A stretch of DNA of 61,509 bases, the filler included, from an uncultured Methanosarcinales archaeon (GTDB lineage: Archaea > Nanobdellota > Nanobdellia > Woesearchaeales > CAZPJY01), in NCBI GenBank assembly GCA_964587045.1. It is 5 parts of 4 records of this genome, joined end to end, with 100 filler letters (N's around TTAATTAATTAA, not from the genome) between each part and the next. Parts side by side here need not be neighbours in the genome. Positions count along the whole stretch, not along the records: positions 12,952 to 26,822 come from CAZPJY010000014.1; 4 more parts are not named here. One strand, given 5' to 3'. A program made the translations under genes and the position numbers. Shown one piece after another: positions 1 to 61,509 of this stretch. Each line of letters opens with the position of its first letter. Positions within the stretch are counted from its first letter, which is position 1. The notes beneath the pieces are model-generated. The model was given only the letters and a program-made list of their open reading frames with translations, was not told where the DNA came from and searched no databases.

Positions 1-41
1 TTGACCTGTCAGAGAGGTCCCGGTATCCAGAAAAGGCAAGA

Positions 42-157
42 TGCCCCGTCCGGGATTCGAACCCGAGTCACTGCCTGTCTTCTCCGAAGACATCCAGGAA
101 TCCTGGATTCCTCGTATCGAAAGGGCAGTATGATTGGCCGGACTACACCAACGGGGC
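42..157 (-). tRNA. tRNA-Glu(UUC) with 41-nt intron at 37/38 (intron 77-117)
   Basis: Reverse complement GCCCCGTTGGTGTAGTCCGGCCAATCATACTGCCCTTTCG|intron|AGGCAGTGACTCGGGTTCGAATCCCGGACGGGGCA; anticodon stem CTGCC/GGCAG; central BHB helix CUUU/GAAG. Confidence 0.93.
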
Positions 158-233
158 GTAAAAATTGAAGTCGCGTCGGCCCAGCCCGAAGTGACCTCGT
201 TTTGGTTCAGCTTTTTCCTTTTGAAAAAGATGA

Positions 234-339
234 TGGGCCTACGGGGATTTGAACCCCGGACCACTGGTTATCCTAGAACCGCCCCGAAGGACGGCGGTCA
301 TATAAGACCAGCACTCTAACCAGACTGAGCTATAGGCCC
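234..339 (-). tRNA. tRNA-Ile(UAU) with 31-nt intron at 37/38 (intron 270-300)
   Basis: Reverse complement GGGCCTATAGCTCAGTCTGGTTAGAGTGCTGGTCTTATA|intron|AACCAGTGGTCCGGGGTTCAAATCCCCGTAGGCCCA; stem CTGGT/ACCAG; loop CT-TAT-AA; BHB helix CUUA/UAGG. Confidence 0.9.
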
Positions 340-374
340 GTCTAGCGCTAGAACGAAAATGAAGTTTAAAAAGG

Positions 375-695
375 TTACCAATTGACGTCCTGCAGCTTCC
401 CGCCATAGTGGTTAAGCCACGCACCCAGCTGGAAGACGCGGTATCCCGCATCAGGGCGTTCCTTCTTGAGCGCCTTTAGCACCCTGTGGGAATCTTCTTT
501 GGTGAGTATCAATGCCTCGTGATACCCGCCGGCAGGGCTCGGCGACCAGGGGATACTGCCCACCAGCACCAGGTAGAACTCATCCATGACCTGGCTTCGC
601 AGCAGGCCCACGAGGGTTGAAAACGAATTCTCCCCAGGCCAGTCCTCGGTGCTGACGATCTTGTAATCGCTCTTGACTATCTCGTTCAGTTCCAT
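375..695 (-). CDS. hypothetical protein (106 aa)
   Basis: ORF with typical codon usage and an AT-rich upstream region; no motif recognised. Confidence 0.6.
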   Translation of the reverse strand: MELNEIVKSDYKIVSTEDWPGENSFSTLVGLLRSQVMDEFYLVLVGSIPWSPSPAGGYHEALILTKEDSHRVLKALKKERPDAGYRVFQLGAWLNHYGGKLQDVNW

Positions 696-790
696 GAGAC
701 CGATGGAATAACAGGTTTGTTAAAAAGCTTGCGGGTTAAAGCATATGTTTATATTCCCCGACGAGAGTGATGAAGACATTCTGAGGTGTG

Positions 791-1702
791 ATGATGAAAA
801 TGCTAGATTACTTTACCAAAGACAAAAAGAGGCTGGAGGATGAACTGGACAACTTCCAAAGGCTCAGCGCGCCCCTGCAGGCCGACGAGTTCCCCAGGCT
901 TGAAGGTATTGACATCTACGGAAAGACCGTGCCGCTAAACGCAAGCGTCGGGGGAGACCATATTATCTATGTCGACTTCAAGAAACGCTTCAATCTCGCC
1001 GCGAGAAAGCAGCAAGCCTATGACAGCGGCCGCCCTGACCTCGCAGACAAGATCGAGGAGAGCAGGCGCAGGGCCGGCATCCTCATCTCGGACGTGGCGG
1101 GCCACAGCGTGACAGACCACCTTCCCAACGCGATGCTGCACCAGATGTTCCTGCTGGGCTCACGGTACGAGATGGACCAGCACGGGGAGATAACCACCCG
1201 CCTGTTCGAGCACATCAACTCGCACATGTACGAGGTGTGCGCAGAAAACTCATTCATCACCGCGCTCTACGGGGAGATCAGCGAGAGCGGACGCTTCCGC
1301 TTCATATCGGCAGGCGCGCCCTACCCTGTGGTGTTCTCGAAAAAATTCGACCAGCTGCAGCTCATCGGCGCCGAGCACATACAAAACTACCTGCCCATAG
1401 GCGTGGCGCAGTCGAGGTACGATGTCGACCCGTCGCCCAAATCGCAGCTGGGCCCATTCAAGGAGAGCTACACGATCAACGAGATCAACCTGCTAGGGGA
1501 AGGCGACCTCCTGCTGCTCTTCACCGACGGCCTGTCAGAGCACGGCGAGGACACGTACTACCCTACCCATTTCAACAGCCTACTGAGAAAGATCAAGCAT
1601 CACAACGCGCAGGACATTGTTGAGACAGTAATCTCGGATATGGAAGCCTTCGCTCCTCTCGATGACGATCTCAGCCTTGTAGTTGCCAAGAGGCTACCAT
1701 GA
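791..1702 (+). CDS. PP2C/SpoIIE (RsbU-like) Ser/Thr protein phosphatase
   Basis: Motifs VGGD, ISDVAGH, FITALYG, LLFTDGLSE, DDLSLVV. Confidence 0.88.
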   Translation: MMKMLDYFTKDKKRLEDELDNFQRLSAPLQADEFPRLEGIDIYGKTVPLNASVGGDHIIYVDFKKRFNLAARKQQAYDSGRPDLADKIEESRRRAGILISDVAGHSVTDHLPNAMLHQMFLLGSRYEMDQHGEITTRLFEHINSHMYEVCAENSFITALYGEISESGRFRFISAGAPYPVVFSKKFDQLQLIGAEHIQNYLPIGVAQSRYDVDPSPKSQLGPFKESYTINEINLLGEGDLLLLFTDGLSEHGEDTYYPTHFNSLLRKIKHHNAQDIVETVISDMEAFAPLDDDLSLVVAKRLP

Positions 1703-2053
1703 CCTGACCAGGTACTTGCCGTCCTTCTTCTCGATCCTGCCATCGTTTCGGCCCTGCTCGATGACCCACAGGTAATCGTCCTGCAGCTCCTTAATCTTCA
1801 GGCTGCCTTCGACGATCCTGTCCAAGCTCCCGTCGGCGTCGTCGTCCCTTGCGAGGTTGCCAGCCCCGTATTCCCTGACCAATGAAAAATTGTTATAGAA
1901 GCCTTCCGGCCCATATTTGGTCTCGATGGTGCCGATGAAACCTGACTGGCTGTAGGTGTACCTGCGCTCGTTGTGCGCCTGCTTCAGCACTCCCCTCTTC
2001 CTTGCGTAGTCCAGACCCGCGTCATATATCCTTTGGGCCTCTATTAGAAGCAT
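1694..2053 (-). CDS. hypothetical protein (may be 5'-truncated by the gap)
   Basis: ORF next to contig end; DDDADGSLD calcium-loop-like stretch. Confidence 0.5.
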   Translation of the reverse strand: MLLIEAQRIYDAGLDYARKRGVLKQAHNERRYTYSQSGFIGTIETKYGPEGFYNNFSLVREYGAGNLARDDDADGSLDRIVEGSLKIKELQDDYLWVIEQGRNDGRIEKKDGKYLVRSW

Positions 2054-2068
2054 GTCGCCGCTGGCTCT

Positions 2069-2168
2069 NNNNNNNNNNNNNNNNNNNNNNNNNNNNNNNN
2101 NNNNNNNNNNNNTTAATTAATTAANNNNNNNNNNNNNNNNNNNNNNNNNNNNNNNNNNNNNNNNNNNN
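2069..2168. other. assembly linker (N-TTAATTAATTAA-N)
   Basis: N run containing a six-frame stop linker. Confidence 0.98.
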
Positions 2169-2386
2169 TCCTCGCCAACCCTCCTGAACATATCGTCAAG
2201 TACCGGCTTCAGCATGAGGAATGTTGGGCCTATGTCAAACTTGAAGCCTTTGGAAGAAAGGTAAGAGTTCCTGCCGCCCACGCGTGCCTCCTTTTCGTAG
2301 ATGTCGACAATATAACCCTCATTTGCTAGAATCATACCTGCGGTGAGACCTCCCGGTCCGGCTCCCACGATTGCGACCTTCTTCAT
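2169..2386 (-). CDS. phytoene desaturase-family FAD oxidoreductase, N-terminal part (truncated by gap)
   Basis: IVGAGPGGL Rossmann motif, EKEARVGGR, GFKFDIGPTFL typical of the CrtI family. Confidence 0.8.
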
Positions 2387-2808
2387 CTGGCATCCTCGAT
2401 GAGATTTACGAGGAAGTCAGTGTCCCTGACCATCCCGTAATAGGTATAAAAACCTGGCTTGTTTTTCAATTTTTCTATGATTCGGGCCTTGATCATCCTG
2501 ATATCCTCTTCCTTGGGTTCAAAATCATTCAGGTGATCCGCTGAGAATTCGGACAGGTCCACTGTCCTGGTCGGAACGAAATGCCGTCTCCTCATCTCTG
2601 CCTTTAGTTGGAAATGCCGCTCCTTGAGGTAGGACAGCTTGTCCTTGAAGAACCTGATGTGCCCCTTGCCAAGCGCGTACTTCTCCGGCAGGCCATCTAC
2701 CGAAGGGTGCCTCCTGACGTGGCCCAGCAGCATGAGTATCTCGTTATACTCTGCGAGGAGGTGCTGGTCAGCGAGTGACTTTGGGTCTATTAGGTTGATC
2801 CTTACCAT
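2383..2808 (-). CDS. pyrimidine-dimer DNA glycosylase / T4 endonuclease V family
   Basis: MVRINLIDPKSLADQHLLAEYNEI and YALGKGHIRFFKDKLSYL match the DenV family; start re-assigned to 2808. Confidence 0.88.
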   Translation of the reverse strand: MVRINLIDPKSLADQHLLAEYNEILMLLGHVRRHPSVDGLPEKYALGKGHIRFFKDKLSYLKERHFQLKAEMRRRHFVPTRTVDLSEFSADHLNDFEPKEEDIRMIKARIIEKLKNKPGFYTYYGMVRDTDFLVNLIEDAR

Positions 2809-3023
2809 GCGCCATGGTACCCGCGCAGGGGATTTAAGGTTTTTGCTTAACCCTGAAGGATTCGCCCTGATCCGCCTGGACCTCTTGGAAGCTTTGGAAG
2901 AACTCCTTTTCGTGCCCTTCCATCCGAATTCGCGACACCTGCACCCACCCCTGACAATGCGCCCGAAGGAGCTGCAGGCATCAAACAATAAATTTTTATA
3001 CGACGCTGCATTCTGCCCAAGCT

Positions 3024-3722
3024 ATGCAGCCAGTGATTTCCACATCCAGCCTGTCCAAGAGCTACGGCGAAAAGAAAGCTGTCGACGGACTCACCATCGA
3101 GATCCCTCCAGGGCAGCTGTTCGGACTTCTCGGACCCAACGGCAGCGGCAAGACCACTATCATCAAGATGCTCACCGGCCAGACCAAGCCGTCGTCAGGC
3201 AGCGCCTTGGTCATGGGAAAAGACGCGGTCAAGGACCCGATAGGAGTGCGCGAGCTCATCGGCGTCATCCCAGAGCAGGAGAACCCGCCCAGCTTCCTGA
3301 CCGCAGAGGAGTACCTCCAGTTCGTGGGCAAGGTGCGCGGGCTAAAAGACGCGGACAGGCGTGCGAGCAGGTGGTTTAAGCTCCTCGACTTCGCAGGGGA
3401 GAGGCAGATGCTGTGCAAGGACCTCTCGAGGGGCACGCGCCAGAAGCTCATGTTCGCCCAGGCCTTCCTTCACGAGCCCAAGCTCGCCTTCATCGACGAG
3501 CCGCTGATCAACCTGGACCCCATCAGTCAGGAGACCGTGAAGGGCTTCCTCAAAATGGAGGTCAAGAAGGGCACGACCATCTTCTTCTCCACGCACGTAC
3601 TGGAAATCGCGCAGGAGATATGCACCCACATCGGCATAATAGACAAGGGACGGCTGGTGCACACCGGAAAAGTGACCAAGGGCCTGACCAAGGTGTTTTT
3701 GGAGAAGGTGCGGCATGCGTGA
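3024..3722 (+). CDS. ABC transporter ATP-binding protein
   Basis: Walker A GPNGSGKT, LSRG signature variant, FIDEP Walker B, H-loop STH. Confidence 0.95.
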   Translation: MQPVISTSSLSKSYGEKKAVDGLTIEIPPGQLFGLLGPNGSGKTTIIKMLTGQTKPSSGSALVMGKDAVKDPIGVRELIGVIPEQENPPSFLTAEEYLQFVGKVRGLKDADRRASRWFKLLDFAGERQMLCKDLSRGTRQKLMFAQAFLHEPKLAFIDEPLINLDPISQETVKGFLKMEVKKGTTIFFSTHVLEIAQEICTHIGIIDKGRLVHTGKVTKGLTKVFLEKVRHA

Positions 3723-5064
3723 GCTCTACGCTGCCATGATGAGGGAGGAGTGGAGGATCCACTCGAGCCTCTTCCCCGGCTCCCTCTTCGTGCTCTTCCC
3801 CGTCATGATCTTCATCTTCTCAGTCGCCGGCGCCCTGCTGCTGCCTTACGTGCTGGCAGTCATCCCAGCCGCGTGGGTTATCCTCGTGGCCCACTATGCG
3901 TTCGCGTTCTTCGGCCTCAACGTCGGGGTGTTCGGCCTGCACGGGCGCGAGATCATGAACCGCAGGTTCGGCGCGGCCTCGCTCATAGCCTACGCGTCCA
4001 GGACCCTTCCGGTCTCAGACAAGGGCATCTTTGCGACGTTCATCGCAAAGGACGTGACGTACTACTTCCTGCTGTTCATACTGCCGGCAGCACTCGGTCT
4101 TACAGTCGTCGCCGGTTGGCTGGGAGTGCTCGCCATGCTGACTCTCACGCTCGCGTTCCTGATGGGCCTCTCATTCATGTTCTTCATCTCGACCGTCCAC
4201 GCGAGATCCAAGGCGCTCTTCATAGTCATCGCAGCCGCGATCCTCATCGTGCTCGCCGCCAGGCCTGGGATGATGGTCTCCTTCCTGCCTGCGCGCGTGT
4301 TCGCTGCGCCATCCGTCCTGCTGCTTGCGAAGTCGCTTGCGTGGATAGTCGTCCCGTCAGGCATCGCACTCCTCATTCCAGCGCTCGAATACACAGCGAC
4401 AGCCCGCCACTACCAAAACTCGCTAAGGGACGAACCCCTGGCAAGGCAGCTGGTCAGGAGGGACTTCATCGACCTGTGGAGGAGCAAGGGAGGGGTGGCG
4501 CGCATCCTGTTCTCGCTGCTCGTGCCGCTCGCGCTGATATGGATGTTCATCGACTGGTTCGTGGTCTTCGTGCCGCTCATCAGCTTCATGGCCATGTTCG
4601 CCATCTTCCTGGGCCTGTTCTCCACTTCAATATTCACTTGGATCACGATGTACGACACGCCCTCAGACTACCTGTTCCTGCCGGTCCCGATCTCTGAGGT
4701 GGTGAAGGCCAAGATGAAGACCACCCTGCTCATCAACATCATCAGCGTCGCCATATTCATCCTGGCGGCCATCTTCAGGGACGGGGCGTTCTTCCCGGCT
4801 CTGCTCAGCTTCGCAGGCGTGTTCCTGTTCGTCCTCGCAGCCACTGTCTACCTGACAGGCCTCACGCCCAACGTCATGTTCTTCAACGTCAAGGTGTTCC
4901 TCGCCTACCTGGCGGTCGTGGTTCCGGCCTGCATCGTCGTCTTGGTGCTTTCCGTGTTCCCTTACACCTACCTGTTCTACGCGCCCGTGCTAATCGCAGG
5001 GGCATACATCCTGTACAGGAAGACATTGAAGCGCTGGGACACCCGCGACATCCTGAGCTTCTAG
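3715..5064 (+). CDS. ABC transporter permease (multi-TM)
   Basis: Highly hydrophobic 449 aa; overlaps the ATPase stop. Confidence 0.8.
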   Translation: MRELYAAMMREEWRIHSSLFPGSLFVLFPVMIFIFSVAGALLLPYVLAVIPAAWVILVAHYAFAFFGLNVGVFGLHGREIMNRRFGAASLIAYASRTLPVSDKGIFATFIAKDVTYYFLLFILPAALGLTVVAGWLGVLAMLTLTLAFLMGLSFMFFISTVHARSKALFIVIAAAILIVLAARPGMMVSFLPARVFAAPSVLLLAKSLAWIVVPSGIALLIPALEYTATARHYQNSLRDEPLARQLVRRDFIDLWRSKGGVARILFSLLVPLALIWMFIDWFVVFVPLISFMAMFAIFLGLFSTSIFTWITMYDTPSDYLFLPVPISEVVKAKMKTTLLINIISVAIFILAAIFRDGAFFPALLSFAGVFLFVLAATVYLTGLTPNVMFFNVKVFLAYLAVVVPACIVVLVLSVFPYTYLFYAPVLIAGAYILYRKTLKRWDTRDILSF

Positions 5065-5070
5065 AAAAGA

Positions 5071-5676
5071 TTACCATAACCAGTTGAGCTTCTTGAGTCG
5101 GAATTTCGACATCAGTTCAGGGTCGCGATCGATCTCATCCAGAGTCGGGAAATCGAACTCCCTGCCGACCTCATACTCATCTAGGAGGCCGCGTCCGTGT
5201 AGAAAGGATATCATGGTCTGGTCTACGACGCAAGGGGTCCTTTGCGCCATCACCGCGATTTTCGGCTCGCTCTTCTCGAACCTCGTTGCCCATCTGATGC
5301 CGGGATCGCCTTTGTAGGTGCATCCCGTGAATCCTACACCAGGCTGCCCTTCAGTGCTATGCACGACAATGTCTCCCCTGGATTTCTCATGCAGCCTTCT
5401 CAGGTTATGAGTGTAATGGTTGCAGTACCAGCAAGCGAAGACGCCGTCAGGGTACATCATACCCATCCCGTTCTCGATGGTCTTATCAATCCTGGCTGGT
5501 AGGTTGTAGCGAAGGTTCGCGAGGTAGTACAACATATCAACAGGTACCTCATACACCTTGCCATGGCACTCGATGATGTCCCTTTGGGACCTGCTGGTGA
5601 TCTTCGGTTTTTTCGCCTCTGGTATCTCATCTCCGTCCATGCTGGTGATGAATTCAAGCGATTTCTTTCCTCCCAT
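5071..5676 (-). CDS. hypothetical protein (CWYC..H possible metal site)
   Basis: ORF; likely start MGGKK; TATA-like sequence upstream. Confidence 0.6.
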   Translation of the reverse strand: MGGKKSLEFITSMDGDEIPEAKKPKITSRSQRDIIECHGKVYEVPVDMLYYLANLRYNLPARIDKTIENGMGMMYPDGVFACWYCNHYTHNLRRLHEKSRGDIVVHSTEGQPGVGFTGCTYKGDPGIRWATRFEKSEPKIAVMAQRTPCVVDQTMISFLHGRGLLDEYEVGREFDFPTLDEIDRDPELMSKFRLKKLNWLW

Positions 5677-5762
5677 CTTGTTGCTTCCTGACCGCACCAG
5701 CAACCTATATTATTTATTAGTTTCCAAAAGATTTAATAATTCGATTGTCCTCATTCCCTATC

Positions 5763-5987
5763 ATGGTATTATTTTTCAGGAAGCCAAAGGAATCTCCGCT
5801 GGAATCCAAGATAATGGTCTTGGCGGAGAAGGTGGACACGCTCAAGGAATCTGACCCAGAGATGGCGTACCTCTACCTGAAGCAGGCGACCCGGCTTTAC
5901 CATAAGCATTTCCTATATCTTCCGAGTAGGGATAATGACAGGCGCTTCAACGAGATATTTCTCTCATTTATAGAAACCTACATCTGA
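5763..5987 (+). CDS. small hypothetical protein
   Basis: ORF MVLFFRKPK... downstream of TTTAATAA. Confidence 0.5.
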   Translation: MVLFFRKPKESPLESKIMVLAEKVDTLKESDPEMAYLYLKQATRLYHKHFLYLPSRDNDRRFNEIFLSFIETYI

Positions 5988-6040
5988 GCACAGGACACTT
6001 GCACGCAACCTTTAAATGCCGAGCCCGATTCTCCTAACCT

Positions 6041-7972
6041 ATGGAACGGTTCAAGCTAGAGGCCAGATTCCAGCCCAAGGGTTCGCAGCCCCAGGCCATC
6101 AGGAAGCTGGTGGAAGGGCTCAAGAGGGGTGACAGGTGCCAGACCCTGCTGGGGGTCACGGGATCAGGAAAAACATATTCTGTCAGCTGCGTCATCGCAC
6201 AGGTCCAGAAGCCGACGCTCGTCCTGGCGCACAACAAGACGCTTGCAGCGCAGCTCTACAACGAGTTCAAGGAGTTCTTCCCCAGCAACCGCGTGGAGTA
6301 CTTCGTGTCGTACTACGACTACTACCAGCCTGAGAGCTACATCCCGCAGAAGGACCAGTACATAGAAAAGGACGTGCAGATCAATCCCAAGATCGAGATG
6401 ATGAGGCTGTCGGCGACGGCGTCGCTGCTCACCAGGAAGGATGTGATCATAGTCGCTTCGGTCTCAGCCATATACGGGCTGGGCAGCCCTGAAAGCTACA
6501 AGAACCAGGGCTTCGAGGTCGAGGTGGGAAAGGAAATCGGCAGGGACCGGCTGCTGGGCATGCTCGTGACCAGCCAGTACGAGAGGAACGACACGGAGCT
6601 GATGCCGGGACGCTTCAGGGTCAAGGGGGACGTGATAGACATCGTGCCGGGATACTACAACCAAATCATCAGGGTGGAGCTCTTCGGCGACGCAATCGAG
6701 CGTATCAGGGAGGTTGACAAGGTGACGGGGAAAGTCCGTGAGGAGCTCACGTACTACTACGTGCTGCCCGCGAGACACTATGTGATACCGGAGGAGGAGC
6801 AGAGGCGTGCCATAGACGAGATTAAGGAGGAGCTTGAGGAGCAGCTGCCCAGGCTCGACATGATTGAGGCGCACAGGCTCAAGCAGCGCACCCTCTACGA
6901 CATTGAGATGATCGAGGAGACAGGAAGCTGCAAGGGGATCGAGAACTACTCGAGGTTCTTCGACGGGCGAAAGCCAGGCGAGCCGCCCTACTGCCTGCTG
7001 GACTACTTCCCCGACGACTTCCTGCTCATAATAGACGAGTCGCACCAGACCATACCCCAGCTCAACGGCATGTACAACGGCGACCGCTCGAGGAAGAAGA
7101 ACCTGATAGAATACGGCTTCCGCCTTCCGTCGGCCCTGGACAACAGGCCGCTGAAGTTCGAGGAGTTTGAGAGGTTCATGCGGCACGTCATCTTCGTATC
7201 GGCTACGCCGGCAGACTATGAGATTGAGCATTCGTCCCAGGTAGTGGAGCAGATCGTTCGGCCCACAGGCCTTGTTGACCCGGAGGTCGAGGTCAGGGGG
7301 ACCGAGGGGCAGATCGAGGACGTGATGCGGGAAATCAAGTCGACGGTCGCGCGCGGCGACCGCGTTCTCGTGACGACGCTTACCAAGAAGCTGGCTGAGG
7401 AGCTTACAGAATACCTGGCTGGGCACGACGTAAAGACGAGGTACCTGCACTCTGAGATCGACACCCTGGAGCGCACCGAGATCATCAGGCAGCTGCGCCT
7501 CGGCAAGTTCGACGTGCTGGTCGGCATCAACCTGTTGCGCGAGGGACTGGACATACCTGAGGTCGGGTTCATCGGCATCCTGGATGCTGACAAGGAGGGG
7601 TTCCTGCGCGACACCCGCAGCTTGATCCAGACCATAGGGCGGGCTGCGAGGAACGTCAACTCGAGAGTGGTGCTCTACGCTGATGTGATGACCGACTCTA
7701 TCAAAAAAGCCCTGTCCGAGACCGAGAGGCGCAGGGAGATGCAGCTTGGGTACAATAGGGAGCACGGCATCACGCCACAGACCATCATCAAGCCGATCAA
7801 GGAGAAGGAAATAGACCTAAAGGACGCAAAGCACATACCCAAGAGGGACATCCCCAACCTCGTCATAGAGCTGGAGGCTGAGATGCGCGCGGCAGCCGAT
7901 GACCTCGACTTTGAGAAGGCCATCTCCCTCAGGGAGAGGATACGCCGCATGAAGGAGCGCGTCAGCCAATGA
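6041..7972 (+). CDS. uvrB: excinuclease ABC subunit B
   Basis: GVTGSGKT, YYDYYQPE, DESH, GINLLREGLD, QTIGRAARN, C-terminal UVR domain. Confidence 0.98.
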   Translation: MERFKLEARFQPKGSQPQAIRKLVEGLKRGDRCQTLLGVTGSGKTYSVSCVIAQVQKPTLVLAHNKTLAAQLYNEFKEFFPSNRVEYFVSYYDYYQPESYIPQKDQYIEKDVQINPKIEMMRLSATASLLTRKDVIIVASVSAIYGLGSPESYKNQGFEVEVGKEIGRDRLLGMLVTSQYERNDTELMPGRFRVKGDVIDIVPGYYNQIIRVELFGDAIERIREVDKVTGKVREELTYYYVLPARHYVIPEEEQRRAIDEIKEELEEQLPRLDMIEAHRLKQRTLYDIEMIEETGSCKGIENYSRFFDGRKPGEPPYCLLDYFPDDFLLIIDESHQTIPQLNGMYNGDRSRKKNLIEYGFRLPSALDNRPLKFEEFERFMRHVIFVSATPADYEIEHSSQVVEQIVRPTGLVDPEVEVRGTEGQIEDVMREIKSTVARGDRVLVTTLTKKLAEELTEYLAGHDVKTRYLHSEIDTLERTEIIRQLRLGKFDVLVGINLLREGLDIPEVGFIGILDADKEGFLRDTRSLIQTIGRAARNVNSRVVLYADVMTDSIKKALSETERRREMQLGYNREHGITPQTIIKPIKEKEIDLKDAKHIPKRDIPNLVIELEAEMRAAADDLDFEKAISLRERIRRMKERVSQ

Positions 7973-8058
7973 ACAAATTTTAAGGTTGATTTCCCTGAGT
8001 ATTATCGTAAGGTTTTTATTGGGGCGGGTCCACGTCAGGTATTAAAACAGAGAGTGAG

Positions 8059-8823
8059 GTGCATTTCATGAAGAAAGTGGGACTATTACTGATGGTTTTC
8101 ATTCTGGCGGCATCCGCGATAGCTGTCCAACCGAATGAGACCGGACATCCAGAAGCGGTGCTCTTCAGCGAGGGGCACAGCAACCTGACCGGCGGATCTG
8201 ACACTGAAACAAACGAGTCGGGACCTTCCTTGGGAGTGGTAGGCAACGCTTCAGGCAACCCAAACTTGGGAGTAGTCAGCAACGCTTCGGACAACCCAAG
8301 CGGAGAGGCGATCCAGCCCATCCTGGCTGTCCAGGAGCAGAACAAGGGACAGGACTCCCAGGTGATGCAGGAGATCAAGGCTCGGACCGGAGACTACACT
8401 GCTGAGAACGGAAAGCAAATCCGGATTGAGGAACAGGTCAACAACCGCGTCAAGCTGGAATCCAGCGGTGTCACTGCGGAATCCTCGCTGGAGATGCTCC
8501 AGGAACAGTCGCAGAACAAGACCAAGCTGCAGGTCATGCTCAGCAACGGCAACAAGGCTGATGTCAAGATCATGCCCGACACCGCGTCAGAGAAGGCTAT
8601 CGAGCGCCTTCAGATGAAGGTGTGCACCGACTGCAAAATCGAGCTCAAAGAGGTCAGCGACGGGGAACAGGTGCGCGCAGCGTACGAGGTCCAGGCCCAG
8701 AAGGAGGCAAAGATCCTGGGCCTGTTCAAGACCAAGATGCATGTAGAGGCGCAGGTCGACGCAGAGACCGGGCAGGTCATCGAGACCAAGAAGCCTTGGT
8801 GGGCGTTCCTAGCGAGCGAGTGA
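8059..8823 (+). CDS. secreted hypothetical protein (signal peptide; C-terminal KKPWWAFL)
   Basis: N-terminal hydrophobic leader; internal 12-aa duplication; PepSY-like VDAETGQVI. Confidence 0.75.
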   Translation: MHFMKKVGLLLMVFILAASAIAVQPNETGHPEAVLFSEGHSNLTGGSDTETNESGPSLGVVGNASGNPNLGVVSNASDNPSGEAIQPILAVQEQNKGQDSQVMQEIKARTGDYTAENGKQIRIEEQVNNRVKLESSGVTAESSLEMLQEQSQNKTKLQVMLSNGNKADVKIMPDTASEKAIERLQMKVCTDCKIELKEVSDGEQVRAAYEVQAQKEAKILGLFKTKMHVEAQVDAETGQVIETKKPWWAFLASE

Positions 8824-8867
8824 GGATTTTTCTGGGCGGACTTTACGCCCCATATTTTATATAGGAG

Positions 8868-10031
8868 ATGTCCATCCCGCAGTGCATGAAGCCAGATTAC
8901 AGGCGAAGCATTGTAAACCTGATGACTTCCATAGGCAGGGCACGCGGTGGTAAGGGATTCCCCTACAAGCAGCTGAGCATCCTTCCGGCAGGAAGGCTGC
9001 AAGGCGCAAGGAACATCGTCCTCCTAATCATCGACGGGCTGGGCTACAACTACCTCATGCCTAAGGGAGGCAGCTTCATCAGATCCGGACTAATTGGCAG
9101 CATCACCTCCGTGTTCCCTCCTACCACGTCCGCCTCGATAACTTCGTTCATGACCGCAGTCGCCCCTCAGCAGCACGCTGTGACCGGCTGGTTCGTGCAG
9201 CTCAAGGAGGTAGGAGTCGCGACGACCTTCCTACCATTCCATGCGAGGATGGGGAGCTCAGCGTACTCCGAGCACGGCGTCACCTTCGACATGCTGCTCG
9301 ACACCAAGGGGTTCTCGGAGAGGATCAAGACCCAGACGTTCCACGTGACGCACAGTAAGATTGTCGATTCAGACTACAACCGCTCCATCGCCAGAAGGGC
9401 TAAGCGCCTTGGCTATGCCACACTTGATGGTTTCTTCCGCCAGGTAAAGAAGGCAATCGGCGCGAACACCAAAAAGAAGTTCATATACGCCTACTGGCCT
9501 ACACTCGACAGCCTGGCGCACAAGAACGGGATCAAAAGCAAGGCCGCCGCAGACCATTTCCGTGAGCTCGACAGGAAGATGGAATCATTCGTCAGAAGCC
9601 TGAAGAACACGACTGTGATAATAACCGCTGACCACGGCTTCATAGACACGACAAAGAGCAGGGTCATCAACCTCGACAGGCATCCGAAGCTCAAGGAATG
9701 CCTGAGCATGCCGCTGTCAGGCGAGGCGAGGCTCGCGTACTGCTACGTCCACCCAAGCAAGGCCAAGCAGTTCGAATCGTATGTTAAGAGAAATCTCAAG
9801 CACGCCTGCGACCTCGTCACCTCCGAGCAACTGGTGAGGAGAGGGTACTACGGCCTGGGCAGGCCTAACCCAAAGCTGCACGACCGCATCGGCGACTACG
9901 TCCTGGTCATGAAGGAAAACTACATAATAAAGGACAGGCTCGTGCACCACGAGTTCGAATACCACACGGGCAACCACGGAGGGGTAAGTGCTGATGAGAT
10001 GCTCGTGCCCCTCATCGTGTTCGAGGTGTAA
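8868..10031 (+). CDS. alkaline phosphatase superfamily nucleotide pyrophosphatase/phosphodiesterase
   Basis: IIDGLG, SVFPPTT, DSLAH, TADHG, GNHGG motifs. Confidence 0.9.
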   Translation: MSIPQCMKPDYRRSIVNLMTSIGRARGGKGFPYKQLSILPAGRLQGARNIVLLIIDGLGYNYLMPKGGSFIRSGLIGSITSVFPPTTSASITSFMTAVAPQQHAVTGWFVQLKEVGVATTFLPFHARMGSSAYSEHGVTFDMLLDTKGFSERIKTQTFHVTHSKIVDSDYNRSIARRAKRLGYATLDGFFRQVKKAIGANTKKKFIYAYWPTLDSLAHKNGIKSKAAADHFRELDRKMESFVRSLKNTTVIITADHGFIDTTKSRVINLDRHPKLKECLSMPLSGEARLAYCYVHPSKAKQFESYVKRNLKHACDLVTSEQLVRRGYYGLGRPNPKLHDRIGDYVLVMKENYIIKDRLVHHEFEYHTGNHGGVSADEMLVPLIVFEV

Positions 10032-10032
10032 C

Positions 10033-10500
10033 TCACTCTAGCGCCTTGCGCACGTCTGGCAGCGCTTTTACAAGCCCATCACCGGACACGTACACCTTCC
10101 TCTCCGACAGGTACGTGAACCAGTAATCCTCCCACTCCCAGGAGGCGTACGCCTTGAGGTGCTTGAGCGCGGCCCACACATCCTTCTTTAGTCCTGCAGC
10201 ATAGATGATGTGCCCCTGGCTTTGGAAAAAGGGGTGGAACCTGTTGATGATGATGCATCCCATGTACAGGTAAGCGGACGCGGCGGCGCTCGCGCTTATG
10301 AACCCGTCTTCGATGTGTGGCAAGTGCTTGACCTTCTCCTCGACGATCTCGAGTCCTGACCTCCTGAGCAGGCTGTCGACCCGCTCATAGCCTTCGATGA
10401 CGTCGTCGTCTGTCGGGCCTGGTGGCGGATCGTAGTACTTGTCAGCCGGCCCGGTGATCCTTCCATTCATTATTATGCCTACAAGGGTTAGCTCAGTCAT
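10033..10500 (-). CDS. hypothetical protein
   Basis: ORF from MTELTLVGII; the upstream extension overlaps the next gene and is not credible. Confidence 0.55.
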   Translation of the reverse strand: MTELTLVGIIMNGRITGPADKYYDPPPGPTDDDVIEGYERVDSLLRRSGLEIVEEKVKHLPHIEDGFISASAAASAYLYMGCIIINRFHPFFQSQGHIIYAAGLKKDVWAALKHLKAYASWEWEDYWFTYLSERKVYVSGDGLVKALPDVRKALE

Positions 10501-10529
10501 GCGGCAAAGGAGGACATGCAATCCATAAA

Positions 10530-11429
10530 TCAGTTTTTGGCAGGATTCATGGCCGGGTGTTGCACATTCCTGTATATCATCTGAACGAAAATGATCTGCA
10601 AAGGGCCAAGAATCCCTATGATTGCTAGGGGGTACGAGGCTTCGATGCCGAACAGCAGTATGGTTACGGCTACGGCGAGCCCGCCGTTTTTGAACGTGCC
10701 GAAAAGTGTGAACAAGGCGCTGTTTGCGTGCTTGCGGGTGAAGGCCCACACGACGGTGGTCAGGCCGAAGTACCAGATTATTCCGAACAGGAGGAGGCCG
10801 GGCAGGCTTTCGTAGCGGGCGAACATGAGGTCGCGGTTGATGCCCAGGATTATGTAGAAAGAGATGCCGAAGCAGAGGTTAATCACAGACCTGGTAACTT
10901 TTTTGGGTATCGGGTACCTGTGCTCCAGTTGGTGGATTAGCTGAGACAGGGCAAACGGAAGGATGACAACCTGCAGGAGGACCTTGAGGATCTCCCACGA
11001 TGACACTGTCGAGCCGAAGAGGAAGTAGGCCATGAGGGGGATGAAAACCATGCCGAAGATGTATCCCGAGAATTCGGTGATGAAGGCGAGCTCGATATCC
11101 CCTCCGAGGAGGTAGGTCAGGGAGATTATGCCGATGGCCGGAGGCATCATCGCCAGTATGAACAGGGCGTTTCTGTACGGCTCCTCGATCATCAGCATGA
11201 TCAGGCCGAACAGGATGGCGGTCAGGGCGAGGTAATTGATCGCTAGCAGCACTGCCGACTCCCTCAGGTCGTCCCTCCTAATGTGGTGGAACGAGATGTC
11301 CTTCAGCGAGAAGGTCATCATGACTATGAGCAGCGGCACGATGAGCGGCTTGAGGAAAGGCGCCAGCTGCGGCATTACCAATGCTAGCAGTATGAAGAAA
11401 GCGAAAACGTACCTCGAATCGTCCAGCAT
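10530..11429 (-). CDS. bile acid:Na+ symporter (SBF/BASS) family transporter
   Basis: Multi-TM; MPPA...GGD and FKNGGLA motifs. Confidence 0.8.
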   Translation of the reverse strand: MLDDSRYVFAFFILLALVMPQLAPFLKPLIVPLLIVMMTFSLKDISFHHIRRDDLRESAVLLAINYLALTAILFGLIMLMIEEPYRNALFILAMMPPAIGIISLTYLLGGDIELAFITEFSGYIFGMVFIPLMAYFLFGSTVSSWEILKVLLQVVILPFALSQLIHQLEHRYPIPKKVTRSVINLCFGISFYIILGINRDLMFARYESLPGLLLFGIIWYFGLTTVVWAFTRKHANSALFTLFGTFKNGGLAVAVTILLFGIEASYPLAIIGILGPLQIIFVQMIYRNVQHPAMNPAKN

Positions 11430-11467
11430 TCAAAGTACAAACCAAAAGCCCCTATTTATCTTTTTTG

Positions 11468-12043
11468 CTAGAACAGGGGCACTCCCATCTGGTTGAGCAG
11501 GAAGTCGTAGAGGATGAATACGAAGATTATGAGGAAGACGAAGAAGACGATCTTCCACTTGAGCCGCTGCTTCCTTATCTTGTCATCGACCCCCTCTGTT
11601 GTGAGGTCGAACAACGTATCGCCGACGTAAAGGGAAAAGTACGTCCCGAACGCCGAGAGCACGATGATTATCCAGTAGGGAAAGGGGTTTGAGAGGATGT
11701 GGTAGAACAGGTGGAGGATGAAGGTCTTCTGGTAGATTTGGGGCATCACGAAGAAGTTGTAGAGGTTGAGGGATATCGCGATGACCCACACGCCGACCTC
11801 AGAGTAGATCATCCTGACCTTGAGGATGAGCCTCATCGGGAAGTCCAGTATGATGCCCGCATCTGCTATAGGCGTGCATAGCACGAAGAACGACCAGGTA
11901 AGACCGGCTATCAGCAAACCGCTGCCTGCCCCGAACTTGTACATCACGAAGAACAGGTAAGCAAGCAGCAGGAGGATTGCCAACAAGAACCTGTGCATGC
12001 GGTTCAGCCTGAAATTCCTCAGATAATCCTTCAAATTCGCCAT
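11468..12043 (-). CDS. conserved membrane protein
   Basis: Multi-TM ORF, WSFFVLCTPIADAG motif. Confidence 0.7.
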   Translation of the reverse strand: MANLKDYLRNFRLNRMHRFLLAILLLLAYLFFVMYKFGAGSGLLIAGLTWSFFVLCTPIADAGIILDFPMRLILKVRMIYSEVGVWVIAISLNLYNFFVMPQIYQKTFILHLFYHILSNPFPYWIIIVLSAFGTYFSLYVGDTLFDLTTEGVDDKIRKQRLKWKIVFFVFLIIFVFILYDFLLNQMGVPLF

Positions 12044-12123
12044 ATGCCAAATTTAATTGGGGGTGATGTATATAAAAATTTGTATCACAAGTGTTAAATA
12101 TCCCCACACCATCCGAACTTGGA

Positions 12124-12771
12124 ATGAAGGCAGTGATTTTCGACATGGACGGCGTGGTGCAGGATACAGAGAGCATCCACCAGAATGCCGAATTTGAGGT
12201 GCTGAATAGGCACGGCGCCATCCCAGACCCCTCTGACTGGAACGATTTCCACGGCAGGAAGGCAATCGAGATCTTCGAGATGATCATTGAACGGTACCAT
12301 CTGACGGGCGTAACTGCAGAGCAGCTCATGCAGGAGAAGCGCGAGATTTACTTCATGAAGGCCAAGGATGAGGCGAGGCTCATGCCCGGCTTCTCTGAGC
12401 TACTAAAATTTTTGAGTCCCAACTACCGGTTGGGACTCGTCACGTCCTCTGTGAAGGAGACCCAGGAGTTCGCGTTCGAGCTCTTCAAGCTGGACGGCCT
12501 GTTCGAGACCGTCGTGAACGCCGACATGGTGAGCAAGAGCAAGCCCGATCCCGAGCCTTACTCGTTCGCGATAGGGAAGATGGGGCTGGAGCCTTCAGAA
12601 TGCGCCGTGATCGAGGACGCTGAGAACGGTCTGATGTCTGCCAAGGCAGCTGGCGCCCACACCATCGGGCTCACTTCCACTATGCCCGCAGGGATGCTCA
12701 AGCACGCGGACTTAATCTGCACCTCCCACGCTGAAATCAAGGCGCTGTTCGAGAAGGGATGGCCTTTCTGA
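12124..12771 (+). CDS. HAD family phosphatase (beta-PGM-like)
   Basis: FDMDGV, VTSS, KPDPEPY, IEDAENG. Confidence 0.93.
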   Translation: MKAVIFDMDGVVQDTESIHQNAEFEVLNRHGAIPDPSDWNDFHGRKAIEIFEMIIERYHLTGVTAEQLMQEKREIYFMKAKDEARLMPGFSELLKFLSPNYRLGLVTSSVKETQEFAFELFKLDGLFETVVNADMVSKSKPDPEPYSFAIGKMGLEPSECAVIEDAENGLMSAKAAGAHTIGLTSTMPAGMLKHADLICTSHAEIKALFEKGWPF

Positions 12772-12851
12772 CCGCCAGGCTTAAATATTTTGGCATTTCC
12801 TTCCGGGATCATGGAAAACCTTGAGGATTACCTGCGCACCCTAATCCCTGG

Positions 12852-12951
12852 NNNNNNNNNNNNNNNNNNNNNNNNNNNNNNNNNNNNNNNNNNNNTTAAT
12901 TAATTAANNNNNNNNNNNNNNNNNNNNNNNNNNNNNNNNNNNNNNNNNNNN
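12852..12951. other. assembly linker (N-TTAATTAATTAA-N)
   Basis: N run with stop linker. Confidence 0.98.
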
Positions 12952-12973
12952 GTTGCATGTTTTTTCACCTCTA

Positions 12974-13306
12974 TTACTGCAGGGCTTTGTAGAACTGCTC
13001 TGCTTGCTTTTCCTGTTCGAAGTAGGCGCGCACGTTTAGCATGTTGCTGCCCAACTCCTTTATTATCGATACGAACTTCGGAGCGCCGTTGCGCTCATCC
13101 ATTGGCACGTATCTGAAGTAGTTGAGGACATTCTCCTCAAGCCGGAATCCTTGGCCGGCCGCTGGGGAGATTACTTTACCCATCAGCAGGTCAATGGTCT
13201 CGCCAACCTTCTTCTTGGAACGTGTCTCTACCGAGAGCTCGCAAGTGCTGTATTCCCTTCCATTCACATTAGTGTTTTGTAGAGTTGTCTCTTTGTTTTC
13301 GAACAT
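12974..13306 (-). CDS. hypothetical protein
   Basis: ORF from MFENKE with GGAGG upstream. Confidence 0.6.
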   Translation of the reverse strand: MFENKETTLQNTNVNGREYSTCELSVETRSKKKVGETIDLLMGKVISPAAGQGFRLEENVLNYFRYVPMDERNGAPKFVSIIKELGSNMLNVRAYFEQEKQAEQFYKALQ

Positions 13307-13424
13307 ATTACCTCCCGCAACCAAATGTGCAGGTATATAAAAAAGATTTGTTGTTAGGCTTACCACAACATAAATGCAAATCTGTTCGAAAGATTTTTAA
13401 GTCTGATTCCTCCAATTAAGCCAT

Positions 13425-13565
13425 ATGAGCCCTGTAAAGGAAGATACCAGCGAAAACGGCGAGGAATGCCCTGTCTGCGGTAGCTTCAACACCCATAGGA
13501 ATTCTAACGGTGAGCTCGTCTGCAAGGAATGCGGAAATATCGATGTGCCTGCTTTGCCTGTCTGA
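13425..13565 (+). CDS. small zinc-ribbon protein (46 aa; not in ORF track)
   Basis: MSPVKEDTSENGEECPVCGSFNTHRNSNGELVCKECGNIDVPALPV: TFIIB-type CxxC-x14-CxxC. Confidence 0.7.
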   Translation: MSPVKEDTSENGEECPVCGSFNTHRNSNGELVCKECGNIDVPALPV

Positions 13566-13625
13566 TTCTAAGATAATTTTTTTAAATACATGATTTATCC
13601 AGCAATTCTTCCACAAGTAAAAAAA

Positions 13626-14138
13626 ATGATAGATTTAAACGAGATAATAAAATCGGGAGGCAACCTAAAGCTCCGCCTTCAGGAAATGACGATCCCTCAA
13701 CATTATTACGCAAGCTCAATTGGGGATCTTAACAGCGCCAAGCTTGACAACGGCCATTATGATCTCAAGCCTACTAAAAAGTTATTGCCAAAGGTCTGTC
13801 TGTTGAATGGGTGGACCTTTGTCTCCTTTCCCAGGCTGGATATCACCGATGTTACTCACGTACCCAGAGGGAGAGGAGAATTTAGACCTATTTTCACTTA
13901 CTCAGATATTACAGGATCATTTTCAGGAGGCATATTCCCCTTCAATAAGTCCTCGAAAAGCGGGAAACTCCGGTTTTCAGACGAAGCGGAGAAGGGCATG
14001 CGGCTCGAGTATCCGACCTTTATTTTCAAACCCGATGATTCCCTATACTTTCCGCTGAAGTTGCTCTATTTCAAGACAGAGCCAATTGGAGGCCATGAGA
14101 GCCAGAATTTAGTAGAGCTAGCTCTGAGCTTCGCATGA
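13626..14138 (+). CDS. hypothetical protein
   Basis: ORF, lower GC than the flanking housekeeping genes. Confidence 0.55.
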   Translation: MIDLNEIIKSGGNLKLRLQEMTIPQHYYASSIGDLNSAKLDNGHYDLKPTKKLLPKVCLLNGWTFVSFPRLDITDVTHVPRGRGEFRPIFTYSDITGSFSGGIFPFNKSSKSGKLRFSDEAEKGMRLEYPTFIFKPDDSLYFPLKLLYFKTEPIGGHESQNLVELALSFA

Positions 14139-16301
14139 TTTCTCGTCCTCGAACAGATCGAACCTGCCATGCAGCATGTCTCTCTTGGAGTAGTCGAACT
14201 TTCGCTTGCCAGGCGGGCTTATCCTTTTACAAGCCTCGAAGACTTCGACATCCTTCTTGCTCCTGTAGAACAGCCTTTCGTATCTATTAAGGCTCCTCTT
14301 GTCCAAATTCTTCACCCACATAAGTGTCTCAGGAATCTGTTCAGAGGTCATCTCCCCGAGGGTTATATCTGTGATCTCGAGCCTGTAACCATTTTCACTT
14401 GGGAGTTTAGTGTAGATGTTATGAGCGGTCACTCCCCGCAGACCTGACCAGTTCTCCCACTTCCTCATCTGGACCTCTGACGGCGTGATAGCTATCCTCC
14501 TGTATCCCGCGACAATCGCGAAGTGCTCAAGTGCGAGGATGACCATCTGCGCCCAGGAAGAGTACTTTTTCTTGAATGATGATGGGACATTTAGCTCCTT
14601 GTCGAAGATGTCGGTCTGGATTTCCTCGACGCGCAGGGTGTCGCCTTCTGGGTAGAACCTGGCATAGGCTATTGAGTTTTCGACGTGCTGGCTTATGGTA
14701 ATCCTCTGCTCCAGCAGTTCCTTAAGGACCTCCCTGTTTGGTGAGAGGATGAGGCGGGCGCCGAAGTTGTTGTCGATACCAAAGAAACCTGACCTCCGGT
14801 TCATCGGTTGAACTGTGAACTCCCCTTCGACGATCTTGCTTAGGCCGAACTCTTTTGGATCGACCTCCATTCCTGACATCTCCCTGAAGTCCTCAAGCTC
14901 CGCAACGACTGCTTCGAGGTCATAGGATTCTGAATCCTTGGCGCGTGCGATGACCTTCTTGAGGTCATTTTCATTGATCCTCAGCTGAGCAGCGATCAGC
15001 TCAATGGTTTTTCCGTGTAAGCCCTCAGTATTCTGCGCCCACATCCTGGCCAGGTACCTGGTGTGGCCACTGCTCCGCTCCGCGATCCCTGCCAGATCTT
15101 CTGATGTGATGAGTGGCGCCTTGCCAGCCTTGTCGAGCACCGCATGCCTGAAGCAGTCGTCGTTGAGGTCGAGGTCCTTAACCCTTATCTTGCACTCGTA
15201 ATCATGGGCTTTCCGAATAATATCCTCGACCTTGCTGACAATATCATCCGATGTTACCTGAACAGTCGGCATGCGTGATGAGTAGCCTATGACTCTCTTT
15301 TCGAAGCCGTAATCAATCAGCTGCATGTTGGGACCGAAGTGGTCGTGGTTGAAAAGCCCGAAGAGTTTGACTTGCGTCCCTTTTGGCACTTTCGAGAGGT
15401 ATTGGTCCAGATGCGCTCGGCCCTTGTCGCTGAACATTGAGCAATAGACCAGGTACAGCGCGCGGATGGTCCTGTTAAACCCTTTGGTCTTTCCCATCCA
15501 CTCCTTGAACACATCCTTGTTATCGTCGTATGCCTTGGTGAGATAATTTAGCATGAACGGTCCGAAGGTGTCATACATGGTCGTGGCCGCTTCCCCATGC
15601 TTTTCGTAGGCTTCGCTGAAACTGATGAAGTCGACTGCCGGCACCCCCTTTTTAAGGGCTTTCTCATACCCCCTCCTCTCGAAGAAGGAGTTAAGCGCAA
15701 TGGACTTGACAACATTTGTCTTGGCACGGCGAAACTGCGGCAGGCCCTTTATCCTTTCGTATAAAGCTTGTGTCTCAGAGTCGAGCGCTCCGTTGTAGAT
15801 CCTGTCCTTGAAATCCGCAAGTCTTGCTTTAAGCGCCCTGACCATCTCCTTTGGCACTTCCCTCCTGTTGAGTTTTTCGAGATATTTCTCGTACTCGTCA
15901 CTCTTTTCGTCCAAGGTGAACCTGCTGTCATCGATTTTTAATGAGGGGAGGAAGTCGTCCTCAAGCATCATGCCGCGTATGTTCTCAAGCCTGCCCAGCG
16001 TCTCGATGGGCACGTCCTCTTCGAAGAGGTGTTCCAACTGGCCGAAATCCCACTGGTAGACCCTGTTGACCTTGTATACCTCTTTTGCTGGGATGCTGTT
16101 CCTCTCTACGTAGGAGCTGGCTTTGTCGTGATCGAGCAAAAAGGCGACGTCTGAGTAATGCTGCGGTTTGACTTCTTTCTTGATGAAGAATGCCAGGAGA
16201 TTTTTCCAGTCGTGGCCGAGACCGACCATTGATATGACCTCATCTGGGTCGAATCCTTGGCCTGCGATTGCCTCTCTTGCTTCTTTTAGGATATCAGTCA
16301 T
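14118..16301 (-). CDS. large hypothetical protein (727 aa) with possible C-terminal GNAT-like domain
   Basis: Long ORF; C-terminal LRVEEIQTD...W...LEHFAIVAGYRRIAI...IYTKLP...GY pattern. Confidence 0.75.
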   Translation of the reverse strand: MTDILKEAREAIAGQGFDPDEVISMVGLGHDWKNLLAFFIKKEVKPQHYSDVAFLLDHDKASSYVERNSIPAKEVYKVNRVYQWDFGQLEHLFEEDVPIETLGRLENIRGMMLEDDFLPSLKIDDSRFTLDEKSDEYEKYLEKLNRREVPKEMVRALKARLADFKDRIYNGALDSETQALYERIKGLPQFRRAKTNVVKSIALNSFFERRGYEKALKKGVPAVDFISFSEAYEKHGEAATTMYDTFGPFMLNYLTKAYDDNKDVFKEWMGKTKGFNRTIRALYLVYCSMFSDKGRAHLDQYLSKVPKGTQVKLFGLFNHDHFGPNMQLIDYGFEKRVIGYSSRMPTVQVTSDDIVSKVEDIIRKAHDYECKIRVKDLDLNDDCFRHAVLDKAGKAPLITSEDLAGIAERSSGHTRYLARMWAQNTEGLHGKTIELIAAQLRINENDLKKVIARAKDSESYDLEAVVAELEDFREMSGMEVDPKEFGLSKIVEGEFTVQPMNRRSGFFGIDNNFGARLILSPNREVLKELLEQRITISQHVENSIAYARFYPEGDTLRVEEIQTDIFDKELNVPSSFKKKYSSWAQMVILALEHFAIVAGYRRIAITPSEVQMRKWENWSGLRGVTAHNIYTKLPSENGYRLEITDITLGEMTSEQIPETLMWVKNLDKRSLNRYERLFYRSKKDVEVFEACKRISPPGKRKFDYSKRDMLHGRFDLFEDEKSCEAQS

Positions 16302-18604
16302 TTTGCGTACTTTTCGATTATGTCCATTTCGGTGCTCTCATACTCTAATGCTATGGGCTTTCCTGCCCTGTAATTTTCGCACACTTTGCTGAAGCTCTTG
16401 AATGTAATGTAATCTGCGCCTTTTCGCCTCGAGGTCACGAAAACCGCATAGCGCTCGATGATGTTTTCCATGTCGAATTTCCTGGATTCAGTGAAATTTT
16501 CGATTGCCATCTGTATACTCCTTATGAAGTCTTTCTTAGTTACCCTATCCATCTGCTTGTACATGCTGACGACCTCTGAGCTTGGCACCAATCCTGCTCT
16601 GACCAGGTCAGATATTTCCTCAATCGATGAGTAGAACATACGTTCATTGATGTCTTCGGAAGTGCTGGTGCCGATTCTTATGCTCCTTAAGTCGAATCCT
16701 CCCTCTTCTGATGAGGCGACGAGCCCTTTGATGTCCGAGAATAAGGCTTGGTATTCCAGCCCAGTTTTCTCTTCTTTTTGATTTCGTTTTCCGAGGTGGT
16801 TGATATACCTGAAAGTGCTCTCTGCTAGCTTCTTATCCTCACCTTCCAAGCATGCGTCGATGGTCGCGAGCCTTTCATCTGCTGAGGGCATGTTCATGCT
16901 GACGAATCCATCGATGAGGGCGTCGACATCGTAGCCGGACCTGTTCCATCTTCGAAGGCTCTTTTGTACTGTGCTGATCGAGGATTTTAGGTTCTGGTAG
17001 TTGTCGATTCCGGCGAAGAGAGGGATCACATCATGGATCAGCCTCTCTGTGTCGATTATCGACTTCGTCCGGCCCGCGTGCCTGACCATCCTATGCAGGT
17101 TGCGTTCTAGGGACTCGAGGTTGTCTGATGCGGAAATGAGGTTCTTCATGGTGTGGCAGAACTCGTCTTCCTGCCACCTCACGAAGCCATGTTTGCCAGA
17201 GTACCTTATTATTTTGTAGAGCCGCTCAGCGCTTCCCTCAAGCTCATCGATGCTGCTGATGAGCGGACGGAATGTGCTGAATTTGCTTTGATACACCTTC
17301 TCAATTTCGTAGGAATCCATTCCCCTGTCAAGGAAGTGCTCATTTATTGCGAACACCGCTTCTCCGACCCGCCTCACCTCTGGGGCGTTGCGGGCAAGGT
17401 CGATATAGTCCAGCATGGTCTTGTAGAACATGCTGCTTTGGAATGTTTTGTTCCTGACAGCTTTTCTGATGAGCTTGGTGTACTCTATTATGCGGGCCGC
17501 TGTAGGCAGGTTTTCATAGATATGCTTTTGCCTGCTTGGGGAAAAGCACAGGCTCAGGTAACTCCTTTCTTCCCCAATACTCCTCTTTATGTCTTCGAGC
17601 AGTTTTAGCATGCGCTCTAGCTGCGAAGGGCTCTTGAACGCTTTTCCAGTGTATTGCAGTATCATAAAGTTCTCAGTGGACCCTGAATCGTGCATATGGC
17701 GTACGTAATCCTCCGGATTGACCAGCTTTTCGAAGAATGAGGTTAAGGTCTCGAAGGTTCTCTTCAGCCCATCAAGGTCTTGGGTTAGTGCTGGCAGTTT
17801 GCCCAAAGTATCGAAAATTCTGTAATAGTTATAGGCATACCGGTTTTGGAATTGTTGACTATATACTTTTTGATATTCTTTACTCGTCTTGACCTTCTTC
17901 ATCTTGAGCGCGCCCATCAGCCATATGCAGCCCTCCTCGAACTGGTCAAGCCCATGGAAGGTGTTGCTGACGCGTCCCAGGAAATCTGAAAAGAAGCCTT
18001 CGCGGCTGATATCATGCTTTCTTAGGCCTGCAGCGTATTTGTTGACCATCGCGGCAAGGTCAGAGACTTGCTCGTCTGTTGTCAGTATGCTGAGATTATT
18101 CTTGATGTTCTTTTGGAAGTATCCAACCTCCTGCCCTGTTTCCTGCCCCTTCCACAAGATTAGCTCGTCGACGAACTTCGAGAAGTCCTCTACGCATCTG
18201 AACTGCTCCCAGTCATCCTCGCTGAAGCTGATGAGAGATTCTATCTGTGAGGAAGCGATCTCATACCTGGTAATGTGTTTCATCATCCTCTTGAACGCGT
18301 CGTCGTTTGGACAGAGCCTGTTCACCATTGAGTAATAGTCTGGCAGGTCGTGAAATAAACTCGATTTTGAGAAGATGTTCGTCCCGTGCGCATTCGCGAC
18401 GGATTGCAGCAGGCAGATGTAGTCGATGTTTTGAAGGAATTGGGAATTGTCGTCAGCAAGATTGGGTGGCATGCTGGCAGCCTCTATCTGATAGACAAGC
18501 ATGATTAGTTCTTCGGGCGATTTGCTGGTTATCTCGGGGTTCTTGAAGCCCTTCCAGTAAATGATCTGTCTCTTGAGCTCCTCGTCGTCCATGCGGTCGG
18601 GCAA
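16298..18604 (-). CDS. large hypothetical, mostly helical protein (~765 aa)
   Basis: Long ORF coupled by an ATGA overlap to the downstream gene; no recognisable motif. Confidence 0.75.
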   Translation of the reverse strand: MPDRMDDEELKRQIIYWKGFKNPEITSKSPEELIMLVYQIEAASMPPNLADDNSQFLQNIDYICLLQSVANAHGTNIFSKSSLFHDLPDYYSMVNRLCPNDDAFKRMMKHITRYEIASSQIESLISFSEDDWEQFRCVEDFSKFVDELILWKGQETGQEVGYFQKNIKNNLSILTTDEQVSDLAAMVNKYAAGLRKHDISREGFFSDFLGRVSNTFHGLDQFEEGCIWLMGALKMKKVKTSKEYQKVYSQQFQNRYAYNYYRIFDTLGKLPALTQDLDGLKRTFETLTSFFEKLVNPEDYVRHMHDSGSTENFMILQYTGKAFKSPSQLERMLKLLEDIKRSIGEERSYLSLCFSPSRQKHIYENLPTAARIIEYTKLIRKAVRNKTFQSSMFYKTMLDYIDLARNAPEVRRVGEAVFAINEHFLDRGMDSYEIEKVYQSKFSTFRPLISSIDELEGSAERLYKIIRYSGKHGFVRWQEDEFCHTMKNLISASDNLESLERNLHRMVRHAGRTKSIIDTERLIHDVIPLFAGIDNYQNLKSSISTVQKSLRRWNRSGYDVDALIDGFVSMNMPSADERLATIDACLEGEDKKLAESTFRYINHLGKRNQKEEKTGLEYQALFSDIKGLVASSEEGGFDLRSIRIGTSTSEDINERMFYSSIEEISDLVRAGLVPSSEVVSMYKQMDRVTKKDFIRSIQMAIENFTESRKFDMENIIERYAVFVTSRRKGADYITFKSFSKVCENYRAGKPIALEYESTEMDIIEKYAK

Positions 18605-18656
18605 CCAAAAGTCTTTTTATAAAGATATCGGTTGTTAGTTACTTTGAAGTGAAGAA

Positions 18657-18776
18657 TGCGGGGGAAGGGGTTCGAACCCTCGTAGGCACTAAGCCACTGG
18701 GTTTCTCATGTTCTTCAAGTTTTTTTCCATCAGAACAGCCTAAGCCCAGCCCGTTTGACCGCTCCGGCACCCCCGC
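18657..18776 (-). tRNA. tRNA-Leu(UAG) with 36-nt intron at 37/38 (intron 18703-18738)
   Basis: GCGGGGGTGCCGGAGCGGTCAAACGGGCTGGGCTTAGG|intron|ACCCAGTGGCTTAGTGCCTACGAGGGTTCGAACCCCTTCCCCCGCA; long variable arm; strict BHB (CUUA/UGAG; UGUUCU/AGAACA). Confidence 0.94.
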
Positions 18777-18826
18777 GGAGTTGACACTAGGACAATTAGC
18801 CTACCTTAAAAAAGTTTTGCCAGAAA

Positions 18827-18991
18827 TCACTTCTTCTGCCAGGCGTAGCTTCGGATCTTGGAGGATGCGCCGAAGCCGCAGGAGCTGCACACCTTCTTCC
18901 TTGCGTGGTAAGTGTGCTCTCCGCATCTCCGGCAGTATATATGTGTCTTTTTGCCGGACTTCTTGCCCATTGAAGGGGTTCCCTTGCTCAT
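18827..18991 (-). CDS. rpl37e: 50S ribosomal protein L37e (54 aa; not in ORF track)
   Basis: [41 protein letters not shown]; directly downstream of the Sm gene, as is usual in archaea. Confidence 0.95.
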
Positions 18992-19001
18992 CTCTCATCA
19001 C

Positions 19002-19226
19002 TTATGCAGGCGAGATCAGTATGATCGTGTCGCCTCTGATGAAGACGACTCCCATCTTCTTCTTGATCTCTCCGTTCTCTCGCTCCTCAGCTTCCTCGAG
19101 CACCACGTTTATGTGGATGTCGAAGGCTTTCAGAATTCCTATGAACTGTAGTCCGTTCTTGAGGTTGACGATGACTCTTTTGTCTTTTGACCTGTTCAAT
19201 GCATCAAGCGGTCGTGCGGTTTCCAT
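19002..19226 (-). CDS. Sm-like archaeal protein (LSm/SmAP)
   Basis: RPLDAL...LKNG...GILKAFDIHINVVL...IRGDTI. Confidence 0.95.
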   Translation of the reverse strand: METARPLDALNRSKDKRVIVNLKNGLQFIGILKAFDIHINVVLEEAEERENGEIKKKMGVVFIRGDTIILISPA

Positions 19227-19444
19227 AATAAAAACACCCCGAACAATATTAGTGAGCCAGTGAATTCCGGCTAGGTATTTAAATGTTGCTATACAGGAAG
19301 AAGGAGGGTTGTAAAAATAACCGTGATGTGGAGATATTGGGGGAAAAAGAGGCAGATTATTACATGCGCGCCGCCGTACGTGACCAATCAATTTAAGAAT
19401 AACTGTTCTTTTCTGCTAAAAACTAGGTAAGAGGTACAGATAAG

Positions 19445-19840
19445 ATGGCAGATGTATTATACCAGCTTATGGGTGTAGACCATGAGGATGATAGACGAGA
19501 GCTGTTTTCCGCTTTCAATGGGGATTTGGGTGATTTCGTTGCCAGACAGGTCAAGTTCCTCAAATTGCGCAAGGATGCACAGCTCGGTGGCCACTACCAC
19601 GACTACCGCGAGCTCTTCTACCTGCTCGAAGGGAGCGCATCGTTTCAAATAATTGATATCAATTCAAAAGAAGAGACGATAATTGAAATGGTTCCAAAAA
19701 GCAGGATACTTCTTCCGCCCTACATGGCCCATAGGATATCTGTTGAAGGGGGATCGATTCTGGTCGGCTGCACGGAAAAAGAGTATGTCTCGCCCCAAGT
19801 CAACGATTTCCCTTATGATTTCGATGCAAGAATTCGCTAG
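19445..19840 (+). CDS. cupin-domain protein (WxcM/FdtA-like)
   Basis: LGGHYH...ELFYLLEG...PPYMAH. Confidence 0.75.
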   Translation: MADVLYQLMGVDHEDDRRELFSAFNGDLGDFVARQVKFLKLRKDAQLGGHYHDYRELFYLLEGSASFQIIDINSKEETIIEMVPKSRILLPPYMAHRISVEGGSILVGCTEKEYVSPQVNDFPYDFDARIR

Positions 19841-20232
19841 TGTTTTTTCCTAAACCCTTTTTCATCTCCGTATTCCAAGAAATCCTTGTGGTGTCTGGGC
19901 TCGATGAACCCTTTATACTTTTGGTGCTTTATCGCGCAGAAGTACCTCTCTGTTCTCGCTGCAATCTCAGACATGTACGCGGCCAGCCCGTTAGCGTAAC
20001 CGCAGTAGGAGCAGTTCAGCTTGTCCAGGGGCCCCAGGTACCTGAGCTTGTGCCTGTCAATCCTGATGTATGCTGATCGTCTGACCATCGGGATCCCGCA
20101 CAGCCGAAATCCCACCTGGTGGTAGAGCTCGACAGAAGCATCCAACAGGAGGAGCGGGAAGAAGATGAGGTAGATGAAAGGAGACGCGAGGATGTGCCTG
20201 AGCATCCGGTTCCGGTGCTTCTTGTATTCCAT
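19837..20232 (-). CDS. conserved hypothetical membrane protein
   Basis: IDRHKLRYL...KLNCSYCGYANG...TERYFCAIKH. Confidence 0.7.
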   Translation of the reverse strand: MEYKKHRNRMLRHILASPFIYLIFFPLLLLDASVELYHQVGFRLCGIPMVRRSAYIRIDRHKLRYLGPLDKLNCSYCGYANGLAAYMSEIAARTERYFCAIKHQKYKGFIEPRHHKDFLEYGDEKGFRKKH

Positions 20233-20306
20233 CAGCCAGTGCCAGCGAACATTAAAATATAAAGCTTTTCAAAACGTATTAATATGACCCGTCCCCTCTT
20301 GCTTTA

Positions 20307-20735
20307 ATGCTGCATACCACCAAGCCTAATGATTTCTCCTCCAAGTTCGATGTCGTCAGCTGTTTCCTTGAGTCCGGCGGCGAGATACTCCTCCTCAAGC
20401 GCCTGGACCACAAGCCTGAGGGCGGTCTGTGGGGAGCGCCGGCAGGAAAGGTCGACCCTGGAGAGACTCTCAACGAGGCGATGTCGCGGGAGGTGTACCA
20501 GGAGACCGGGGTCAGGATTGATGATTTCGAATACCTGGGCAAGCTGTACGTGAGGTACCCCGCCTACGACTTCGTCTACCACACCTACAAGAGAAAGCTT
20601 GCTTCCAGGCCTGATATAAGGGTAAAGGGCGACGAGCATGACAGGTTCATATGGGTCTCCCCAAGTGGAGCCCTGCGCATGCCACTGGTCCTCGACATGG
20701 ACGGCTGCATCAGGAAGTATTACAGCCTCGGGTGA
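20307..20735 (+). CDS. NUDIX hydrolase
   Basis: PAGKVDPGETLNEAMSREVYQETG Nudix box. Confidence 0.9.
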   Translation: MLHTTKPNDFSSKFDVVSCFLESGGEILLLKRLDHKPEGGLWGAPAGKVDPGETLNEAMSREVYQETGVRIDDFEYLGKLYVRYPAYDFVYHTYKRKLASRPDIRVKGDEHDRFIWVSPSGALRMPLVLDMDGCIRKYYSLG

Positions 20736-20772
20736 CAAGATTTATTAAATCAGGAGTCACGAATCTGCTATA

Positions 20773-21420
20773 TTGGTAAAAACCCACCTCTCGTTCAAGG
20801 TCGCGCTCGCAGTGTTCCTGCTTGCAGCGCTCTCAATCGCCGGGGTCGGGATGTACATCGGAAGCTTATGGCACGTCAGTGACGCCCCCAACACGGTTTT
20901 CCTCACATTCGACGACGGCCCGAGCAACAACACCTTGGAGGTTCTTAGGATACTGGATGAAAATGATGCCAAGGCGACCTTCTTCGTACTGGGGGATAAC
21001 GTGCGCGAGCATGAGGATATCACGAAGCAGATAGTGCGCGAGGGCCACGCAATAGGTTCCCATTCCATGAGCCATTGCGTGCTTTGCGGCCATCCCGAGG
21101 CCAAGGAGTCAAAGGAACTGATAGAGTCGGTCACCAACACAACCGTGAAGTATTTCAGGCCTCCCAGAGGCTACATAACGCCCTCTGCGTACATCGATGC
21201 GAGAAGGGCCGAGCTGACTATTGTCATGTGGGACGTCTACCCGCGCGACTACGCCAAGGGTCCGGACTATGTCAGGTCGTACATCCTGGACAAGTCGACT
21301 TCGGGCAGCATAATAGTCTTGCATGACGGACCGGGCGACAGGTCTGGGATGCTGGGCGTGCTGCCAGATATCATCAAGGGGCTTCGTTCCAGGGGATTTG
21401 AGTTCTCAACCCTGGACTGA
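20773..21420 (+). CDS. polysaccharide deacetylase (NodB family), N-terminal anchor
   Basis: TFDDGP, HSMSH, FRPPRG, IVLHDG. Confidence 0.92.
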   Translation: MVKTHLSFKVALAVFLLAALSIAGVGMYIGSLWHVSDAPNTVFLTFDDGPSNNTLEVLRILDENDAKATFFVLGDNVREHEDITKQIVREGHAIGSHSMSHCVLCGHPEAKESKELIESVTNTTVKYFRPPRGYITPSAYIDARRAELTIVMWDVYPRDYAKGPDYVRSYILDKSTSGSIIVLHDGPGDRSGMLGVLPDIIKGLRSRGFEFSTLD

Positions 21421-22179
21421 CATCTTCTCCTTGGTCACTTCATAGTCCACTATTTGCAGGAAGTCTATCCTGTCCTTCGGCACGATTGAGTATATGCGTT
21501 CCAGGTCTTGTTGGTCATGGCCTATCAGCGTGAGGTAGAAGTTGCGTGCCGGAAGGTAATGCTGCAGTTCCTTCAAGGACTGTCCGAAGAGGTCGGAGCC
21601 GGTGTTGCGCCTGAAGTTCTGGGGGTTGGTCCCCTTCAGGCAGCCTGTCAGCAGGAAATGGTGCAGGCCCAGGAACTCCCACGGCCTCTTGTTGACGAAG
21701 TGCTCCTCGACCAAGATGACGTCTGAGAACAGCACGACTTCTCGGAGGTTGTGCCTATCTAGGGCTTGCCTCAGCTCCTTCCAGAACTCGCAGTAGATGG
21801 CAGGAGCCCCGCCCATGAAGTGGAAGACCTTCAGCTTGATGCCGAACTTGGGCTCGACCTCAGCTTTGAAGGAGATGAACCTCTCTACCAGCTCGTCAGC
21901 GCCCATGGTCAGGTCGGCCTTAAGGTTGTCGACGTAGCAGTAGGGGCACTTCAGAGGGCAGCCTGCAGCCTGGACTATGAAGTGGTTGTTGTAATCCTCC
22001 CATCTCCCGCCGAAGAGCTCTGCCATACGATAGGGCGACCTATCTCCCCTGTCATCGTGCGAGCCCCTGCCTTTGGCAACAGTGCAAATCCTCGCGACAT
22101 CATCGTGGTAGACGATACCGGATGATTTCTCTACATCGATCTGCTGCGTCTTGCCTATCTTGGCTATATCGACCTTCAC
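21406..22179 (-). CDS. radical SAM-like protein
   Basis: GCPLKCPYC (CxxxCxxC) and FMGGAP. Confidence 0.7.
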   Translation of the reverse strand: MKVDIAKIGKTQQIDVEKSSGIVYHDDVARICTVAKGRGSHDDRGDRSPYRMAELFGGRWEDYNNHFIVQAAGCPLKCPYCYVDNLKADLTMGADELVERFISFKAEVEPKFGIKLKVFHFMGGAPAIYCEFWKELRQALDRHNLREVVLFSDVILVEEHFVNKRPWEFLGLHHFLLTGCLKGTNPQNFRRNTGSDLFGQSLKELQHYLPARNFYLTLIGHDQQDLERIYSIVPKDRIDFLQIVDYEVTKEKMSVQG

Positions 22180-22619
22180 ATGGCTCCCCCGTGGTAGTCC
22201 AACCTGTAGATCTCATTGCCTTTGTAGAGGATCCTCTCAACCCCTGTGAACCTGGGGATACCACCATCTGTTTTATTGGTGTACTTGAGATTCCCTTTGG
22301 TTAACAGGCGTGGCCCTCTGAACGGGCTTTCCCTTGTAACAAGTCTCAATGCGTTCTTTAGGAAGCTGTAGACCTCTTTTGCAGGCATAGCGTCTGAGGT
22401 TATCTTCCCGAAATAGTTCATCGACCAGATTATCTTTCCGTCCTCCCAAACGGTTTCCTGGCCTGAGAACGGGTTGAACCCGTAATACTTATCTTGGTAC
22501 CTATACTTGCCCTCTTGGCATGTCAGCACCTTGCACCCGTCCGGGAGAGTTCTCTCCAGGCTTTGCTCGCTTGCGTATGTCGCGCGCTTGGCTCTGACCA
22601 GAAATTTGCTCAATCCCAT
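22176..22619 (-). CDS. DUF5680-like protein
   Basis: YQDKYYGFNPFSGQETV...WSMNYFG...PFRGP...YHGG pattern. Confidence 0.7.
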   Translation of the reverse strand: MGLSKFLVRAKRATYASEQSLERTLPDGCKVLTCQEGKYRYQDKYYGFNPFSGQETVWEDGKIIWSMNYFGKITSDAMPAKEVYSFLKNALRLVTRESPFRGPRLLTKGNLKYTNKTDGGIPRFTGVERILYKGNEIYRLDYHGGAM

Positions 22620-22675
22620 AGTTTATAGGGAAAAATGGTATTATTTAAAGCTTATTCAGCCGCAGCTTGGGTGAT

Positions 22676-22703
22676 ATTGAGCATGATTCCTGTTATGTGT
22701 TTT
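22676..22703 (+). repeat. dif-like site 1 (degenerate left arm): ATTGAGCATGA TTCCTG TTATGTGTTTT
   Basis: Read directly; sits at the GC/AT boundary. Confidence 0.75.
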
Positions 22704-22827
22704 TTCTGAAAGAAAAAATGCTGAAGCGTAGGCACAGTATGACACAGAGAAAAAGTAGATCTTTTGATTAGAAAAATACTCCTTATGAATAGTAATGTTT
22801 ATATAACAAGTTCTAATTCCGATTTGA

Positions 22828-23382
22828 ATGGGAACACGAATGCTTACAAACCGAGAGTTAACTGATTTAATGGGTTTGAAATTAAATATAGAAATTCTTT
22901 CTGGTGACAACAAAGAGATGGTTGAAGGGTGTCTTGCTCCTGCAGAGAATGGGATTGAAGCATGTGTGTTTTATCATCATGGAAGTGAAACAAAATCAAC
23001 CCTTGCTCATGAAATAGTTGTCGCTCATTATCCAATTTACTCAAAAGAAAGATATATGGCTGTAAATAAAATATTGAAGAAGTTTGCAAAAATTGTAGAA
23101 GGAGCTAAGGAAAAAGGTGCCTATGAACCATTTGATTTTGATGCTTTAAATAAACTTCCCGCTGAAATATGTTATCCATCTCCTTCTAAAGGAGAGATTT
23201 GGCAACCTTCAATTAGATTATATAGGGGAACACCTGTGTGGGATGCAAATGGGCAGTTGAGAATGAATTTTGTTGGGACATCAACAACCAGCTATTTGTC
23301 CTTAGCTTATAAATCGCATAATAGGGGTGCAGAAGCACTAAATAATGCAGGTATAGCGACAACTACCTCTATACTTCAATAA
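22828..23382 (+). CDS. cassette A: hypothetical protein
   Basis: 184-aa ORF; TTTATATA at 22798-22805. Confidence 0.75.
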   Translation: MGTRMLTNRELTDLMGLKLNIEILSGDNKEMVEGCLAPAENGIEACVFYHHGSETKSTLAHEIVVAHYPIYSKERYMAVNKILKKFAKIVEGAKEKGAYEPFDFDALNKLPAEICYPSPSKGEIWQPSIRLYRGTPVWDANGQLRMNFVGTSTTSYLSLAYKSHNRGAEALNNAGIATTTSILQ

Positions 23383-23447
23383 CAACCACAGATCTTAGGA
23401 TTATTTTTTACCTATTAGTGTGATCTTATCACTTTTTCTGGAGTAAT

Positions 23448-23475
23448 ATTGCACATAATTCCTGTTATGTCTCCC
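23448..23475 (+). repeat. dif-like site 2: ATTGCACATAA TTCCTG TTATGTCTCCC
   Basis: Read directly. Confidence 0.85.
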
Positions 23476-23611
23476 GACGACTGAAAGGAGGAGAGCGCAG
23501 CGGGGCACAATCCGAAGGATTTTGGGTTCAGAATTCGGGTGTATTTAATATTAACTTCCAAGTAGTAAATTATTCGAAATGTTTATAAATATTAGATTAA
23601 TAACTACCAAT

Positions 23612-23980
23612 ATGAGAGAAGCAATTACCCAATTATTTCAACAAGTTGGAAAAGATTATCAAGATAGAGGAGTTGCTGAATTTGATTTACATCAAGGTCA
23701 CGATGTTCATGCATTTTATAGACTTTCAGGTTATCCATCTAAAGTAGTTCATGTTCAAGGTTATACGGGAATGAGTTCTGACAATGAAGCAAGAGTTTGG
23801 GCAAGAATGATGGATTATGACCTAATGATGAAAATAAGAGGGAGTGGAGGAGTTTCAGTAGGAAACGAACATGAAGCAACAACAGAACAATTTCCAAATT
23901 TTGAAAATGGAATAATGATTCCATATGATTCAAAAGTTCTTGAAGATAAATTGGCGGAAAACGTTCCAGAGTTGAAATAA
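23612..23980 (+). CDS. cassette B: hypothetical protein
   Basis: ORF from MREAITQ; TTTATAAA at 23582-23589. Confidence 0.75.
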   Translation: MREAITQLFQQVGKDYQDRGVAEFDLHQGHDVHAFYRLSGYPSKVVHVQGYTGMSSDNEARVWARMMDYDLMMKIRGSGGVSVGNEHEATTEQFPNFENGIMIPYDSKVLEDKLAENVPELK

Positions 23981-24017
23981 ACGCCCCGCTTCTTATAAGT
24001 GTTAAGTCTTTTTCTCA

Positions 24018-24045
24018 ATTGAAACTAATCCTTGTTATACGTTTT
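24018..24045 (+). repeat. dif-like site 3: ATTGAAACTAA TCCTTG TTATACGTTTT
   Basis: Read directly. Confidence 0.85.
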
Positions 24046-24107
24046 TTCTGCAAGAAAAAAATCACGGAGTGAAATGGAGCGACAGTATGACGCAGAGAGC
24101 TTTTCCG

Positions 24108-24605
24108 TCACTTGTTGAAAAAATTAACACATTCTGGAATTACTTTTAGAAATTTATCTGGACTATTTTTTAACTCATTAAGTAATTCTTCTTTTGAAAA
24201 CCACTTAATTTTTTCAACTTCCTCTTCTTGAATTGTAAACTCTTCGATTTTTTTATCGACTAAGGCAAAAAACCATTGAGTAAAATGTTTATGTTGTCCC
24301 TCGTGAAAATGATGAAACGACTTTTGAAATTCTTGATTCTTTAAACCAATCTCTTCTTCAGCTTCTTTAACAATATTGGATTCATAAGATTCTCCTTCAT
24401 CAATAGTTCCTGCAACCGCGGGACCCCATTGACCTGGATTATTCTTTTTATTGAATGATCTTTGTGCAAGGAGAATCTCACCTCTTGAATTTTGAATCCA
24501 TAAAGCTGAAACTCTATAAATATCTGATTGGTTTAAAGATCCTCTTTCTTTAGAACCTATAATTTCATCATTTTCATTAACAATAATTATTTTTGCCTTA
24601 GACAT
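24108..24605 (-). CDS. cassette C: NUDIX hydrolase (IDI/YfcD-like)
   Basis: LAQRSFNK..PGQW..AVAGTIDEGESY....KEAEEEIG. Confidence 0.9.
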   Translation of the reverse strand: MSKAKIIIVNENDEIIGSKERGSLNQSDIYRVSALWIQNSRGEILLAQRSFNKKNNPGQWGPAVAGTIDEGESYESNIVKEAEEEIGLKNQEFQKSFHHFHEGQHKHFTQWFFALVDKKIEEFTIQEEEVEKIKWFSKEELLNELKNSPDKFLKVIPECVNFFNK

Positions 24606-24664
24606 ATATTTTTACAATTCAAGAAGTAATATAAATTTATCGAAAGGAAAAGCTCTCGAGTAAT

Positions 24665-24692
24665 ATTGCGTATAACCGATGTTATGTCCTTT
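24665..24692 (+). repeat. dif-like site 4: ATTGCGTATAA CCGATG TTATGTCCTTT
   Basis: Read directly. Confidence 0.85.
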
Positions 24693-24794
24693 TCCCATAC
24701 GGAGTGTGGGAAAACTGCGTCCGCAGAGTCGGGAAAGGACAATTCCATCTAGCACGAAGTGCAATTAAGAAAACAATTAAAGGCAAAAACAAAA

Positions 24795-25481
24795 TTATTT
24801 ATACATGGAAACAACTTTTTCTAGAGCGGGAAGATGGTCGGGTCTAAAGTTAAGTTCTTTTCTTATATCTTTGCCAACTAAAGAACCAATAGGAACCCAT
24901 CTTTGAGATGCAATCTCATCTGAACCTCTTACATGACCTATTCTACAGACATAATATTCACACATCTCTGACTGTTTATACTTATCTTGTCCAGAATTAT
25001 CTATAACAGGAACTTTCATTATAAACTGTAGATTTTTTGGGTCAATACTTATGCCCTGTTCTTCTTGAAAACCTCTTAATACAGAGTCAAAATAACTTTC
25101 CCTAACATTTACATGTTCAGAAACACTTACATCACTCATTGAAGGAAATAAATCTTTTTTAGAAGATCTTGTTGGAACAAGTATTTCATCATTATCATTA
25201 ATAATGAATGCGTTTGCACCTCTATGATAAAATCCTTTTAACCTATCATCTCCATGACATTCTTTTCTATAGAAAACAAGGTCATTTCCTTCGACGTTAT
25301 AAGGTCTATCGTTTTGATCAAAAATTTGGAACCATTCGTATTTGCTACCTTCTACCTCCTGTTCTTTATCACCTAAGGCAGTATCATCCATAGAAGTAGC
25401 TAATACTAAGCCATTATCTTTTACAGAAAAATTAAGTGTTCTACCTGCAATATTTTCCAATTCTTTTTTTGTGATATTCAT
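24795..25481 (-). CDS. cassette D: NUDIX hydrolase (IDI-like) with N-terminal extension
   Basis: YHRGANAFI...TRSSKKDLFP...SEHV..RESY...RGFQEEQG. Confidence 0.85.
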   Translation of the reverse strand: MNITKKELENIAGRTLNFSVKDNGLVLATSMDDTALGDKEQEVEGSKYEWFQIFDQNDRPYNVEGNDLVFYRKECHGDDRLKGFYHRGANAFIINDNDEILVPTRSSKKDLFPSMSDVSVSEHVNVRESYFDSVLRGFQEEQGISIDPKNLQFIMKVPVIDNSGQDKYKQSEMCEYYVCRIGHVRGSDEIASQRWVPIGSLVGKDIRKELNFRPDHLPALEKVVSMYK

Positions 25482-25557
25482 TTATTGTTGTTACTATTTA
25501 GTAGTATATAAATATTTCGATTTTGTTTTTGCCTAACCTAGTTTTTGTCCTTTCCCG

Positions 25558-25585
25558 ATTGAAACTAATCACTGTTAGTTTCTTT
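25558..25585 (+). repeat. dif-like site 5: ATTGAAACTAA TCACTG TTAGTTTCTTT
   Basis: Read directly. Confidence 0.85.
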
Positions 25586-25740
25586 TACCCTACGAAGTGG
25601 GGTAAAATTGCGTCCGCAAAGTTGAGTTTGAGTTTTCCTTCCACGTTTTACATTCATTTTTATATCAAGGGTCGCCCTAATAAATAGTAACTAAATAGTA
25701 GTAAATAGTAAAAAAGTTTATAAACTATAGTATTTACACT

Positions 25741-26289
25741 ATGAATATGGCATTAAGTGAACACTTTTGGAATAAATTAGGAGGATATGTTAGAGCAGGA
25801 AATAGAGTTGCCGAGCTATACCATGGCGAAAAAGATGATATTCTTAGGGGATTAGCTGAAATTGTTTCAGATGAAGGAGTGGTATATGGTGTTGATCATC
25901 TAAATCCATTTGAAAGACATAATAATATGCGAGAATTGCAGAAATTATCAAATGTCAGATTATTGAAAGCATCAATTCCACCACTGCCAGCTGAAGTTTC
26001 TAATTTGGATGCTGTTTTAATCAGAGAATTTATTTGGACTTATCCTCTTCCTTATAATGGTTCTGAAAATCCACAAACATACGAAGCAATTGATACAGCT
26101 GTAAATGTTGGGGGACATTTTATTTTACATTTAAATCCTACAGAACAAGAGAATGAGAAACGAAAGCACCCAATGTATCAAGATACTATGAACCGGCAAC
26201 TTCCTCATTTTCAAAAAGTATATAATCGCGAGGATTTGATAGTCTATCAAAAAACTTCTTCTAGGACATTAAATAGGGCGACCCAATAA
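25741..26289 (+). CDS. cassette E: class I SAM-methyltransferase-like fold protein
   Basis: GNRVAELYHG...LAEIVSDEGVVYGVD...LDAVLI...VGGHFIL resembles a degenerate MTase. Confidence 0.6.
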   Translation: MNMALSEHFWNKLGGYVRAGNRVAELYHGEKDDILRGLAEIVSDEGVVYGVDHLNPFERHNNMRELQKLSNVRLLKASIPPLPAEVSNLDAVLIREFIWTYPLPYNGSENPQTYEAIDTAVNVGGHFILHLNPTEQENEKRKHPMYQDTMNRQLPHFQKVYNREDLIVYQKTSSRTLNRATQ

Positions 26290-26310
26290 ATTAGAGAAAA
26301 CTCAAACTCA

Positions 26311-26338
26311 ATTGAAACTAACCCTTGTTATGTGGGGA
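26311..26338 (+). repeat. dif-like site 6: ATTGAAACTAA CCCTTG TTATGTGGGGA
   Basis: Read directly. Confidence 0.85.
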
Positions 26339-26372
26339 GACTGCAAGTCGACCGACCGAAGGGACAGTTGAA

Positions 26373-26768
26373 CTAAGAAAATTTACTAGCATACTCAATC
26401 CAATTTTTATGATGTAAAGATAATTTATCCGCCACTTGCATTATTCTACCATAAATTGTTGTAGGTGTCTGTTTTCTTCTATGATTGAGAATACAATCTG
26501 AAATTTCTTCTTTAAAGGATTTAAATTCAGGATACTTTTGCAAAAATTTATCTAAATATTGAAGGCCTAGTTCATGATGTTTATCTTTATCATCTTTCCT
26601 TCCAATATCATGAATCCAACCTGAGATATCAAAAACAATTGGATTTAGATCAGTATTCTTAATCATATTATTACAACAATCTATTACACAAGCAGAATGA
26701 ATTTTTATTTTTTCATCATTCCATTCTTGTTCAAAAAATTCTTTTGCTTTTGAATATGCGTCACTCAT
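26373..26768 (-). CDS. cassette F: HD-domain phosphohydrolase
   Basis: H...WIHDIG...HH...H...ADKL. Confidence 0.88.
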   Translation of the reverse strand: MSDAYSKAKEFFEQEWNDEKIKIHSACVIDCCNNMIKNTDLNPIVFDISGWIHDIGRKDDKDKHHELGLQYLDKFLQKYPEFKSFKEEISDCILNHRRKQTPTTIYGRIMQVADKLSLHHKNWIEYASKFS

Positions 26769-26811
26769 AGAAATTAAATTGTATTTAAGGTATATAAATT
26801 TTCTTAGTTCA

Positions 26812-26822
26812 ATTGCACATAA
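26812..26822 (+). repeat. dif-like site 7, left arm only (ATTGCACATAA; contig ends here)
   Basis: Identical to the left arm of site 2; followed by Ns. Confidence 0.75.
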
Positions 26823-26922
26823 NNNNNNNNNNNNNNNNNNNNNNNNNNNNNNNNNNNNNNNNNNNNTTAATTAATTAANNNNNNNNNNNNNNNNNNNNNN
26901 NNNNNNNNNNNNNNNNNNNNNN
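26823..26922. other. assembly linker (N-TTAATTAATTAA-N)
   Basis: N run with stop linker. Confidence 0.98.
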
Positions 26923-27232
26923 ACAAGGAATAGGTTCTGTAATTGAGGAAACGCCAACAGGCCCATTATTTCACATCCAACCATTAGCTACAAATGCTGG
27001 AAACCTTAAGTTGTTAAAAATCCGAAAGCCAGACACAACAAGACCGGAGTTGGGGGATGCTGATTTTACGGTTTCGGATTATCCTGGATTCAAGAAGAAA
27101 TATTTGCCACGAAAAGAGTTTAAATTGATAATACGCGAAGACTTCGAGATGATTGAACTTACAGATTCTCGATTTAATATGAGGGCATACTTTTCGAATC
27201 CACCTCTGGATAAACAGCTCGGGATTGAATAA
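26923..27232 (+). CDS. hypothetical protein, C-terminal part (5' truncated by gap)
   Basis: Reading frame ending KIRKPDTTRPELGDADFTVSDY...RAYFSNPPLDKQLGIE. Confidence 0.6.
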
Positions 27233-27241
27233 CCCAAAGCA

Positions 27242-27778
27242 TCATCCCAGCTGCCTGAAGCGCCCTTCTGCGGTTGCGTCGTAATACCCCGCAGGCGGCA
27301 TCTTGAAACCCAGCTTGTCGAACCTGGCCCTGAAAAACAGGAGACCATCAGTCGTGATGGTATCAGCAACGTATAGCCTTCCAGGAGTCTCGCCGATGAT
27401 TGGTAGCAACTCCTCCCAAGCAACATGCCTAGCATCGAAGCCGATCACCTGCTTGTCCACAAACTCCTCCAGGGAGCTTATCCTGTATCTTTCCTTTGCA
27501 GCATCTCCTACGACCTGCCAGAAACCTTCGGTGGTTTCAGGCTTGCATACGGGACATGTGATGAAGCCAAGCTGCACCAGCTTTCGCAAGCCCTCATCGC
27601 CCTTCGCGAGCAGCACCTCAGCCTTGCCTTTCGGGCCACGATTGCCAGCTGGGCAGCCAGGACTCCCGAAAAGCCCTGTCGACAGCCGCGCTGACCAAAG
27701 CTCATCCCTGGACGCGACGACTTGCCTGAGGTCGGTGAGCTTGTAATCACCTTCCGAAAACAAGAAATATTTTACCAT
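27242..27778 (-). CDS. hypothetical protein with Ada metal-binding-like motif
   Basis: STGLFGSPGC...LGFITCPVCKP resembles Ada TTGIFCRPSC...GFRPCKRCRP. Confidence 0.6.
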   Translation of the reverse strand: MVKYFLFSEGDYKLTDLRQVVASRDELWSARLSTGLFGSPGCPAGNRGPKGKAEVLLAKGDEGLRKLVQLGFITCPVCKPETTEGFWQVVGDAAKERYRISSLEEFVDKQVIGFDARHVAWEELLPIIGETPGRLYVADTITTDGLLFFRARFDKLGFKMPPAGYYDATAEGRFRQLG

Positions 27779-27796
27779 AGCAAAGGACCAAAACCG

Positions 27797-28870
27797 CTAA
27801 TATTTAAACCTTTTTTTTACGAGAAGATACTGCCATTTCCGAAGCGGCTTCATGGAGCCGGTCTGCACAATCTCATGCATCTGGTCCTTGGACATCACGA
27901 GGTAAGCCTGTATGCCTAGTCTTTGGGCCACAGCATCGCGCGCCTCTGAGAGCCGCTTAAGGTGGTTCCTCTGCTGGGGGGTGTACCGCTTCCGCTCAGG
28001 CTCGGGGATGGTAACGCGTTCCCTCTTGGCCTTCTCGACAGTGTCGAAGAGCTTCTTGGCGCGCTGCTTCACTACCGGATGCACTCCCTTCATGTTCTGC
28101 CACTGCTCAAGCGTTGGAGGGTTGGTCGCTAATTCAAGGAGGCGGGAGTTCGAGAACAGGTAGTGCACAGGCCTGTTTACCGATTTTGCCATCTGATTCC
28201 TAAGTGCATAAAGCCTCTTGACTATTGCTCTCTGCCTGTCGGATAGAGCCCTTAGGCCTCGCAGGTCCCAAAAGGAGGGCTCATGGAGTGAGAGGTCGTT
28301 CTTCTCTATGTGCCTGCATTCCTCCATCATCCAGCCGAGCCGTCCCTTGGCCTTGAGCTCCTTTGCGAGCCTGTCCCGGAGAGGCACGAGGTACATAGCG
28401 TCCTTGATGGCGTAAGAGAGCATCTCGGGAGATAGAGGCCTCTTGGTCCAGTCTGTCACCTGCATCTTCTGTTCCTTCTTGACGCCGTAGAACCGCTGCA
28501 GGAGGGGGCCAAGTCCCATGTCGTCATAACCCAAGAGCAGGGCGGCCACCTGGGTGTCGAAGACGTTCCTCACCCTGCAGCCGTATTGGTGGTGTATGAT
28601 CCTCAGGTCGAAGCTGGTGTCGTGGAAGACCTTCTGGACGCCAGGATTCCTGAGCAGCCCGAGCAGCGCTTCAACCTTGCCCATGCGTAGGGCGTCGACT
28701 ATCCAGTGCTTGGTGCCTGATGAGAGCTGGAATATCGTGATGTAGGCGCCGTAGTGGTGCATGTTGTTTTCGCACTCCACGTCGACCCCGATGGCACGAA
28801 GCCTTGACCACTCCTGTGCTGCTTTCTCGAGCTCTTCATTTGTGTTGATGTAGGTAAAGTTGTGCATCAA
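27797..28870 (-). CDS. ribonuclease D-like 3'-5' exonuclease with HRDC domain
   Basis: GVDVE, KVFH...D, FDTQVAA, DWTKRPL...YAIKDA, HRDC-like C-terminus. Confidence 0.9.
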   Translation of the reverse strand: MMHNFTYINTNEELEKAAQEWSRLRAIGVDVECENNMHHYGAYITIFQLSSGTKHWIVDALRMGKVEALLGLLRNPGVQKVFHDTSFDLRIIHHQYGCRVRNVFDTQVAALLLGYDDMGLGPLLQRFYGVKKEQKMQVTDWTKRPLSPEMLSYAIKDAMYLVPLRDRLAKELKAKGRLGWMMEECRHIEKNDLSLHEPSFWDLRGLRALSDRQRAIVKRLYALRNQMAKSVNRPVHYLFSNSRLLELATNPPTLEQWQNMKGVHPVVKQRAKKLFDTVEKAKRERVTIPEPERKRYTPQQRNHLKRLSEARDAVAQRLGIQAYLVMSKDQMHEIVQTGSMKPLRKWQYLLVKKRFKY

Positions 28871-28871
28871 T

Positions 28872-29375
28872 CTACCTCGCCCTGTAGAGATTCAGGAACG
28901 CCTTGAGCTCGTTGTGTAGCTGGTGCACGTCAGTTGCGAGCTTTCCCTCGTATTCCTTGATGTGGGACTTGAAGACGAACTTGTCGAAAATAGTTCTCCA
29001 GAAGAAGTAGCTTGGCTTCTGCTCCCACCTGCCCTCCCAGTCCGTGATGAGGAAGCCTTGGAAGCCGATGTCGACAGCGCCCTTGTTCATGTTCTTCTTG
29101 ATTCCGTCCTGCTCGATCCTCACCTCTTTTGCGTCTTCGACGAGGATTTTCAGCCTGATGGTGAACTTCAAGTAGTCTGAGACGAACTTCTCCGGTTCGA
29201 TGACCAGCTCTATGTTCTTTCCGGTCTCGAGCACCTGCTCGGCGTTTCGCTTCTCCACCTTCTCGTACCCGTGCCTCTGGAACCACTCGTCTATTAGCTT
29301 ATAGAGCTCACTGATTGAGAACAGGCCGTCATATTTGAGGCTCAAGCCTTCGATTACGAAAAATCTCTCTCCCAT
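28872..29375 (-). CDS. conserved hypothetical protein (paralog of 29379-29879)
   Basis: LKYDGLF...LYK.I..WF...NKG...TDWEGRWE shared with neighbour. Confidence 0.8.
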   Translation of the reverse strand: MGERFFVIEGLSLKYDGLFSISELYKLIDEWFQRHGYEKVEKRNAEQVLETGKNIELVIEPEKFVSDYLKFTIRLKILVEDAKEVRIEQDGIKKNMNKGAVDIGFQGFLITDWEGRWEQKPSYFFWRTIFDKFVFKSHIKEYEGKLATDVHQLHNELKAFLNLYRAR

Positions 29376-29378
29376 TTT

Positions 29379-29879
29379 TCAGTAGGCGCTCCCAGCCGTA
29401 GACATCCCCAGGTACTCCTTGGTCTTGTCGTGCAGGTTGTATACCATGTAATAAAGGGTTTCAAGGTGTACGGCATTGATTTCCTTGTCATAGATATAAT
29501 TGTTAAAAAAGGTTTCTAGTTTCTTGCGCCAGGGACTCGATTCCCAAGTCCCTTCCCAGTCGGTCCTGACCAGGCCTGAGAAGGTTATGGTCATCCTGCC
29601 CTTGTTCATCTTGCGCTTCTTGCCGTTCTTCACGACGTCGATGGTGGTGAAACCCCAGAGGTGGAATTCCACGTTGATTTGGTATTGGAAGTAGCCAGTG
29701 ACCCTGCGATCTGCCATCCATGATAGCTCCTTTTCGGGCGGCTTGTCCTTGTATAGGGTCTCGTAGAAATCGAAGTCCCTTTGCTGGAACCATGCGATCA
29801 TCTTGTTGTACAGGTCGTCCCAGTCGAACATCCCCTTGTATTTGAGGATGACTGGAGGGACTTTGAACTCTTGGGTCAT
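29379..29879 (-). CDS. conserved hypothetical protein (paralog of 28872-29375)
   Basis: LKYKGMF...LYN.M..WF...NKG...TDWEGTWE. Confidence 0.8.
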   Translation of the reverse strand: MTQEFKVPPVILKYKGMFDWDDLYNKMIAWFQQRDFDFYETLYKDKPPEKELSWMADRRVTGYFQYQINVEFHLWGFTTIDVVKNGKKRKMNKGRMTITFSGLVRTDWEGTWESSPWRKKLETFFNNYIYDKEINAVHLETLYYMVYNLHDKTKEYLGMSTAGSAY

Positions 29880-29919
29880 ACAGCAAAAAAGGGAAGAAGT
29901 GTGTATAAAAATGTTTCGC

Positions 29920-30462
29920 CTACTCGTCGAGGCGGCATTTCTCGCAGAGCATCATGCCATCGACCTCTTCTAGGTCGTCTGAGGGTTCGCCGCAGCTGGC
30001 GCACTCGCCGCTCCTTCTCGAGAATATGGGCTTGTCCTGCTCCTCCTTTACCTCGAACCGCTCGACAAGTAGGTCGAAGAGCTGGGGCTCTATCTTCAGG
30101 ATGTCCTTGAGAGTCAGGAGGCCCACTATCTCGTTTCTGAACACGACTGGCAGGTGCCTGATGTTGAGGTCTCTCATCTTGATGAGTGCCTCGTAGATGT
30201 CGTCGTCAGGGGAGATGGTGTAGATACTCTCTTCCATGACGTTATCGGCCGTGGCTTTCCTCACATCCTTGCCCTTTGCTATCAGCTTTCGCACTATATC
30301 CTGCTCAGTCAGGATGCCCAGAACCTTCTTCTTCTCAGTGACCATCAAGCCGCCGACGTGCTTTGCCGCCATCTTCTTGGCGCATTCGCTGATTGGCGTG
30401 CTTGGGCTTACCACGACCGGTTTCTTGGTCATGGCGATGGAGACGGGATAGCCTGTTCTCAT
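29920..30462 (-). CDS. CBS-pair protein with C-terminal Zn finger
   Basis: GILTEQDI, IRHLPVV, GLLTLKDI; CASC...CEKC. Confidence 0.9.
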   Translation of the reverse strand: MRTGYPVSIAMTKKPVVVSPSTPISECAKKMAAKHVGGLMVTEKKKVLGILTEQDIVRKLIAKGKDVRKATADNVMEESIYTISPDDDIYEALIKMRDLNIRHLPVVFRNEIVGLLTLKDILKIEPQLFDLLVERFEVKEEQDKPIFSRRSGECASCGEPSDDLEEVDGMMLCEKCRLDE

Positions 30463-30499
30463 AGTGCGTGCAAATCTCGGGGTGTATTTAAACCTTTCC

Positions 30500-32344
30500 T
30501 CAGTAATTTATGAGTATCTCAACATCTTTGCCGTAGACTTTCTTGAGATTTTCGAAGATGGGCTGCTTGATGAAGACCTTTGAGGGTATCTCGATTTTGG
30601 CCAGGTGCTCCTCAAGCTCCTCAATGGTAGCATCCTTGATGGGACCGAGCGACCCGTCCTTCTTGATCGGTGCTCGCATTATCTTCTTTTCCTCGGCGTC
30701 CACGTCCTCAATGATGAAAGCGTCGTTGTCAAGTAGGAGGACTTCGCCGTACTTGTCTCCATGTTTGATCCTGATCTTGGTCCTCTCGAGCTCCTTTCCG
30801 CGTTTGCGCTGCATGTACTCGACCAGGTATTTGACCAGCTCCCTGGACTTCTTCTTGACGTTCTCGATCTCGGTCTTGGTGAGCTTGTCGTTTTCGTAGT
30901 CTGACTTGGCCTTCATCATCTCCTTGAGCAGCCTGGAGTACTTCTCCGGAACGATGCCGCGGTTGACGATGTGGGTTTCGAACGCCTTTTCAACATCCTT
31001 GTCGTCGATCTTGTCCACACCTTCGATCCTCAATAGGTCTCGGACGACGGTTATTGTCGTGTCGTACGATGCGAGGACGTTCTCCTTCTCCCTGAGCAGG
31101 CGTATCTCCTCGAAGAGTTTATCTATCCTTTCGAGGTACTTCTCAGCCCCATCGATCAGCTCGTCGACCTCCTTGCCGGAAAGCTCCTTTTGCTCGCCGT
31201 GTTCCAGCTTTTTCCTGATGTTGAGGTTCTTCTCGAGTATTTTGACGAAGTTGTCTTCGAGCATCTTGTGCTTCTTTACGAAGATTTCCCTCATGAGTTG
31301 AGGGGTTTCTTTGGGGGTCGGTGGCGGAACGCCGAAGAGCATGAGCGCAGCCTGGCTGGGTGTCAGGATAGCCCAGTAGGTGTCTTCCATTCCTATCTCC
31401 TTGATTTTGTACCTCACCCTTTTAAGCATCTGGTCCCCGGACCCCATAAAGAGGTCGATTGCTTCGGGTGAAGGCTTGATCTTTCCCATCTGTAGCAGCT
31501 GCTTCCAAGGCATGAAAATCCCTCGGTCATAGAAAGGAACGCCGTCCCTTAGGAAGGTGAACATGACCGGGTTGGCTTCCCTGATGTTCTCCCAGAAATC
31601 TGTGAGTATGTATACCTGTATGTTAAGCTTGTTGCGGATTCCAGTCATCTCGCCGGCTTCGATGCCCATCCCGATTATGATGGCCCTCAGCTTGTCTTTG
31701 AGCTCGGCCCGGGTCATCTTCTTGACGTCGGTGTCGTCGATCACGACGAAAACGTCGATGTCGCTCTTCTCAGTAGCCCGGCCTTGGGTGAGGGATCCTG
31801 CAAGGACATAGGCCACGATGTACTTCTCGAACTTCTTGAGAACCATCGTCTTGTGGATTTCCGCAATCTTTATGGCCTGCAGCATTCCCTTGTCGTAGAC
31901 TGGTGCGCACATGGCGATAAGCTGCAGGAGGTCGTATTTTGCGTCGTAGCAGCTTTGCCAGAGCTCTGAGATTATGACCGCATTGGATTCTATATTCTTG
32001 TCAAGGTCTTTGCCGATCTTGGATATGATCTTGGAAAGCTTCTCCTTGAGCTCCTCCTTGCTCATCTTCTGGGAGTCAGAGTCGTCAATCAAGACCAAAA
32101 TGTTGATTGCGTCCTTATTGGCCTCTTTGTCATCGGACTTTGGGGGCGGGAGGAGTGCGACGCCCATTATGTACTTGTCGAATTTCTGGACTACCTGCTT
32201 TTGGAATTCCAGGACCCGGTCCCTGATGTGCTTGAGCTTCTCTTGGGCTTCTTTTGGAAGCGACGGGTCGATTGGGATGTCCTTGACAGCGCTCGGTTTT
32301 TCTTCTTCAGAATCGTGATTGTCCTTTTTTTTGGCCATTATCAA
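30500..32344 (-). CDS. nucleotidyltransferase-domain protein (degenerate + intact Pol-beta NTase, helical HEPN-like region)
   Basis: GSLTQGRATEKSDIDVFVVIDD; N-terminal copy INILVLIDD. Confidence 0.8.
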   Translation of the reverse strand: MIMAKKKDNHDSEEEKPSAVKDIPIDPSLPKEAQEKLKHIRDRVLEFQKQVVQKFDKYIMGVALLPPPKSDDKEANKDAINILVLIDDSDSQKMSKEELKEKLSKIISKIGKDLDKNIESNAVIISELWQSCYDAKYDLLQLIAMCAPVYDKGMLQAIKIAEIHKTMVLKKFEKYIVAYVLAGSLTQGRATEKSDIDVFVVIDDTDVKKMTRAELKDKLRAIIIGMGIEAGEMTGIRNKLNIQVYILTDFWENIREANPVMFTFLRDGVPFYDRGIFMPWKQLLQMGKIKPSPEAIDLFMGSGDQMLKRVRYKIKEIGMEDTYWAILTPSQAALMLFGVPPPTPKETPQLMREIFVKKHKMLEDNFVKILEKNLNIRKKLEHGEQKELSGKEVDELIDGAEKYLERIDKLFEEIRLLREKENVLASYDTTITVVRDLLRIEGVDKIDDKDVEKAFETHIVNRGIVPEKYSRLLKEMMKAKSDYENDKLTKTEIENVKKKSRELVKYLVEYMQRKRGKELERTKIRIKHGDKYGEVLLLDNDAFIIEDVDAEEKKIMRAPIKKDGSLGPIKDATIEELEEHLAKIEIPSKVFIKQPIFENLKKVYGKDVEILINY

Positions 32345-32540
32345 TACCTCGCAAGCTCGTACCCGATTTGCGGAACACCCGCCGACTATTTAAATACTTC
32401 GATTCATTATTATCAGTAAGTGGGACATTTTAATCATGTCAGAAAGTGCTTGGAATTATCTTCTGAAAAAGCGAAATATATATATAGTTTAAACATTACT
32501 TAACTACTATATAGTGATTAATAAATCTGGTGTTTGTACT

Positions 32541-33323
32541 ATGGACCCTGCCAAAAAGAAGCTCGAGGACATCGCGAAACAGACCCCTTCTATTGACAGT
32601 TGGGCCGACCGACTGGACAACTACCTGGCAGGTTTCGACGCAGCCATGCAAGCTGGAGAGCGCAAGATGGCGACCAAATTCATCAACAGCATGGTGGACG
32701 AAATAAGGAACGGTGTGACCAGCGAGATCTACATCGGGAGGATTAAGGAAGCCTGCAAGAAGGCCCAAAAGAGGAAGGCCCCGCTGGAGATACTCAAGAT
32801 GGAGTATGACATCTACAAGAACTGGAACACCACCCACTACAAGGTCAAGGCCGCAGATGTGGCAAAAGAGATAAGCGAGCGCGTAAGGGATGACGAAGAA
32901 AGGCTAGGCTGGCGCCAGCAGGCCGTGACAGACTACCTAGAGGGTGGCTACACGACAGAAGCCATCAGCATCGCAAAAGAGGACGGAGCCCTGGACCCCC
33001 TCATCGGCCAGCTGATCAACATGGGCTACCGCAACCAAGCCAGGCACATACTCCACCACAGCATTGCCAAGGAGAAAAGAGAGCAAAACCCTGCAGGCAT
33101 TAGGAAGTACGCTTCATGGTATCTTGACGTGCTGGAGTTCGAGCTCGACTCCTCAGTCCGAAAGGAAGACCCCAACCGGTTCTTTTACTACATCGACCTA
33201 GTCGATTTCGCAAGGGAAAACGGGCTGTCTGAATATGTTGAGAAATATTACCAGACAGCCCAAGAGTTGCTTCCGGCAGTTTTCCATGTCTCCGCNNNNN
33301 NNNNNCAACATTTCAAAAAATGA
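32541..33323 (+). CDS. hypothetical helical protein (C-terminus uncertain; 10-N gap at 33296-33305, may continue to 33426)
   Basis: ORF from MDPAKK; spans a small N gap. Confidence 0.6.
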   Translation: MDPAKKKLEDIAKQTPSIDSWADRLDNYLAGFDAAMQAGERKMATKFINSMVDEIRNGVTSEIYIGRIKEACKKAQKRKAPLEILKMEYDIYKNWNTTHYKVKAADVAKEISERVRDDEERLGWRQQAVTDYLEGGYTTEAISIAKEDGALDPLIGQLINMGYRNQARHILHHSIAKEKREQNPAGIRKYASWYLDVLEFELDSSVRKEDPNRFFYYIDLVDFARENGLSEYVEKYYQTAQELLPAVFHVSXXXXQHFKK

Positions 33324-33491
33324 AAGACACATGATTGAGAAGAAGAAAATCATCCTACCTAACACCCCTGAGTTCGAAAATGCTGTTTCTGAGATAAACA
33401 ACACAGGTATCGTTCTTTCGAAGTAGCGAAAGGTATTTATATGAGTATTCCACAGGTTAAGTATTACATCATAGTAACACGGAGGTAATTC

Positions 33492-34247
33492 ATGATGGCA
33501 GAAGGAGAAGGCGGTGGACTCGACGGAATTCTGGACAAGGCAATCGACGTGCAGGCCCAATTCGACGCACAGGACCTGCAGGCCAAGCTCAATGATGCGA
33601 GGATGATCGCTCTTAAGGGCATCTTCGACAAGCAGCTTGCTGGGAATTCGGACTGGCAGGCAGCTTCAAGCGGCGGCGACTGGGGCAAGATGGTAGATAT
33701 GATCAGGGAAAACGACTACCGCGTGGCACCGCAGTACGCTAAGGAGTTCGCATTCCAGGTCGCCTATGAACTGGTCTACTCAGCGGACAAGGACCTGGCC
33801 AAGAGCTACAAGGGCGCTATGGAGACTGCGTTCAACGAAGGAGCTAACCAAGAGGAGAGGCAGAAGGCCTTCAAGAAGCTAAACATGCTAAACAGCATCT
33901 CAGATGCCCAGTTCGGCTTCAACGTCGACCAGGTCAGGAGGCAGGGCGAGCTTATCGGCTTCGACGACAGGATGTGGCAGCAAAACATCCAGCAGGTCGC
34001 GTCAAGGAAGATCCAGCTTGAGCAAAGCGCGTGGGAAGATGTAATGACTGAGGGACAAATCAAGTCGTATGTCTCAGCCATCAAGGATGATGTTAAAGGC
34101 TTCCAGTATAATGAGGCTGAGGCTCAGGGCATCGACGAGCTCAAGAGGCTGGCCATAGCTTACAGGCAGAGCCTGAGGGACGGAGACCCAATGAGGCGCG
34201 GCTTCCAGCAGGCTGCTGGCAGGTACATCAAGCCCAAGTACGGCTAA
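33492..34247 (+). CDS. hypothetical protein
   Basis: 251-aa ORF with GGAGGT upstream. Confidence 0.7.
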   Translation: MMAEGEGGGLDGILDKAIDVQAQFDAQDLQAKLNDARMIALKGIFDKQLAGNSDWQAASSGGDWGKMVDMIRENDYRVAPQYAKEFAFQVAYELVYSADKDLAKSYKGAMETAFNEGANQEERQKAFKKLNMLNSISDAQFGFNVDQVRRQGELIGFDDRMWQQNIQQVASRKIQLEQSAWEDVMTEGQIKSYVSAIKDDVKGFQYNEAEAQGIDELKRLAIAYRQSLRDGDPMRRGFQQAAGRYIKPKYG

Positions 34248-34281
34248 ACCTTTTAATATTACTTTTTTCTACTCCTTTTTC

Positions 34282-34569
34282 ATGCTTACAATACTGCTAG
34301 AAGGCATACTGAGGCTTAAGAACGAGGAATTCTCAGATACCATAAGGTCCATTATCCGTTCGGCAGGTCCGACCGGGACTGTTGAAGGCCTAGGGTACAT
34401 CAAAGCAGACATGCCCTTCGTCCCGAACCAGACTGAAAAGGAATGCGGCAAGTACATCTGCCTGGATTGCATGCGCCCAATCGAGCGCCAAGACATGGTG
34501 CTGGTCATACAGGAAGGCAGCAAGCAGACCATAAGGAATTACTACCACAAGACCTGCCCCAAATCTTAA
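34282..34569 (+). CDS. small hypothetical protein, possible Zn finger (CLDC...HKTC)
   Basis: ORF with Cys/His pattern. Confidence 0.55.
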   Translation: MLTILLEGILRLKNEEFSDTIRSIIRSAGPTGTVEGLGYIKADMPFVPNQTEKECGKYICLDCMRPIERQDMVLVIQEGSKQTIRNYYHKTCPKS

Positions 34570-34597
34570 ATATAAGAAAAAATTCGCATCGGGTAAC

Positions 34598-35083
34598 ATG
34601 AAATTACCGCAGATGGAGCAGCATCTCAGCAGCCAACTGCAGAAGATACTGGAGTCCACATTCGAGACGTACATAGGGCCAACAACCAAGATGAACCTGG
34701 GCGAAATAGTGACCGCCCAGAACGAGAAGAGGCAGTACGGCACCATAGACCTTGAGGGCAGCGTGGTTGTCGAAGGCGACATCAGGGTGGACCATATCAG
34801 GGCGCAGAAGATCGTATATGTGGCAAGGGAAGCCAAGGTCACCGGCGACATCTACGCAGGCTATGTGATAGTGATAGGCCAGGTGAAGGGCGACATCTAC
34901 GCAACCAGCGGCGTCCAGGTGTGCGCTACCGGCGACGTCGACGGGGATATACGCACCGGGAAGATCATCATGGACAACGGTTGCACCATCAACGGAATTG
35001 TCGAGACGTCAAGGCAGACAGACCTGCTGCACAAGATTCTGTCCGAGAAGGAACTCATGGCCCCGATGGTTGAAAAGAAGTAA
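34598..35083 (+). CDS. bactofilin (polymer-forming cytoskeletal) domain protein
   Basis: beta-helix repeats V.GDI...V.I.G.V.GDI.A...V.GDI.T..I.M..G..ING. Confidence 0.85.
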   Translation: MKLPQMEQHLSSQLQKILESTFETYIGPTTKMNLGEIVTAQNEKRQYGTIDLEGSVVVEGDIRVDHIRAQKIVYVAREAKVTGDIYAGYVIVIGQVKGDIYATSGVQVCATGDVDGDIRTGKIIMDNGCTINGIVETSRQTDLLHKILSEKELMAPMVEKK

Positions 35084-35087
35084 AAAA

Positions 35088-36995
35088 TTAGGTTTTCTTG
35101 GCGATCTCAGACACAAGCCTTTCTGCGAACTCTTCGAAGCCAACCGCGCCCTCGACCACGTTATCCCTGGTCCTGACAGTCACAGTCTTGTCTGCGACCT
35201 CCTTTTCGCCAACGACCAGGATGTAGTTGACCTTCTTGAGCTGAGCCTCGCGCACCTTCTTGGACACGGTCTCCGACCTGTTGTCTACGTCGGCCCGTAT
35301 GCCCTTCTCCTTGAGCTTGCCCATCACTTCTTCTGCGTAGGGTGCGAACCTGTCAGCGACTGTGATGACCCTGGCCTGTACTGGGGAAAGCCATAGCGGA
35401 AGCTTGCCTGCGTGGTGTTCGATGAGTATCCCGATGAACCTCTCGATGCTGCCCAGGATTGCCCGGTGGATCATGACAGGCCGGTGGTTCTGCGTCCCAT
35501 CCTCACCCATATAGGTCACGTCGAGAGTCTCAGGCATCGCGAAGTCTACCTGAATGGTCCCGCACTGCCAAGTCCGCTTCATGCAGTCGCTGATGTGGAA
35601 ATCGATCTTCGGCCCGTAGAAAGCCCCATCCCCCTCATTTAGTGTGTAAGGTATCTTGAGCTGCTCGAGGGCTTTCTTCAGGCTGGCCTCAGCCTTGTCC
35701 CACATCTTCAGCTCGCCCATGTAATCCTCAGGCCTCGTCGAGAGCTCCACATGCACATCCTTGAATCCGAAGGTCTTATACACCTCGAACACCATCTTGA
35801 TGGCTTTCTTGACCTCGTCGCTGAGCTGCTCTGGCAGGCAGTAGATGTGCGCGTCGTCCTGAGTAAAGCTCCTGACCCTGAAGAGGCCGTGAAGCACTCC
35901 GGCAAGCTCGTGCCTGTGCACCAGCCCGAACTCCGCAACCCGCAGGGGAAGCTCGCGGTAGGACCTAATCCTGGACTTGAACACCAGCACCCCTCCCGGG
36001 CAGTTCATGGGCTTGATTGCGTTGTCCTGTCCGTCTATCTTGGTGAAGTACATATTCTTGGCGTAGTGGTCCCAGTGCCCTGACTTCTCCCAGAGCACGC
36101 GGTTGAGAACGACAGGGGTCTTGATCTCAACATAGCCCCGCTTGTCGAGCAGGCCCCTCATGTAATCCAGCACTTCTTTGTAGATCACCATGCCGTTTGG
36201 GTGCCAGAACGGATGGCCTGGCCCCTCGTCTTGGAAGCTGAAGAGGTCGAGGTCCTTTCCAATCCTCCTGTGGTCCCTCTTCTTGGCCTCCTCTATCATG
36301 GAGAGGTACTTCTTGAGGCTTTCCTTGTCCGGGAAGGCTATGCCATAGATCCTCTGCAGCTGGTCGTTTGAAGCGTCTCCGCGCCAGTACGCCCCTGCCA
36401 CTTTGGTCAGCTTGAAGGCTTTGATCAGCCCGGTCGAGGGTAGGTGCGGCCCTCTGCACAGGTCGACGAAACCCCCCGACCTGTAGATCGAGATGTCGTC
36501 TAGGTCCTTAATCATCTCAAGCTTGTACTTGTTGCCGGCAAAAAGCTTCTTTGCGGCAGCTTTGCCAATCTCCTCCCTGACGAAGGGTTCGTCCTTCTTG
36601 GACAGCTCCTTCATCTTCTCCTCGATTTTCTTGAGGTCATCAGGGTTGAAGGGCTCATCACGGGCTATGTCGTAATAGAATCCGTCCTCGACAGCAGGCC
36701 CGATGGTGAGCCTGGATTCGGGGTAGAGCTCTGTGACAGCCGCCGCCATCAGATGGGCTGCGCTGTGCCTGAACACATCAGCGCCTTCAGGATCCTTGAA
36801 CTCGAGGAAAGTCACGGTCGCGTCGGTAGTGAGGGTCGTGGTGAGGTCGACGACCTTGCCGTTCACCTTAGCAGCGAGCACGCCTTTGGCCCCTGCCTTC
36901 TCCGCGATATCGGCAACGCGGATTCCTGCGTTGAACCGTTCCTTCTTTCCGTTCAGTTCTACCTGTATTGTTTTTGGCACGGGGCAGGAAAGCAA
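35088..36995 (-). CDS. thrS: threonine--tRNA ligase (bacterial type; TGS + editing domain)
   Basis: RHSAAHLMA, DLCRGPH, KPMNCP, RVRSFTQDDAH, GAFYGPKID, HRAILGSIERF. Confidence 0.98.
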   Translation of the reverse strand: MLSCPVPKTIQVELNGKKERFNAGIRVADIAEKAGAKGVLAAKVNGKVVDLTTTLTTDATVTFLEFKDPEGADVFRHSAAHLMAAAVTELYPESRLTIGPAVEDGFYYDIARDEPFNPDDLKKIEEKMKELSKKDEPFVREEIGKAAAKKLFAGNKYKLEMIKDLDDISIYRSGGFVDLCRGPHLPSTGLIKAFKLTKVAGAYWRGDASNDQLQRIYGIAFPDKESLKKYLSMIEEAKKRDHRRIGKDLDLFSFQDEGPGHPFWHPNGMVIYKEVLDYMRGLLDKRGYVEIKTPVVLNRVLWEKSGHWDHYAKNMYFTKIDGQDNAIKPMNCPGGVLVFKSRIRSYRELPLRVAEFGLVHRHELAGVLHGLFRVRSFTQDDAHIYCLPEQLSDEVKKAIKMVFEVYKTFGFKDVHVELSTRPEDYMGELKMWDKAEASLKKALEQLKIPYTLNEGDGAFYGPKIDFHISDCMKRTWQCGTIQVDFAMPETLDVTYMGEDGTQNHRPVMIHRAILGSIERFIGILIEHHAGKLPLWLSPVQARVITVADRFAPYAEEVMGKLKEKGIRADVDNRSETVSKKVREAQLKKVNYILVVGEKEVADKTVTVRTRDNVVEGAVGFEEFAERLVSEIAKKT

Positions 36996-37012
36996 GTCAT
37001 GATTTAAAAACT

Positions 37013-39655
37013 TTATCGTTCAAGGAAACTCTGCATCTTCTCGAGGCGCTTTGACCTCCTTCTGGTGCCGAATAGGTAAAGCTCGACCAGCACCACAGCA
37101 AATAGCACAATCAGAACCTTGATGAGGAAGGCGGTCTTGTCATCGCGATCGTCGGCGACCGATGTCTTAGTGGTGCTCCCAGGCTCCTTTATGGTTAGGG
37201 GGAAACTCTTCGTTCCGGTTAGGTCGACGCAGTCCCTACCCAGAGCGTCCTCTGCGACCGCATCCAGCCTCACGACATACTCACCGGCCGGTATGTTTGA
37301 TAGCTCGGCAGAATACTCGTAATTAGAGTAGGGCAGCTCATAACGCTTTATCGTATGATTTTCGACCGTTGATATGGATGCCGTTATCTTGGCGCTCGGA
37401 GCGCAGGAGGCTTTCCCGCTGTCGAAGGCAACGCCAGGAAGCTCCCTTCTGTTCACCTTTGAGTACACGAGGGTGCTTACTTTCACGCTCTCATTGCTGT
37501 CCGCGACTATCTTGTCTATGTTTGCGTCCAGATCCAAGAAGTTTTTGCCCAGCCTCATCTCGTGGTAGATCTTGCCGAAAATCTTCACCAGCTTGGTGGT
37601 GTTGGTAGGCGAATAATAATAATTCCCGCATCCCGACTTGTTTATCGAGTAGGAAGCGATCTTCTTGAGTATGGCCTCTGCCCTGCTGCCCTCATAGACC
37701 TCCTCGCCGTAGCCGATCGTGTACAGGCAAATCCCTTCGTTTGACAGGCGCTCAGCCATGCTGTACACCTTCTCCATGTTCAGATCCCAAGGCTGCCCGT
37801 CGCTCAGAAAGACGATGAGCCAGCCGTTCTCCAAGGAGGCGGTGCCGTCGACGTAGTTGGCCTCGGCGAGCTCGAGCGCGGGCAAATACCTGGTCGTGTT
37901 ACCAGCAGTTATTTGGTTAATGGATTTCTTGAGGTCTTTTTTATCGCTCGTGAACGCCTTCCGAAAGTATGCGTTCTCATCGAAGGTAATAAGGGACACC
38001 CTGTCGTCGCCCTTCATTAGGTCGATGAAGTTGACTGACGCGTTCTCTGCCATGTCAAGCTTGTTGCCGACGCCCATGCTGCCAGAACGGTCGAGGATCA
38101 AGGTCATGTCCACGCTGCCGTTGTACTTCGGCATGAAAAAGGACGCAAGGCCGGGTGACACCGGCACGAGCTGCTGGGTGGATCCAAACATCTTGGTTAT
38201 GTTGCAGAAGTAGCTGAAGTTTCCGCCCGTGTCGAATATCCTCTTGTAACTATCACCTGGAGCTATCGGCCCGGAATTGAAAAGGCCGTCATAGACCCCG
38301 TCGACGCCGCTTGTGACAGTGTGGTAGGACTGGCCGATATTCACCCAAGTGATCTCTGCGTAGTCACTTATCACTATGTCTTGGGGAACAAATCTCTCGT
38401 CAGTTATCCTGATGGTGTACCTGCGCGGCGTGGGGGTGACCTCCTGGCTTACGTAGTTGAAGACGCCGTCGCAGTCGTGTATCACGCAGGAATCCTCATC
38501 GACCTCCTTTACCACTAGTTCGTGAGCTTCTGAACCGATAATGTCACACTCCCCGCCATGGATGTCAGCCTTGACCTCAAGCAGGTAGTTTTCACCTGGG
38601 GGTATGTTGGCAAGACTTCCCAGGTAGCCGATCCCATCGAGGTAGAGCAGCTGGGTGTCCTTTACTATGACCCCCTCCTCTGTGACGTACGCCCAGACGT
38701 CAGCCTGCGGGCTGCAGGTTGTCTCATTCGACGTGTTGATGAACCCGGGAATCGGCCTCCTCCTGGCCTTGGAGTAAACCTGGGCAGCCACTCTAAGGTT
38801 GGTCTCGGTGCTTATCTCGTCAGAGCTGAGGAGAGACTCGACTGCCAGCCTCCCGACGCCGAAAGTCACCTCCCTATGGATCTTGTTGAAGATGTTTGCG
38901 AGGAAGGTCACGTCCTGCAGGGAGTAATAATACTCACCGCAGCCGGTGATCAGATTGGATATGTTGGCCATGCCTGTCAGGATATATTCTGCCTCGCTTC
39001 CCTTCGTGATGCCTTCGCCATAGCCGATGGAGTAGACGCACACGCCTTCCTCTGCTAGCTGCTGAACCTCTGCGAAGATGTTGTCAGGCTTGCCCTCATC
39101 CCAGGGCTGCCCGTCAGAGAGGAAGATCACTATCCTCTTCCTCGTCTGCGATGATTCGTCCTCGAGGAGCTTCTTTGAGGCTTGCAGCACAGGCATGTAG
39201 AAGGTGTTGCGGCCCACAGAGATGCTGTCAATCTTGGATTTCACCAGCTCCTGGTCCTCTGTGAAATCCTGCACCAGGTATGCGTTGTCGTCGAACTCGA
39301 AGACGGCCAGCCTCTCGTCGGCAGAAAGCAGCTCTATCAGTTTTTTCGAAGCGTCCTTCGCCTGCTTGAGCTTCAGGCCGCTCATGCTCGATGACCTGTC
39401 GAATACGAGGATTATGTCAACGCCGAAGTTCTCGTCTTCCCTCGTGAGGAGTACTGTTCCCAAATAATCCTCCACAGCTTTGCAGGTGGTGAACTCGCAT
39501 GTCAGCGTTCCCCTGGGGTGAATGATTATTATGTCCCTGTTCAGCTGGACGATCGTGACTATGACCACGCCTATCAGGATGGCCATCACGATATGAATCG
39601 CTATGTCGACTGTAAAGAAGCTTCCCCTCTTTCTCCCGAGCATGATACCCAACAC
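37013..39655 (-). CDS. surface protein: vWA - cupredoxin - vWA, TM at both ends
   Basis: DRSSSM and DRSGSM MIDAS motifs, FLSDG twice; HTVTS...YFC plastocyanin-like segment. Confidence 0.85.
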   Translation of the reverse strand: MLGIMLGRKRGSFFTVDIAIHIVMAILIGVVIVTIVQLNRDIIIIHPRGTLTCEFTTCKAVEDYLGTVLLTREDENFGVDIILVFDRSSSMSGLKLKQAKDASKKLIELLSADERLAVFEFDDNAYLVQDFTEDQELVKSKIDSISVGRNTFYMPVLQASKKLLEDESSQTRKRIVIFLSDGQPWDEGKPDNIFAEVQQLAEEGVCVYSIGYGEGITKGSEAEYILTGMANISNLITGCGEYYYSLQDVTFLANIFNKIHREVTFGVGRLAVESLLSSDEISTETNLRVAAQVYSKARRRPIPGFINTSNETTCSPQADVWAYVTEEGVIVKDTQLLYLDGIGYLGSLANIPPGENYLLEVKADIHGGECDIIGSEAHELVVKEVDEDSCVIHDCDGVFNYVSQEVTPTPRRYTIRITDERFVPQDIVISDYAEITWVNIGQSYHTVTSGVDGVYDGLFNSGPIAPGDSYKRIFDTGGNFSYFCNITKMFGSTQQLVPVSPGLASFFMPKYNGSVDMTLILDRSGSMGVGNKLDMAENASVNFIDLMKGDDRVSLITFDENAYFRKAFTSDKKDLKKSINQITAGNTTRYLPALELAEANYVDGTASLENGWLIVFLSDGQPWDLNMEKVYSMAERLSNEGICLYTIGYGEEVYEGSRAEAILKKIASYSINKSGCGNYYYSPTNTTKLVKIFGKIYHEMRLGKNFLDLDANIDKIVADSNESVKVSTLVYSKVNRRELPGVAFDSGKASCAPSAKITASISTVENHTIKRYELPYSNYEYSAELSNIPAGEYVVRLDAVAEDALGRDCVDLTGTKSFPLTIKEPGSTTKTSVADDRDDKTAFLIKVLIVLFAVVLVELYLFGTRRRSKRLEKMQSFLER

Positions 39656-39680
39656 GTGCCGAAGGTATTTATATTTTTCT

Positions 39681-41204
39681 TCAGAAGAGAGGTGGGGCGT
39701 CCATTTCCTGCGGAATCTTGATAGAAAGCAGCTTGAGAATGGTGGGAGCTACGCTCGCAAGCCCGCACCCTTCCCTGAGCTTGGCGCCTTTCATGTCGTT
39801 TGCGATGAGGGTCAGCATCACAGGGTTGAGGCTGTGGGCCGGGTTGGCTGAGCCGTCAGGATATGTCATGGCGTCGGAGTTGCCGTGGTCTGCGAGGAGC
39901 AATGCCATACCTCCCTTCCCGACCACTGAGTCGACCAGTCGCCCCGCGCACTCGTCAACGACTTCGCATGCCTTCACCGCAGCATCCAATACGCCGCTGT
40001 GCCCCACCAAGTCGGGATTTGCGAAGTTGACTATCATCACATCGTGCTTCCCTTGTTCGATCTGTTCCATCACCTTGTCCGTGACCTCGTAAGCGCTCAT
40101 CTCAGGCTTCTGATCATACGACGGGACTTTTGGCGAAGGGACCAGTATCCTATCCTCCCCTTCGTTGGGCGTCTCGATCTGGCTGTTGAAGAAAAACGTC
40201 ACGTGAGCGTACTTCTCTGTCTCCGCTGCTCGAAGCTGCTTTATCCCATTGTCTGCAAGCACTTTGCCCAGGTTGTTTGAGACCTGCTCTTGGGGGAAGG
40301 CCACGGGAAGGTGGAATTCCCTGTCGTATTCTGAGAAGCACACGAAAGACAGGTTCAACCTCTTGGCAGGGAACTTACTAAAGCCCTCAACTGCGAGGGC
40401 GTTGGTGATCTGCCTTGCGCGGTCCGACCTGAAGTTGAAGAAAATTACTGAGTCCCCCTCTTTGATAGTAGCGACCGGCTTGCCTTCCCTGACGATGGCT
40501 GTCGGCTTGACGTAGTAGTCTGTAGGGTCGCCCCGCTCATAGGCCATCTGGATGGCTTCCTTGGCAGATGCTGCTTTGAACCCTTTGCCTTCGGTCAGGA
40601 GGAGGTAAGCCTCCTGGGTCCTGCCCCAGTTGGTGTCCCTGTCCATCGCGTAGTACCTGCCGACTATTGATGCTATCACACCCTTTCCTGAACACTGCGC
40701 TTCGAACTGCTCCAGAAAGCTGAGAAAGCTCTTTTCTGGCACATCCCGGCCGTCGAGAAAAGCGTGCACGAACACCTTGCTAATGCCCTTGGACGATGCC
40801 ATCTTGATAAGGGGAGCGATGTGGTTGAAGTCAGCATGGACCCCTTCGTCGCTGAACAGACCCATCAGATGGAGCTTGGTCCCGCGCTGCATGCAGGAAT
40901 CCATGCATGCGTTGAGGGCTGGGTTTTCGTAGAATGACCCGTCCTTTACGGCCTTGTTTATCTTCTCGTAGGGCTGCCAGACCACGCGTCCTGCCCCCAT
41001 TGTCAGGTGGCCGACCTCGCTTCCTCCCATCGTGCCATCTGGCAGGCCGACGAAGTTCCCTCCACATCCGAGCAGAACGTGCGGGTACTCTGCGAGGAAC
41101 CTGTCATCGTTTGGGGTTTTAGCTAGGCTTATCGCGTTACCAGGTCCGGGGGGTCCGTGACCCCAGCCATCCCTTATGACCATTAGCAAGGGGGTGTGAT
41201 TCAA
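39681..41204 (-). CDS. gpmI: 2,3-BPG-independent phosphoglycerate mutase (bacterial type)
   Basis: [49 protein letters not shown]. Confidence 0.97.
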
Positions 41205-42448
41205 TTTCTGAACCTGTGATACTTCAATCCTGACTCCTCTTCAATCCTCAGTAGCCTGTTGTACTTGGCCACTCGCTCGCTCCTCGCTGGGGCGCCGAGC
41301 TTGATCTGGCCGCACCCAAGCCCAACTGCGAGGTCTGCAATGAAGGTGTCCTCTGTCTCTCCGCTCCTGTGGCTTACCATCACCTTCCACTTGTGGCTCA
41401 TAGCAAGCCTTGCTGCGTCGAGAGCTTCTGTGACAGTGCCGATCTGGTTTACCTTTAGCAGGAGCGCCCGGCAGAGTTTCTTGTCGATGGCCATCCTTAT
41501 CCTGGAAGTGTTGGTGACGAGGAGATCGTCTCCCACTACCTGTATCGGCGTTGCTGCCGAAAGCGACGCGAAGGAGTCGAAGTCATCCTGGTCGAAGGCG
41601 TCCTCGATTGAGATTATTGGGAATCTCTTGATTAGCTTGAGGTAGTACTTGGTGAGCTCCTCCCCTGAGAGCAGTCGGTTAAGCCTGTAGAGGTTGTTTT
41701 TGTAGAACTCAGAAGCTGCCGGATCCATGGCGATACGCATCTTCTTTTCATAGCCAGCTTCCTTGATTGCCTTCTGGAGCATGCTCAACGCCTCCTCAGC
41801 AGTGTCTATCGGCGGAGCGAATCCGCCCTCGTCGCCGACGTTTACGGCCGAGGTGCCGTATTTCTTCTTGAGGATCGCCTTTAGGGTGTGGTAGGTCTCT
41901 GCGACCGATTGGGTTGCGTCTGAAAACGACCTGGCATTCACCGGCGCTATCATGAACTCCTGCATGGCTAGCTTGCCACCGGCGTGCTTCCCGCCGTTGA
42001 TGACATTGGCGAAGGGCACTGGAAGTGTTGCTTTCTTAGTTCCTACCAGTTTTGCGATTCTTTCATACAGGGGGATGCCGGTCTCGAGCGCTGAAGCCCT
42101 GGCTGCTGCCATGCTGACCGCCAGCATTGCGTTTGCGCCGAGGTTCCTCTTGTTTGGGCTGCCGTCCAGCGTTATCATCCTTGAATCGAGACCGCGCTGG
42201 TCTTTGACGTTCATTCCCTTCAGCTTTTTCGCTATTCTGTCGTTTACGTTGGCCACAGCCTTCTTGACGCCTTTTCCGCCGTACCTCTTACCTTTATCCC
42301 TGAGTTCCAAGGCCTCATGGGTGCCGGTCGATGCGCCGCTAGGCACTATAGCTGTTCCTACAGCGGTTTTAGTGGTTACTACAGCTTCGACGGTCGGGTT
42401 TCCCCTTGAGTCGAGAACCTCCCTAGCGAAGACTTTTTTGATTTCCAC
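41201..42448 (-). CDS. eno: enolase
   Basis: [33 protein letters not shown]. Confidence 0.98.
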
Positions 42449-42461
42449 TGGGTTTCCCTCC

Positions 42462-43247
42462 TTACCCTATATAGTTGGTCTCCTCAGCGACCGTAATCTT
42501 CCCTTTCTTTTTGGTGATGTCGGAGATTTCTGAACGAAGCATCATCTCGTTCTCCATCTCGGTTATCTCCTTATCGAGCTCTTTCAGGCTCATCTTGAGT
42601 GAAAGCTTCTTCATAAGGATCTTGAGCACTTCTCTTGCTCCCTTGACCCCGAGGTAGGCTGGATGTCCGAGGGTCTCAGCGAGGAGGCAAATCGCATCTA
42701 GCTTACGCTTTGCTGAAAGTCCGACAAGCAGGCCACTGACTCCTATAATCGGACCTACAATGCCATAGAGCTTGTCATCAAGCTTGGTATCTTTCTTGTA
42801 CTTTTGGACGATCCTCTTCGAGTTGCCTGTGCCGTAAACCTTTGGAGATTTTGGGACTTCGGATAGGCCTATTCCTCCTATTGTGATCAGTTCCGTTCCC
42901 CCCAACTCTTCTAGCATGTCAAGGATGGTTTTGCAGAACTCGTATGATGAGCGCTCGTCTATTGGTTGTATGTCCCCTGTCAGGAGGATCAGGTCTCTCT
43001 TCTTGGTCCCAAAGGAGACATAATAAACCTCGATTGATGGTAGCTCCACGAGATTCCGTTCGTTTACGAAGACTGAATGTGGCATGTCGAACGAGGTGAG
43101 TGAGTAGAGCTTCTTCGCCTTGAGCTCGCTCGCCATGAAATCGACGACGACCTTCCCGACGTTGCCTATGCCTGGAAGACCTTCTACTAAGATGGGGTTG
43201 TTCAGAGTAGGTATCTTCTTGGTTTTGGGCTCTAATTTCCAGCTCAT
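42462..43247 (-). CDS. PAC2 family proteasome assembly chaperone
   Basis: [16 protein letters not shown]; start re-assigned to MSWKLEPK. Confidence 0.9.
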
Positions 43248-43426
43248 GAGAGCATTCCCTCTTTTTCGAGATCTGCGCGCTTGGCCATGCGGCGGTACTT
43301 GCCATACGGGTCTTCGGGCGAGTACTTGGGCGGACGGACGCTCACTGCTTTGCCTCCGCAGGAGCAGGATTCCTCCATGGTGTAATTCCCACACGCGGAG
43401 CACCTGAGAATGTGCTTCGCCATCAA
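43244..43426 (-). CDS. nop10: H/ACA RNP protein Nop10
   Basis: C..CG.YT...C.CG......PPKYSPEDPYGKYRR. Confidence 0.95.
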   Translation of the reverse strand: MMAKHILRCSACGNYTMEESCSCGGKAVSVRPPKYSPEDPYGKYRRMAKRADLEKEGMLS

Positions 43427-43432
43427 ACCACC

Positions 43433-44212
43433 CTACTTGTCATGCCGAGTGAAGGAGAACTCGCCATGGTTTTTCTTTATGTTGGACGATACGGTATCAG
43501 TAACCTTGGTCAGGGTCTTCTCAGCGGTCTTGTAGTCGCTGGCCTCAACCCTCAGGCTGAACTTGCCTGCCCCGAGGTAGGTTATGGTGACGCCATCCCC
43601 GCTCTTCTCGCCTTTGATGAGCGCAGCCTTGACTTTCTCGACGCCGTCGCTTTCATACGACGTTATTGACATGCCGCCACTTATCTCGACATGGGGTGGC
43701 TTGATGCGCATCTGAATCAGCTCGAGCAGGGCTTCTTGGGCTTTCTTGTCGAGGTCTAATTTCTTTATCAGTCCGGGATCTGACACGGCTTCCTCGAAGA
43801 AGTCGTATATGTAGTCGTAATCCTTTGAGACAAGTGAATGGATCTTCTTGTACAATGCCTTGAAATCAGTTTTTGCGTTCTTTGCATAGGTCTCAATAAT
43901 CTTCTCTGCGAGCTGTTCCTGCTTGAGCCGATTGACCTTCTCTTTTCGGGCGTTATCAGAAACCCTCCTAAGGGACAGGTCGATTTGGTTCCGCTCCTTG
44001 TTGACGCGGAGCACCTTGCAGACCACCTTTTTGCCTTCCTTGACAAAGTCCCTGATGTTCCTTATCCTCCCAGGTGATACTTCGGAGATGTGGATCATAC
44101 CGCTCATGTCGTACTCGTCGAGGTTGACGAAAACTGAATGGTATTGGATCTTGGTAATCGTCACTAGAACAAGCTCGTGCTCCTCTGGGTAACCCTTTCT
44201 CTTATATAGCAT
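43433..44212 (-). CDS. eif2a: translation initiation factor aIF-2 alpha
   Basis: S1 domain LDEY...IHISEVS...IRNIRD...IDLSLRRV; YLGAGKF. Confidence 0.95.
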   Translation of the reverse strand: MLYKRKGYPEEHELVLVTITKIQYHSVFVNLDEYDMSGMIHISEVSPGRIRNIRDFVKEGKKVVCKVLRVNKERNQIDLSLRRVSDNARKEKVNRLKQEQLAEKIIETYAKNAKTDFKALYKKIHSLVSKDYDYIYDFFEEAVSDPGLIKKLDLDKKAQEALLELIQMRIKPPHVEISGGMSITSYESDGVEKVKAALIKGEKSGDGVTITYLGAGKFSLRVEASDYKTAEKTLTKVTDTVSSNIKKNHGEFSFTRHDK

Positions 44213-44217
44213 TCGTA

Positions 44218-44406
44218 CTACTCCAAGACTTCAAGTATTCTCGATTTGACCTTAGTCTTTCCGCCCGTCGGCTCTGCAAGGGTCTTGTTGCACACCAAGC
44301 ATTTGATTTCAGAAGATGCCTTGCCGAAGATTATCTGCTCGTTCTTGCATTTCGGACAGCGGACTTTGATGAATTTTGAAGTCGGTTCTTTCAGTTGGAT
44401 ATCCAT
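44218..44406 (-). CDS. rps27e: 30S ribosomal protein S27e
   Basis: SKFIKVRCPKCKNEQIIF...CLVC...PTGGK. Confidence 0.96.
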   Translation of the reverse strand: MDIQLKEPTSKFIKVRCPKCKNEQIIFGKASSEIKCLVCNKTLAEPTGGKTKVKSRILEVLE

Positions 44407-44531
44407 GATAATTCCCTCTTATGGCGTTGGTTTGAGGAATGGTCCCCTCTATTTAAAGGCTTTGTTTTCACGTCGTGATAGAACCTTAATTCAGAAGATT
44501 TAAAAATAAGGTTTGGGAATCTAATGTTACC

Positions 44532-45680
44532 ATGAAAACAAAAGACAAACTAGTTATCACTTCTGAATCCGTCACCGAAGGACATCCTGACAAGATTTGC
44601 GACCAGGTTAGCGACGCTATTTTGGATGAGCTGTTACGCCAGGACAGGAATTCGAGGGTAGCTGTTGAGACCCTCACAACAACCGGGCTTGTCGTAGTGG
44701 CCGGCGAGGTTACGACCAAAGGCTTTGCTAACGTGCAGGAAGTGGTCAGGCGGACCCTGAAGAGAATAGGCTATACCAATCCGGATTTCGGCATAGATTT
44801 TGAGGATGCTGGTGTCTTGGTCTCCATTCATGAGCAGAGTCCGGATATCAGCATAGGAGTGTCTGGCAAGGAACAGGGAGCTGGGGACCAGGGCATGATG
44901 TATGGCTACGCCTGCAACGAGACCAAGGAGCTTATGCCCCTTCCGATAGTGCTCGCCCACAAGCTCGCTGCCAAGCTCGCTCAGGTTAGGAAGAGCAGGA
45001 AGTTGCCTTACCTGGGTCCCGACGGCAAGTCGCAGGTGTCTGTTGAGTACGAACTCGGAAGACCCAAGCGATTATCGGCAGTTGTCATTGCAACCCAGCA
45101 CCTCGAGAGAGTCAGCGAAGCGAGGGTTAGGAGGGACGTGTTGAAACATGTGGTCAAGCCCGTCGTCGGAAGGCTGGTAGACAAGGGGACCAAGATACAC
45201 ATTAACGCAACCGGCAAATTCGTTTTAGGAGGGCCTGAAGCTGACACCGGCCTGACCGGGAGGAAGATAATTGTAGACACCTACGGCGGCGTCGGAAGGC
45301 ATGGTGGGGGGGCGTTCTCAGGAAAGGATCCCTCTAAGGTCGACCGCTCTGCTGCCTACATGGCCAGATACATAGCAAAGAACGTCGTCGCCGCGGGCCT
45401 TGCCTCCAAGTGTGAGGTGGGCATTTCCTACGCAATCGGCATTGCTGAGCCGACCTCGGTGCATGTCGAGTGCTTTGGAACCAACAACATACCTGAGGCA
45501 AGGATATCAGCCCTGATACGAAAGCACTTCTCCCTTGCTCCGCGGGGTATTATCAGCTCCCTTAATCTGCTAAGGCCAATCTATGAGAAGACCGCAGCAT
45601 ACGGACACTTCGGCAGGGCAGATCCGGATTTCACTTGGGAACGCACGGACAAGGCGAATTTGCTTAGAAAGGAAGCCTAG
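44532..45680 (+). CDS. metK: S-adenosylmethionine synthetase (bacterial/eukaryotic type)
   Basis: [33 protein letters not shown]. Confidence 0.98.
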
Positions 45681-45955
45681 GGCGGGCCTGGAACCGAGTT
45701 GTTATCAGCAGGATTTTGGGCTGGTGCTTCTTTGCTTAACTGCACGACCCTGCCTGTTGCCACCATTTCGCTTCTGTCGGAAAGCTGGTCCAGCACCATA
45801 TAGGTTGAAGATAGGAGCGCTCCCATGAATATCAGGAAGAGTACTACGCTGATTGTGGTCCATCTGCCCCAGTGCCTCCGGTCATGCTCGACTTTGTGCT
45901 CAAGGGCGTTCTTGCGTGAGCTGTAAGGATGCCCTCTCGGATGATGCAGTTTCAT
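45677..45955 (-). CDS. small membrane protein
   Basis: Single TM; TATA upstream. Confidence 0.55.
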
Positions 45956-46009
45956 AATAGGTCTATATGAGCCTGCTTATATAAAATTATTGAAAAAAGA
46001 AAGAGAAAA

Positions 46010-46435
46010 TTATTTGATTTCTATCTTCTTGGTCTCGACTTTCTCGGTTGGGACCTTGTCGAGCACAAGTTCGAGCAATCCATCCTTGTAGGTTGCATTG
46101 ACCTTGTCGGCCACGTCATCTGGCAGCCTGTACGCGCTTTCGAACTTGCTGTAGAACCTCCCCTGCCTGAGGAAGTTGTTCTTCTCGTCCTTAATCTCTT
46201 CCTTGCGCTCGCCTTTGACTCGGAGAATCCTGTCCTCGATGGAGACGTTGATTGCGTCCTTCTTCAATCCTGGCATCTCGAAAGTGAATATGTAGCTCTT
46301 GTCGTTTTCCTTTATGTCCAACACAGGCGTTCGCGTATCGCTGAACAACGGCTGGTTGTCGAAGAACCGCTCAAGCATGTTGAAAGGCTCCCAATCGAAA
46401 AAGCTCCTGAATGGTTCATACTTTACTATTGCCAG
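46010..46435 (-). CDS. Hsp20/alpha-crystallin small heat shock protein (CTG in place of expected ATG)
   Basis: DIKE...EMPGLKKDAINV...FESAYRLP...ATYKDGLLEL; natural N-terminus appears to be (M)AIVKYEPF. Confidence 0.88.
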   Translation of the reverse strand: MAIVKYEPFRSFFDWEPFNMLERFFDNQPLFSDTRTPVLDIKENDKSYIFTFEMPGLKKDAINVSIEDRILRVKGERKEEIKDEKNNFLRQGRFYSKFESAYRLPDDVADKVNATYKDGLLELVLDKVPTEKVETKKIEIK

Positions 46436-47025
46436 AAGAAGAAGTTCTTCCAACTGAGGGGCCTCGGAGGCACTGACCCAGGCGCCTTCGACAACGTGTT
46501 GAGACGTGTTTTCCTGATACTCCTTGACATGCATGAATGCCTGGAGCCCTGCATCGAGGAGATTTGCAAGAAAAAGGGCCCACGGGCATAAAGGACTGCG
46601 TCGACCAGCTGCGCGCCTCTCACGACCTGATTACCAAATTCACGAACTATTGCATCAGGCTCCTGAACAAGAAGCCCTCCGCGGACTTCCGGAAGACAGC
46701 GTTTCTCACACACACTCTTTTACTGCTGGAAGAGGCAAGCGACGTTTACCTATACATCGCGAGGGAGGTGCATGGCAAGTCGCTTGCTCCCACCAAAGAG
46801 GCCAAGGAAATATTCTCAGAACACAAGACTTATTCGAGGCTGTTCTATAATTTCTTCTACTCCACCAACACAAAAGACGCCCTGAAGCTGATCAACATGT
46901 GGAGGACCATCTTCGGCAGGATCAACGGTTTGAAGCAGGAGGACGACATACTCTTCTGCTCGAGGCTTGCGGTTTCCATAAACCTACTCTCAAGCCTTAC
47001 AGAAGCGGGGTTGTCATGTGGATGA
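46433..47025 (+). pseudogene. 5'-truncated, frameshifted PhoU-like (phosphate uptake regulator-type) gene
   Basis: Frame A 46433-46591 ...FDNVLRRVFLILLDM...; frame B continues HDLITKFTNYCIRLLNKK...LEEASD; no start or N-terminal domain. Confidence 0.55.
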
Positions 47026-47033
47026 ATGAGAAA

Positions 47034-47681
47034 TCATGAGACATATCCCTTGATGAGGAGCCGCCCCATCGTTGTGAGCTGAACCGCAACCTTGCCGCCG
47101 GATTCAGTGGTCTCGACGAGGCCCAGGTCCTTTAAGCCCTCACTCTTCAGGTTGCCGTTGATGTGGTACGATATCAAGGGGAGGCTCATCTTGGTCCTCT
47201 TGGAGAGCTCCTCAAGCGTTGAGCAGCAGTCCTGCTGGTGAATCACCTTGAGAATCTCCTTTTTCCTCTCAGTCAGGACGTTGTAGTAAGAGAACTTGAG
47301 AATTGGCAGCATCATGACCTCCTCCTCGTTGGACGCGAACGCCTTGATACCGTTAACGAAAGCCGCACTAGTAGCCGCGCACCTGGTGACAGTATCACCT
47401 GTCGCTACGTTTATCAGGAGCTCTGAGCCAGTCTCAATCTCCTTGAGCTCCCTAATCACCCGGAAAATCTCTTCCCACGGGTCGCCTTCGATCTTCACTA
47501 TTTTCACAGGGATCTTGAACTTGTCAAGCTCTGCCTTGGCTGTTTCGCACTCGTCGAGGTATTTTTCTGGGGTGACTATGATGACTCTCTCTGTCGGAAA
47601 CTCCCTGACCCCTACATACAAGGAGGGCATGTTATCCCCTCCGGGCGCGATAACCACGAATTTCTTGTTCTTGTCAGGCAT
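47034..47681 (-). CDS. transcriptional regulator: CARF-like Rossmann domain + winged HTH
   Basis: LINVATG...AATSAAF; LTERKKEIL...LEELSKRTKMSLPLISYHI...L..LGLV. Confidence 0.75.
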   Translation of the reverse strand: MPDKNKKFVVIAPGGDNMPSLYVGVREFPTERVIIVTPEKYLDECETAKAELDKFKIPVKIVKIEGDPWEEIFRVIRELKEIETGSELLINVATGDTVTRCAATSAAFVNGIKAFASNEEEVMMLPILKFSYYNVLTERKKEILKVIHQQDCCSTLEELSKRTKMSLPLISYHINGNLKSEGLKDLGLVETTESGGKVAVQLTTMGRLLIKGYVS

Positions 47682-48047
47682 GGTGAACGGGCAAGCTTGG
47701 GGGTTTTTTAAACTTTATGATTTTCAGCTTCGTAAAATCTGACTCAGCCTGCTTTCAATAACATATGCCTGCAGTGACTTGCTGAAGTCTAAGAGCGGCC
47801 CCCTGTCATTAAGGGATTTCAGCTTTGAACCTGCCCTGTAGAGGATGTATTGAAGGCCCCTTTTCGAGGAGTGGCCCTCCACCGCCTTTCCGAGAAGTGC
47901 GTGGATGGAGAAATACTCGTATGCGAGCTTGTAAAGCCTCCTCTGAGAGTCCGGGGCTGTTCTTCCTGGCAGGCGGTCCCTCTCGTTGAGCCATCATGGT
48001 AAATTTTAATAATCAAGAGTTCAGACTTGTTTACGAGGTGGTTTCCA

Positions 48048-48563
48048 ATGGATCTTTCAAAAACCTTGAGGGTCGTACCGGACTGGCCTAAAAGAGGCAT
48101 CCAGTTCTATGATGTGACTACGCTCATAAAGCAACCCGCGGCGTTGAAAGAAGCCATCAGGCAGATGGCGGCAAAGGTAGAAGATATCGAATTTGACAAG
48201 GTCATGGGCATTGAGTCCCGAGGATTCGTCTTCGGTACAGGCATAGCCCTTGAAAGCAACAAGAGCCTAATACTCGCGAGGAAGCCAGGCAAACTGCCGG
48301 CGAAGACAGTTGCGGAGGGGTTCATGAAGGAGTACGGGCCTGACTCTATCGAGGTGCACGAGGACGCCATAAGTGAGGGCGATAGGGTGCTGATAGTCGA
48401 CGACCTGCTTGCGACCGGGGGTACGATACTCGCCGCCGCGAAGCTGGTGGAGAAGCTCGGGGGCAAGGTTGCCGGCTTCCTTTTCCTAATAGACCTCACC
48501 TCGCTCCACGGTAAGCTGCCATACCCTGTCAGGTCAGTACTGGAGTTTGAGGTGAATGAGTAG
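48048..48563 (+). CDS. apt: adenine phosphoribosyltransferase
   Basis: PDWPKRGIQFYD, ESRGF, RKPGKLP, VDDLLATGGT. Confidence 0.95.
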   Translation: MDLSKTLRVVPDWPKRGIQFYDVTTLIKQPAALKEAIRQMAAKVEDIEFDKVMGIESRGFVFGTGIALESNKSLILARKPGKLPAKTVAEGFMKEYGPDSIEVHEDAISEGDRVLIVDDLLATGGTILAAAKLVEKLGGKVAGFLFLIDLTSLHGKLPYPVRSVLEFEVNE

Positions 48564-48614
48564 GCAAAAGTTTTTATACCCCTCACCCTATTGAATGCTT
48601 TGGGAAAAAGGGGA

Positions 48615-49670
48615 ATGGTAAGTTTTCACCTATTAAGCGACGAGCTGCAGGACCTCAAGAAGAAACACAATCGTTCTATAATACTCAGTGGAGCGGTCTT
48701 CCTAACCCTCCTGATTATCTGGTACCTCTTCTACAAAGGGGCGATCCCTAACCTCCAGAAGGATACGACCATGCTCAACATACTCTTCAGCATGGTCAGG
48801 GCATTCCTGGTCATATTCATCGCCAGCCTAATTGTCAGGCTAGTGACTCTACTGATGGGTGTGCAAATATTCCAGAACGTCAACCGCCATGACAGGGCAT
48901 CACTCCTCAGGGTATTCAAGTACGTGATTTACTTCGTTGCAATTGTCATATCAGTGGCCCAGTTCTCAATAGACCCCCAATCCCTAGGCATCTCTTTTGG
49001 TCTTTTGTCAGCAGGTCTCGCGATTGCGCTGCAGCAACCCCTCTTATCGATTGTCGGATGGATAATCATTATTGTGAAGAAGCCATTCCTGATCGGGGAC
49101 AGGGTGGTTATCAGGAACCTAAAAGGCGACGTCAGGGATATAGGCCTCTTCTTCATGACACTCGAGGAGTTCGGCAGGGGGAGCGATTACGACGACCCAA
49201 CAGGCATACTGACTATCGTTCCCAATAACATGCTACTCACCGAGCCTGTCATTAACTACACGCGCGACACCCCTTATGTTTGGGACGAGATAGACATATC
49301 CATCACATACGAAAGCGACTTGAACACCGCTAAGCAGCTGGTGATGGACACTGCTCTAGAGGTCGTCGGCTCCGACATGAAGAAGGCGTACGCGCAGATG
49401 ATGGAAATATTCGAGGACAGCCCCCAGAGGGAAAGCATATCCAACGTTCCCAGCATGTTTGTTTCCATGTCTGAATCTTCAGTCAACCTCTCGGTTAGAT
49501 ACCTTGTGAATGCAAGGTCGAAAAGGCAGAAGAAATCGAGAATCACCGACGGCATCCTGAACAGATTCAATAGTTGCCGTTCCGTTTCCATCGCCTACCC
49601 TCACACCCAACTGGTGATGGAGGACAGGAACCTGCCCGAATCGGCGCGAAATTACTTCAACAGGAATTAG
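48615..49670 (+). CDS. MscS family mechanosensitive channel
   Basis: AGLAIALQ...PFLIGDRV...GDVRDIG...VPNN...VINYT. Confidence 0.92.
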   Translation: MVSFHLLSDELQDLKKKHNRSIILSGAVFLTLLIIWYLFYKGAIPNLQKDTTMLNILFSMVRAFLVIFIASLIVRLVTLLMGVQIFQNVNRHDRASLLRVFKYVIYFVAIVISVAQFSIDPQSLGISFGLLSAGLAIALQQPLLSIVGWIIIIVKKPFLIGDRVVIRNLKGDVRDIGLFFMTLEEFGRGSDYDDPTGILTIVPNNMLLTEPVINYTRDTPYVWDEIDISITYESDLNTAKQLVMDTALEVVGSDMKKAYAQMMEIFEDSPQRESISNVPSMFVSMSESSVNLSVRYLVNARSKRQKKSRITDGILNRFNSCRSVSIAYPHTQLVMEDRNLPESARNYFNRN

Positions 49671-51973
49671 TAATCGAACAAGGATTTCTGCTTTCCCTTG
49701 AGCAGGTCGTCGAATGATGTTCCAAAGAAGGTAAGGATCGAGTCTGCGATTGGCTTGAGTTGCTTCTCCTTGTAGTGCTCGTAGTCAATGTCGTTGGCTA
49801 GGGCCTCGACAGGCTCGGGCCCGGCGACAGTCATGACATACTTGATTAGGTCAGATGTTAGCTTGGGCAGCTTCCTTGCAGCCTTGACGTGGGGAGGGGT
49901 GGTCTTGGTGTACTCATTGATGGGCTTCCTCAAAGCCTTGACGTAGACTAGCTTGTCATCGAACTTTCCCTTCTCGAGCTTCTCAACGTAGTCCCTGACG
50001 AACTCAGCAGGGTCGCGCTTGTGGAAGACGAAATCGAAGAGCTCGTACTGGAAATTCTTCGCAAGCTCGGTCCAATCCCTACGGACAATCTCCAGTCCTG
50101 TGAACTCTGCTTGCTCCTTCCCCTCCTTCATGACAAGGCCCGCATAGCGTTTCTTTGCCCCTGCCTCCTGTTTCCTCACCTTGGGCATGAGGAGCCGGAT
50201 GAAGGTCTTTTCGAATTCGAGCTCGAGGAACGACTTGCGATGGTACTTCTCCGTGACCATCCTGCTGTAATAGGAGTTGATTAGCTCTGGTATCTTCCCT
50301 CCAATAGCCTCGGCTTCCTTTAAGGAGTTTGCCTTTACATCAACGAATACTGAATCCGTGTCACCATAAATTACGCTGTAGCCCTTATCATTAAGCTGCT
50401 CAGCGGTAACCTGAATTATCTGGCGCCCGAAATGGGTTATCGCGTTGGCCACATCGGTCGAGTAGAACCTGCAGTTAGGATTGGCCAATACGCCGTAGAA
50501 AGAATTCATCGTAATCTTGATCGCATATGACGCAAGGTCGTTTTTAGCCCGCTTTGCCTCATCCCTGGTCCTCCAAAGCTTCTGTATCAGCAGAGGCAAA
50601 ATGCCGTCCTCCTGTTTGAAGTGGGCGCCGTTGGGTGCGACGATAGGAGCTTTACCCTTGGGGTCATAGGATGCCGGATCTATATTGAATGTGCAAATGA
50701 TGGAAGGGTACAGGCTCTTGAAATCGAAAACTGCGACGTAGTCGTAAATTCCTGGGACTGGGTCGCGTACGTATCCGCCTTTTATTTCCTCATCCTCTTC
50801 TGTGTACCTCATGGTCGGGCAGACCATCTTGCGAGTCCTCGCCTCGCGAAGATAGAGGTTGTCGAGTGAGGCGATTGATGCCTTGACCCTGTCCAGTTGC
50901 ATCCCCGTTAGCATTGAGCGCTGGATTGAGAGGTCAATCACCCCTGTTTTCTCGATTATCCTGTAAACAAGCTCAGCGTCCTTCAGGTTGTAATCAACCA
51001 ATAGTTGTTGGTTTTCTTTGTACGCATTCTCGATGTCATATTTACGCTCCTTGCCTTTCAGGAGCTTGGATTCGCCAAGAATTTCCTTTGCGGTGTTCTC
51101 AAGGGTGTAGTCGTCCAGCTTGATGAATGAGTTCCTGAGCAGGGCAAGCCCGTCCAGGACCATCCTCCCGGGAATCTTTGCTGTGCTCTCCCTAAAAAAG
51201 GACGATTCCTGCTTGATGCTCGTGCCCATCCCGGCCTTGCTGAAATCGAAAGGTATGTTGAAGTGTTCGAATCTCTTCTTTAGGACTGAGAGGTCGAAGT
51301 CCACCACGTTCCAGCCTGTTATTATGTCAGGATCGAGGTCGTAGACAGCCTGCTTGAATGCTGACAGGACGCTTTTTTCGTCAGGGAAGGATCTCGCGTT
51401 CTTCAGTTTCTTACCGCTGTGTATCAGCACCTCTCTGTGCCCTTTGGTGAAAAGGGATATGCAGTAGACTTGTGAGCCTTTCGCATCAGTCTCTATGTCG
51501 AATGACAGCATCTTCAGATTGGTTGGGCAGGGTTCAATCCCTCTTACTTTTGGGTTATCGTAGACCAAGTCGACGTCCTCCCCCCTGCTGCTCTCACCGT
51601 CTATTTCCAGCGAACCTGTTATGCTGTGGTCGATCATGAACCTGTAAGCATACCTGATGTCAGACTCAAAGGTGGCAATCCCAGCATCCTCGAACGCCTT
51701 GCGTATTGATGGCACATCTTTTGGGGAGTTGGTCTCCACCTTCTGCACCTTTTCGCCATCAAATGTGAAGAGATCGGCTGGTTCTATCGTTAGGGGTGGC
51801 AGCTCGCCCATGCCCTTGGCCTTGTCAGCATCAGAGTCTTTGATGAAGAAGTATGGTTTGAAATCGCATTTAGCTAGAAAGGTCTTTCCGTTCTCAAGGC
51901 GCCCGAAGAGATGAACGACCGCCTTACCTTTCTCGGTCTTGTATGTTGGGTAGACAACGAAACCTTTGACCAT
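49667..51973 (-). CDS. polB: family B DNA polymerase (bacterial Pol II-like)
   Basis: FDIET exo I, GWNVVDFD, DFKSLYPS, K..MNSFYG, YGDTDS, KKRYAG. Confidence 0.93.
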   Translation of the reverse strand: MVKGFVVYPTYKTEKGKAVVHLFGRLENGKTFLAKCDFKPYFFIKDSDADKAKGMGELPPLTIEPADLFTFDGEKVQKVETNSPKDVPSIRKAFEDAGIATFESDIRYAYRFMIDHSITGSLEIDGESSRGEDVDLVYDNPKVRGIEPCPTNLKMLSFDIETDAKGSQVYCISLFTKGHREVLIHSGKKLKNARSFPDEKSVLSAFKQAVYDLDPDIITGWNVVDFDLSVLKKRFEHFNIPFDFSKAGMGTSIKQESSFFRESTAKIPGRMVLDGLALLRNSFIKLDDYTLENTAKEILGESKLLKGKERKYDIENAYKENQQLLVDYNLKDAELVYRIIEKTGVIDLSIQRSMLTGMQLDRVKASIASLDNLYLREARTRKMVCPTMRYTEEDEEIKGGYVRDPVPGIYDYVAVFDFKSLYPSIICTFNIDPASYDPKGKAPIVAPNGAHFKQEDGILPLLIQKLWRTRDEAKRAKNDLASYAIKITMNSFYGVLANPNCRFYSTDVANAITHFGRQIIQVTAEQLNDKGYSVIYGDTDSVFVDVKANSLKEAEAIGGKIPELINSYYSRMVTEKYHRKSFLELEFEKTFIRLLMPKVRKQEAGAKKRYAGLVMKEGKEQAEFTGLEIVRRDWTELAKNFQYELFDFVFHKRDPAEFVRDYVEKLEKGKFDDKLVYVKALRKPINEYTKTTPPHVKAARKLPKLTSDLIKYVMTVAGPEPVEALANDIDYEHYKEKQLKPIADSILTFFGTSFDDLLKGKQKSLFDY

Positions 51974-51997
51974 GGTTTGGAAGGACGGGCTTTTCCT

Positions 51998-52153
51998 TTA
52001 TAAATTTTTAGACCTTACCAGGAAATAGGCTCCGCCGCCGATCACCAGGATGACCGCCCAAAACATCCAGGGAGAGTAGTGGAGGATGGGGAAAAGGACT
52101 AGATTGGTTATTAGAATCAAGATCGCTACGAGGGCAATGACTTTCTTGTTCAT
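51998..52153 (-). CDS. small two-TM membrane protein (51 aa; not in ORF track)
   Basis: MNKKVIALVAILILITNLVLFPILHYSPWMFWAVILVIGGGAYFLVRSKNL. Confidence 0.6.
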   Translation of the reverse strand: MNKKVIALVAILILITNLVLFPILHYSPWMFWAVILVIGGGAYFLVRSKNL

Positions 52154-52215
52154 CCGTCTGGGTAATGAGTAAGTATTTAATAAGTTTTATATAGGTGGGC
52201 CTCTTTTTTTGTCTC

Positions 52216-53445
52216 ATGGCCAAGAGGAGGGTGAGGGCTAAGAAAAAGGAGGATATTTACCTCCATGTTCTTGTTCTACCGATTGTGGTCATGTTCACCC
52301 TCCTGCTGCTGCTTGGGGTGTTGCTGGCTACGACAGCTCCCCTGGTTGAGGATGAGCTTCCACCAGACACATCGACAGACATTGGTGGCGTATCAAGCTT
52401 CAATGAGGTCCTGACCACACTGCTGAACGACAGCGAGATTTTCAGATCGTACGAAATTGGCGAGTTTAACAAGATAGTTGGGAGAATGGAAGACGGCAGT
52501 TGGAGGGTCTACCTATACTCTGTCACGGCAAAGGAAGGTGAGAGGACCGAAGATCTTCGCTACATCGTGTCGCTGGGGTCTGGAAGAACAGTGGAGACCC
52601 TCTTGGACAACCCTGTCGATCCTCACCCTGGGCCCCCAAGCCTGAAGATTAACCTGCTGGACCGCGATGTCACGATGTACGAAGTCCCTGCCGACTTCGA
52701 TACGATGGACGTATCAAGGTTAGAGATATTCTTAAAGGAGATACCTGAGATGAGGATTGTGCTCGGCCGCGGTGCTGAGCTTCGGAGCGACTACTACGAC
52801 CCCTCTTTGGGCAGGATCCTGGTGTACGAGGAGCCCAAGCTGGGCCTAATGACCAACCTCCTTATATCTGGAGGGGATGACGGAGTGCAGCTGCAGATTG
52901 TTGGCAATTACACTAACCTGGGGATGGGTCACGTCTTTGACCATGACGAACTGATGTCAGAAATATTGTCCGGCGACTTCGTCAAAACATACGGCAAGCA
53001 GCTCACCCAGCAGCGTTCCAGTCTGATAAGGGACAACAGCATGATTTACTGGTTCGTGTCTTTCAGGCGTCCGGTAGCAGCAGGTCCCCTGGCCAACCAG
53101 GAGGTGCTCCTCGTGAAGGCTGATGCGTCCAACGGGCAGATATTATCGTACGATTACTTGTTCGCCCAGAGCCTGGACAGCACCCTGATGCCACTTTACA
53201 ACGAGGCTGCACGCAACTCTGCGGCTCTCGCCAAATACCTGGACAGCTACCCGGCAGCTGACGTTATCTATAACTTGCACCAGGACCAAGAAGGCAGGTT
53301 CATCCAGGGCCTTTACTCCTATCACTCGATCAGCAGGGGGATTGTGGATCAGTCAAGCTTCCTTTTTACGGTCAGGCTTGAGCCATACTCTGTAACAGAT
53401 GAAGTCTGGTACCATGAGAGGTTCGAAGCGTCTCTTGTCGAGTGA
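52216..53445 (+). CDS. membrane-anchored hypothetical protein
   Basis: Basic N-terminus plus TM; no recognisable motif. Confidence 0.7.
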   Translation: MAKRRVRAKKKEDIYLHVLVLPIVVMFTLLLLLGVLLATTAPLVEDELPPDTSTDIGGVSSFNEVLTTLLNDSEIFRSYEIGEFNKIVGRMEDGSWRVYLYSVTAKEGERTEDLRYIVSLGSGRTVETLLDNPVDPHPGPPSLKINLLDRDVTMYEVPADFDTMDVSRLEIFLKEIPEMRIVLGRGAELRSDYYDPSLGRILVYEEPKLGLMTNLLISGGDDGVQLQIVGNYTNLGMGHVFDHDELMSEILSGDFVKTYGKQLTQQRSSLIRDNSMIYWFVSFRRPVAAGPLANQEVLLVKADASNGQILSYDYLFAQSLDSTLMPLYNEAARNSAALAKYLDSYPAADVIYNLHQDQEGRFIQGLYSYHSISRGIVDQSSFLFTVRLEPYSVTDEVWYHERFEASLVE

Positions 53446-53510
53446 TGCCGCGAAATATATACCTTCTATCCCAACAATCCTTATAAATAGCTTAAGTTTT
53501 TGTGACAACC

Positions 53511-54293
53511 ATGGCCAGAGTCGAGAGCCCCAGCTCAATAAACACCTACAAGCAGTGCCCTAGGAAGTATTACTACCAGTATATCAGGAAGTTGGAGTCC
53601 CTTCCCTCGATCCACCTGATACGGGGCAAAATCGTCCATGCGGCGATTGAGGGCTTCTTCAAGTCTGACACTTCCAGCACAGAGTGGGAGACCGCTGAGA
53701 TAGACATGCAGAGGAGCTTGCTCAGCCTGTTTCATGAGAAGTGGATTTCGGCAGCAGACGAGCTGGGCCAGCTGGACGTGGACATCCCGTTCTTCGAGAA
53801 GGAGTCTGTTTTGATGCTCAACAATTTCCTGTCGAAGCTTTTCTCAAAACTCGACCGCTCCGTTCCCTTTTCCGAGGCTTGGGAAAAGGCCAGGCCAGAA
53901 TCAGAGGTTTTCTACTCGTCCGATGAGCTGAAGGTCAGGGGATACATTGACGCGGTTGAGCAGCTGGACCAGGAGGTCAGGCTCATAGACTACAAGACCT
54001 CAAAGAAGTCCGTCATCACGGAAAGCTACAGGCTGCAGCTTGCCATCTACGCGCTCTTATATTACGAGACCCATGGTGTGGTGCCTTCCAAAGTTGGCAT
54101 CAATTTCCTCAAAGGAGATGAGCAGTACTTGGAGGTTGACGAGGAGTTGCTTGATCTTGCGAAATTCGAGATTGAGAACATCCACGCCTCGACCGGGACC
54201 AAGGAGATGTTAGACTATCCTAAGAAGATCAGTCCGCTGTGCAAATGGTCCTCAGGACAATGCGATTTCTATGATATCTGCACAAAGGAGTAA
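53511..54293 (+). CDS. PD-(D/E)XK RecB/Cas4-like nuclease with four Cys (Fe-S staple)
   Basis: SPSSI..Y.QCPRKY, G..VH, RGYIDAV, IDYKTS, QLAIYA, LCKW....CDFYDIC. Confidence 0.88.
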   Translation: MARVESPSSINTYKQCPRKYYYQYIRKLESLPSIHLIRGKIVHAAIEGFFKSDTSSTEWETAEIDMQRSLLSLFHEKWISAADELGQLDVDIPFFEKESVLMLNNFLSKLFSKLDRSVPFSEAWEKARPESEVFYSSDELKVRGYIDAVEQLDQEVRLIDYKTSKKSVITESYRLQLAIYALLYYETHGVVPSKVGINFLKGDEQYLEVDEELLDLAKFEIENIHASTGTKEMLDYPKKISPLCKWSSGQCDFYDICTKE

Positions 54294-54325
54294 AGCATTT
54301 AAACATAACTTCCAATCCTTGTGGC

Positions 54326-55441
54326 ATGACCCACAGGGCTGCCGGTACAAAAAACGCTGACGCTAGGATAGAAGAGCTTGAAAAAGAGCTCTCCAAGACC
54401 AAGTACAACAAGAGGACCCAGCACCACGTAGGGCTGGTCAAGGCCAAGATAGCGGCGCTTCGTGACAAGGAGAAGAAGAAGACTGCTGGCAAGGGCAAGA
54501 CCTACGGTTATTCAGTTAGGAAGACAGGAGATGCGACCGTCATACTGATTGGCTTTCCTTCAGTTGGGAAGAGCACGCTTCTAAATGCCCTCACAAACAA
54601 GGAAAGCGAGGTCGGTGCTTACGATTTCACGACGCTTACAGTCGTGCCGGGCCTCCTTGTGTACCAGGGGGCTCAGATCCAGATACTCGATGTCCCTGGA
54701 ATCGTTAGGGGAGCCGCTTCAGGACAGGGTCGGGGTAAAGAGGTTTTGTCTGTTATGAGAAATGCCAACATGGCGGTGCTTATCATAGATGCGACGCAGC
54801 CCAGGAATTTCATAACGTTGGTCAAGGAGGTGAGGCTTGCTGGTCTGCGTCTCAATGAACATCCTCCCGACGTCAAGATCAGCAAGACCGGCAAAAACGG
54901 AATACAGGTGGGGACGACCTGTAGGCTGACCAAGATAACCAAAGAGACCATAAAAGACATGCTCAAAGAGTTCAGGATTCTGAACGCTGAGGTAATAGTC
55001 AGGGAGAACATAACCGACGACCAGCTGATTGACTCCATCGAGGCGAACAAGGTCTACATGCCAGCTGTTACAGTGTTGAACAAGGCCGACCTGGTCTCGA
55101 AGGGTGAAGCGAATGAGTTAATGGCGAGATACGGGGCTGACATCGCCATCTCGGCTGAGAAGCGCGAGAATATCGACCAGCTGAAGGAGCTGATATTCAA
55201 TCGTTTGGGTTTCATAAGAATTTTCCTAAAGGAGCCCTCAAAGCCTGCTGACCTTGAAGAGCCCCTCATCATGTTTGATGGCTGCACGGTCCATGATGTA
55301 GGGCAGAAGCTTCATAAGGATTTCATCAACAAGTTCAAATTCTCCAGGGTCTGGGGTAAGAGCGCTAAGTTCCCTGGACAGAAATTCTCCATCAGGCACG
55401 CCTTGAAGGACGGGGACATATTAGAGGTCCACCTCAACTGA
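54326..55441 (+). CDS. DRG/OBG family GTPase with TGS domain
   Basis: GFPSVGKS, YDFTTL, DVPGI, NKAD, C-terminal TGS. Confidence 0.95.
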   Translation: MTHRAAGTKNADARIEELEKELSKTKYNKRTQHHVGLVKAKIAALRDKEKKKTAGKGKTYGYSVRKTGDATVILIGFPSVGKSTLLNALTNKESEVGAYDFTTLTVVPGLLVYQGAQIQILDVPGIVRGAASGQGRGKEVLSVMRNANMAVLIIDATQPRNFITLVKEVRLAGLRLNEHPPDVKISKTGKNGIQVGTTCRLTKITKETIKDMLKEFRILNAEVIVRENITDDQLIDSIEANKVYMPAVTVLNKADLVSKGEANELMARYGADIAISAEKRENIDQLKELIFNRLGFIRIFLKEPSKPADLEEPLIMFDGCTVHDVGQKLHKDFINKFKFSRVWGKSAKFPGQKFSIRHALKDGDILEVHLN

Positions 55442-56060
55442 GCCCCTCTAGTAGGGGCACGAACCTGCAATCGCACAGCTTTTGGGACCGAAAAGTTTTA
55501 TTTTTCCTGGTTACCAGGATGAGCTCTTGCACATGGATTCCGCCAACAGGCGCGACAAGTCGGCCCCCATCCTTGAGGGCTCTCAGAAGTCTTTGGGGGA
55601 CGTTCCTGGTCGCGGCAGTGACAATTATGCAGTCGAATGCAGTTCTAATGTCGCTTCCATCCCCGTGTACTACTCTGACATTAGTGTACCTTTTGAGCCT
55701 CGATGCGCTTTCGCTGGCCAGCACGCTGATTCTCTCATAGGTTACCACCTCCCCTGCGAGCTTTGACAGGATTGCTGCCTGATAACCTGAGCCTGTGCCC
55801 AGCTCAAGCACCCGGCCATTCTTGTCTGGATTCAGGGCCTGGGTCATCAGAGCGACGATGTAAGGTTGTGAAATGGTCTGGCCGTGGCCGATGGGGAGGG
55901 GGTAGTCTTCATACGCGTCATCCTCAAATTCCGACGGTACGAACAAGTGCCTTGGCACCTCCCTGAACGCAGCCAGGACCTTACTATTGGTTATGCCCCG
56001 CTTCTGCAACTGCTGCATGACCATGTGTTCGCGTTCCCGATCGAGTTGGTCCGGATTCAA
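55434..56060 (-). CDS. pcm: protein-L-isoaspartate O-methyltransferase
   Basis: VPRHLFV, GQTISQP, LELGTGSGY, FVPL; TTG start overlapping the upstream stop. Confidence 0.93.
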   Translation of the reverse strand: MNPDQLDREREHMVMQQLQKRGITNSKVLAAFREVPRHLFVPSEFEDDAYEDYPLPIGHGQTISQPYIVALMTQALNPDKNGRVLELGTGSGYQAAILSKLAGEVVTYERISVLASESASRLKRYTNVRVVHGDGSDIRTAFDCIIVTAATRNVPQRLLRALKDGGRLVAPVGGIHVQELILVTRKNKTFRSQKLCDCRFVPLLEGLS

Positions 56061-56599
56061 AGTATCACCAGCAGGCCCAGGCAGGCGGCGAGCACGATGA
56101 ATGCGGGTTTGCTCCACCTAAATATCTTGAGGCCGTCGAAGGGACCGAATGGTATCATGTTGAACAACCCAATCCATGCGTTGATGTAGGCTCCGAAGCT
56201 GAAGAACGCTATTGAGGGTACGATGATACTTGCCAAGAAGAACGCGAATGCCAGTATGAGATTTGCAAACGGCCCTGCACTCGCAATCATGCCGTGCTTC
56301 CTCGCGGTTAAGGGGCCTCTTATCATTACAGCTCCGGGAGCGATGAAAAGTATGCCGAAGAATGAGATCGCGAGGGCCAATATGAGCATCTTGTTGTCTG
56401 CGAGGAAGGTGGCTTGGGTTCCCAGACGTTGCGCCACATACTTGTGGGAGAGTTCGTGGGCGACCATTCCCAGGCCGACCGTCACGGCTGCTATGGCTAT
56501 GATGTTGAGGAATCCTTGGCTTATCCCGCCCATGGCGAATGCGACTGCGAGTGATACCACTGCCCAGGCCTTCACAAGTTCGAAAGCTTCACCCCTCAT
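56057..56599 (-). CDS. M50 (site-2) family metalloprotease
   Basis: HELSH, AGPFAN, NMIPFGPFDG. Confidence 0.9.
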   Translation of the reverse strand: MRGEAFELVKAWAVVSLAVAFAMGGISQGFLNIIAIAAVTVGLGMVAHELSHKYVAQRLGTQATFLADNKMLILALAISFFGILFIAPGAVMIRGPLTARKHGMIASAGPFANLILAFAFFLASIIVPSIAFFSFGAYINAWIGLFNMIPFGPFDGLKIFRWSKPAFIVLAACLGLLVIL

Positions 56600-56761
56600 G
56601 GTAGTTGAGTGATAAGGGTATTATATAAAACTGCTGAATGAGGCCTCCTGCTTTAAGAATATGACCATATTTGTATGTATTAGTCGATACTAAAATTAGC
56701 ATAATATATGTTATAGAATACAAATTTTTATAAAGGTGAAAAATAAAGGTATGAAGTAAAG

Positions 56762-56860
56762 NNNNNNNNNNNNNNNNNNNNNNNNNNNNNNNNNNNNNNN
56801 NNNNNTTAATTAATTAANNNNNNNNNNNNNNNNNNNNNNNNNNNNNNNNNNNNNNNNNNN
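56762..56860. other. assembly linker (N-TTAATTAATTAA-N)
   Basis: N run with stop linker. Confidence 0.98.
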
Positions 56861-57153
56861 NAGGATTTCAGATATGGTCTCATCTCCTTCTGGATGCGCA
56901 TGTTCGCCTGCTCGTTGCGCTCGGTGTAGTGGATGAGCTTCTTTCTCAGGTTGGACATCTTGAGGAAATAGCCATCCCTTGACATCGCCTGCTCAATCTC
57001 TTCCAGACGGATTTTGCTCAGGTCGTACTCCAGCTTCACCTTCCTGCTTCCGACCGACAAGCCTACCACTCCTTCCAGGCCTCCGAGACTCTCCTCGATA
57101 AGACCTCCGCGGCCCTCCAGGCCGTCAACCTTAACCCTTCGTTTCCTTATCAT
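56861..57153 (-). CDS. degenerate HMA-like domain protein (3' truncated by gap)
   Basis: IEESL..LEGV......V.LEYD......EIEQ.M...GY without CxxC. Confidence 0.55.
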
Positions 57154-57212
57154 GGTACTATTTTATGCGGCGATTATTATATTCGTTATCTTTAAGCAAA
57201 AGGATTTGCCTT

Positions 57213-58619
57213 TTACCCGCCACAACCGCAGCTTCCGCCACCCCCACAGGTGCCCCCTCTAGGCACCTGTACCTGTGAGAGCTCCTTTTCGACCGCTTGC
57301 TGGTTGGTGACGTCGATGTCCTCCTTTACGATAAAGGTCCCGGGAATCATCCCCATCCAGCAGCTCCATGATATCACGCCCTCCTCAGTGGGTGTGAATT
57401 CAATCACCTGCTCACCGGGCTTAATTGGGAAATTAAGGCCGAATTTTGGTACCTGGATTGCGTTGTTGCATCCGTTGACCTCCTTTCCATTTATTACCCA
57501 TCTGACTGGCACGTCCTTCTTCAGGACGAACTTGTTAGGTTCCCAGCCGTTCCGGGTCACGTCCATCCGGATTTCCTGATATCCTTGATTGATCACCACA
57601 GGTTCATCAGACAGCGCCGAGACAGAGGTCACCATGGAGTTGACATCATAGCCGGATCCGGTAAGTGAAATGCCGTTGTTGAGCATGACTATGCCAAGGA
57701 CTATTACTATGGCGCCAGACGCCTTGAGGATCTTATGGGTGACCTTGGCTGACACCGAGCTCACGACAAAGCCAAACCCCAGCATCACAGGCAAGGTGCC
57801 AAGGCCGAAGATGAACAGCAATTTTGCGCCCTCAAGCATTGAGCCGGTTCCGGCGGCCATTATGTAGAAGGCCTGCAGGGGCCCGCATGCAATCATGAGG
57901 CCGTTTAACAGGCCTATAACCAGAGGGCTGGAACCGCGGCTCTTGCCCAGGAGGCGGGTTATGAACCTCGGCGTTCTGAAGCTGAATTTTCTCAGCATTG
58001 GGAATATGTCAAGCATCCTCAGGCCGAAAGTAATCAGGAATATCCCGGCAAGCATCCCCGCAACCCCTCTCAAGGTGGGGGTGAACGCCACGAACGATCC
58101 AAGCAGGCCGAATAGCGCACCAATCACGGTGTAGGATACCACCTTACCGGCTCCGTACAGGAGATGGGACACTGATGACGGCCTCTTTTGGTTGGCAGTA
58201 TAGCCTACCACGAATCCCCCACACATGCCAACGCAGTGGAATCCGGTCAGCACTCCGACGAGGAAAAGCAGCCCTATGCCCATTCCGCTGGTTATATCAG
58301 GCATGGCTATGCCTTCTGCCCAGCGGTAGAGGAAAAAACCGATAATCGCTATCCCCAGAGCAGAGAAGGCCCATCCGAGCCAGGGTGAAGTGTTCCCTTC
58401 GTAAAGGTAGCATTTGTAGCCCTTCTCCTCAATCTTGTATAGTATGGTGTCCATGTCGGTCCTGGACGCGTCGTAAGTGACCTCTCCGAGCTCTTTTTTG
58501 TAGTCGAATTTCACATCGGACACTCCTGGCACTTTCATGGCCTGTTTCTTGATAATTTTCTCGCAGCTCTCACAGGTAGTTCCCTCAGCCGTGAACTCAA
58601 CAGTAACGTTCTCCCCCAT
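57213..58619 (-). CDS. HMA + DsbD_2/TauE-like TM + cupredoxin heavy-metal protein
   Basis: TCESC HMA; HCVGMCGG; CGP; C-terminal WSCWMGM. Confidence 0.88.
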   Translation of the reverse strand: MGENVTVEFTAEGTTCESCEKIIKKQAMKVPGVSDVKFDYKKELGEVTYDASRTDMDTILYKIEEKGYKCYLYEGNTSPWLGWAFSALGIAIIGFFLYRWAEGIAMPDITSGMGIGLLFLVGVLTGFHCVGMCGGFVVGYTANQKRPSSVSHLLYGAGKVVSYTVIGALFGLLGSFVAFTPTLRGVAGMLAGIFLITFGLRMLDIFPMLRKFSFRTPRFITRLLGKSRGSSPLVIGLLNGLMIACGPLQAFYIMAAGTGSMLEGAKLLFIFGLGTLPVMLGFGFVVSSVSAKVTHKILKASGAIVIVLGIVMLNNGISLTGSGYDVNSMVTSVSALSDEPVVINQGYQEIRMDVTRNGWEPNKFVLKKDVPVRWVINGKEVNGCNNAIQVPKFGLNFPIKPGEQVIEFTPTEEGVISWSCWMGMIPGTFIVKEDIDVTNQQAVEKELSQVQVPRGGTCGGGGSCGCGG

Positions 58620-58825
58620 CAGATCACCCTGTAGCCTTCGCTTTCAACTGCGGAACGCAGGGCCTCTTCCTTGGTCTTGCTCTCATCGTAGGAGACGGTG
58701 ACCTTCCCATCCTTGTATGACGCTTCGGCGTCGTTGACCCCTTCGAGATCGGTCAAGCTTTCTGTTACGAGTGTCTCGCACGACTGGCAGTGCATGCCTT
58801 CGGTTTGAAAAGTGACAGTCTTCAT
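58619..58825 (-). CDS. copper chaperone (CopZ-like HMA)
   Basis: GMHCQSC; start MKTVTF with GGAGGTG upstream. Confidence 0.9.
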   Translation of the reverse strand: MKTVTFQTEGMHCQSCETLVTESLTDLEGVNDAEASYKDGKVTVSYDESKTKEEALRSAVESEGYRVI

Positions 58826-58930
58826 GAGACCACCTCCTGCGTAATGATTGTCATGCATTGATATATTCCTTTTCTGGGAGAAATTTGATGCTGGAACGTT
58901 TACAAATGCAGAATTATGGGTCCAAATCGT

Positions 58931-59467
58931 TCAGAAGCGCTTTTTGAGGAAAACGTTCTTGGTCTTGCCTGACTCCTTCCTGCTCAAGACGCCCCTCGCC
59001 TCAAGGCCCTTCAGGATCAGGGACAGTGAGGCCTTGGAGATCCCCGTCCTGTACCTCAGGGTGGACTGCTTTATTCCATCCTGCCCTCTGACAGCGACGA
59101 GGACTTTCCTCTCATCCTCAGAGAACCCCTCAAGGAATGCGTTGAAATGGTCCTTTCGCGTCGCCTCCTTCAGGGCTGAGGAGACCTCGCGCTGATGCGC
59201 AGCCAGCGTTTCCTGGGTCTTGTCGAAGAAAGCGAGGTATGCCCCTAGCAGAAGCAGGGCGCCGCCGAGCACCCAGCCAAATATTATCGGCGCATAGTCC
59301 CTGTCCGCATGGAGGCAGGTGCCGTCGCTAAGGTAGCAGGTCCCCTCCTCAGCCACATAAGCATCTATGAGGCGGTCCTCCCGCGCCTTCATGACCTGTA
59401 CGAACAGTATAATCACTAGAGCCGCCGCCACCAGTATACCGCCGATCTGCCGTTGGTTCATTCTCAT
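58931..59467 (-). CDS. membrane-anchored winged-HTH (MarR-like) regulator
   Basis: Two TMs flanking C.L.DGTCLH; GIKQSTL...[12 protein letters not shown]. Confidence 0.8.
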
Positions 59468-59503
59468 TCACTCAAGTTGAAAACAATGATCATGTTTAAG
59501 TTA

Positions 59504-60415
59504 TTAATGTTTAAGACGGGATAAGTATTTGAAAGCTGCGAGGCAGGCGATGCAACCGTGGCCAGCAGCAACTATTATCTGCCACTCTGGAACGGTTGAG
59601 ACGTCGCCGCAGGCAAAGATTCCCGGAATGCTGGTGCGGCAGTGCTCATCGACCTTAATCTCCTTCCCCGGGCTCAAGGCAAGCTTAGCGCCCTCGACAG
59701 GTATCCCGGCAGGTGCACCGCCTATCTCGATGAAGACTCCCTCCACACTTAGGGTTTCCCCATCATTAATAATGACACGGCGTACGAAACTGTCGCCTTC
59801 AATCCTCTTGACAGTGCTGGAATTGTGCAGCAATACCTTACCAGAGCTTTGGACTTTTTCAATCAAGACTTTATCCCCAGTCAGGCTTTCCGCAATATTG
59901 ACCACGTGGACTTTTCTTGCAATCTTGATCAGCTGCAGGATGGCATCGAGCGCCGAGTTGCCGCCGCCCACAACCACCACCTCCTTGTCTGTGAACAGCG
60001 GTGCATCGCAGGTTGCACAGTATGTAACGCCCCTGTTCTTGAATTCGGACTCGCCAGGAACGCCCAGTGTCTTTGGCTTCCTGCCTGTCGCGATTATCAC
60101 AGCTCTGGTCTCGAAAGCCTCACCCTTGCTAAAGACCTCAAAGCCCCAGCCTTTCTTCAGAATCCGCTCGACCTCGTGGCCCGTTCTCAGGTCCACATTG
60201 AACTTCTTGACATGCTCCTCGAATTTCTTGGCCAGCTCCGGGCCTGATATGAACTGGTATCCTGTGTAGTTCTCTATGTCCCCGGACAGAGCCGCCTGAC
60301 CTCCAATGTCACCTGTCAGAACCAGTATGTTGAGTCTCTTGCGCGCAGCATAAACTGCAGCGGTTATTCCGGCTGGACCGGCTCCGATTATGATCAAATC
60401 ATACAATTCGGACAC
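59504..60415 (-). CDS. trxB: thioredoxin reductase-like FAD oxidoreductase
   Basis: GAGPAG, CATCD, GGGNSA, FACGD. Confidence 0.92.
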   Translation of the reverse strand: MSELYDLIIIGAGPAGITAAVYAARKRLNILVLTGDIGGQAALSGDIENYTGYQFISGPELAKKFEEHVKKFNVDLRTGHEVERILKKGWGFEVFSKGEAFETRAVIIATGRKPKTLGVPGESEFKNRGVTYCATCDAPLFTDKEVVVVGGGNSALDAILQLIKIARKVHVVNIAESLTGDKVLIEKVQSSGKVLLHNSSTVKRIEGDSFVRRVIINDGETLSVEGVFIEIGGAPAGIPVEGAKLALSPGKEIKVDEHCRTSIPGIFACGDVSTVPEWQIIVAAGHGCIACLAAFKYLSRLKH

Positions 60416-60847
60416 CTAAGGCAAGTTCTCGAGCAGGTCTTTCAGGATTCTCTCATGCGTGGCTTCCTCGTCCGAAAGCATCTGCAGCAAGGCCGAAGCG
60501 TCCGGATCCTTCAGAGCCTTCGAAAGGTGGGCATAGAGCTCTTTTGCGTCTACTTCAGCCTCTATGGCTCCTTTCAGCAGGGTCCCGAGCCGGCCCATGT
60601 CGGTGAGGGGCGCCATGACAACATCCTTTGATATGTCTATCTGCGAAAGCACGGCCATATCAGGGTGCAGCTCATCGTCAAATAACGCCTTAATGCGTTC
60701 CTTGTGCACCTTCTCCTGCTGGGCAAGCTTTAGCAGGACAGACTTTATCGCATCAGAATCAATTCTCGCTGCCGTGTCTGAGTACAGCTGGAAGGCCTTC
60801 TCCTCCTCCCTCATCGCGAATTCGAGGATATTCTTCAGATCAGCCAT
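60416..60847 (-). CDS. rubrerythrin/ferritin-like diiron protein
   Basis: EE...Y...LA..E..H motif repeated twice. Confidence 0.85.
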   Translation of the reverse strand: MADLKNILEFAMREEEKAFQLYSDTAARIDSDAIKSVLLKLAQQEKVHKERIKALFDDELHPDMAVLSQIDISKDVVMAPLTDMGRLGTLLKGAIEAEVDAKELYAHLSKALKDPDASALLQMLSDEEATHERILKDLLENLP

Positions 60848-60850
60848 TTC

Positions 60851-61509
60851 CTACACCTCTTGTTTGTTTTTGATTGTTTCGGCAAGTCTGTCGATTGCCT
60901 CAAAGTCGCTCCCTTTCGGAGCCCCTTTGATGCTTATTGGCTCAATTACCTCTGCGTTGAGCGGGCCAAGTATTTGCTTTATCTCCTCGACGAGTCGGCC
61001 TCCCCATTCGTAGGAGTCGATGATTGCCAAATGCCTGACTTTCGGCCTCAGAAGCCTCACGAGATAGGCTGCTGACTGAACCAAGGGGTGCACGCCCGCA
61101 AGGACCGTCGGCGAGGCGATCACCAAGGTGGAAGCGTCTACTAGGGACATTGCAATTGAACCTATGTCTGAGCAAAGCATGTTGAATTGGGTCACATGGA
61201 TTCCCTTTCTTGACAGGGAGTCTGTCAACCGGTCGACGACCTTCTGAGTTGAGCCGTGCATCGAAATGTAGACGATTACCACTCCCTCCCTGCTGCCTTC
61301 GGCGGTCCATTCTTCATAAGCGTCCAGGATCATCGAAGGTGTGCCATAGATCTCGCCATGACTCGGCGCTATCAGTACGGGATTTAGGTCGCGAACGCGT
61401 TTCACATAGCCTTTTATTAGGTGCGCGAAAGGCATCATTATCTCTGCGTAGTACCGCTTTGCCGCCAGGTAAGCCCTCCTCTCGTCCTCCACATAGAGGT
61501 CGCTGGATG
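60851..61509 (-). CDS. flavodiiron protein FprA, C-terminal part (continues beyond window)
   Basis: AKRYYAEIM, IAPSHG, YISMHGST, ASPT, SYEWGG. Confidence 0.9.
   Translation of the reverse strand, partial: SSDLYVEDERRAYLAAKRYYAEIMMPFAHLIKGYVKRVRDLNPVLIAPSHGEIYGTPSMILDAYEEWTAEGSREGVVIVYISMHGSTQKVVDRLTDSLSRKGIHVTQFNMLCSDIGSIAMSLVDASTLVIASPTVLAGVHPLVQSAAYLVRLLRPKVRHLAIIDSYEWGGRLVEEIKQILGPLNAEVIEPISIKGAPKGSDFEAIDRLAETIKNKQEV

Follow-up and report, generated by a model that had tools for sequence, protein, structure and literature searches.

An integron-like array of single-gene cassettes between Xer-type sites in a Woesearchaeota-type archaeon

In integrons, the attC site is a hairpin (R''-L''...L'-R') with the exchange point between G and TT in R', and the palindrome remains intact between cassettes. 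Integron cassettes mostly lack promoters of their own, share one orientation, and are transcribed from a common promoter (Pc). Integrative mobile elements exploiting Xer (IMEX) include the CTX, VGJ, and TLC phages and the gonococcal island; in CTX phage, a folded single strand serves as substrate. The pdif sites of Acinetobacter are plasmid-borne, have alternating orientations, and use the host XerC/XerD. Integrons and clusters of attC sites without integrase (CALINs) have been reported in Archaea, including Nanoarchaeota, in the accessible text of Ghaly et al. (2022; PMC9668308). The dif site of Pyrococcus abyssi is given as ATTGGATATAA-TCGGCC-TTATATCTAAA in the accessible text of Cortez et al. 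(2010; PMC2958812), in agreement with the form quoted in the preliminary description of the present locus.

The window analyzed here (the whole stretch of 61,509 bases) contains a block of single genes separated by co-oriented sites (Table 1). Positions 22676-26822 are probably the assembled portion of an integron-like array of cassettes in a Woesearchaeota-type (DPANN) archaeon with a dedicated Xer-like recombinase. A pattern scan for ATTGNNNNTAANNNNTGTTA, allowing at most one mismatch, yielded six matches in the window, all on the plus strand and located at the first positions of sites 1 to 6, with site 1 having one mismatch (TGA for TAA). Only 0.10 matches were expected, and six or more were found in none of 100 shuffles. 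The complete sites are six co-oriented copies of ATTG-N4-TAA-N4-TGTTA, and every gap between the six open reading frames holds one site. The co-oriented site array is confirmed, with one correction: six of the seven sites first proposed are complete and in place, but the seventh (26812) has only its left arm before the contig ends. The block is sharply AT-rich, as noted before (GC 0.28-0.35 versus about 0.50-0.56 in the surroundings). The left arm of site 1 belongs to the GC-rich host side. Contig G000:C14 stops at position 26822 and is followed by a linker, which leaves the array with an open end; the DNA past the linker (contig C22) is not its neighbor. A metagenome contig of 1,581 bases is 99.8% identical to and colinear with positions 22244-23824, covering the host gene, site 1, cassette 1, site 2, and cassette 2; its source may be the same sample or a sister one. 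The array is a real, integron-like system of the Xer type, whose mechanism we infer below; it looks like an integron made of different parts, since foreign AT-rich single-gene cassettes lie between dif-like sites with an Xer-like enzyme.

Table 1. Features of the cassette array, with positions counted from the first base of the window.
Feature	Position	Strand	Description
Site 1, left array boundary	22676..22703	+	ATTGAGCATGA / TTCCTG / TTATGTG...
P3 and P4 module hairpins, cassette 1 (module family A)	P3 22700-22718, P4 22719-22734	+	
P1 3' arm, cassette 1	22736..22761	+	pairs with 23422-23450 (5' arm, other cassette end); 22 predicted pairs
Cassette 1 gene	22828..23382	+	184 aa, no family
Site 2	23448..23475	+	ATTGCACATAA / TTCCTG / TTATGTC
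Cassette 2 gene	23579..23980	+	at most 133 aa, no family
Site 3	24018..24045	+	ATTGAAACTAA / TCCTTG / TTATACG
Cassette 3 gene	24108..24605	-	165 aa, NUDIX hydrolase (PF00293, E 3e-20)
Site 4	24665..24692	+	ATTGCGTATAA / CCGATG / TTATGTC
Module family B, behind site 4	24690..24726	+	P3 24690-24714, P4 24715-24726 (CTGC-GTCC-GCAG)
Cassette 4 gene	24795..25481	-	228 aa, NUDIX domain (E 9e-7)
Site 5	25558..25585	+	ATTGAAACTAA / TCACTG / TTAGTTT
Module family B, second copy, behind site 5	25583..25619	+	P3 25583-25607, P4 25608-25619
P1 3' arm, cassette 5	25621..25637	+	pairs with 26296-26312; 17 pairs, one G.T
Cassette 5 gene	25741..26289	+	182 aa, no family
Site 6	26311..26338	+	ATTGAAACTAA / CCCTTG / TTATGTG
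P1 3' arm, cassette 6	26366..26405	+	pairs with 26777-26814; 33 predicted pairs
Cassette 6 gene	26373..26768	-	131 aa, HD domain (PF01966, E 2e-7)
Site 7, left arm only	26812..26822	+	ATTGCACATAA; cut by end of contig C14
Contig-joining linker, not genome	26823..26922	.	N runs around TTAATTAATTAA

Across the entire 1.6-Mb genome there are 10 exact matches to the pattern (nine forward, one reverse), against one match for the backwards control. All 10 copies are located in three AT-rich islands, on contigs C14, C3, and C28; the distribution of the sites is non-random and confined to arrays. The three islands together contain at least 13 sites, and the genome encodes at least two arrays, the second of which is complete on C3. 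In the C3 array, a cassette of 477 bp is tandemly duplicated with its edges between TAA and TGTTA, i.e., in the spacer region; the spacers are not consistently associated with one half-site or the other. A distinct terminal site, present in three copies in this genome, closes the C3 array and also precedes a recombinase pseudogene on C19. The host shares its GTDB order with genomes recorded under Woesearchaeota titles, consistent with the DPANN host initially assumed. Array-bearing relatives of this order, with records titled Woesearchaeota, Pacearchaeota, or Nanoarchaeota, were also found, the relatives searched each belonging to another family than the host. The complete genome G096 (1.13 Mb) has all of its six exact sites on one strand within 10 kb (control 0), directly upstream of the recombinase gene, and the complete genomes G016 and G084 have no sites. 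The 24 loci retrieved with a module pattern contain 84 sites on the strand of the seed (26 of them the seeds themselves) versus eight on the opposite strand.

The Xer-like tyrosine recombinase of this genome (283 aa, G000:C37:167-1018) is encoded outside the window, on a different contig from the window array, which ends at a contig end. A terminal site is found on C37 at 44-71, about 100 bp before the start of the recombinase gene. In this genome and its relatives, the distance from the terminal site to the recombinase gene downstream of it is 75-350 bp, and the gene follows the array in the same orientation. Co-oriented arrays directly precede the recombinase gene in five genomes (G105, G096, G079, G020, and G007), and single terminal sites do so in three others (G035, G108, and G025). 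Five of the 24 module-pattern loci (on four contigs) include a recombinase gene, downstream and co-oriented in all five. In the tree, the array-linked enzymes group together (clade I, 22 rows, support 100/99), apart from the clade II xerA genes, at whose start a palindromic dif is located. With the patterns used, upstream sites were not found at 8 of the 22 clade-I loci, four of which have fewer than 700 bases available and one 6 kb; at the 14 clade-II (dif-type) loci, no upstream array is present. XerA is the top-scoring NCBIfam family for the C37 recombinase, with 193.6 bits against NF040815 (archaeal XerA, cut-off 220); the score against TIGR02249 is 184.9 bits (cut-off 265). Residues 177-206 align to residues 177-250 of VchIntIA (IntI4), so about 44 residues are missing in the C37 protein. 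Only three PF00589 matches are present in the genome, all Xer-like. Judged by its sequence, the array-linked enzyme is not an integron integrase.

The sites share the ATTG-N4-TAA / 6 / TTA organization with the dif of P. abyssi (28-bp core, 11-bp arms, 6-bp spacer), as far as that site is given in the accessible text of PMC2958812. This upholds the Xer/dif geometry recognized at the outset, and one relative even has a site with the entire P. abyssi left arm (ATTGGATATAA). Unlike dif, which is expected once per chromosome, the array sites are numerous in a genome, their right arm keeps only TTA-N4 (7 nt) before a hairpin module begins, and their enzyme scores below the XerA cut-off in a clade separate from that of the dif-adjacent xerA. 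An IMEX-like alternative is that the cassettes are small mobile circles that make use of the ordinary XerA dimer resolvase and accumulate at the chromosomal dif, with no dedicated platform. IMEX have dif-like attachment sites as well and build up in tandem between co-oriented dif-like sites, and the folded single-strand substrate of CTX phage would be a further likeness. The right arm of the relatives' terminal sites resembles that of the palindromic dif at which clade-II xerA genes start, the only Xer-like gene of G096 at E<=1e-10 is the array-linked one, and neither a clade-II xerA nor a palindromic dif was found in this assembly. We nevertheless regard this alternative as unlikely, given the well-supported clade of the array-linked enzymes, the lack of arrays upstream of the dif-type loci, and the two or more arrays and three terminal sites of this genome against the one dif expected per chromosome. 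In addition, the array elements are single accessory genes without replication, phage or virion genes.

In the preferred reading of a dedicated platform, six single-gene cassettes with their own archaeal-type promoters would be joined head to tail via the co-oriented sites. Strand exchange would take place in the 6-nt spacer between TAA and TTA or at its edges, so that a cassette would begin with a right half-site and end with a left half-site. The right half-site of a cassette is indeed complementary to its own left half-site; for example, site 4 has a left arm complementary to TTATACG, the right half of site 3, with which the cassette between them begins. Cognate N4 complementarity amounts to 3.0 of 4 positions on average and is perfect in 13 of 26 cassettes, versus 1.55 and 6% perfect among 1,095 non-cognate pairs; cassettes 2 and 4 are poor fits, each matching at 1 of 4 positions. 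The complementarity between the ends of one cassette comprises N4 and a further 12-33 bp. Folding of joined ends gave -20.4 kcal/mol for cognate and -13.7 kcal/mol for non-cognate ends (53 cassettes, Mann-Whitney p 3e-9, a value that overstates the evidence because kin are not independent).

Behind the right half-site lies a GC-rich module of 30-50 nt with one or two hairpins. Module family A is located behind sites 1 and 3 (hairpin at 24042-24060 for the latter) and also occurs in other genomes. The GC-rich family C module behind site 2 extends to about 23507 and is shared with G009, and that behind site 6 (26335-26363) is shared with G105. The two family B copies differ from each other by compensatory changes in both P3 and P4. 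Among 27 family B modules (24 loci and the window), compensatory changes affect 7 of 11 P3 pairs, with a covariation score of 0.341 versus 0.121 when shuffled (reached by none of 500 shuffles) and of 0.02-0.13 once the partner is slid. The outer P4 pair switches between C-G and T-A (18 versus 9) and is never unpaired, the inner P4 pairs having been fixed in the fetch pattern. As far as this covariation goes, the structure of the module is under constraint.

The joint of an excised circle is predicted to fold, on the strand written here, into a four-way cloverleaf with a cassette-specific stem (P1), a core hairpin carrying the spacer as its loop (P2), and the module hairpins (P3 and P4); this is a minimum-energy prediction on constructed joined ends, and palindromic ends fold by construction. 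Top-strand folds contain 98 G.T pairs versus 29 in bottom-strand folds (69 versus 27 without the conserved ATTG position; by locus, 14 have more on top and one has fewer), and 40 of 53 cassettes have their more stable fold on the top strand. The strand-specific G.T pairs, together with the compensatory changes, suggest a folded single-strand substrate, and the cassette site may thus be read in a manner similar to integron attC and CTX-phage attP.

Hairpins with compensatory changes could also serve roles at the RNA level, and the modules are multi-copy, with many different flanks (loose ends) around them in metagenome runs. Both would suit structured intergenic repeats (terminator/insulator hairpins or MITE-like insertions) in a horizontally acquired island, an explanation not involving recombination. 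However, a MITE would form its pairs inside a single junction, while the partners here sit at opposite ends of the cassette; the orientation of the module is constant whatever the gene strand; and the sites are absent from the remainder of the complete genomes and tied to a recombinase gene, which makes this explanation quite improbable.

The array of dedicated sites and enzyme, as we read it, resembles integrons in its rows of mostly single-gene cassettes between co-oriented sites, its imperfectly palindromic sites conserved in structure above sequence, its extremely diverse cargo, and the evidence for one strand as folded substrate. As in integrons, a tyrosine recombinase gene of the Xer/IntI superfamily is found beside the array, and the distinct terminal site ahead of the recombinase gene may play the role of the attI platform. 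The parts are different, however. The recombinase, for the present array probably the C37 enzyme, lacks the IntI-specific insertion and is encoded downstream of the array in the same orientation; the core is dif-like (11-6-11); a four-way cloverleaf is predicted in place of a bulged hairpin; and each cassette brings its own promoter and may point in either direction. Exchange probably occurs at the center of the palindrome, and because the exchange point splits the palindrome, its halves lie at opposite cassette ends as half-sites. A canonical integron or CALIN with divergent attC sites served by IntI has very little probability, even with archaeal cases reported (PMC9668308, accessible text) and a core GTTA loosely resembling the GTTRRRY box, as all three tyrosine recombinases of the genome are Xer-like and none is of the IntI type, the recombinases scored on TIGR02249 fall below its cut-off, the core arms are only 6 nt apart, and five short site motifs are absent from two supplementary files of that paper (a weak test).

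Acinetobacter pdif modules likewise place genes between Xer-type sites, but the array sites are all co-oriented in the window, chromosomal, and probably served by a single dedicated recombinase. The architecture, said earlier to match no described system, indeed fails the defining tests of integrons, pdif modules, and plain dif, and literature searches found no published description of such an array system. The proposal of a tyrosine-recombinase gene-capture platform is supported by the half-site pairing, the duplicated cassette, and the linkage of arrays to an Xer-like enzyme. No recombination product was seen, be it a circle junction, an empty site, or a different order of cassettes; the three metagenome runs contain the organism only as contigs of about 150 bases at depth 2-3, with no joint reported.

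The cassettes contain one gene each, on either strand (29 plus and 25 minus among 54 cassettes), and in the window a TATA-like box is located 25-30 nt ahead of each gene start. The box at about 22799, read from the sequence, is the putative promoter of the cassette 1 gene, and the cassette 2 gene likely starts at the ATG at 23614, behind a TATA-like box at 23581-23593. The cassette 1 protein has two relatives among 5.8 billion proteins and none in the 400 other genomes of the order (1 of 401, being this genome itself). The six genes had been called unrelated; six open reading frames are present, but the two NUDIX cassette proteins are distantly alike (29% identity over 68 aa, E 1e-4). Homology among the 54 cassettes is limited to one cross-genome homologue pair and one duplicate, and no replication or phage genes were found among the cassettes searched. 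The cargo consists of accessory genes. With about 30% GC versus 53% GC for the host, the cassettes are shown by their composition to be drawn from an AT-rich pool common to Woesearchaeales and Pacearchaeales.

Because window positions 12952-26822 correspond to G000:C14:32001-45871 (contig C14 of the source genome), the AT-rich block of the window makes up the final 4.1 kb of this contig, which is 45.9 kb long, and reaches its end. GC content drops there from about 0.50-0.56 to 0.28-0.35. The preliminary description had read this block as six unrelated single-gene cassettes separated by seven co-oriented copies of the motif ATTG-N4-TAA-N4-TGTTA. Six copies indeed occur at the positions claimed, every one on the plus strand and against a chance expectation of 0.1, and the rule of one site per intergenic gap holds across the six ORFs. 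The seventh has its left arm but is no complete site, as the contig end cuts it off after this bare arm. The genes are not all unrelated, since two encode NUDIX proteins, although these two are only distantly related. A TATA-like box, read from the window sequence, stands 25-30 nt ahead of every gene start on that gene's own strand, and by archaeal consensus these boxes are putative promoters. The recurring GTATATAAAT-type box represents repeat family D12. The foreign origin of the cassettes is visible without any model because they have about 30% GC in a genome of 53% GC, which makes the window an unusually clear case.

Coordinates and predicted elements of the arrays and recombinase loci (G000, source genome; C numbers, its contigs)
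Feature	Location	Remarks
Array in window	window 22676-26822	
Sites 1 to 6	window 22676, 23448, 24018, 24665, 25558, 26311	
Left arm of seventh copy	window 26812	
Cassette genes 1 to 6, in order		no family; no family; NUDIX; NUDIX; no family; HD-domain
Host gene left of array, DUF5680 protein	window 22176-22619	minus strand
Host gene left of array, radical-SAM protein	window 21406-22179	minus strand
AT-rich partial ORF	window 26923-27232 (C22 start)	102 aa, no family
Second array	G000:C3:54119-56357	
'Empty cassette' copies	G000:C3:55308-55369 and 56296-56357	outside window piece of C3; flank duplicated 477-bp cassette
Third AT-rich island	G000:C28:1-2600	at contig start
C28 exact site	C28:700	minus strand
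C28 degenerate site	C28:601	facing the exact site
C28 degenerate site	C28:~1236	plus strand
Terminal site, copy 2	C37:44-71	about 100 bp ahead of intact 283-aa tyrosine recombinase gene
C37 recombinase gene	G000:C37:167-1018	Xer-like
Terminal site, copy 3	C19 end	ahead of decayed copy of C37 recombinase gene
Stem P1		outer stem, cassette-specific
Stem P2		core hairpin, spacer as loop
Stems P3, P4		module hairpins

The junction between two cassettes exceeds the 20-nt motif. A GC-rich module of 30-50 nt stands after TTA-N4, and beyond it follows DNA complementary to the stretch immediately ahead of the next site, which is the other end of the same cassette. Cassette 6, for example, starts with TTATGTG, a 30-nt module and CAGTTGAACTAAG... 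and ends with ...CTTAGTTCAATTGCACATAA. The N4 of a right half-site matches that of its own left half at 3.0 of 4 positions (perfectly in 13 of 26 cassettes from seven arrays), compared to 1.55 of 4 positions and 6% perfect matches for non-cognate half-site pairs. Cassette end, spacer and cassette start were joined as in an excised circle and folded at minimum energy with DNA parameters. The predicted fold is repeatedly a four-way junction (stems P1 to P4), and cognate joins have a predicted advantage of 6.7 kcal/mol over non-cognate ones. The joined-end pattern holds less well for cassettes 2 and 4.

The module families recur at 80-95% identity in genomes from other families of the order, whereas the cassette bodies do not. 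We aligned 27 copies of family B. Two are in the window, and the remaining 25 lie at other loci, mainly the 24 fetched with a pattern that fixed the inner P4 pairs and left P3 unconstrained. Compensatory changes are found in 7 of the 11 P3 pairs, while the outer P4 pair switches from C-G to T-A (18 versus 9) and is unpaired in none; the covariation score is higher than in all 500 shuffles and every slid control. G.T pairs are three times as common with the written strand folded as with its complement folded (98 versus 29), and still 69 versus 27 (14 loci versus 1) without the conserved ATTG/CAGT position. This bias is the signature of one strand being read, either as DNA or as RNA. Single-stranded DNA is preferred over RNA, since the orientation of the modules is constant and that of the genes is not (29 plus, 25 minus). 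Together with the compensatory changes, the strand bias suggests a folded single strand as the substrate. An Rfam scan of 22000-26822 (E<=10) returned chance-level matches only, none close to the gathering score. The flank GTAATATTG / CAGTATGAC is similar to the nonanucleotide of circular Rep-encoding viruses, a likeness that was dropped since the motif sits in the stem instead of the loop and no Rep gene is present.

The C3 array contains a 477-bp cassette twice in tandem, with copies whose first bases are the left arm's AA and which stop before TGTTA, and in metagenome contigs with modules alone in common the similarity begins at site positions 10-16. Based on these duplication edges, the metagenome contigs and the half-site rule, we place the exchange in the spacer or at the spacer edges; the spacers follow neither half-site consistently and do not tell the edge of exchange apart. 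The cassettes would excise as circles. Three salt-marsh metagenome runs contain the organism only as short contigs at a depth of 2-3, and the lack of reported joints at this depth says nothing either way on circles or empty sites. Two linked metagenome entries connect look-alike modules and are no junctions. The C3 array also contains, twice, a 28-bp 'empty cassette' without cargo, in which a right half-site is followed by 6-7 nt and then by a left half-site.

This second array is complete within its contig and is located between a small membrane-protein gene and uvrC (1.6-Mb assembly). Array remnants are found at the start of C28, where the AT-rich island carries a family-E module and looks like a decayed or rearranged array. 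The C3 array is closed by a different, full 11-6-11 terminal site (ATTCGATTTAA / CTGTTC / ATATCGGCAAT), and both C37 and C19 break just upstream of a further copy. We presume that new cassettes enter at this terminal site, a candidate counterpart of attI. A third Xer-like gene of the genome is truncated by the start of C24. No canonical palindromic dif was found in this assembly, and the AT-rich contig ends of C9 and C10 have no clear sites.

The best family of the C37 recombinase is archaeal XerA (193.6 bits, below the 220-bit cut-off); the integron integrase family scores 184.9, below its cut-off of 265, and the alignment with VchIntIA skips about 44 residues at the IntI-specific domain. Of 121 genomes of the order, a tally that counts the unpublished G111, 95 have homologues at E<=1e-10, and for many of these genes a contig end is within 0.2-1.5 kb. 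Where upstream sequence is available, the gene is preceded by co-oriented arrays or by single terminal sites (genomes G105, G096, G079, G020, G007, G035, G108, and G025). The 24 pattern-fetched loci have 84 sites on the seed strand, including the 26 seeds themselves, versus 8 on the opposite strand, and all five that hold a recombinase (on four contigs) have it downstream and co-oriented. A recombinase tree of 44 rows divides into three groups. Clade I (22 rows, support 100/99) holds C37 together with all enzymes whose array has at least three sites; at eight clade-I loci no site matched the patterns used. Clade II genes begin at a palindromic dif, e.g., TTCGTATAA-N6-TTATACGAA, and none of 14 clade-II loci has an array. 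Clade III includes the C24 fragment, with single terminal-like sites in some members. The complete genome G096 has six exact sites, all of them within 10 kb adjoining the clade-I gene, and the complete genomes G016 and G084, both without a full clade-I gene, have zero exact sites. This linkage suggests that the clade-I recombinase acts on the array sites.

The system shares its site type with Xer/dif and IMEX but differs from both by a separate enzyme clade and by several arrays. It works like an integron, yet departs from the features that define one, as it lacks the IntI domain, the attC layout and a common promoter. An attC reading of the junctions was rejected because the boxes fitted by eye (R''-like AACTAAC, R'-like GTTGAAC) fit site 6 only and fail at sites 4 and 5. 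The pdif modules differ in site orientation. A defence island has no case, as PADLOC gave a single weak match (NUDIX cassette 3 to PDC-S07). Five short site motifs have no match in two supplements of PMC9668308, which may not list attC sequences. In the literature searched, which lies outside subscription journals, no account of archaeal Xer-type cassette arrays turned up, and the passages of PMC8371274 consulted mention neither DPANN nor cassettes nor IMEX.

We propose, with confidence about evenly divided for and against, that DPANN archaea (Woesearchaeales, Pacearchaeales) capture genes by a system without integron ancestry, in which a dedicated XerA paralogue and a dif-derived platform site would take up circular single-gene cassettes via a folded single-strand cloverleaf. 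In this attachment site the dif-like core would form one of the arms of a four-way junction. To our knowledge, no well-understood platform other than the integron stores single genes as exchangeable cassettes, and the way in which integrons arose from Xer-type enzymes is an open question. If the proposal is true, the integron principle was invented independently from Xer/dif, or the arrays offer a living picture of integron origin from Xer; with the integron's job done by a plain Xer-like enzyme and dif-like sites, the transition from Xer to integron becomes testable on real sequences. DPANN archaea have a large, unexplained accessory gene flux despite otherwise minimal genomes. The arrays offer a mechanism for it and could be a principal channel for gene flow among these tiny symbionts, including flow into GC-rich hosts such as G000. 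Existing integron finders, based on IntI and attC, would probably overlook arrays of this kind.

Genomes G096 and G020 belong to the same order as G000, and most of the other pattern loci come from records titled Woesearchaeota, Pacearchaeota or Nanoarchaeota. Other labels stand on eight of the 24 (six Methanosarcinales, one Euryarchaeota, one Eubacteriales; seven on third-party assemblies), which we take to be mislabels. Cassette cargo is varied and occurs sporadically. Among 5.8 billion proteins, two relatives (78% and 55%) of the cassette-1 protein were found, against no homologue in 400 other genomes of the order, and a metagenome scan gave solely one near-identical colinear contig. Comparison of 54 cassettes yielded a single cross-genome homologous pair. 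Further cassettes of G000 encode a P-loop kinase-like protein, a DUF1284 protein and unknowns.

The window is built from contigs with N runs around TTAATTAATTAA between them, and the partial ORF at the start of C22 stands beside the array as a contig-joining artefact; it borders on GC-rich host genes, from which no site separates it. At site 1, the left arm with its flank (GGTGATATTG) is similar to the GAGTAATATTG flank of cassette ends. Clade-I genes of relatives (e.g., loci L058, L060, L062, L067, L070, L074, and L071) carry CACTGGWCACTGGACA once or twice immediately ahead of the TATA box. This sequence looks like a candidate operator; it is absent ahead of the C37 gene. Clade-II xerA genes (L076, L079, L080, L084, L087, and L089) have a near-perfect palindromic dif of the type named for this clade within about 30 nt of the start codon, whereas in Thermococcales, according to PMC2958812, dif is not adjacent to xerA. 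The 55 bases before the terminal site (G000:C37:1-55, C19 end) are 94.5% identical to L092:3523-3577 of G065, a genome that belongs to a different family; there the stretch stands ahead of a clade-III recombinase, and GGAACTCCCC-like boxes repeat upstream.

Follow-up and report, generated by a model that had tools for sequence, protein, structure and literature searches.

Cassette arrays of a woesearchaeal genome appear to capture genes through folded single-stranded sites with a tyrosine recombinase lacking the I2 insertion

Results

Organization of the cassette array

The window, a stretch of 61,509 nucleotides joined from five parts of an uncultured archaeal genome (GCA_964587045.1; Woesearchaeales), contains an array of six direct cassettes that reaches the end of contig CAZPJY010000014.1. 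The features of the array, in window coordinates, are as follows.

22676-22686, plus strand: left arm of the first site, distal border of the array, ending TGA
22687-23458, plus strand: cassette A (6-nt spacer 22687-22692, unit 22693-23458); outer arm paired 8/8 if the insert is left out of the count; AGT at 22736 facing the terminal ATT; GNA triloop at 22708
22828-23382, plus strand: ORF of cassette A, 184 aa, TATA-like box 30 bp before the ATG
23459-24028, plus strand: cassette B, probably a chimera of a B-type start and a foreign 3' end
23612-23980, plus strand: ORF of cassette B, 122 aa counted from the ATG 30 bp past a TATA-like box
24029-24675, plus strand: cassette C; outer arm 8/8; AGT at 24084; GNA triloops at 24050 and 24066
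24108-24605, minus strand: NUDIX hydrolase gene in cassette C
24676-25568, plus strand: cassette D; outer arm 5/8; 16-bp inner stem starting with AGT at 24727
24795-25481, minus strand: gene of cassette D with a NUDIX domain, preceded at 31 bp by a TATA-like box
25569-26321, plus strand: cassette E; outer arm 8/8; 18-bp inner stem from AGT at 25620; GNA triloop at 25594
25741-26289, plus strand: ORF of cassette E, about 180 aa
26322-26822, plus strand: cassette F, its last base being the contig end; outer arm 8/8; 20-bp inner stem from AGT at 26366; GNA triloops at 26343 and 26358
26373-26768, minus strand: gene of cassette F with an HD domain, preceded at 30 bp by a TATA-like box

Each cassette carried one small ORF, none of them a recombinase, and a TATA-like box lay 30-31 bp upstream of five of the six genes. 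The ORF of cassette A had no match in Pfam, NCBIfam or PADLOC, and those of B and E matched no family. Cassette C gave one PADLOC match, the NUDIX-type PDC-S07, which was not counted as evidence of defence. The core pattern occurred five times in the window against 0.17 expected; site 1 has TGA in place of TAA, and the seventh site is truncated by the contig end at 26822, where a search for overlapping contig ends found nothing to extend the array. Cassette B is probably a chimera: four of the six other units sharing its start had a different end, the remnant of a damaged site lay near 23980-24010, and no anchored inner stem was found. Cassette C was 91% identical over its full length to a cassette at another locus (L117), with different neighbours and an identical 5' spacer.

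The two ends of a cassette are complementary to each other

All six arm pairs described in the first-pass annotation were verified in position. Its claim that the first core arm of a cassette is the reverse complement of its own last arm was confirmed for the 7-mers of A, C, E and F (4/6 exact; p=0.017 over all 720 pairings), with D as a genuine exception. Arms within one chromosomal site matched exactly only at site 5 (1/6), again as described. We then called sites across arrays using a PWM containing no complementarity term (287 sites, versus 8 on reversed sequence); four genome loci duplicating others, together with L273-L284, were excluded from the unit, stem, spacer and clade-array counts. 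Over 210 distinct units, own arms paired at a mean of 3.64 of 5 variable positions, within-site arms at 2.29, and shuffled arms at 2.10 (5000 permutations, maximum 2.40). The difference persisted when permutation was confined to loci (133 units; 3.72 versus 2.55, maximum 2.89), and mutual information along the start/end diagonal of cassettes was 0.27-0.53, whereas every within-site cell was at or below 0.09. Exact outer arms were found in only 79 of the 210 units, and in 11 cases within sites. These results upheld the earlier proposals that the cassette is the mobile unit, that chromosomal sites are hybrids, and that an excised circle would rebuild a paired site.

The spacer tends to accompany the cassette that follows it

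Spacers of similar downstream cassette starts were identical at 2.39 of 4 positions, compared with 1.80 after shuffling (0/1000 shuffles as high), and at 2.64 when the pattern-selected family was omitted. No tracking of the upstream cassette end was seen (1.71, p=0.85). Among eight pairs of similar units, two same-locus duplicates having been set aside, the 5' spacer was shared in four and the 3' spacer in one. By these comparisons the 6-nt spacer tends to move with the cassette downstream of it. The linkage of spacer to cassette was incomplete, and spacers were more alike within one locus (2.21 versus 1.74). Since the spacer tracks the downstream start and not the upstream end, the junction is placed at TAA/Y, which is R/TTA on the minus strand. 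The crossover at TG/TTA on the plus strand that had been proposed is thus not supported, whereas the analogy drawn to the integron G/TT crossover holds on the other strand.

Positions 1-2 and 5-6 of the spacer were conserved (T 241, C 185, T 281 and G 280 of 295). Cassette spacers began more often with T than with C (241 versus 42 of 295), while attI spacers began with C in 27/33 and mostly lacked the terminal TG. The invariant TG may serve a second, bottom-strand exchange during excision.

The plus strand of the cassette carries signs of single-stranded folding

A cassette consists of the 6-nt spacer and a unit whose ends pair with each other. The unit opens at its 5' end with 7-8 nt of arm sequence, after which come GNA hairpins in an insert of 13-106 nt (always at least 13 nt), AGT and the inner arm; it closes at its 3' end with the inner-arm complement followed by a complete 11-nt Xer-like arm ending in TAA. 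The first-pass annotation had not covered the inner stem, the hairpin insert, the single-strand signature described below, or the recombinase and its attI-like site. The anchored inner stem was present in 124/188 units, compared with 0/300 mismatched pairs, and absent from the other 64; in 118 of the 124, AGT faced ATT. Outer-arm mismatches on the plus strand were mostly G·T (46, versus 12 A·C), and GNA triloops numbered 163 against 13 on the opposite strand (interior control 19 versus 16). Both biases indicate that the plus strand folds as single-stranded DNA. Inner-stem mismatches showed no strand bias (45 versus 38). RNA folding as the cause of the pairing was rejected, since the loops were GNA triloops and not GNRA tetraloops (25/730) and genes lay in both orientations; an Rfam search returned nothing close to the gathering score. 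The computed circle joint folded better than the hybrid site in 134/156 cases (-24.3 versus -15.8 kcal/mol), with a small difference between strands (-24.3 versus -23.0). Three of four chromosomal hybrid sites tested folded locally no better than shuffles, the exception being site 5.

Arrays adjoin an attI-like site and a recombinase without the I2 insertion

Both in relatives and on a different contig of this genome, arrays ended in a site whose two arms are uninterrupted; it lies 90-330 bp upstream of a recombinase that reads away from the array. When enzymes were selected by protein alone and all 80 protein-selected loci were retained, an attI-like site was located upstream of 21/46 clade A enzymes and 0/21 enzymes of the array-less clade C (opposite strand 2/46); under this strict rule 25/46 clade A enzymes had no site. 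The clades come from a quick, midpoint-rooted tree without bacterial outgroups, from which ORFs below 150 aa were dropped. The C37 enzyme of this genome has an attI-like site 133 bp upstream. Because the window array stops at a contig break, we can only infer its linkage to C37. Three PF00589 matches were present in this genome, with no clade C member among them.

The R, K, HxxR, H and Y catalytic columns were invariant in ten enzymes. The best structural match was IntI4 (2a3v; Z 22.4, rmsd 5.5, 259/313 aligned), but alignment to IntI4 breaks at query residues 177-206 versus 177-250, leaving about 29 residues where IntI4 has about 73, so that the I2 insertion is absent. All five proteins scanned scored below the cut-off of the integron-integrase model TIGR02249 (146-215 bits versus 265), and one of the five passed that of NF040815. 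The sequence was similar to that of 5hxy (E 1.6e-35).

Two site designs followed the enzymes: clade A had 26 type I arrays and 1 type II, and clade B had 0 type I and 9 type II (p=1e-7). In type II, the 8-nt and 6-nt spacers paired 6/6 in 28/46 cases with two bases looped out. As computed, type II would rebuild a two-armed attC-like fold, and the window's type I would rebuild one arm capped by a 4-nt loop. Type I arrays had no L-units, even adjoining attI. The same unit occurred in both contexts (L181/L232, L042/L206). A few loci mixed both site types.

Single units were duplicated in tandem, and both neighbours of a unit could change; in C3 the duplicate was joined via the cassette's own 5' spacer, and the 99.9% identical L201 held a single copy. 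Cassettes had a median length of about 670 bp, gene orientation in the 210 units was 108 versus 71, and 23 of the 210 were short units with no 70-aa ORF. No circle joint was found in contigs of three runs at a depth of about 2-3 on this strain, and this absence proves nothing. A search for empty sites in 21 relatives matched cassette starts only. In viral contigs one pattern gave 0 matches and another gave two near-identical single matches that had neither an array nor an integrase within 4 kb; these were taken as chance.

Discussion

The reading we favour, with moderate confidence, is integron-like gene capture by an I2-less IntI/XerA-like tyrosine recombinase (clade A) acting on a folded single-stranded circle in one strand exchange. 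The plus strand of an excised cassette would form a single-stranded circle, which would fold and rebuild one 11-bp binding arm under a 4-nt loop. The enzyme would cut 3' of TAA on the plus strand, both in the fold and in double-stranded attI, and one strand would be swapped. The attI C would then pair with the invariant G of the cassette spacer, as at the integron crossover, and the junction would be resolved by replication; the newest cassettes should therefore adjoin the enzyme. Since the right arm is split by the insert in double-stranded arrays, internal sites are expected to serve poorly as targets. The probable starting point of excision is the left arms, which are intact in the double-stranded array.

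Alternatively, cassettes could excise and integrate as double-stranded circles through two strand exchanges and a heteroduplex spacer, as in Tn916 or Xer systems, with the folds doing something else such as protecting single-stranded DNA in transit. The conserved spacer edges would give this route homology on both sides, and both the greater likeness of spacers within a genome and the lack of I2 agree with it. We nevertheless regard it as unlikely, in that it leaves unexplained the covariation of a cassette's own arms, the strand bias of G·T pairs and of GNA loops, and an AGT that completes the arm only upon folding, and attI spacers mostly lack the terminal TG. The double-stranded route may still hold for the excision half. 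It has also to be considered whether type I cassettes are substrates on their own, or whether the working site always has two arms, type I being relics minus the L-hairpin, or a second arm being supplied by the stem of a neighbour, in which case cassettes would move two at a time or together with a gene-less unit. The two-armed fold and pairing spacers of type II, the units and loci shared between types, and the abundance of gene-less units speak for this. It appears rather improbable, as type I arrays have an enzyme clade of their own and no L-units even beside attI, and single units duplicate in tandem with both neighbours changing. Adjacent type I spacers are moreover both pyrimidine-rich by inspection, making pairing between them unlikely.

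Every unit has inverted ends, as would MITE- or IS-like elements moved by a transposase, and the arms resemble Xer arms around a 6-nt spacer, like those of dif, a site laid out as 11-6-11; modules on the host dif site moved by the housekeeping XerA would look alike in this respect. Both ideas appear very improbable and largely refuted. Flanking 6-mers were equal in only one of the five window cassettes with both flanks known (cassette A), so target duplication is not a general feature. The sites are all in direct orientation, the arrays show polarity towards a recombinase of their own, and the clade C enzymes have no such sites.

As for capture through a folded circle, no precedent in nature was found for a substrate with one arm. 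We tentatively propose, as a conjecture we hold to be somewhat doubtful, that clade A enzymes join a one-armed hairpin to double-stranded attI in a synapse of three arms (a Y-junction), which would be a half-site reaction occurring in nature, and that excision of folded single-stranded DNA could resemble hairpin-telomere resolution. Together with type II and the Bacteroidota array, such systems would be living pre-I2 stages of the integron, with DNA inserts instead of a protein helix blocking the second exchange.

The I2 helix is held to be necessary for cassette capture, conferring recombination of single-stranded DNA, in the cited part of PMC7790495. The arrays described here appear to capture cassettes via folded single-stranded DNA with an I2-less enzyme, and their two site designs track two enzyme clades, pointing to a folded site and an enzyme both simpler than in known integrons. 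The origin of integrons thereby becomes testable with small proteins and oligonucleotides. One strict pattern was found in 57/301 genomes of the order, pointing to a gene-exchange platform widespread among DPANN archaea that screens based on the IntI domain would miss, and a structure-specific site below 100 nt could become an engineering tool.

Our searches of the main texts of openly licensed PMC and bioRxiv papers found no description of the system; some type II sites may appear as attC in the data files of Ghaly et al. Archaeal XerA/dif (NF040815; PDB 5hxy, 4a8e) shares the 11-6-11 site geometry and a similar size and sequence, but clade A enzymes adjoin polar arrays made of hybrid sites, and the distinct, array-less clade C is the better candidate for XerA. 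Strand-biased circularizing integrative elements (SE; PMC10214605) share imperfect inverted ends, and the 6-base spacer of one particular flank enters the joint of a one-strand circle, as proposed for the cassettes here. They are autonomous elements of 7-14 kb with four core genes, whereas window cassettes carry one small ORF without a recombinase, and the passages cited describe no folded site. CTXphi and other IMEX that use XerCD, as described in the cited parts of PMC9226527 and PMC4792948, share a folded single-stranded site, an I2-less Xer-type enzyme, tandem arrays and a single strand exchange resolved by replication, here proposed from sequence. These elements hijack host XerCD at dif with a stem mimicking double-stranded DNA; the present system, unlike them, has an enzyme clade of its own, a target that is apparently not dif, gene cassettes that are small and non-autonomous, and an insert lying outside the helix.

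Integrons, including the archaeal ones (Ghaly et al. 2022, PMC9668308, in the sections cited), resemble the present system in an attI-like site adjoining the recombinase with the array behind it, although the window's own array ends with its contig. In both, the first and last cores of a cassette (R'' and R') are complementary within its own circle. The cut proposed here falls, as in integrons, at AA^Y of one folded strand, and the crossover would likewise have a C:G pair; spacer linkage and the attI C suggest a position following the first base of GTT, which reads AA^C in the folded strand. Integron integrases have the I2 insertion, which is lacking here. Integron attC has an L''/L' box, an unpaired spacer and extrahelical bases, whereas window-type joints close on a 4-nt loop; type I, with its spacer of 6, has neither L box nor variable terminal structure, its R stem being prolonged by the inner stem with the hairpin insert, and a two-armed analogue of attC exists in type II only. 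Integron cassettes are mostly promoterless and co-oriented, in contrast to the mixed orientations and own TATA-like boxes of the cassettes described here.

Arm pairing within cassettes

The window array (22676..26822) consisted of six direct arm-6 nt-arm sites between six units (cassettes A to F), with the contig end falling on the final arm. The first-pass annotation had claimed that the first and last core arms of one cassette are reverse complements, more so than the two arms of one chromosomal site. Own arms were exact complements in 4/6 units (p=0.017 over 720 pairings; this and later p-values overstate independence, since units share ancestry), and within-site arms in only 1/6 sites. The shuffle test it proposed was applied to arrays found in further genomes and in metagenomes, with sites called by a PWM seeded from the window pattern and free of any pairing term. 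Both observations were borne out: among 210 distinct units, own arms paired at 3.64 of 5 variable positions versus a mean of 2.10 for shuffled pairings (5000 shuffles, maximum 2.40) and were exact in 79, and within-site pairing was 2.29/5, exact in 11. Shuffling within loci kept the effect (3.72 versus 2.55). The strict site pattern matched 57/301 genomes of the order, a tally that includes the unpublished G207 and G111, versus 11 genomes with a single match each for the reversed pattern. There is good support for both the mobility of the cassettes and the pairing of their ends.

The pairing continued inward beyond what had been described. At its 5' end, a unit has 7-8 nt of arm, followed by a hairpin insert (13-106 nt), AGT and an inner arm, which pairs with the stretch preceding the terminal ATT at the 3' end. 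This inner stem was anchored in 124/188 units versus 0/300 mismatched pairs, and AGT faced ATT in 118 of the 124. Folding therefore rebuilds one 11-bp arm, which is absent from the right side of the double-stranded array site (AAT at positions 9-11 in 9/295 right arms). In the window, cassettes A, C, E, and F had 8/8 outer pairs; D had 5/8 and a 16-bp inner stem, and B, also 5/8, looks like a chimera. Gene-less units of 80-185 bp with one-armed (type I) sites, as in the window, and a complete end structure were common (L039, L046, L049, L124, L317).

Probable folded strand and crossover

On the + strand, outer-arm mismatches were G·T in 46 cases versus A·C in 12. The GNA triloop is a DNA-specific stabilising motif; it outnumbered its complement on the + strand 163 to 13, versus 19 to 16 in cassette interiors, and GNRA tetraloops were scarce. 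Inner-stem mismatches carried no strand bias (45 versus 38), and the folding-energy gap between strands was small yet consistent (123/156). An ssDNA route for the cassettes is likely.

Across loci, sites with a common downstream start had a spacer identity of 2.39/4 versus 1.80 shuffled, and those with a common upstream end showed no sharing (1.71/4). The counterpart of cassette C in locus L117 (91% identity) had an identical 5' spacer, and its 3' spacer and neighbours were different. Contig C3 of the genome that carries the window array held a tandem duplicate cassette joined via its own 5' spacer, and a 99.9% identical locus (L201) held a single copy; the C3 joint is the predicted one in either case, be it a genuine tandem copy or an artefact of assembling reads from circles. 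The linkage was partial, with 4/8 similar-unit pairs sharing the 5' spacer and 1/8 the 3' spacer, and spacers were homogenised within loci. On the folded strand, the predicted cassette boundary lies at TAA|Y, corresponding to R|TTA on the complementary strand. In integrons the bottom strand is exchanged after the first base of R', ahead of the second (PMC12901181). The integron-like geometry previously suggested thus held, but spacer linkage to the downstream start placed the crossover on the strand opposite to that implied by TG|TTA.

Recombinases and attI-like sites

Tyrosine recombinases like the protein encoded on contig C37 of this genome lay just beyond the last site of many arrays, reading away from the array. 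The terminal, attI-like site was unlike the other sites in having a spacer beginning with C in 27/33, mostly without TG, and an uninterrupted right arm. With loci selected by protein alone, it was found upstream of 21/46 clade A versus 0/21 clade C (array-less) enzymes (p=1e-4). The C37 protein had complete catalytic residues, resembled IntI4 about as much as XerA, and lacked the IntI insertion; its gene was not physically joined to the window array. Three attI-like sites were present in this genome: before the C37 recombinase, before a truncated copy at the C19 end, and at the C3 array end. In locus L071, two short ORFs separate attI from the recombinase. Further features of the genome were as follows.

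C19 minus strand, final 250 bp: the truncated clade A copy, preceded by its attI-like site; the C19 end and C37 start have an upstream cassette end in common
C3:54119-56345, in part covered by L016 and L332: the second array of type I, with three gene-cassette kinds (one in tandem duplicate), two 28-nt gene-less hairpin units, and no recombinase behind its terminal attI-like site
Window about 56694-56721 (C22:29772-29799): near-palindromic TAA-6-TTA site near a contig end, a candidate dif or candidate attI of a clade B enzyme whose start is cut on C24
C28:689 (minus strand) and C11 start: more isolated sites near contig ends, so further array pieces are unassembled
C10:39120-39190: a cluster of TAA-6-TTA palindromes that overlap one another ahead of a gene and are probably operators
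L003:1426-2022 (C10): short ORF resembling tyrosine recombinases, its catalytic motifs seemingly degenerate, near an archaellin-like gene (labelled by eye)

One-armed and two-armed sites

Many metagenome loci had a hairpin without a gene, plus an 8-nt spacer, ahead of the same kind of cassette start (type II, two-armed); type II was present in 38/251 genomes of the phylum. Its 8-nt and 6-nt spacers paired 6/6 in 28/46, with two bases looped out, and this pairing would give a two-armed attC-like fold with the second arm's insert on the cleavable strand. The same unit turned up in both contexts, and loose contig ends in the sequencing runs included type II ends preceding window cassette starts. 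Clade A enzymes accompanied type I in 26/27 arrays and clade B enzymes type II in 9/9; decay alone thus does not account for type I. The C24 protein of this genome belongs to clade B, and L079 held the sole clade A enzyme adjoining a type II site.

A circle formed from a type I cassette would expose a single arm together with a 4-nt loop. The trimeric Cre-lox structure 1f44, among the fold matches of the recombinase, shows this family to be capable of forming three-armed complexes. We infer their natural use; type I cassettes may form a one-armed synapse.

Genomic setting and host

The window joins several contig pieces; the array formed the terminal 4.1 kb of contig C14 in a 1.6-Mb genome, with a GC content of 28-35% versus about 50% in the flanks. 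The host is read as a DPANN archaeon because the closest relatives of the C37-like recombinase were mostly titled Woesearchaeota or Nanoarchaeia; some records bore the title Methanosarcinales. Directly before site 1 (window 21406-22619) were Radical SAM-like and DUF5680 genes of host-like GC; this stretch is perhaps an old cassette, although no site was located at its 5' side.

Comparison with known systems

A Fulvitalea (Bacteroidota) plasmid (L325:9800-18795) carried an apparently related recombinase beside an array whose genes all read the same way and whose repeats, as judged by eye, are two-armed and attC-like; the array also showed own-end pairing and held one cassette twice. The family may therefore extend beyond archaea. 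On a Clostridium estertheticum plasmid (L326:4822-11008), related recombinases were paired with IS91-family transposases, and no array was evident from the annotation.

Our literature search found no description of this cassette-system design. CTXphi work describes Xer without I2 recombining folded ssDNA (PMC4792948, PMC9226527), SEs carry the spacer from one flank (PMC10214605), and I2 is described as necessary for cassette capture (PMC7790495). Archaeal IntIs were defined by the I2 domain in Ghaly et al. (PMC9668308), and the Nanoarchaeota attCs reported there may include type II sites. The array is a real, integron-like cassette system. It functions like an integron, but it is not filed as one because the I2 domain and L box are absent and the cassettes depart from the promoterless rule.

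Follow-up and report, generated by a model that had tools for sequence, protein, structure and literature searches.

A putative integron-like array of gene cassettes with hairpin-bearing recombination sites in Woesearchaeota-like archaea

The hairpin leaders in the window analysed here (the whole stretch of 61,509 nucleotides of archaeal DNA) are best explained as components of the sites at which mobile gene cassettes recombine within an integron-like array. The sequence comparisons point to a system in which circles of folded single-stranded DNA are probably inserted through the exchange of one strand at the tip of the hairpin. A sizeable share of the order carries such arrays, at least three strict site matches being found in 27 of 301 genomes, against three genomes for the reversed pattern. 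Archaea with small genomes are thought to rely on gaining genes, and little is known of how they capture them. The site design differs from that of the bacterial integron and is apparently undescribed: a search of main article texts returned no description of the system, although the supplementary attC lists of Ghaly et al. might include some of its sites. Because the arrays lack both integron-defining features, searches built on them probably miss such arrays.

The cassette array in the window

Six gene cassettes form the array, which is low in GC and ends at a contig end; at its far end, site A, GC drops from 0.50 to 0.33. A cassette opens with the 6-nt centre of one site and closes with the 11-nt arm of the site that follows it; its two ends are complementary to each other in a manner specific to that cassette, with B and D pairing poorly in the arm. 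Site A itself (22676..22700, + strand) consists of an 11-nt arm, the 6-nt centre and an 8-nt return arm; the 11-nt arm, at 22676-22686, is probably what is left of the target used originally.

All six cassettes are read on the + strand. Cassette A (22687..23458, 772 nt) carries leader hairpins at 22700-22733, a bulged stem in which 22736-22760 pairs with 23423-23450, and a return arm pairing with 23451-23458 at 7 of 8 positions plus one T·G; its gene (22828-23382, +) has no Pfam or NCBIfam family. Cassette B (23459..24028, 570 nt; leader at about 23473-23535), with a gene also without family (23579-23980, +), is a hybrid or decayed unit whose ends pair poorly, the arm at 4 of 8 positions and the end stem being absent. 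In cassette C (24029..24675, 647 nt) the hairpins lie at 24042-24060 and 24062-24072, the bulged stem joins 24084-24106 to 24646-24667, the arm pairs at 7 of 8 positions plus one T·G, and a NUDIX gene occupies 24108-24605 on the - strand; this pairing was taken by reading the sequence, the computed fold covering only part of the unit. Cassette D (24676..25568, 893 nt; hairpins 24690-24714, with one T·G, and 24715-24726) has a stem pairing 24727-24742 with 25545-25560, an arm of only 5 of 8 pairs and a second NUDIX gene (24795-25481, -), whose protein has an 87% identical counterpart in another genome (G192) among other neighbours. The cleanest four-way fold of the window is that of cassette E (25569..26321, 753 nt), with hairpins at 25583-25607 (one T·G) and 25608-25619, a stem between 25620-25637 and 26296-26313, an arm pairing at 8 of 8 positions and a gene without family (25741-26289, +). 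Finally, cassette F (26322..26822, 501 nt) bears mini-hairpins at 26339-26349 and 26356-26362, a stem pairing 26366-26385 with 26795-26814, an arm of 7 of 8 pairs and an HD-domain gene (26373-26768, -). Its end coincides exactly with the contig end and is followed by a 100-nt linker between contigs C14 and C22 (26823..26922; the same layout recurs at 2069, 12852 and 56762). The array is thus incomplete, because the DNA to the right of this linker need not adjoin cassette F. No phage or replication genes were found among the window cassettes, whose genes are NUDIX, HD or without family.

All eleven hairpin motifs listed in the initial annotation lie where it had placed them, at or inside positions 22700, 23495, 23509, 24042, 24062, 24690, 24715, 25583, 25608, 26339 and 26356, those at 23495 and 26356 having stems of 2 bp only. 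The two leader subfamilies it proposed, A/C and D/E, proved real by sequence comparison, and the second D/E hairpin does show the compensatory change from C-G to T-A at its base. That second hairpin (24715, 25608), which had been taken for a GNA triloop, has a 4-nt loop. Within a larger fold, completed by the far end of the same cassette, the hairpins form side arms; this end-to-end fold and the enzyme were both absent from the initial annotation.

Strand asymmetry and pairing of cassette ends

The suggestion that GNA loops are found on the + strand was confirmed well beyond the window, in related genomes and in metagenome contigs. As a TNC triloop is a GNA loop on the opposite strand, counts are given as GNA:TNC. 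Among 172 unique leaders from related genomes the counts were 93:7 for stems of at least 3 bp and 69:2 for stems of at least 4 bp, against 16:9 and 4.9:2.6 in dinucleotide shuffles of the same set, and 151 further leaders from metagenome contigs gave 65:10 and 49:2; the whole-genome control was 445:445. Because leaders are related to one another these raw counts overstate independence, and when taken by family (n=66) GNA was favoured in 29, TNC in one and 36 were tied. In the window array alone the asymmetry is weak (9:4 over the whole array), and none of the four TNC loops lies inside a leader. The loops read GNA on the + strand whatever the gene direction, as had been claimed, with 35:3 for + genes (n=52) and 33:0 for - genes (n=58); the tracking of gene direction that the initial annotation named as grounds for refutation is therefore not seen. 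The loop is closed by C-G in 106 of 167 cases, the pair described as the stable one for GNA loops in DNA (PMC3201870), and RNA-type tetraloops are rare in the leaders (GNRA 5, UUCG 0, stems of at least 3 bp). The proposed comparison of folding energies was informative on the strand only: the + strand fold was lower in energy in 60 of 70 cases with DNA parameters, by a mean gap between strands of only 1.5 kcal/mol, and also in 63 of 70 with RNA parameters, so that energies fail to tell DNA from RNA.

Cassette ends covary with each other. In the first set of 130 consecutive-site pairs, a cassette's own ends matched at 10 or more of 12 Watson-Crick positions in 75 pairs, compared with four when the neighbour's end was used. 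An average of 3.04 of the 4 variable arm positions paired with the cassette's own far end and 1.81 with the adjacent arm, and permutation gave 1.54 (5000 permutations, maximum 1.97). In a second, metagenome set 40 of 87 pairs were validated, with 3.52 versus 1.16 in 25 of those. The ungapped end-pairing filter was failed by 55/130 and 47/87 pairs, which are missed sites, bulged stems (as in A and C) and decayed units (as in B).

When the ends are joined in a circle, the + strand is predicted to form a branched junction made up of a recombinase arm, a stem towards the gene and, in most cases, two side hairpins, with the two return arms only 6 nt apart. The TAA:TTA tip formed in 86 of 110 predicted folds and three loops, the tip plus two side hairpins, in 74 of 110; the recombinase arm is predicted to end in a 4-nt loop, which lies at the crossover and has a pyrimidine·G closing pair. 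From the covariation of cassette ends we infer single-strand folding, and the loop strand bias and covariation together support the initial proposal of a folded single + strand of DNA as the putative working substrate. Sites are uniform in orientation, with one opposite among 179 and none among 163, and the genes of 115 cassettes are split between 58 on the minus and 52 on the plus strand, the other five having no ORF of 60 aa.

A hidden canonical attC in the leaders was considered and ruled out, since the base following AGT varies together with the far end and there is no conserved GTT; no second GTT core follows the hairpins, and the stem is split between the cassette ends.

Of the G-T bias claimed for the + strand, two conserved T·G positions stood and the general mismatch bias did not. 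A conserved ATT faces AGT, giving T·G on the + strand, in 70/75 and 40/40 validated cassettes, and T·G is the pair closing the crossover loop in 94 of 110, where the G was fixed by the seed pattern and T over C was left free. The conserved T·G at these two positions could reflect contacts with a protein and not wobble pairing. A general bias was rejected, as none of four tests was significant; of the variable stem mismatches 43 were G·T and 29 A·C (p=0.12), and of those inside leader hairpins 11 and 6 (p=0.33).

Crossover, terminal site and recombinase

Near-identical cassettes are found among different neighbours. In three such pairs (at least 98% identity), found in different contexts, the two members share their upstream centre and differ in the downstream one; a fourth pair is ambiguous. 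After the crossover TAA, 95 of 110 cassettes have T and 11 have C. In relatives, arrays end in a dif-like, attI-like terminal site that is distinct from the cassette sites, lies mostly 150-270 nt upstream of a tyrosine recombinase without the IntI insertion and, having a distinct second arm, looks like an ordinary double-stranded two-arm site and not a hairpin. Its centre begins with C in 16 of 19 cases and ends in G in 0 of 19, and since it never ends in G a second exchange would lack homology.

In the source genome, contig C37 carries a recombinase of 283 aa with the R-K-H-R-H-Y catalytic set and a terminal site about 120 nt upstream, the window array and this gene being on separate contigs in the assembly. 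Its best matches are IntI4 and XerA; it scores 184.9 bits against TIGR02249 (cut-off 265), in two stretches, and the best-scoring model is archaeal XerA, at 193.6 bits, below the cut-off of 220. The IntI-specific insertion near patch III is absent, residues 177-206 of the query spanning IntI4 177-250, so that about 44 residues are missing. A site arm was found within 450 nt upstream of 28 of 44 recombinases versus 3 of 22 in a sister XerA-like group (p=1.7e-4), and a full cassette site in 10/44 versus 0/22 (p=0.024), the recombinases compared having been ranked by protein similarity alone. The array-linked enzymes group apart from the 22 XerA-like proteins in a quick tree, which included no IntI or named XerA row and in which the cassette clade had an SH-aLRT of only 82. 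Bacterial relatives of the recombinase had no comparable sites upstream by site profile, loose attC-like pattern or repeat search, which are crude tests, and a Burkholderia plasmid locus read by eye contained no array.

Under the preferred mechanism, a cassette would travel as a single-stranded circle of its + strand, the counterpart of the integron bottom strand, folded into a branched junction of recombinase arm, usually two GNA side hairpins and gene-ward stem. The recombinase would cut after TAA in both the folded arm and the double-stranded terminal site, exchanging one strand only between them; a microhomology of one base, cassette G with target C, would be enough, and the junction left behind would be resolved by replication. 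The GNA hairpins may stabilise and mark the correct strand, the role of extrahelical bases in attC. Apparently cassettes bring along an archaeal promoter of their own, which would explain why genes face either way. With one arm plus a loop, only three of the four positions that recombinases usually occupy would be filled, for which we know of no tested precedent. The signature of joined ends was seen at none of 153 sites (76 metagenome loci), a weak test with a one-arm-type pattern on contigs all longer than 1 kb, and contigs from four sequencing runs, which contain small shares of this DNA and among which no RNA run was listed, contained no joint at the crossover and none bridging the contig end. 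In the same run contigs, leader frames are reused with other cargo and loose ends cluster at sites.

The same cassettes and enzyme might instead employ a two-armed folded site, site n being paired with n+1 across a 6-nt bubble, or a cruciform from a double-stranded circle, an arrangement that we consider unlikely. By this route excision would be akin to the resolution of hairpin telomeres, and insertion either to the reverse of that reaction, hairpin fusion, or to an exchange of CTX type. The same end covariation fits, neighbouring sites pair in their outer TAA/TTA cores as well, hairpin fusion is described as the known reverse reaction of telomere resolvases (PMC9111995), and CTX is described as a folded stem used with a Xer enzyme without the I2 helix (PMC4792948). 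However, a unit-length circle holds one site only, so that a two-armed stem for insertion is impossible; the double-stranded appearance of the terminal site and the best matches of the enzyme, IntI4 and XerA, also count against it.

Ordinary two-strand Xer-type recombination between double-stranded dif-like modules, or a Tn916-like reaction with mismatched centres, would make the inverted ends protein-binding sites and the hairpins by-products. The layout of 11-6-11 is as in dif (PMC8371274), and an enzyme lacking the IntI insertion, with archaeal XerA as top model (193.6 of 220 bits), would suit it. We nevertheless judge it improbable, as cassette-specific covariation at variable positions is a prediction of pairing and not of protein recognition, loops are strand-biased, centres differ between cassettes and target, and sites share one orientation.

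That the leaders are transcription terminators or structured RNAs is very improbable: T runs on both strands of leaders A and C could stop read-through as a side job and the + strand is favoured in RNA folding too, but hairpin position and loop strand are independent of gene direction (35:3 and 33:0 on +), which speaks against the terminator reading, A-runs are no commoner with - genes (15/58) than with + genes (18/52), GNRA and UUCG loops are rare, Rfam gave no match within the array, and the fold requires the cassette's far end. Hairpins of single-stranded DNA are substrates of HUH enzymes. It is very improbable, nonetheless, that the leaders are substrate for an HUH nuclease (IS200/IS605-, REP- or rolling-circle-type) or act as a priming signal, with the recombinase as a bystander; one plasmid relative of the recombinase does overlap an IS91-type zinc-binding transposase annotation and something must supply the single strand, but the crossover at the arm/centre border is typical of tyrosine recombinases, the terminal site tracks the recombinase clade, and no HUH/Rep family was found among the six window cassette genes plus the flanking genes scanned.

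If the one-strand exchange at the hairpin tip is correct, the site constitutes a sharp prediction for how a tyrosine recombinase uses folded single-stranded DNA without the IntI helix, which bears on the origin of integrons from Xer enzymes, a question discussed in PMC4792948. We propose only tentatively, as a possibility somewhat short of even, that the system represents a second class of gene-capture platform, built independently and common among Woesearchaeota-like archaea, combining a Xer-sized recombinase without the IntI insertion, a one-armed four-way folded single-stranded circle, loop-tip exchange with a double-stranded target via a three-way junction, and DNA-specific GNA mini-hairpins bulged from the binding arm as a strand and direction signal. 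On that reading it would offer a living model of how Xer enzymes gave way to integron integrases, as well as a compact means of inserting single-stranded cargo.

Comparison with known systems

Among the three precedents named in the initial annotation, the integron fits best, the CTX type less well, and HUH enzymes had no pointer among the scanned genes. CTXphi-type elements build up in tandem at a dif-like site, to which the present arrays may be likened, and their attP stem mimics a full double-stranded site with both arms. In contrast, the present joined form would have one arm plus loop instead of a two-armed stem, and the recombinase group appears to be a dedicated one, placed apart from the XerA-like group in the quick tree. 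CTXphi-type elements use XerC/D at dif. Common to both are a Xer-type enzyme without the I2 helix and, as the proposed substrate in the present case, folded single-stranded DNA (for CTX, PMC4792948). Viral contigs gave no matches to the single site pattern searched.

In Acinetobacter pdif modules, neighbouring sites are inverted in orientation. Unlike these, the present sites run the same way, with opposite-strand matches of 1/179 and 0/163. The 11-6-11 layout and protein size are those of archaeal XerA/dif (PMC8371274; PDB 4A8E, 5HXY), and the far arm of the terminal site resembles half of a dif-like site beside a XerA-like gene (L183); unlike XerA/dif and pdif, centres vary, sites are direct repeats, ends covary and several target copies occur per genome. 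The hairpin telomere resolvases TelA and ResT offer tyrosine chemistry at a hairpin tip, with hairpin fusion as the known reverse (PMC9111995), whereas the present enzyme belongs by its best matches to a different protein family, its substrate is a gene cassette and the partner appears double-stranded.

Integrons (IntI, attI and attC), including the archaeal integrons described by Ghaly et al. 2022 (PMC9668308), share the one-way array and small, low-GC cassettes common to several genomes; in relatives and on contig C37 a recombinase gene likewise adjoins the terminal target, and the probable crossover after AA with one base of microhomology would also correspond; one folded strand meeting a double-stranded target (Escudero et al. 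2016, PMC4792948) would be a further likeness. Integrons have a conserved AAC crossover triplet; of 110 cassettes here, TAA precedes T in 95 and C in 11, and it precedes C in 16 of 19 terminal sites. The present recombinase lacks the IntI insertion, and the cassette genes face both directions with their own TATA-like boxes, whereas integron genes generally have one orientation. In attC the R and L boxes share a single local stem, which has extrahelical bases and the crossover at its base; the present site has neither L box nor inner stem, its stem is split between the cassette ends, whole hairpins are bulged out of the arm, and the crossover would lie at the loop tip.

Array anatomy and hairpin leaders

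The window is composed of contig pieces separated by 100-nt linkers, and the array is located at the C14 contig end, where GC drops to 33% over 4.1 kb, against 53% in the genome as a whole. Six sites, each consisting of an 11-nt arm, a 6-nt centre and a return arm, start at 22676, 23448, 24018, 24665, 25558 and 26311; the contig end truncates a seventh arm at 26812. Successive sites enclose one gene each (two NUDIX, one HD domain and three without family), three in each direction, with an AT-rich TATA-like box, read by eye, upstream of every gene. Cassettes B (23459-24028) and D (24676-25568) share an identical return arm at the start and an identical non-matching arm at the end, and are possibly hybrids arising from exchange at another position. 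Elsewhere in the window, Rfam identified two tRNA matches of 106-116 nt (42-339), missed by ARAGORN, which probably bear introns.

All 11 hairpin motifs listed in the initial annotation were found at their positions, but two do not have a GNA loop and two others have stems of only 2 bp. Relatives were collected because there are too few sites in the window by itself. A strict site pattern built from this genome matched 101 of the 301 genomes of the order, including two unpublished genomes; at least three matches occurred in 27 of the 301 (neither unpublished genome among them), compared with 3 using the reversed pattern. The first set (179 sites) combined 40 regions picked for clustered matches with own-genome and recombinase loci, and the second (163 sites, 76 loci) came from an independent metagenome scan. 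With stems of at least 4, GNA loops on the + strand outnumbered opposite-strand triloops 69:2 and 49:2 in the first and second sets, respectively, against 4.9:2.6 in shuffles and 445:445 in the whole genome. Per leader family, 29 favoured GNA, 1 the opposite form and 36 were ties. The closing pair was C-G in 106 of 167 GNA loops, as expected in stable DNA loops (PMC3201870). The hairpins are a real feature, and their strand bias is present with both gene orientations, in agreement with its proposed independence from gene direction. The G-T bias, also read as a sign of a folded single-stranded top strand, holds at two conserved positions only and does not extend to variable mismatches (43:29, p=0.12); the first reading was for the most part correct on the folded + strand but too strong on this bias. 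In sequencing run X4, read depth over the leader frames of the window far exceeded that over the cargo genes, so these frames are common to many other cassettes.

Pairing of cassette ends and crossover position

Cassettes have complementary ends: at least 10 of 12 positions match between the start and the far end of a cassette in 75 of 130 consecutive-site pairs, compared with 4 of 130 when the start is set against the neighbour's end; the 55 remaining pairs, left out of the pair counts, include missed sites, bulged stems (A and C in the window) and decayed units (B in the window). Of the four arm positions that vary, 3.04 are complementary to the own end in the first set against 1.54 in permutations, the corresponding values in the second set being 3.52 and 1.16. 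AGT stands opposite the conserved ATT in 110 of 115 cassettes, although the pairing search was anchored outside ATT. When the + strand is joined as a circle, the predicted junction presents an arm with a 4-nt loop at its tip and a pyrimidine·G pair closing that loop, side hairpins bulging between positions 8 and 9 of the arm's partner strand, and a stem towards the gene with a median of 14 bp; of 110 predicted folds, 86 have the tip and 74 have two side hairpins. Gene-less units of 76-116 nt retain the cassette frame, and the one at locus L112 has a C-GAA-G loop in place of the gene.

Four pairs of near-identical cassettes occur in different surroundings. In three, including a tandem copy on this genome's contig C3, the two members share the upstream centre but not the downstream one; the fourth is ambiguous. 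The upstream centre thus moves with the cassette, which places the + strand cut directly behind TAA. The cassette D protein has an 87% identical counterpart with different neighbours in a related genome (G192), and other cassettes are common to G279 and G164, and to G292 and G193. The joined-circle signature occurred in 0 of 153 metagenome sites, and none of the joints in the contigs of 4 sequencing runs fell at a crossover.

Contig C3 bears a second array (54119-56360), in which one cassette is duplicated in tandem and one mini-unit measures 34 nt. The array ends with a copy of the terminal site and then a uvrC-like gene, without a recombinase. The low-GC end of contig C28 (1-2500) contains one site at 700 (-) and, near 1240-1320 on the opposite strand, a degenerate site with a leader.

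Recombinase and terminal site

At the start of contig C37, a cassette end is followed by the attI-like terminal site and a tyrosine recombinase of 283 aa. The enzyme has its catalytic residues intact, shows similarity to IntI4, XerA and XerD, and is without about 44 residues at the position of the IntI4 insertion; its closest named relatives are from Woesearchaeota and Pacearchaeota, so the host of the array is itself probably Woesearchaeota-like. This terminal site also closes the C3 array and precedes a recombinase copy on contig C19. The C19 copy is decayed (stops, frameshifts) and the C37 copy intact, the C19 end and C37 start having near-identical cassette ends and terminal sites.

In ten related loci, read by eye, the terminal site lies 150-250 nt upstream of the recombinase gene. 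Terminal sites have a second arm of their own, and their centre begins with C in 16 of 19 and never ends with G. Because selection on arrays was to be avoided, recombinases were ranked by protein similarity alone, and 66 loci were examined, leaving out the query, its own genome and two unpublished genomes; one locus was identical to an earlier one. A quick tree placed 44 of the 66 with array-linked enzymes (54 rows, SH-aLRT 82), the other 22 being XerA-like. In the 450 nt upstream of the gene, 28 of the 44 have a site arm, versus 3 of the 22. A full cassette site is present upstream of 10 (one perhaps the terminal site itself) versus none, in a sample where many contigs end shortly upstream of the recombinase.

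At locus L183 (contig C1 of G084), a symmetric dif-like 11-6-11 site is found 73 nt upstream of a XerA-like gene, and the far arm of cassette terminal sites is similar to half of it. Two further tyrosine-recombinase-like genes occur in this genome, one cut by the start of contig C24 (2-526) and falling among bacterial proteins in the quick tree, the other with a divergent active-site region (contig C10, 7931-8359). A record titled Methanosarcinales (L042), a label outside the small-genome archaea, carries a cassette site and this recombinase type, through either transfer or misbinning.

Proposed mechanism and relation to integrons

At the sequence level, the anatomy, covariation, strand bias, crossover position and recombinase linkage in relatives are established. 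The cassette would be a single-stranded circle, with one strand exchanged at the hairpin tip through one base of microhomology and resolution by replication; the GNA hairpins would mark the strand. A one-armed recombination site is unusual; in the main rival, a two-armed fold or hairpin-fusion chemistry, the latter as described in PMC9111995, takes its place.

No published description of the system was found in the open-access main texts searched, and term counts in a review of archaeal tyrosine recombinases returned neither cassettes nor DPANN. According to Smyshlyaev et al., one integron-like subgroup of recombinases shows incomplete conservation of the insertion (PMC8138268), and the C37 recombinase may belong to this subgroup. 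The + strand cut after TAA agrees with the bottom-strand cut within AAC of integrons (PMC4792948). Integrons are defined as a class by the IntI insertion and the attC layout, both of which the archaeal integrons of Ghaly et al. have according to their authors (PMC9668308). Under the mechanism proposed here, the system would work like an integron, yet it has neither of these two defining features.

Follow-up and report, generated by a model that had tools for sequence, protein, structure and literature searches.

A contig (C14) of an uncultured woesearchaeal archaeon carries an array of gene cassettes with differing end sequences. In the window (the whole stretch of 61,509 nucleotides that was analysed), seven sites, all co-oriented, delimit cassettes A to F, and the contig end at 26822 cuts the array precisely at the end of a left arm (Table 1). 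A preliminary description noted that long inverted repeats particular to each cassette bracket its gene. According to the analysis presented here, the array is probably part of a platform that captures genes much as integrons do, operated by its own tyrosine recombinase of the Xer family, with cassettes that would fold as a single plus strand.

Organization of the array

The cassettes lie between co-oriented dif-like sites of 11-6-11 geometry. Each unit comprises, in order, a spacer, a 7-nt inner right arm, a hairpin linker, AGT, a repeat, the cargo, the inverted repeat and an 11-nt left arm. The sequences indicate that a cassette moves as this spacer-to-left-arm unit, with the putative exchange point at the TAA of the left arm; a tandem duplicate in the C3 array repeats spacer through left arm. 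Sites are also co-oriented in the arrays listed among relatives, which are not independent samples where the genomes are related. The pattern tally of 88/301 includes chance matches, as the reversed pattern also matches many genomes, and only clustered sites were used. A viral collection yielded one isolated site and no array. Cargo A and cargo B have no match in Pfam or the atlas, while cargo E, also without a Pfam match, weakly resembles a putative rRNA methylase (E 0.022).

Table 1. Sites, arms, linkers and cargo genes of the array, in window coordinates
Feature	Position	Strand	Remarks
Site 1, left border of array	22676..22699	+	left arm degenerate, with TGA at its end; spacer of 6 nt; inner right arm of 7 nt
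A linker hairpins	22700..22735	+	GAA triloop
A 5' arm, bulged class	22736..22756	+	partner 23431-23450
Cargo A, ORF	22828..23382	+	
A 3' arm	23431..23450	+	terminates in ATT
Site 2	23448..23471	+	left arm of A; spacer and right arm of B
B orphan 5' arm	23525..23539	+	
Cargo B, ORF	23579..23980	+	
B orphan 3' arm	24004..24020	+	probable chimera
Site 3	24018..24041	+	
C linker hairpins	24042..24083	+	GCA and GGA triloops
C 5' arm	24084..24106	+	AGT, conserved bulge, 12-bp repeat; 24095-24106/24646-24657 pair 12/12
Cargo C, NUDIX hydrolase	24108..24605	-	
C 3' arm	24646..24667	+	
Site 4	24665..24688	+	
D linker	24689..24726	+	two adjoining hairpins
D outer 5' arm	24727..24742	+	AGT and repeat; partner 25545-25560; 24729-24742/25545-25558 pair 14/14
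D inner 5' arm	24781..24795	+	partner 25520-25534, adjoining promoter; 15/15
Cargo D, NUDIX domain	24795..25481	-	
D 3' arms, inner and outer	25520..25560	+	
Site 5	25558..25581	+	
E linker	25582..25619	+	two adjoining hairpins
E outer 5' arm	25620..25637	+	partner 26296-26313; 25622-25637/26296-26311 pair 16/16
E inner 5' arm	25669..25679	+	partner 26274-26284, within last codons of cargo E; 11/11
Cargo E	25741..26289	+	
E 3' arms, inner and outer	26274..26313	+	
Site 6	26311..26334	+	
F linker hairpins	26335..26365	+	
F 5' arm	26366..26385	+	overlaps stop of cargo F; 26365-26385/26795-26815 pair 20/21, one G.T
Cargo F, HD-domain protein	26373..26768	-	
F 3' arm	26795..26814	+	overlaps half of TATA-like box
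Site 7	26812..26822	+	left arm only

Inverted repeats of the cassettes

The five repeat pairs described earlier as perfect are exact, the sixth (F) holds at 20 of 21 positions, and the position next to ATTG is fixed in A, C, D, E and F. When the 3' end was shuffled, the end-to-end alignment score was matched in 8 of 1000 shuffles for C and in none of 1000 for D, E and F. Cassettes A and B are not significant alone, because shuffles reach their scores 221 and 371 times per 1000 (the site of B was placed one base off). A control with other genes measured the longest perfect match between the 150 nt upstream and the 150 nt downstream. Equally long repeats proved rare around AT-rich genes from relatives: 2/129 reach at least 12 bp and 1/129 at least 14. 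By the same measure C, D, E and F have perfect pairs of 12, 15, 16 and 18 bp, A and B matches of 9 and 8. Of 18 other AT-rich genes in the window's own genome, the single one to reach 12 belongs, as a cassette, to a second array.

Cassettes A and B had earlier been labelled imperfect and degenerate, respectively. As judged from related units, A is a member of a conserved bulged class (10/91 units) and not simply decayed. B is probably a chimera, because its two ends each match a different repeat family: the family of its 5' arm has an intact partner in loci L050 (twice) and L064, and its 3' arm resembles another.

Some repeats extend into the genes. One arm of F includes the stop and last three codons of its cargo, and the other spans 4 of the 8 nt of a TATA-like box (26791-26798), which we take to be the archaeal promoter motif. 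The inner arm of E spans the codons for R-A-T without the stop, and that of D touches the stop of cargo D by 1 nt. Whether such ends add C-termini that homologues lack has a mixed answer. The RATQ tail of cargo E, encoded by the inner arm, reaches beyond most homologues and is common to 1 of 13; cargo F ends at the usual family length, and its KFS is common to the two closest of 32.

Among relatives, stem lengths are narrow (12-20), and the stems are very diverse, with 74 distinct first-13-mers among 81. Past the first three pairs they contain 764 Watson-Crick, 9 G.T, 0 A.C and 2 other pairs, although these stems were selected for pairing. A stop codon lies inside the outer repeat in 26/86 units. 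These properties would agree with the repeats being by-products copied from end to end when a cassette is made (for example by fold-back priming at AGT/ATT), with no later role. This explanation is decidedly unlikely, since one repeat may frame unrelated cargo (in 12 of 13 pairs, near-identical repeats carry cargo of no detectable homology), near-empty units exist (5/91 lack a 56-aa ORF), cargo diverges with the repeat left intact, and GC-rich inner ends recur. All four observations fit inherited, selected wrappers. The earlier suggestion that repeats are templated in each cassette thus finds no support, and is not needed because one repeat can serve genes that are unrelated; repeats may nevertheless have arisen by templating and then come under selection, or be repaired from a template.

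Pairing between the two ends of a cassette

Cassette C is present in five other loci with the same borders. Across the six homologues 2/24 repeat columns vary, against 130/498 columns of the coding sequence. The two columns are one C-G to T-A change in locus L075, where both arms change together, and the 12-bp repeat has no unpaired change. Cassette D has a decayed homologous cassette in L165, and E a broken distant match in 1/250 relatives and nothing more; none was found for A, B or F among the loci fetched.

In the relatives, 59/114 units have an own-end stem above the 99th percentile of 3171 non-cognate pairings. AGT stands opposite ATT, with a fixed G.T opening pair, in 56 of the 59, and AGT was not imposed in the search. 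The other 55/114, which fall below the threshold for an ungapped stem, count against the model; they include the bulged class, empty units, missed sites and chimeras. The variable bases of the recombinase arms are perfectly complementary between a cassette's own two ends in 51/114 and within one site in 12/114 (shuffled mean 6.1, maximum 16). Own-end pairing, the diversity of the stems and the two-sided change agree with the earlier claim that structure rather than sequence is conserved. Two further results count against the model: cassette D has a perfect repeat yet a mismatched arm (1/4 variable positions of the Site 4 right arm pair with D's own left arm), and decay along the arrays does not increase with distance from the recombinase (rho 0.03, p 0.77).

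Ordinary double-stranded Xer recombination that tolerates spacer mismatch, with the panhandle and GNA hairpins serving another single-stranded step (protection, uptake, priming or circle replication), is an unlikely account of these sites. The rejoined junction is indeed a dif-like site with a 7-bp inner palindrome, the spacer ends are conserved (T in 70/91 at position 1, TG in 88-90/91 at the last two) and the enzyme is without the IntI insertion. However, double-stranded binding would not need differing arms to be kept complementary cassette by cassette, the stem begins exactly at the outer three bases of the arm, and spacers sort with the downstream unit rather than both ways.

Folding strand and proposed mechanism

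GNA triloops number 36 on the plus strand and 1 on the minus strand (shuffled mean 2.9), a bias independent of the direction of the cargo, which is mixed (40 minus, 29 plus). These loops favour folding of the plus strand as DNA. In folding energy the plus strand has a slight advantage (50/59), which cannot be counted independently of the GNA triloops. The panhandle with the gene in its loop, as proposed earlier, agrees with the predicted folds of D, E and F. Predicted folds of the junction form a single arm hairpin within a four-way junction, and base pairing between outer arms is no better than between the arms of one site (210/452 Watson-Crick).

A role of repeats and hairpins in RNA, as terminators, antisense shields or a retron-like panhandle, is highly improbable. 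Some arms do directly follow stop codons, and G.T pairs could be G.U, but cargo may face either way although it is always the plus strand that folds, and the mRNA of C, D and F would lack one arm, their promoter being located between the two. The loops are GNA triloops, with 2 GNRA and 0 UUCG tetraloops; no Rfam match comes near a cut-off, and reverse transcriptase (PF00078), expected of a retron-like element, was not found in this genome.

From co-variation and strand bias only, we infer folding and recombination of a single-stranded cassette with one strand exchange. When the plus strand becomes single-stranded, the 12-20 bp repeat would zip the cassette's two ends together and the linker hairpins would loop out. 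The split right arm (7 nt, one base and AGT) would then pair with the cassette's own left arm, rebuilding one full 11-bp binding arm that is absent from the double-stranded array. The folded cassette would be the substrate for excision as a single-stranded circle, and could insert at the double-stranded terminal site by one strand exchange that replication resolves. The sequence of the repeat would be free, its role being to pair each 5' end with its own 3' end.

Recombinase and terminal site

At its end an array has a distinct site, which precedes the gene for the recombinase by 120-570 bp. Such a terminal site, analogous to the integron platform site beside the integrase, precedes 24/36 array-type recombinase genes and 0/20 others; the 12/36 array-type loci without a scored terminal site count against the model. 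In the spacer, terminal sites have C at position 1 in 26/30 and G at position 6 in 0/30; the corresponding values for internal sites are 13/91 and 88/91. Terminal right arms end in A(22)A(28)G(13)T(16) (n=30), and no internal right arm (0/91) ends in AGT. Array-type and other Xer proteins separate with 100/100 support in a 12-protein tree, and no array sites lie upstream of the 20 housekeeping-type Xer genes; arrays adjoin the other paralogue. Similar terminal bases occur in dif-like palindromes close to four or five of the relatives' housekeeping genes. The dif of the window's own genome was sought and not found.

That genome has an intact recombinase gene and terminal site on contig C37 (G000:C37). 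The window array is not physically linked to it in this assembly, which counts against the model, and the contig ends examined gave no join between C14 and C37. No circular, excised or empty-site junction was listed among the low-depth contigs of four public runs, which gives no evidence either way, and no RNA data set appeared among the runs listed.

The enzyme is an Xer paralogue without the IntI insertion, about 44 aa shorter than IntI4 between aligned blocks. This counts against the model, since IntI needs the insertion for single-stranded substrates. NF040815 is its best NCBIfam match, over the cut-off in 2/7. TIGR02249 matches below the cut-off, split in two stretches.

In attC, RYYYAAC...GTTRRRY cores enclose a fold downstream of each gene. 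The array contains one such core pair, at 25531-25621; it brackets gene-side sequence and does not match the borders, which fall at the dif-like TAA. The sites, read from their sequence, are split Xer/dif-type sites and not attC, because no attC-type core pair lies at the junctions and no IntI was found above the cut-off; the earlier reading as an 'inside-out attC' is not supported. A divergent classical integron, in which the whole inter-gene stretch is attC with crossover at GTT inside AGTT, is barely credible. It would share the tandem array, repeats that begin GTTRRRY (25621, 26367) and an enzyme whose best solved relative is IntI4. Besides the lack of an IntI match over the cut-off, this reading would assign arms, spacer and linker to the cassette upstream, yet they travel with the downstream one, and the fourth base, after AGT, is T in just 55/81.

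Comparison with known systems

Integrons (IntI, attI and attC, including archaeal integrons and CALINs; PMC9668308) share with these arrays a recombinase gene, one distinct platform site, tandem small accessory genes, sites defined by structure over sequence and toxin-antitoxin pairs in the cargo (here 4 ParE matches among 97 ORFs). The arrays differ in having dif-type 11-6-11 junctions and a recombinase that lacks the IntI insertion. Their folded site is divided over the two ends of one cassette, the gene being enclosed by the stem; cargo faces both ways, often with its own promoter, and the recombinase gene is downstream of the array in the same orientation.

IMEX are also similar, above all CTXphi, whose single-stranded attP is folded. 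Common features are junctions of the dif type, accumulation in tandem, a site that is rebuilt when a single strand folds and probably one exchange resolved by replication. The CTX fold imitates a double-stranded dif with both arms, and it depends on host XerC at chromosomal dif (PMC7790495; 10.1101/2021.09.09.459576; PMC12715192). Here the fold is predicted to rebuild one arm rather than both, and arrays adjoin a separate paralogue instead of being integrated at host dif by the housekeeping enzyme. Of the 97 cargo ORFs, 47 have a Pfam match, and no Rep or recombinase family is among these matches.

The pdif modules are pairs of Xer sites in alternating orientation. Those of Acinetobacter plasmids share single-gene modules bounded by Xer-type sites; here the sites are uniformly co-oriented, come with hairpin linkers and paired ends, and lie on the chromosome next to a recombinase of their own. 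Dimer resolution by archaeal XerA/dif shares the enzyme family (NF040815) and site geometry, whereas here a second paralogue group has asymmetric terminal sites and cassette arrays. No description of this system was found in the literature searched, with subscription papers and supplements outside its scope; the data tables of Ghaly et al. could include some loci as attC clusters.

Implications

The findings point to integron-like gene capture built from parts other than those of known integrons. If true, this would account for the gain and exchange of accessory genes in DPANN archaea with small genomes, and attC-based screens would not be expected to detect the platform. More tentatively, structure-guided gene capture may have been invented a second time, independently, and be widespread in DPANN archaea; the recombinase, related to IntI but devoid of the I2 insertion, would act on a hairpin site with one arm. 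The self-zipped cassette and the chromosome would form a three-armed junction, which three recombinase subunits would resolve into a linear duplex and a hairpin-capped single-stranded circle, insertion being the reverse. Repeats would be address tags pairing each cassette's ends, and empty, reusable wrappers, some with a promoter, would take new genes into the loop.

The platform makes a case for testing single-stranded recombination without the IntI insertion and bears on the origin of integrons from Xer ancestors, a scenario outlined in PMC7790495. The second-invention reading, if true, would provide an extant model of the transition from Xer to integrons, and a free 13-bp zipper that sets site specificity could serve as a programmable recombination tool.

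Inverted Repeats of the Cassette Array

Several contigs are joined in the window, and its array consists of seven co-oriented sites with Xer/dif geometry that part six cargo ORFs (cassettes A to F), two encoding NUDIX proteins, one an HD protein and three proteins without a Pfam match. Each site comprises an 11-nt left arm (ATTG-N4-TAA), a 6-nt spacer and a right arm beginning with TTA. Within a unit, 7 nt of right arm are followed by a hairpin linker, AGT and a repeat, whose partner terminates in the ATT of the following left arm; cassettes D and E carry an extra inner stem. The bracketing repeats reported for cassettes C to F in the preliminary description are present, with five pairs perfect and that of F matching at 20 of 21 positions. 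Their scores were matched 8, 0, 0 and 0 times per 1000 shuffles, while those of A and B were not above shuffles (reached in 221 and 371 of 1000). A bracketing perfect match of at least 12 bp was found in 2 of 129 AT-rich control genes from relatives, whereas the longest such matches in C, D, E and F are 12, 15, 16 and 18 bp. Long bracketing repeats are thus rare around control genes, and this comparison does not refute the claim.

Coordinates of the array and of features observed in this genome and in loci fetched mostly from its relatives (L handles)
Feature	Location	Observation
Cassettes A to F	window 22676..26822	Final 4.1 kb of contig C14; an island with 28-35% GC versus 50% for the genome
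Accessory genes just left of array	window 19445-22619	Small genes (cupin-like, NUDIX, polysaccharide deacetylase, radical SAM-like, DUF5680); host GC content, no scored sites; possibly old cassettes
Promoter-like block	window 23560-23600; L050; L019	3' of repeat, common to cassettes with unrelated cargo; in L050 part pairs with the 3' end
Second array of this genome (contig C3)	L004:3120-5360	One cassette tandemly duplicated; 34-bp minimal empty unit occurs twice; terminal site at close, then host gene rather than recombinase
Gene-less second module kind between cassettes	L103:85-165 and 800-880; also L074, L076, L077, L142, L216	C-starting spacer of about 8 nt, unbroken right arm ending AAGT, two hairpins, variant left arm
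Palindromic dif-like sites	L224, L231, L232, L236, L239	67-302 bp upstream of housekeeping-type xer genes of relatives
Two oppositely oriented dif-like sites	L005:580-700 (contig C28)	Spacing about 100 bp, within a further AT-rich island
Similarity between contig starts	window 26923-27230 (start of contig C22)	88% alike to the start of contig C7 over 269 bp, inverted orientation

Pairing Between the Ends of a Unit

Many genomes from the same order carry the sites in clusters, and named records bearing the motif are mostly Woesearchaeota. From 32 loci (217 site matches versus 18 in reversed sequence), 114 site-to-site units were cut. With the 3' ATT alone fixed, the stem formed by a unit's own ends exceeded the 99th percentile of 3171 non-cognate pairings in 59 units; AGT opposite ATT opens 56 of these stems, giving a fixed G.T pair on the plus strand. 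Among the remaining 55 are units of a conserved bulged class, empty units and chimeras, as well as cases of missed sites. In a later set of 91 units, chosen for an AGT-anchored stem, stems are 12-20 bp long, the 81 plain stems have 74 distinct starts, and 10 units, A and C among them, are bulged. In 51 of 114 units, the four variable bases of the right arm are fully complementary to those of the unit's own left arm; full complementarity within a single site occurs in 12 (shuffles: mean 6.1, maximum 16).

Cassette C was found in five other loci at 79-95% protein identity, with identical borders from spacer to left-arm TAA. Among the six homologues, 130 of 498 CDS columns vary; in the 12-bp repeat, variation is confined to 2 of 24 columns, which together make one C-G to T-A change (L077). 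Both arms changed together in L075, and in L074 pairing is retained through two G.T pairs. This covariation supports pairing, but thinly, as it comes down to a single event in the repeat and a single one in the arms. The sites and the anchored repeat are absent from 30 further loci with homologues at no more than 76% identity, some partial or duplicated.

The repeats had been described as cassette-specific. They are paired within the cassette but are not private to it: among 13 pairs of near-identical repeats, 12 enclose unrelated cargo. Conversely, homologous cargo occurs in different wrappers, oppositely oriented in two of five pairs, and the two ends of cassette B come from two different repeat families. 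Cargo homologues oppositely oriented relative to the sites were also noted between L016 and L215, L142 and L057, and L018 and L050. Repeats often, though not always, overlap coding ends (in 26 of 86 the outer repeat contains the stop), and a check for repeat-derived C-termini gave a mixed outcome. A templated origin of the repeats is possible because the stems are nearly mismatch-free. In contigs of four public runs the match covers the linkers and breaks off at AGT or just past it, which fits common linkers with varied repeats. The wrappers may provide promoters to the cargo.

Recombinase and Terminal Site

At seven loci the array lies just upstream of a co-oriented Xer-family gene, intact or frameshifted, and in a tree of 12 proteins the seven array-linked ones split from five others at 100/100. 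A profile of this array-type recombinase, run over 301 genomes, gave about 59 high-scoring matches spread over 58 of them; the tally takes in genomes flagged unpublished and uses a cut read from the scores themselves. A terminal-site model trained on six loci found a scoring site in front of 24 of 36 other genes of the array type, but in front of none of 20 lower-scoring genes. The terminal right arm is unbroken and tends to end in AAGT, whereas 0 of 91 internal right arms do so; the cassette AGT can be taken for the last bases of a right arm, separated from the rest by the linker.

This genome carries an intact array-type gene with a terminal site at the start of contig C37, in this assembly a different contig from the C14 of the window array, as well as a broken copy on C19 and a housekeeping-type gene on C24. 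The terminal sites at the C19 end and C37 start are near-identical, with the same upstream cassette end. The C3 array is closed by the same terminal site as C37. The 34-bp unit of the C3 array, consisting of a whole right arm, six bases and a left arm, shows the minimal form of a unit. The tandem duplicate of that array, together with the way in which spacer profiles differ between internal and terminal sites, places the exchange point at the left-arm TAA. The gene-less module may be a mobile platform site from which arrays start at a distance from the recombinase.

Predicted Folding and Proposed Mechanism

Among 61 triloop hairpins in 57 linkers, GNA loops, which are described as very stable in DNA (PMC3201870, PMC13037366), occur 36 times on the plus strand and once on the minus strand (shuffled mean 2.9). 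Cargo genes point in both directions (40 minus, 29 plus), and therefore the bias is not that of mRNA. The suggestion that each cassette folds as a panhandle agrees with predictions for whole cassettes D, E and F (z -5.5, -5.1 and -3.8), whose rejoined junctions are predicted to be four-way.

The repeat probably zips the single-stranded cassette into a folded recombination site. Once the ends were zipped, the split right arm would pair with the cassette's own left arm, creating a site that exists only in folded form; excision would give a circle, and a single exchange would insert it into the double-stranded terminal site. Only one arm would be provided by the fold. Three-armed junctions resolve to a duplex and a hairpin. 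A one-arm fold would be compatible with three subunits acting on such a junction, although this detail is speculative and somewhat doubtful. PMC8860596 mentions a trimeric Cre complex, and also the failure of a lone monomer on a hairpin half-site to cleave.

Several observations count against the folding model. The arms of D are mismatched, and its left arm is its own, as seen in the decayed homologue in L165. No recombined junction was seen in low-depth contigs of the four public runs, and no decay gradient runs along the arrays. The best solved relative of the array-type enzyme is IntI4, yet the enzyme is without the IntI insertion; 10.1101/542381 and PMC8138268 mention an integron-like subgroup in which some members have no insertion either.

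Relation to Known Systems

The array system works like an integron and borrows features from CTX-type IMEX, but it does not agree with integrons, IMEX or pdif modules in the defining features that were tested. PMC9668308 describes archaeal integrons whose attC and IntI are standard, in a main text that mentions neither XerA nor Woesearchaeota. No description of the array system was found in the main texts of the freely accessible papers searched. The arrays represent a real and widespread form of cassette capture, an apparently undescribed variant that operates by an inferred mechanism.
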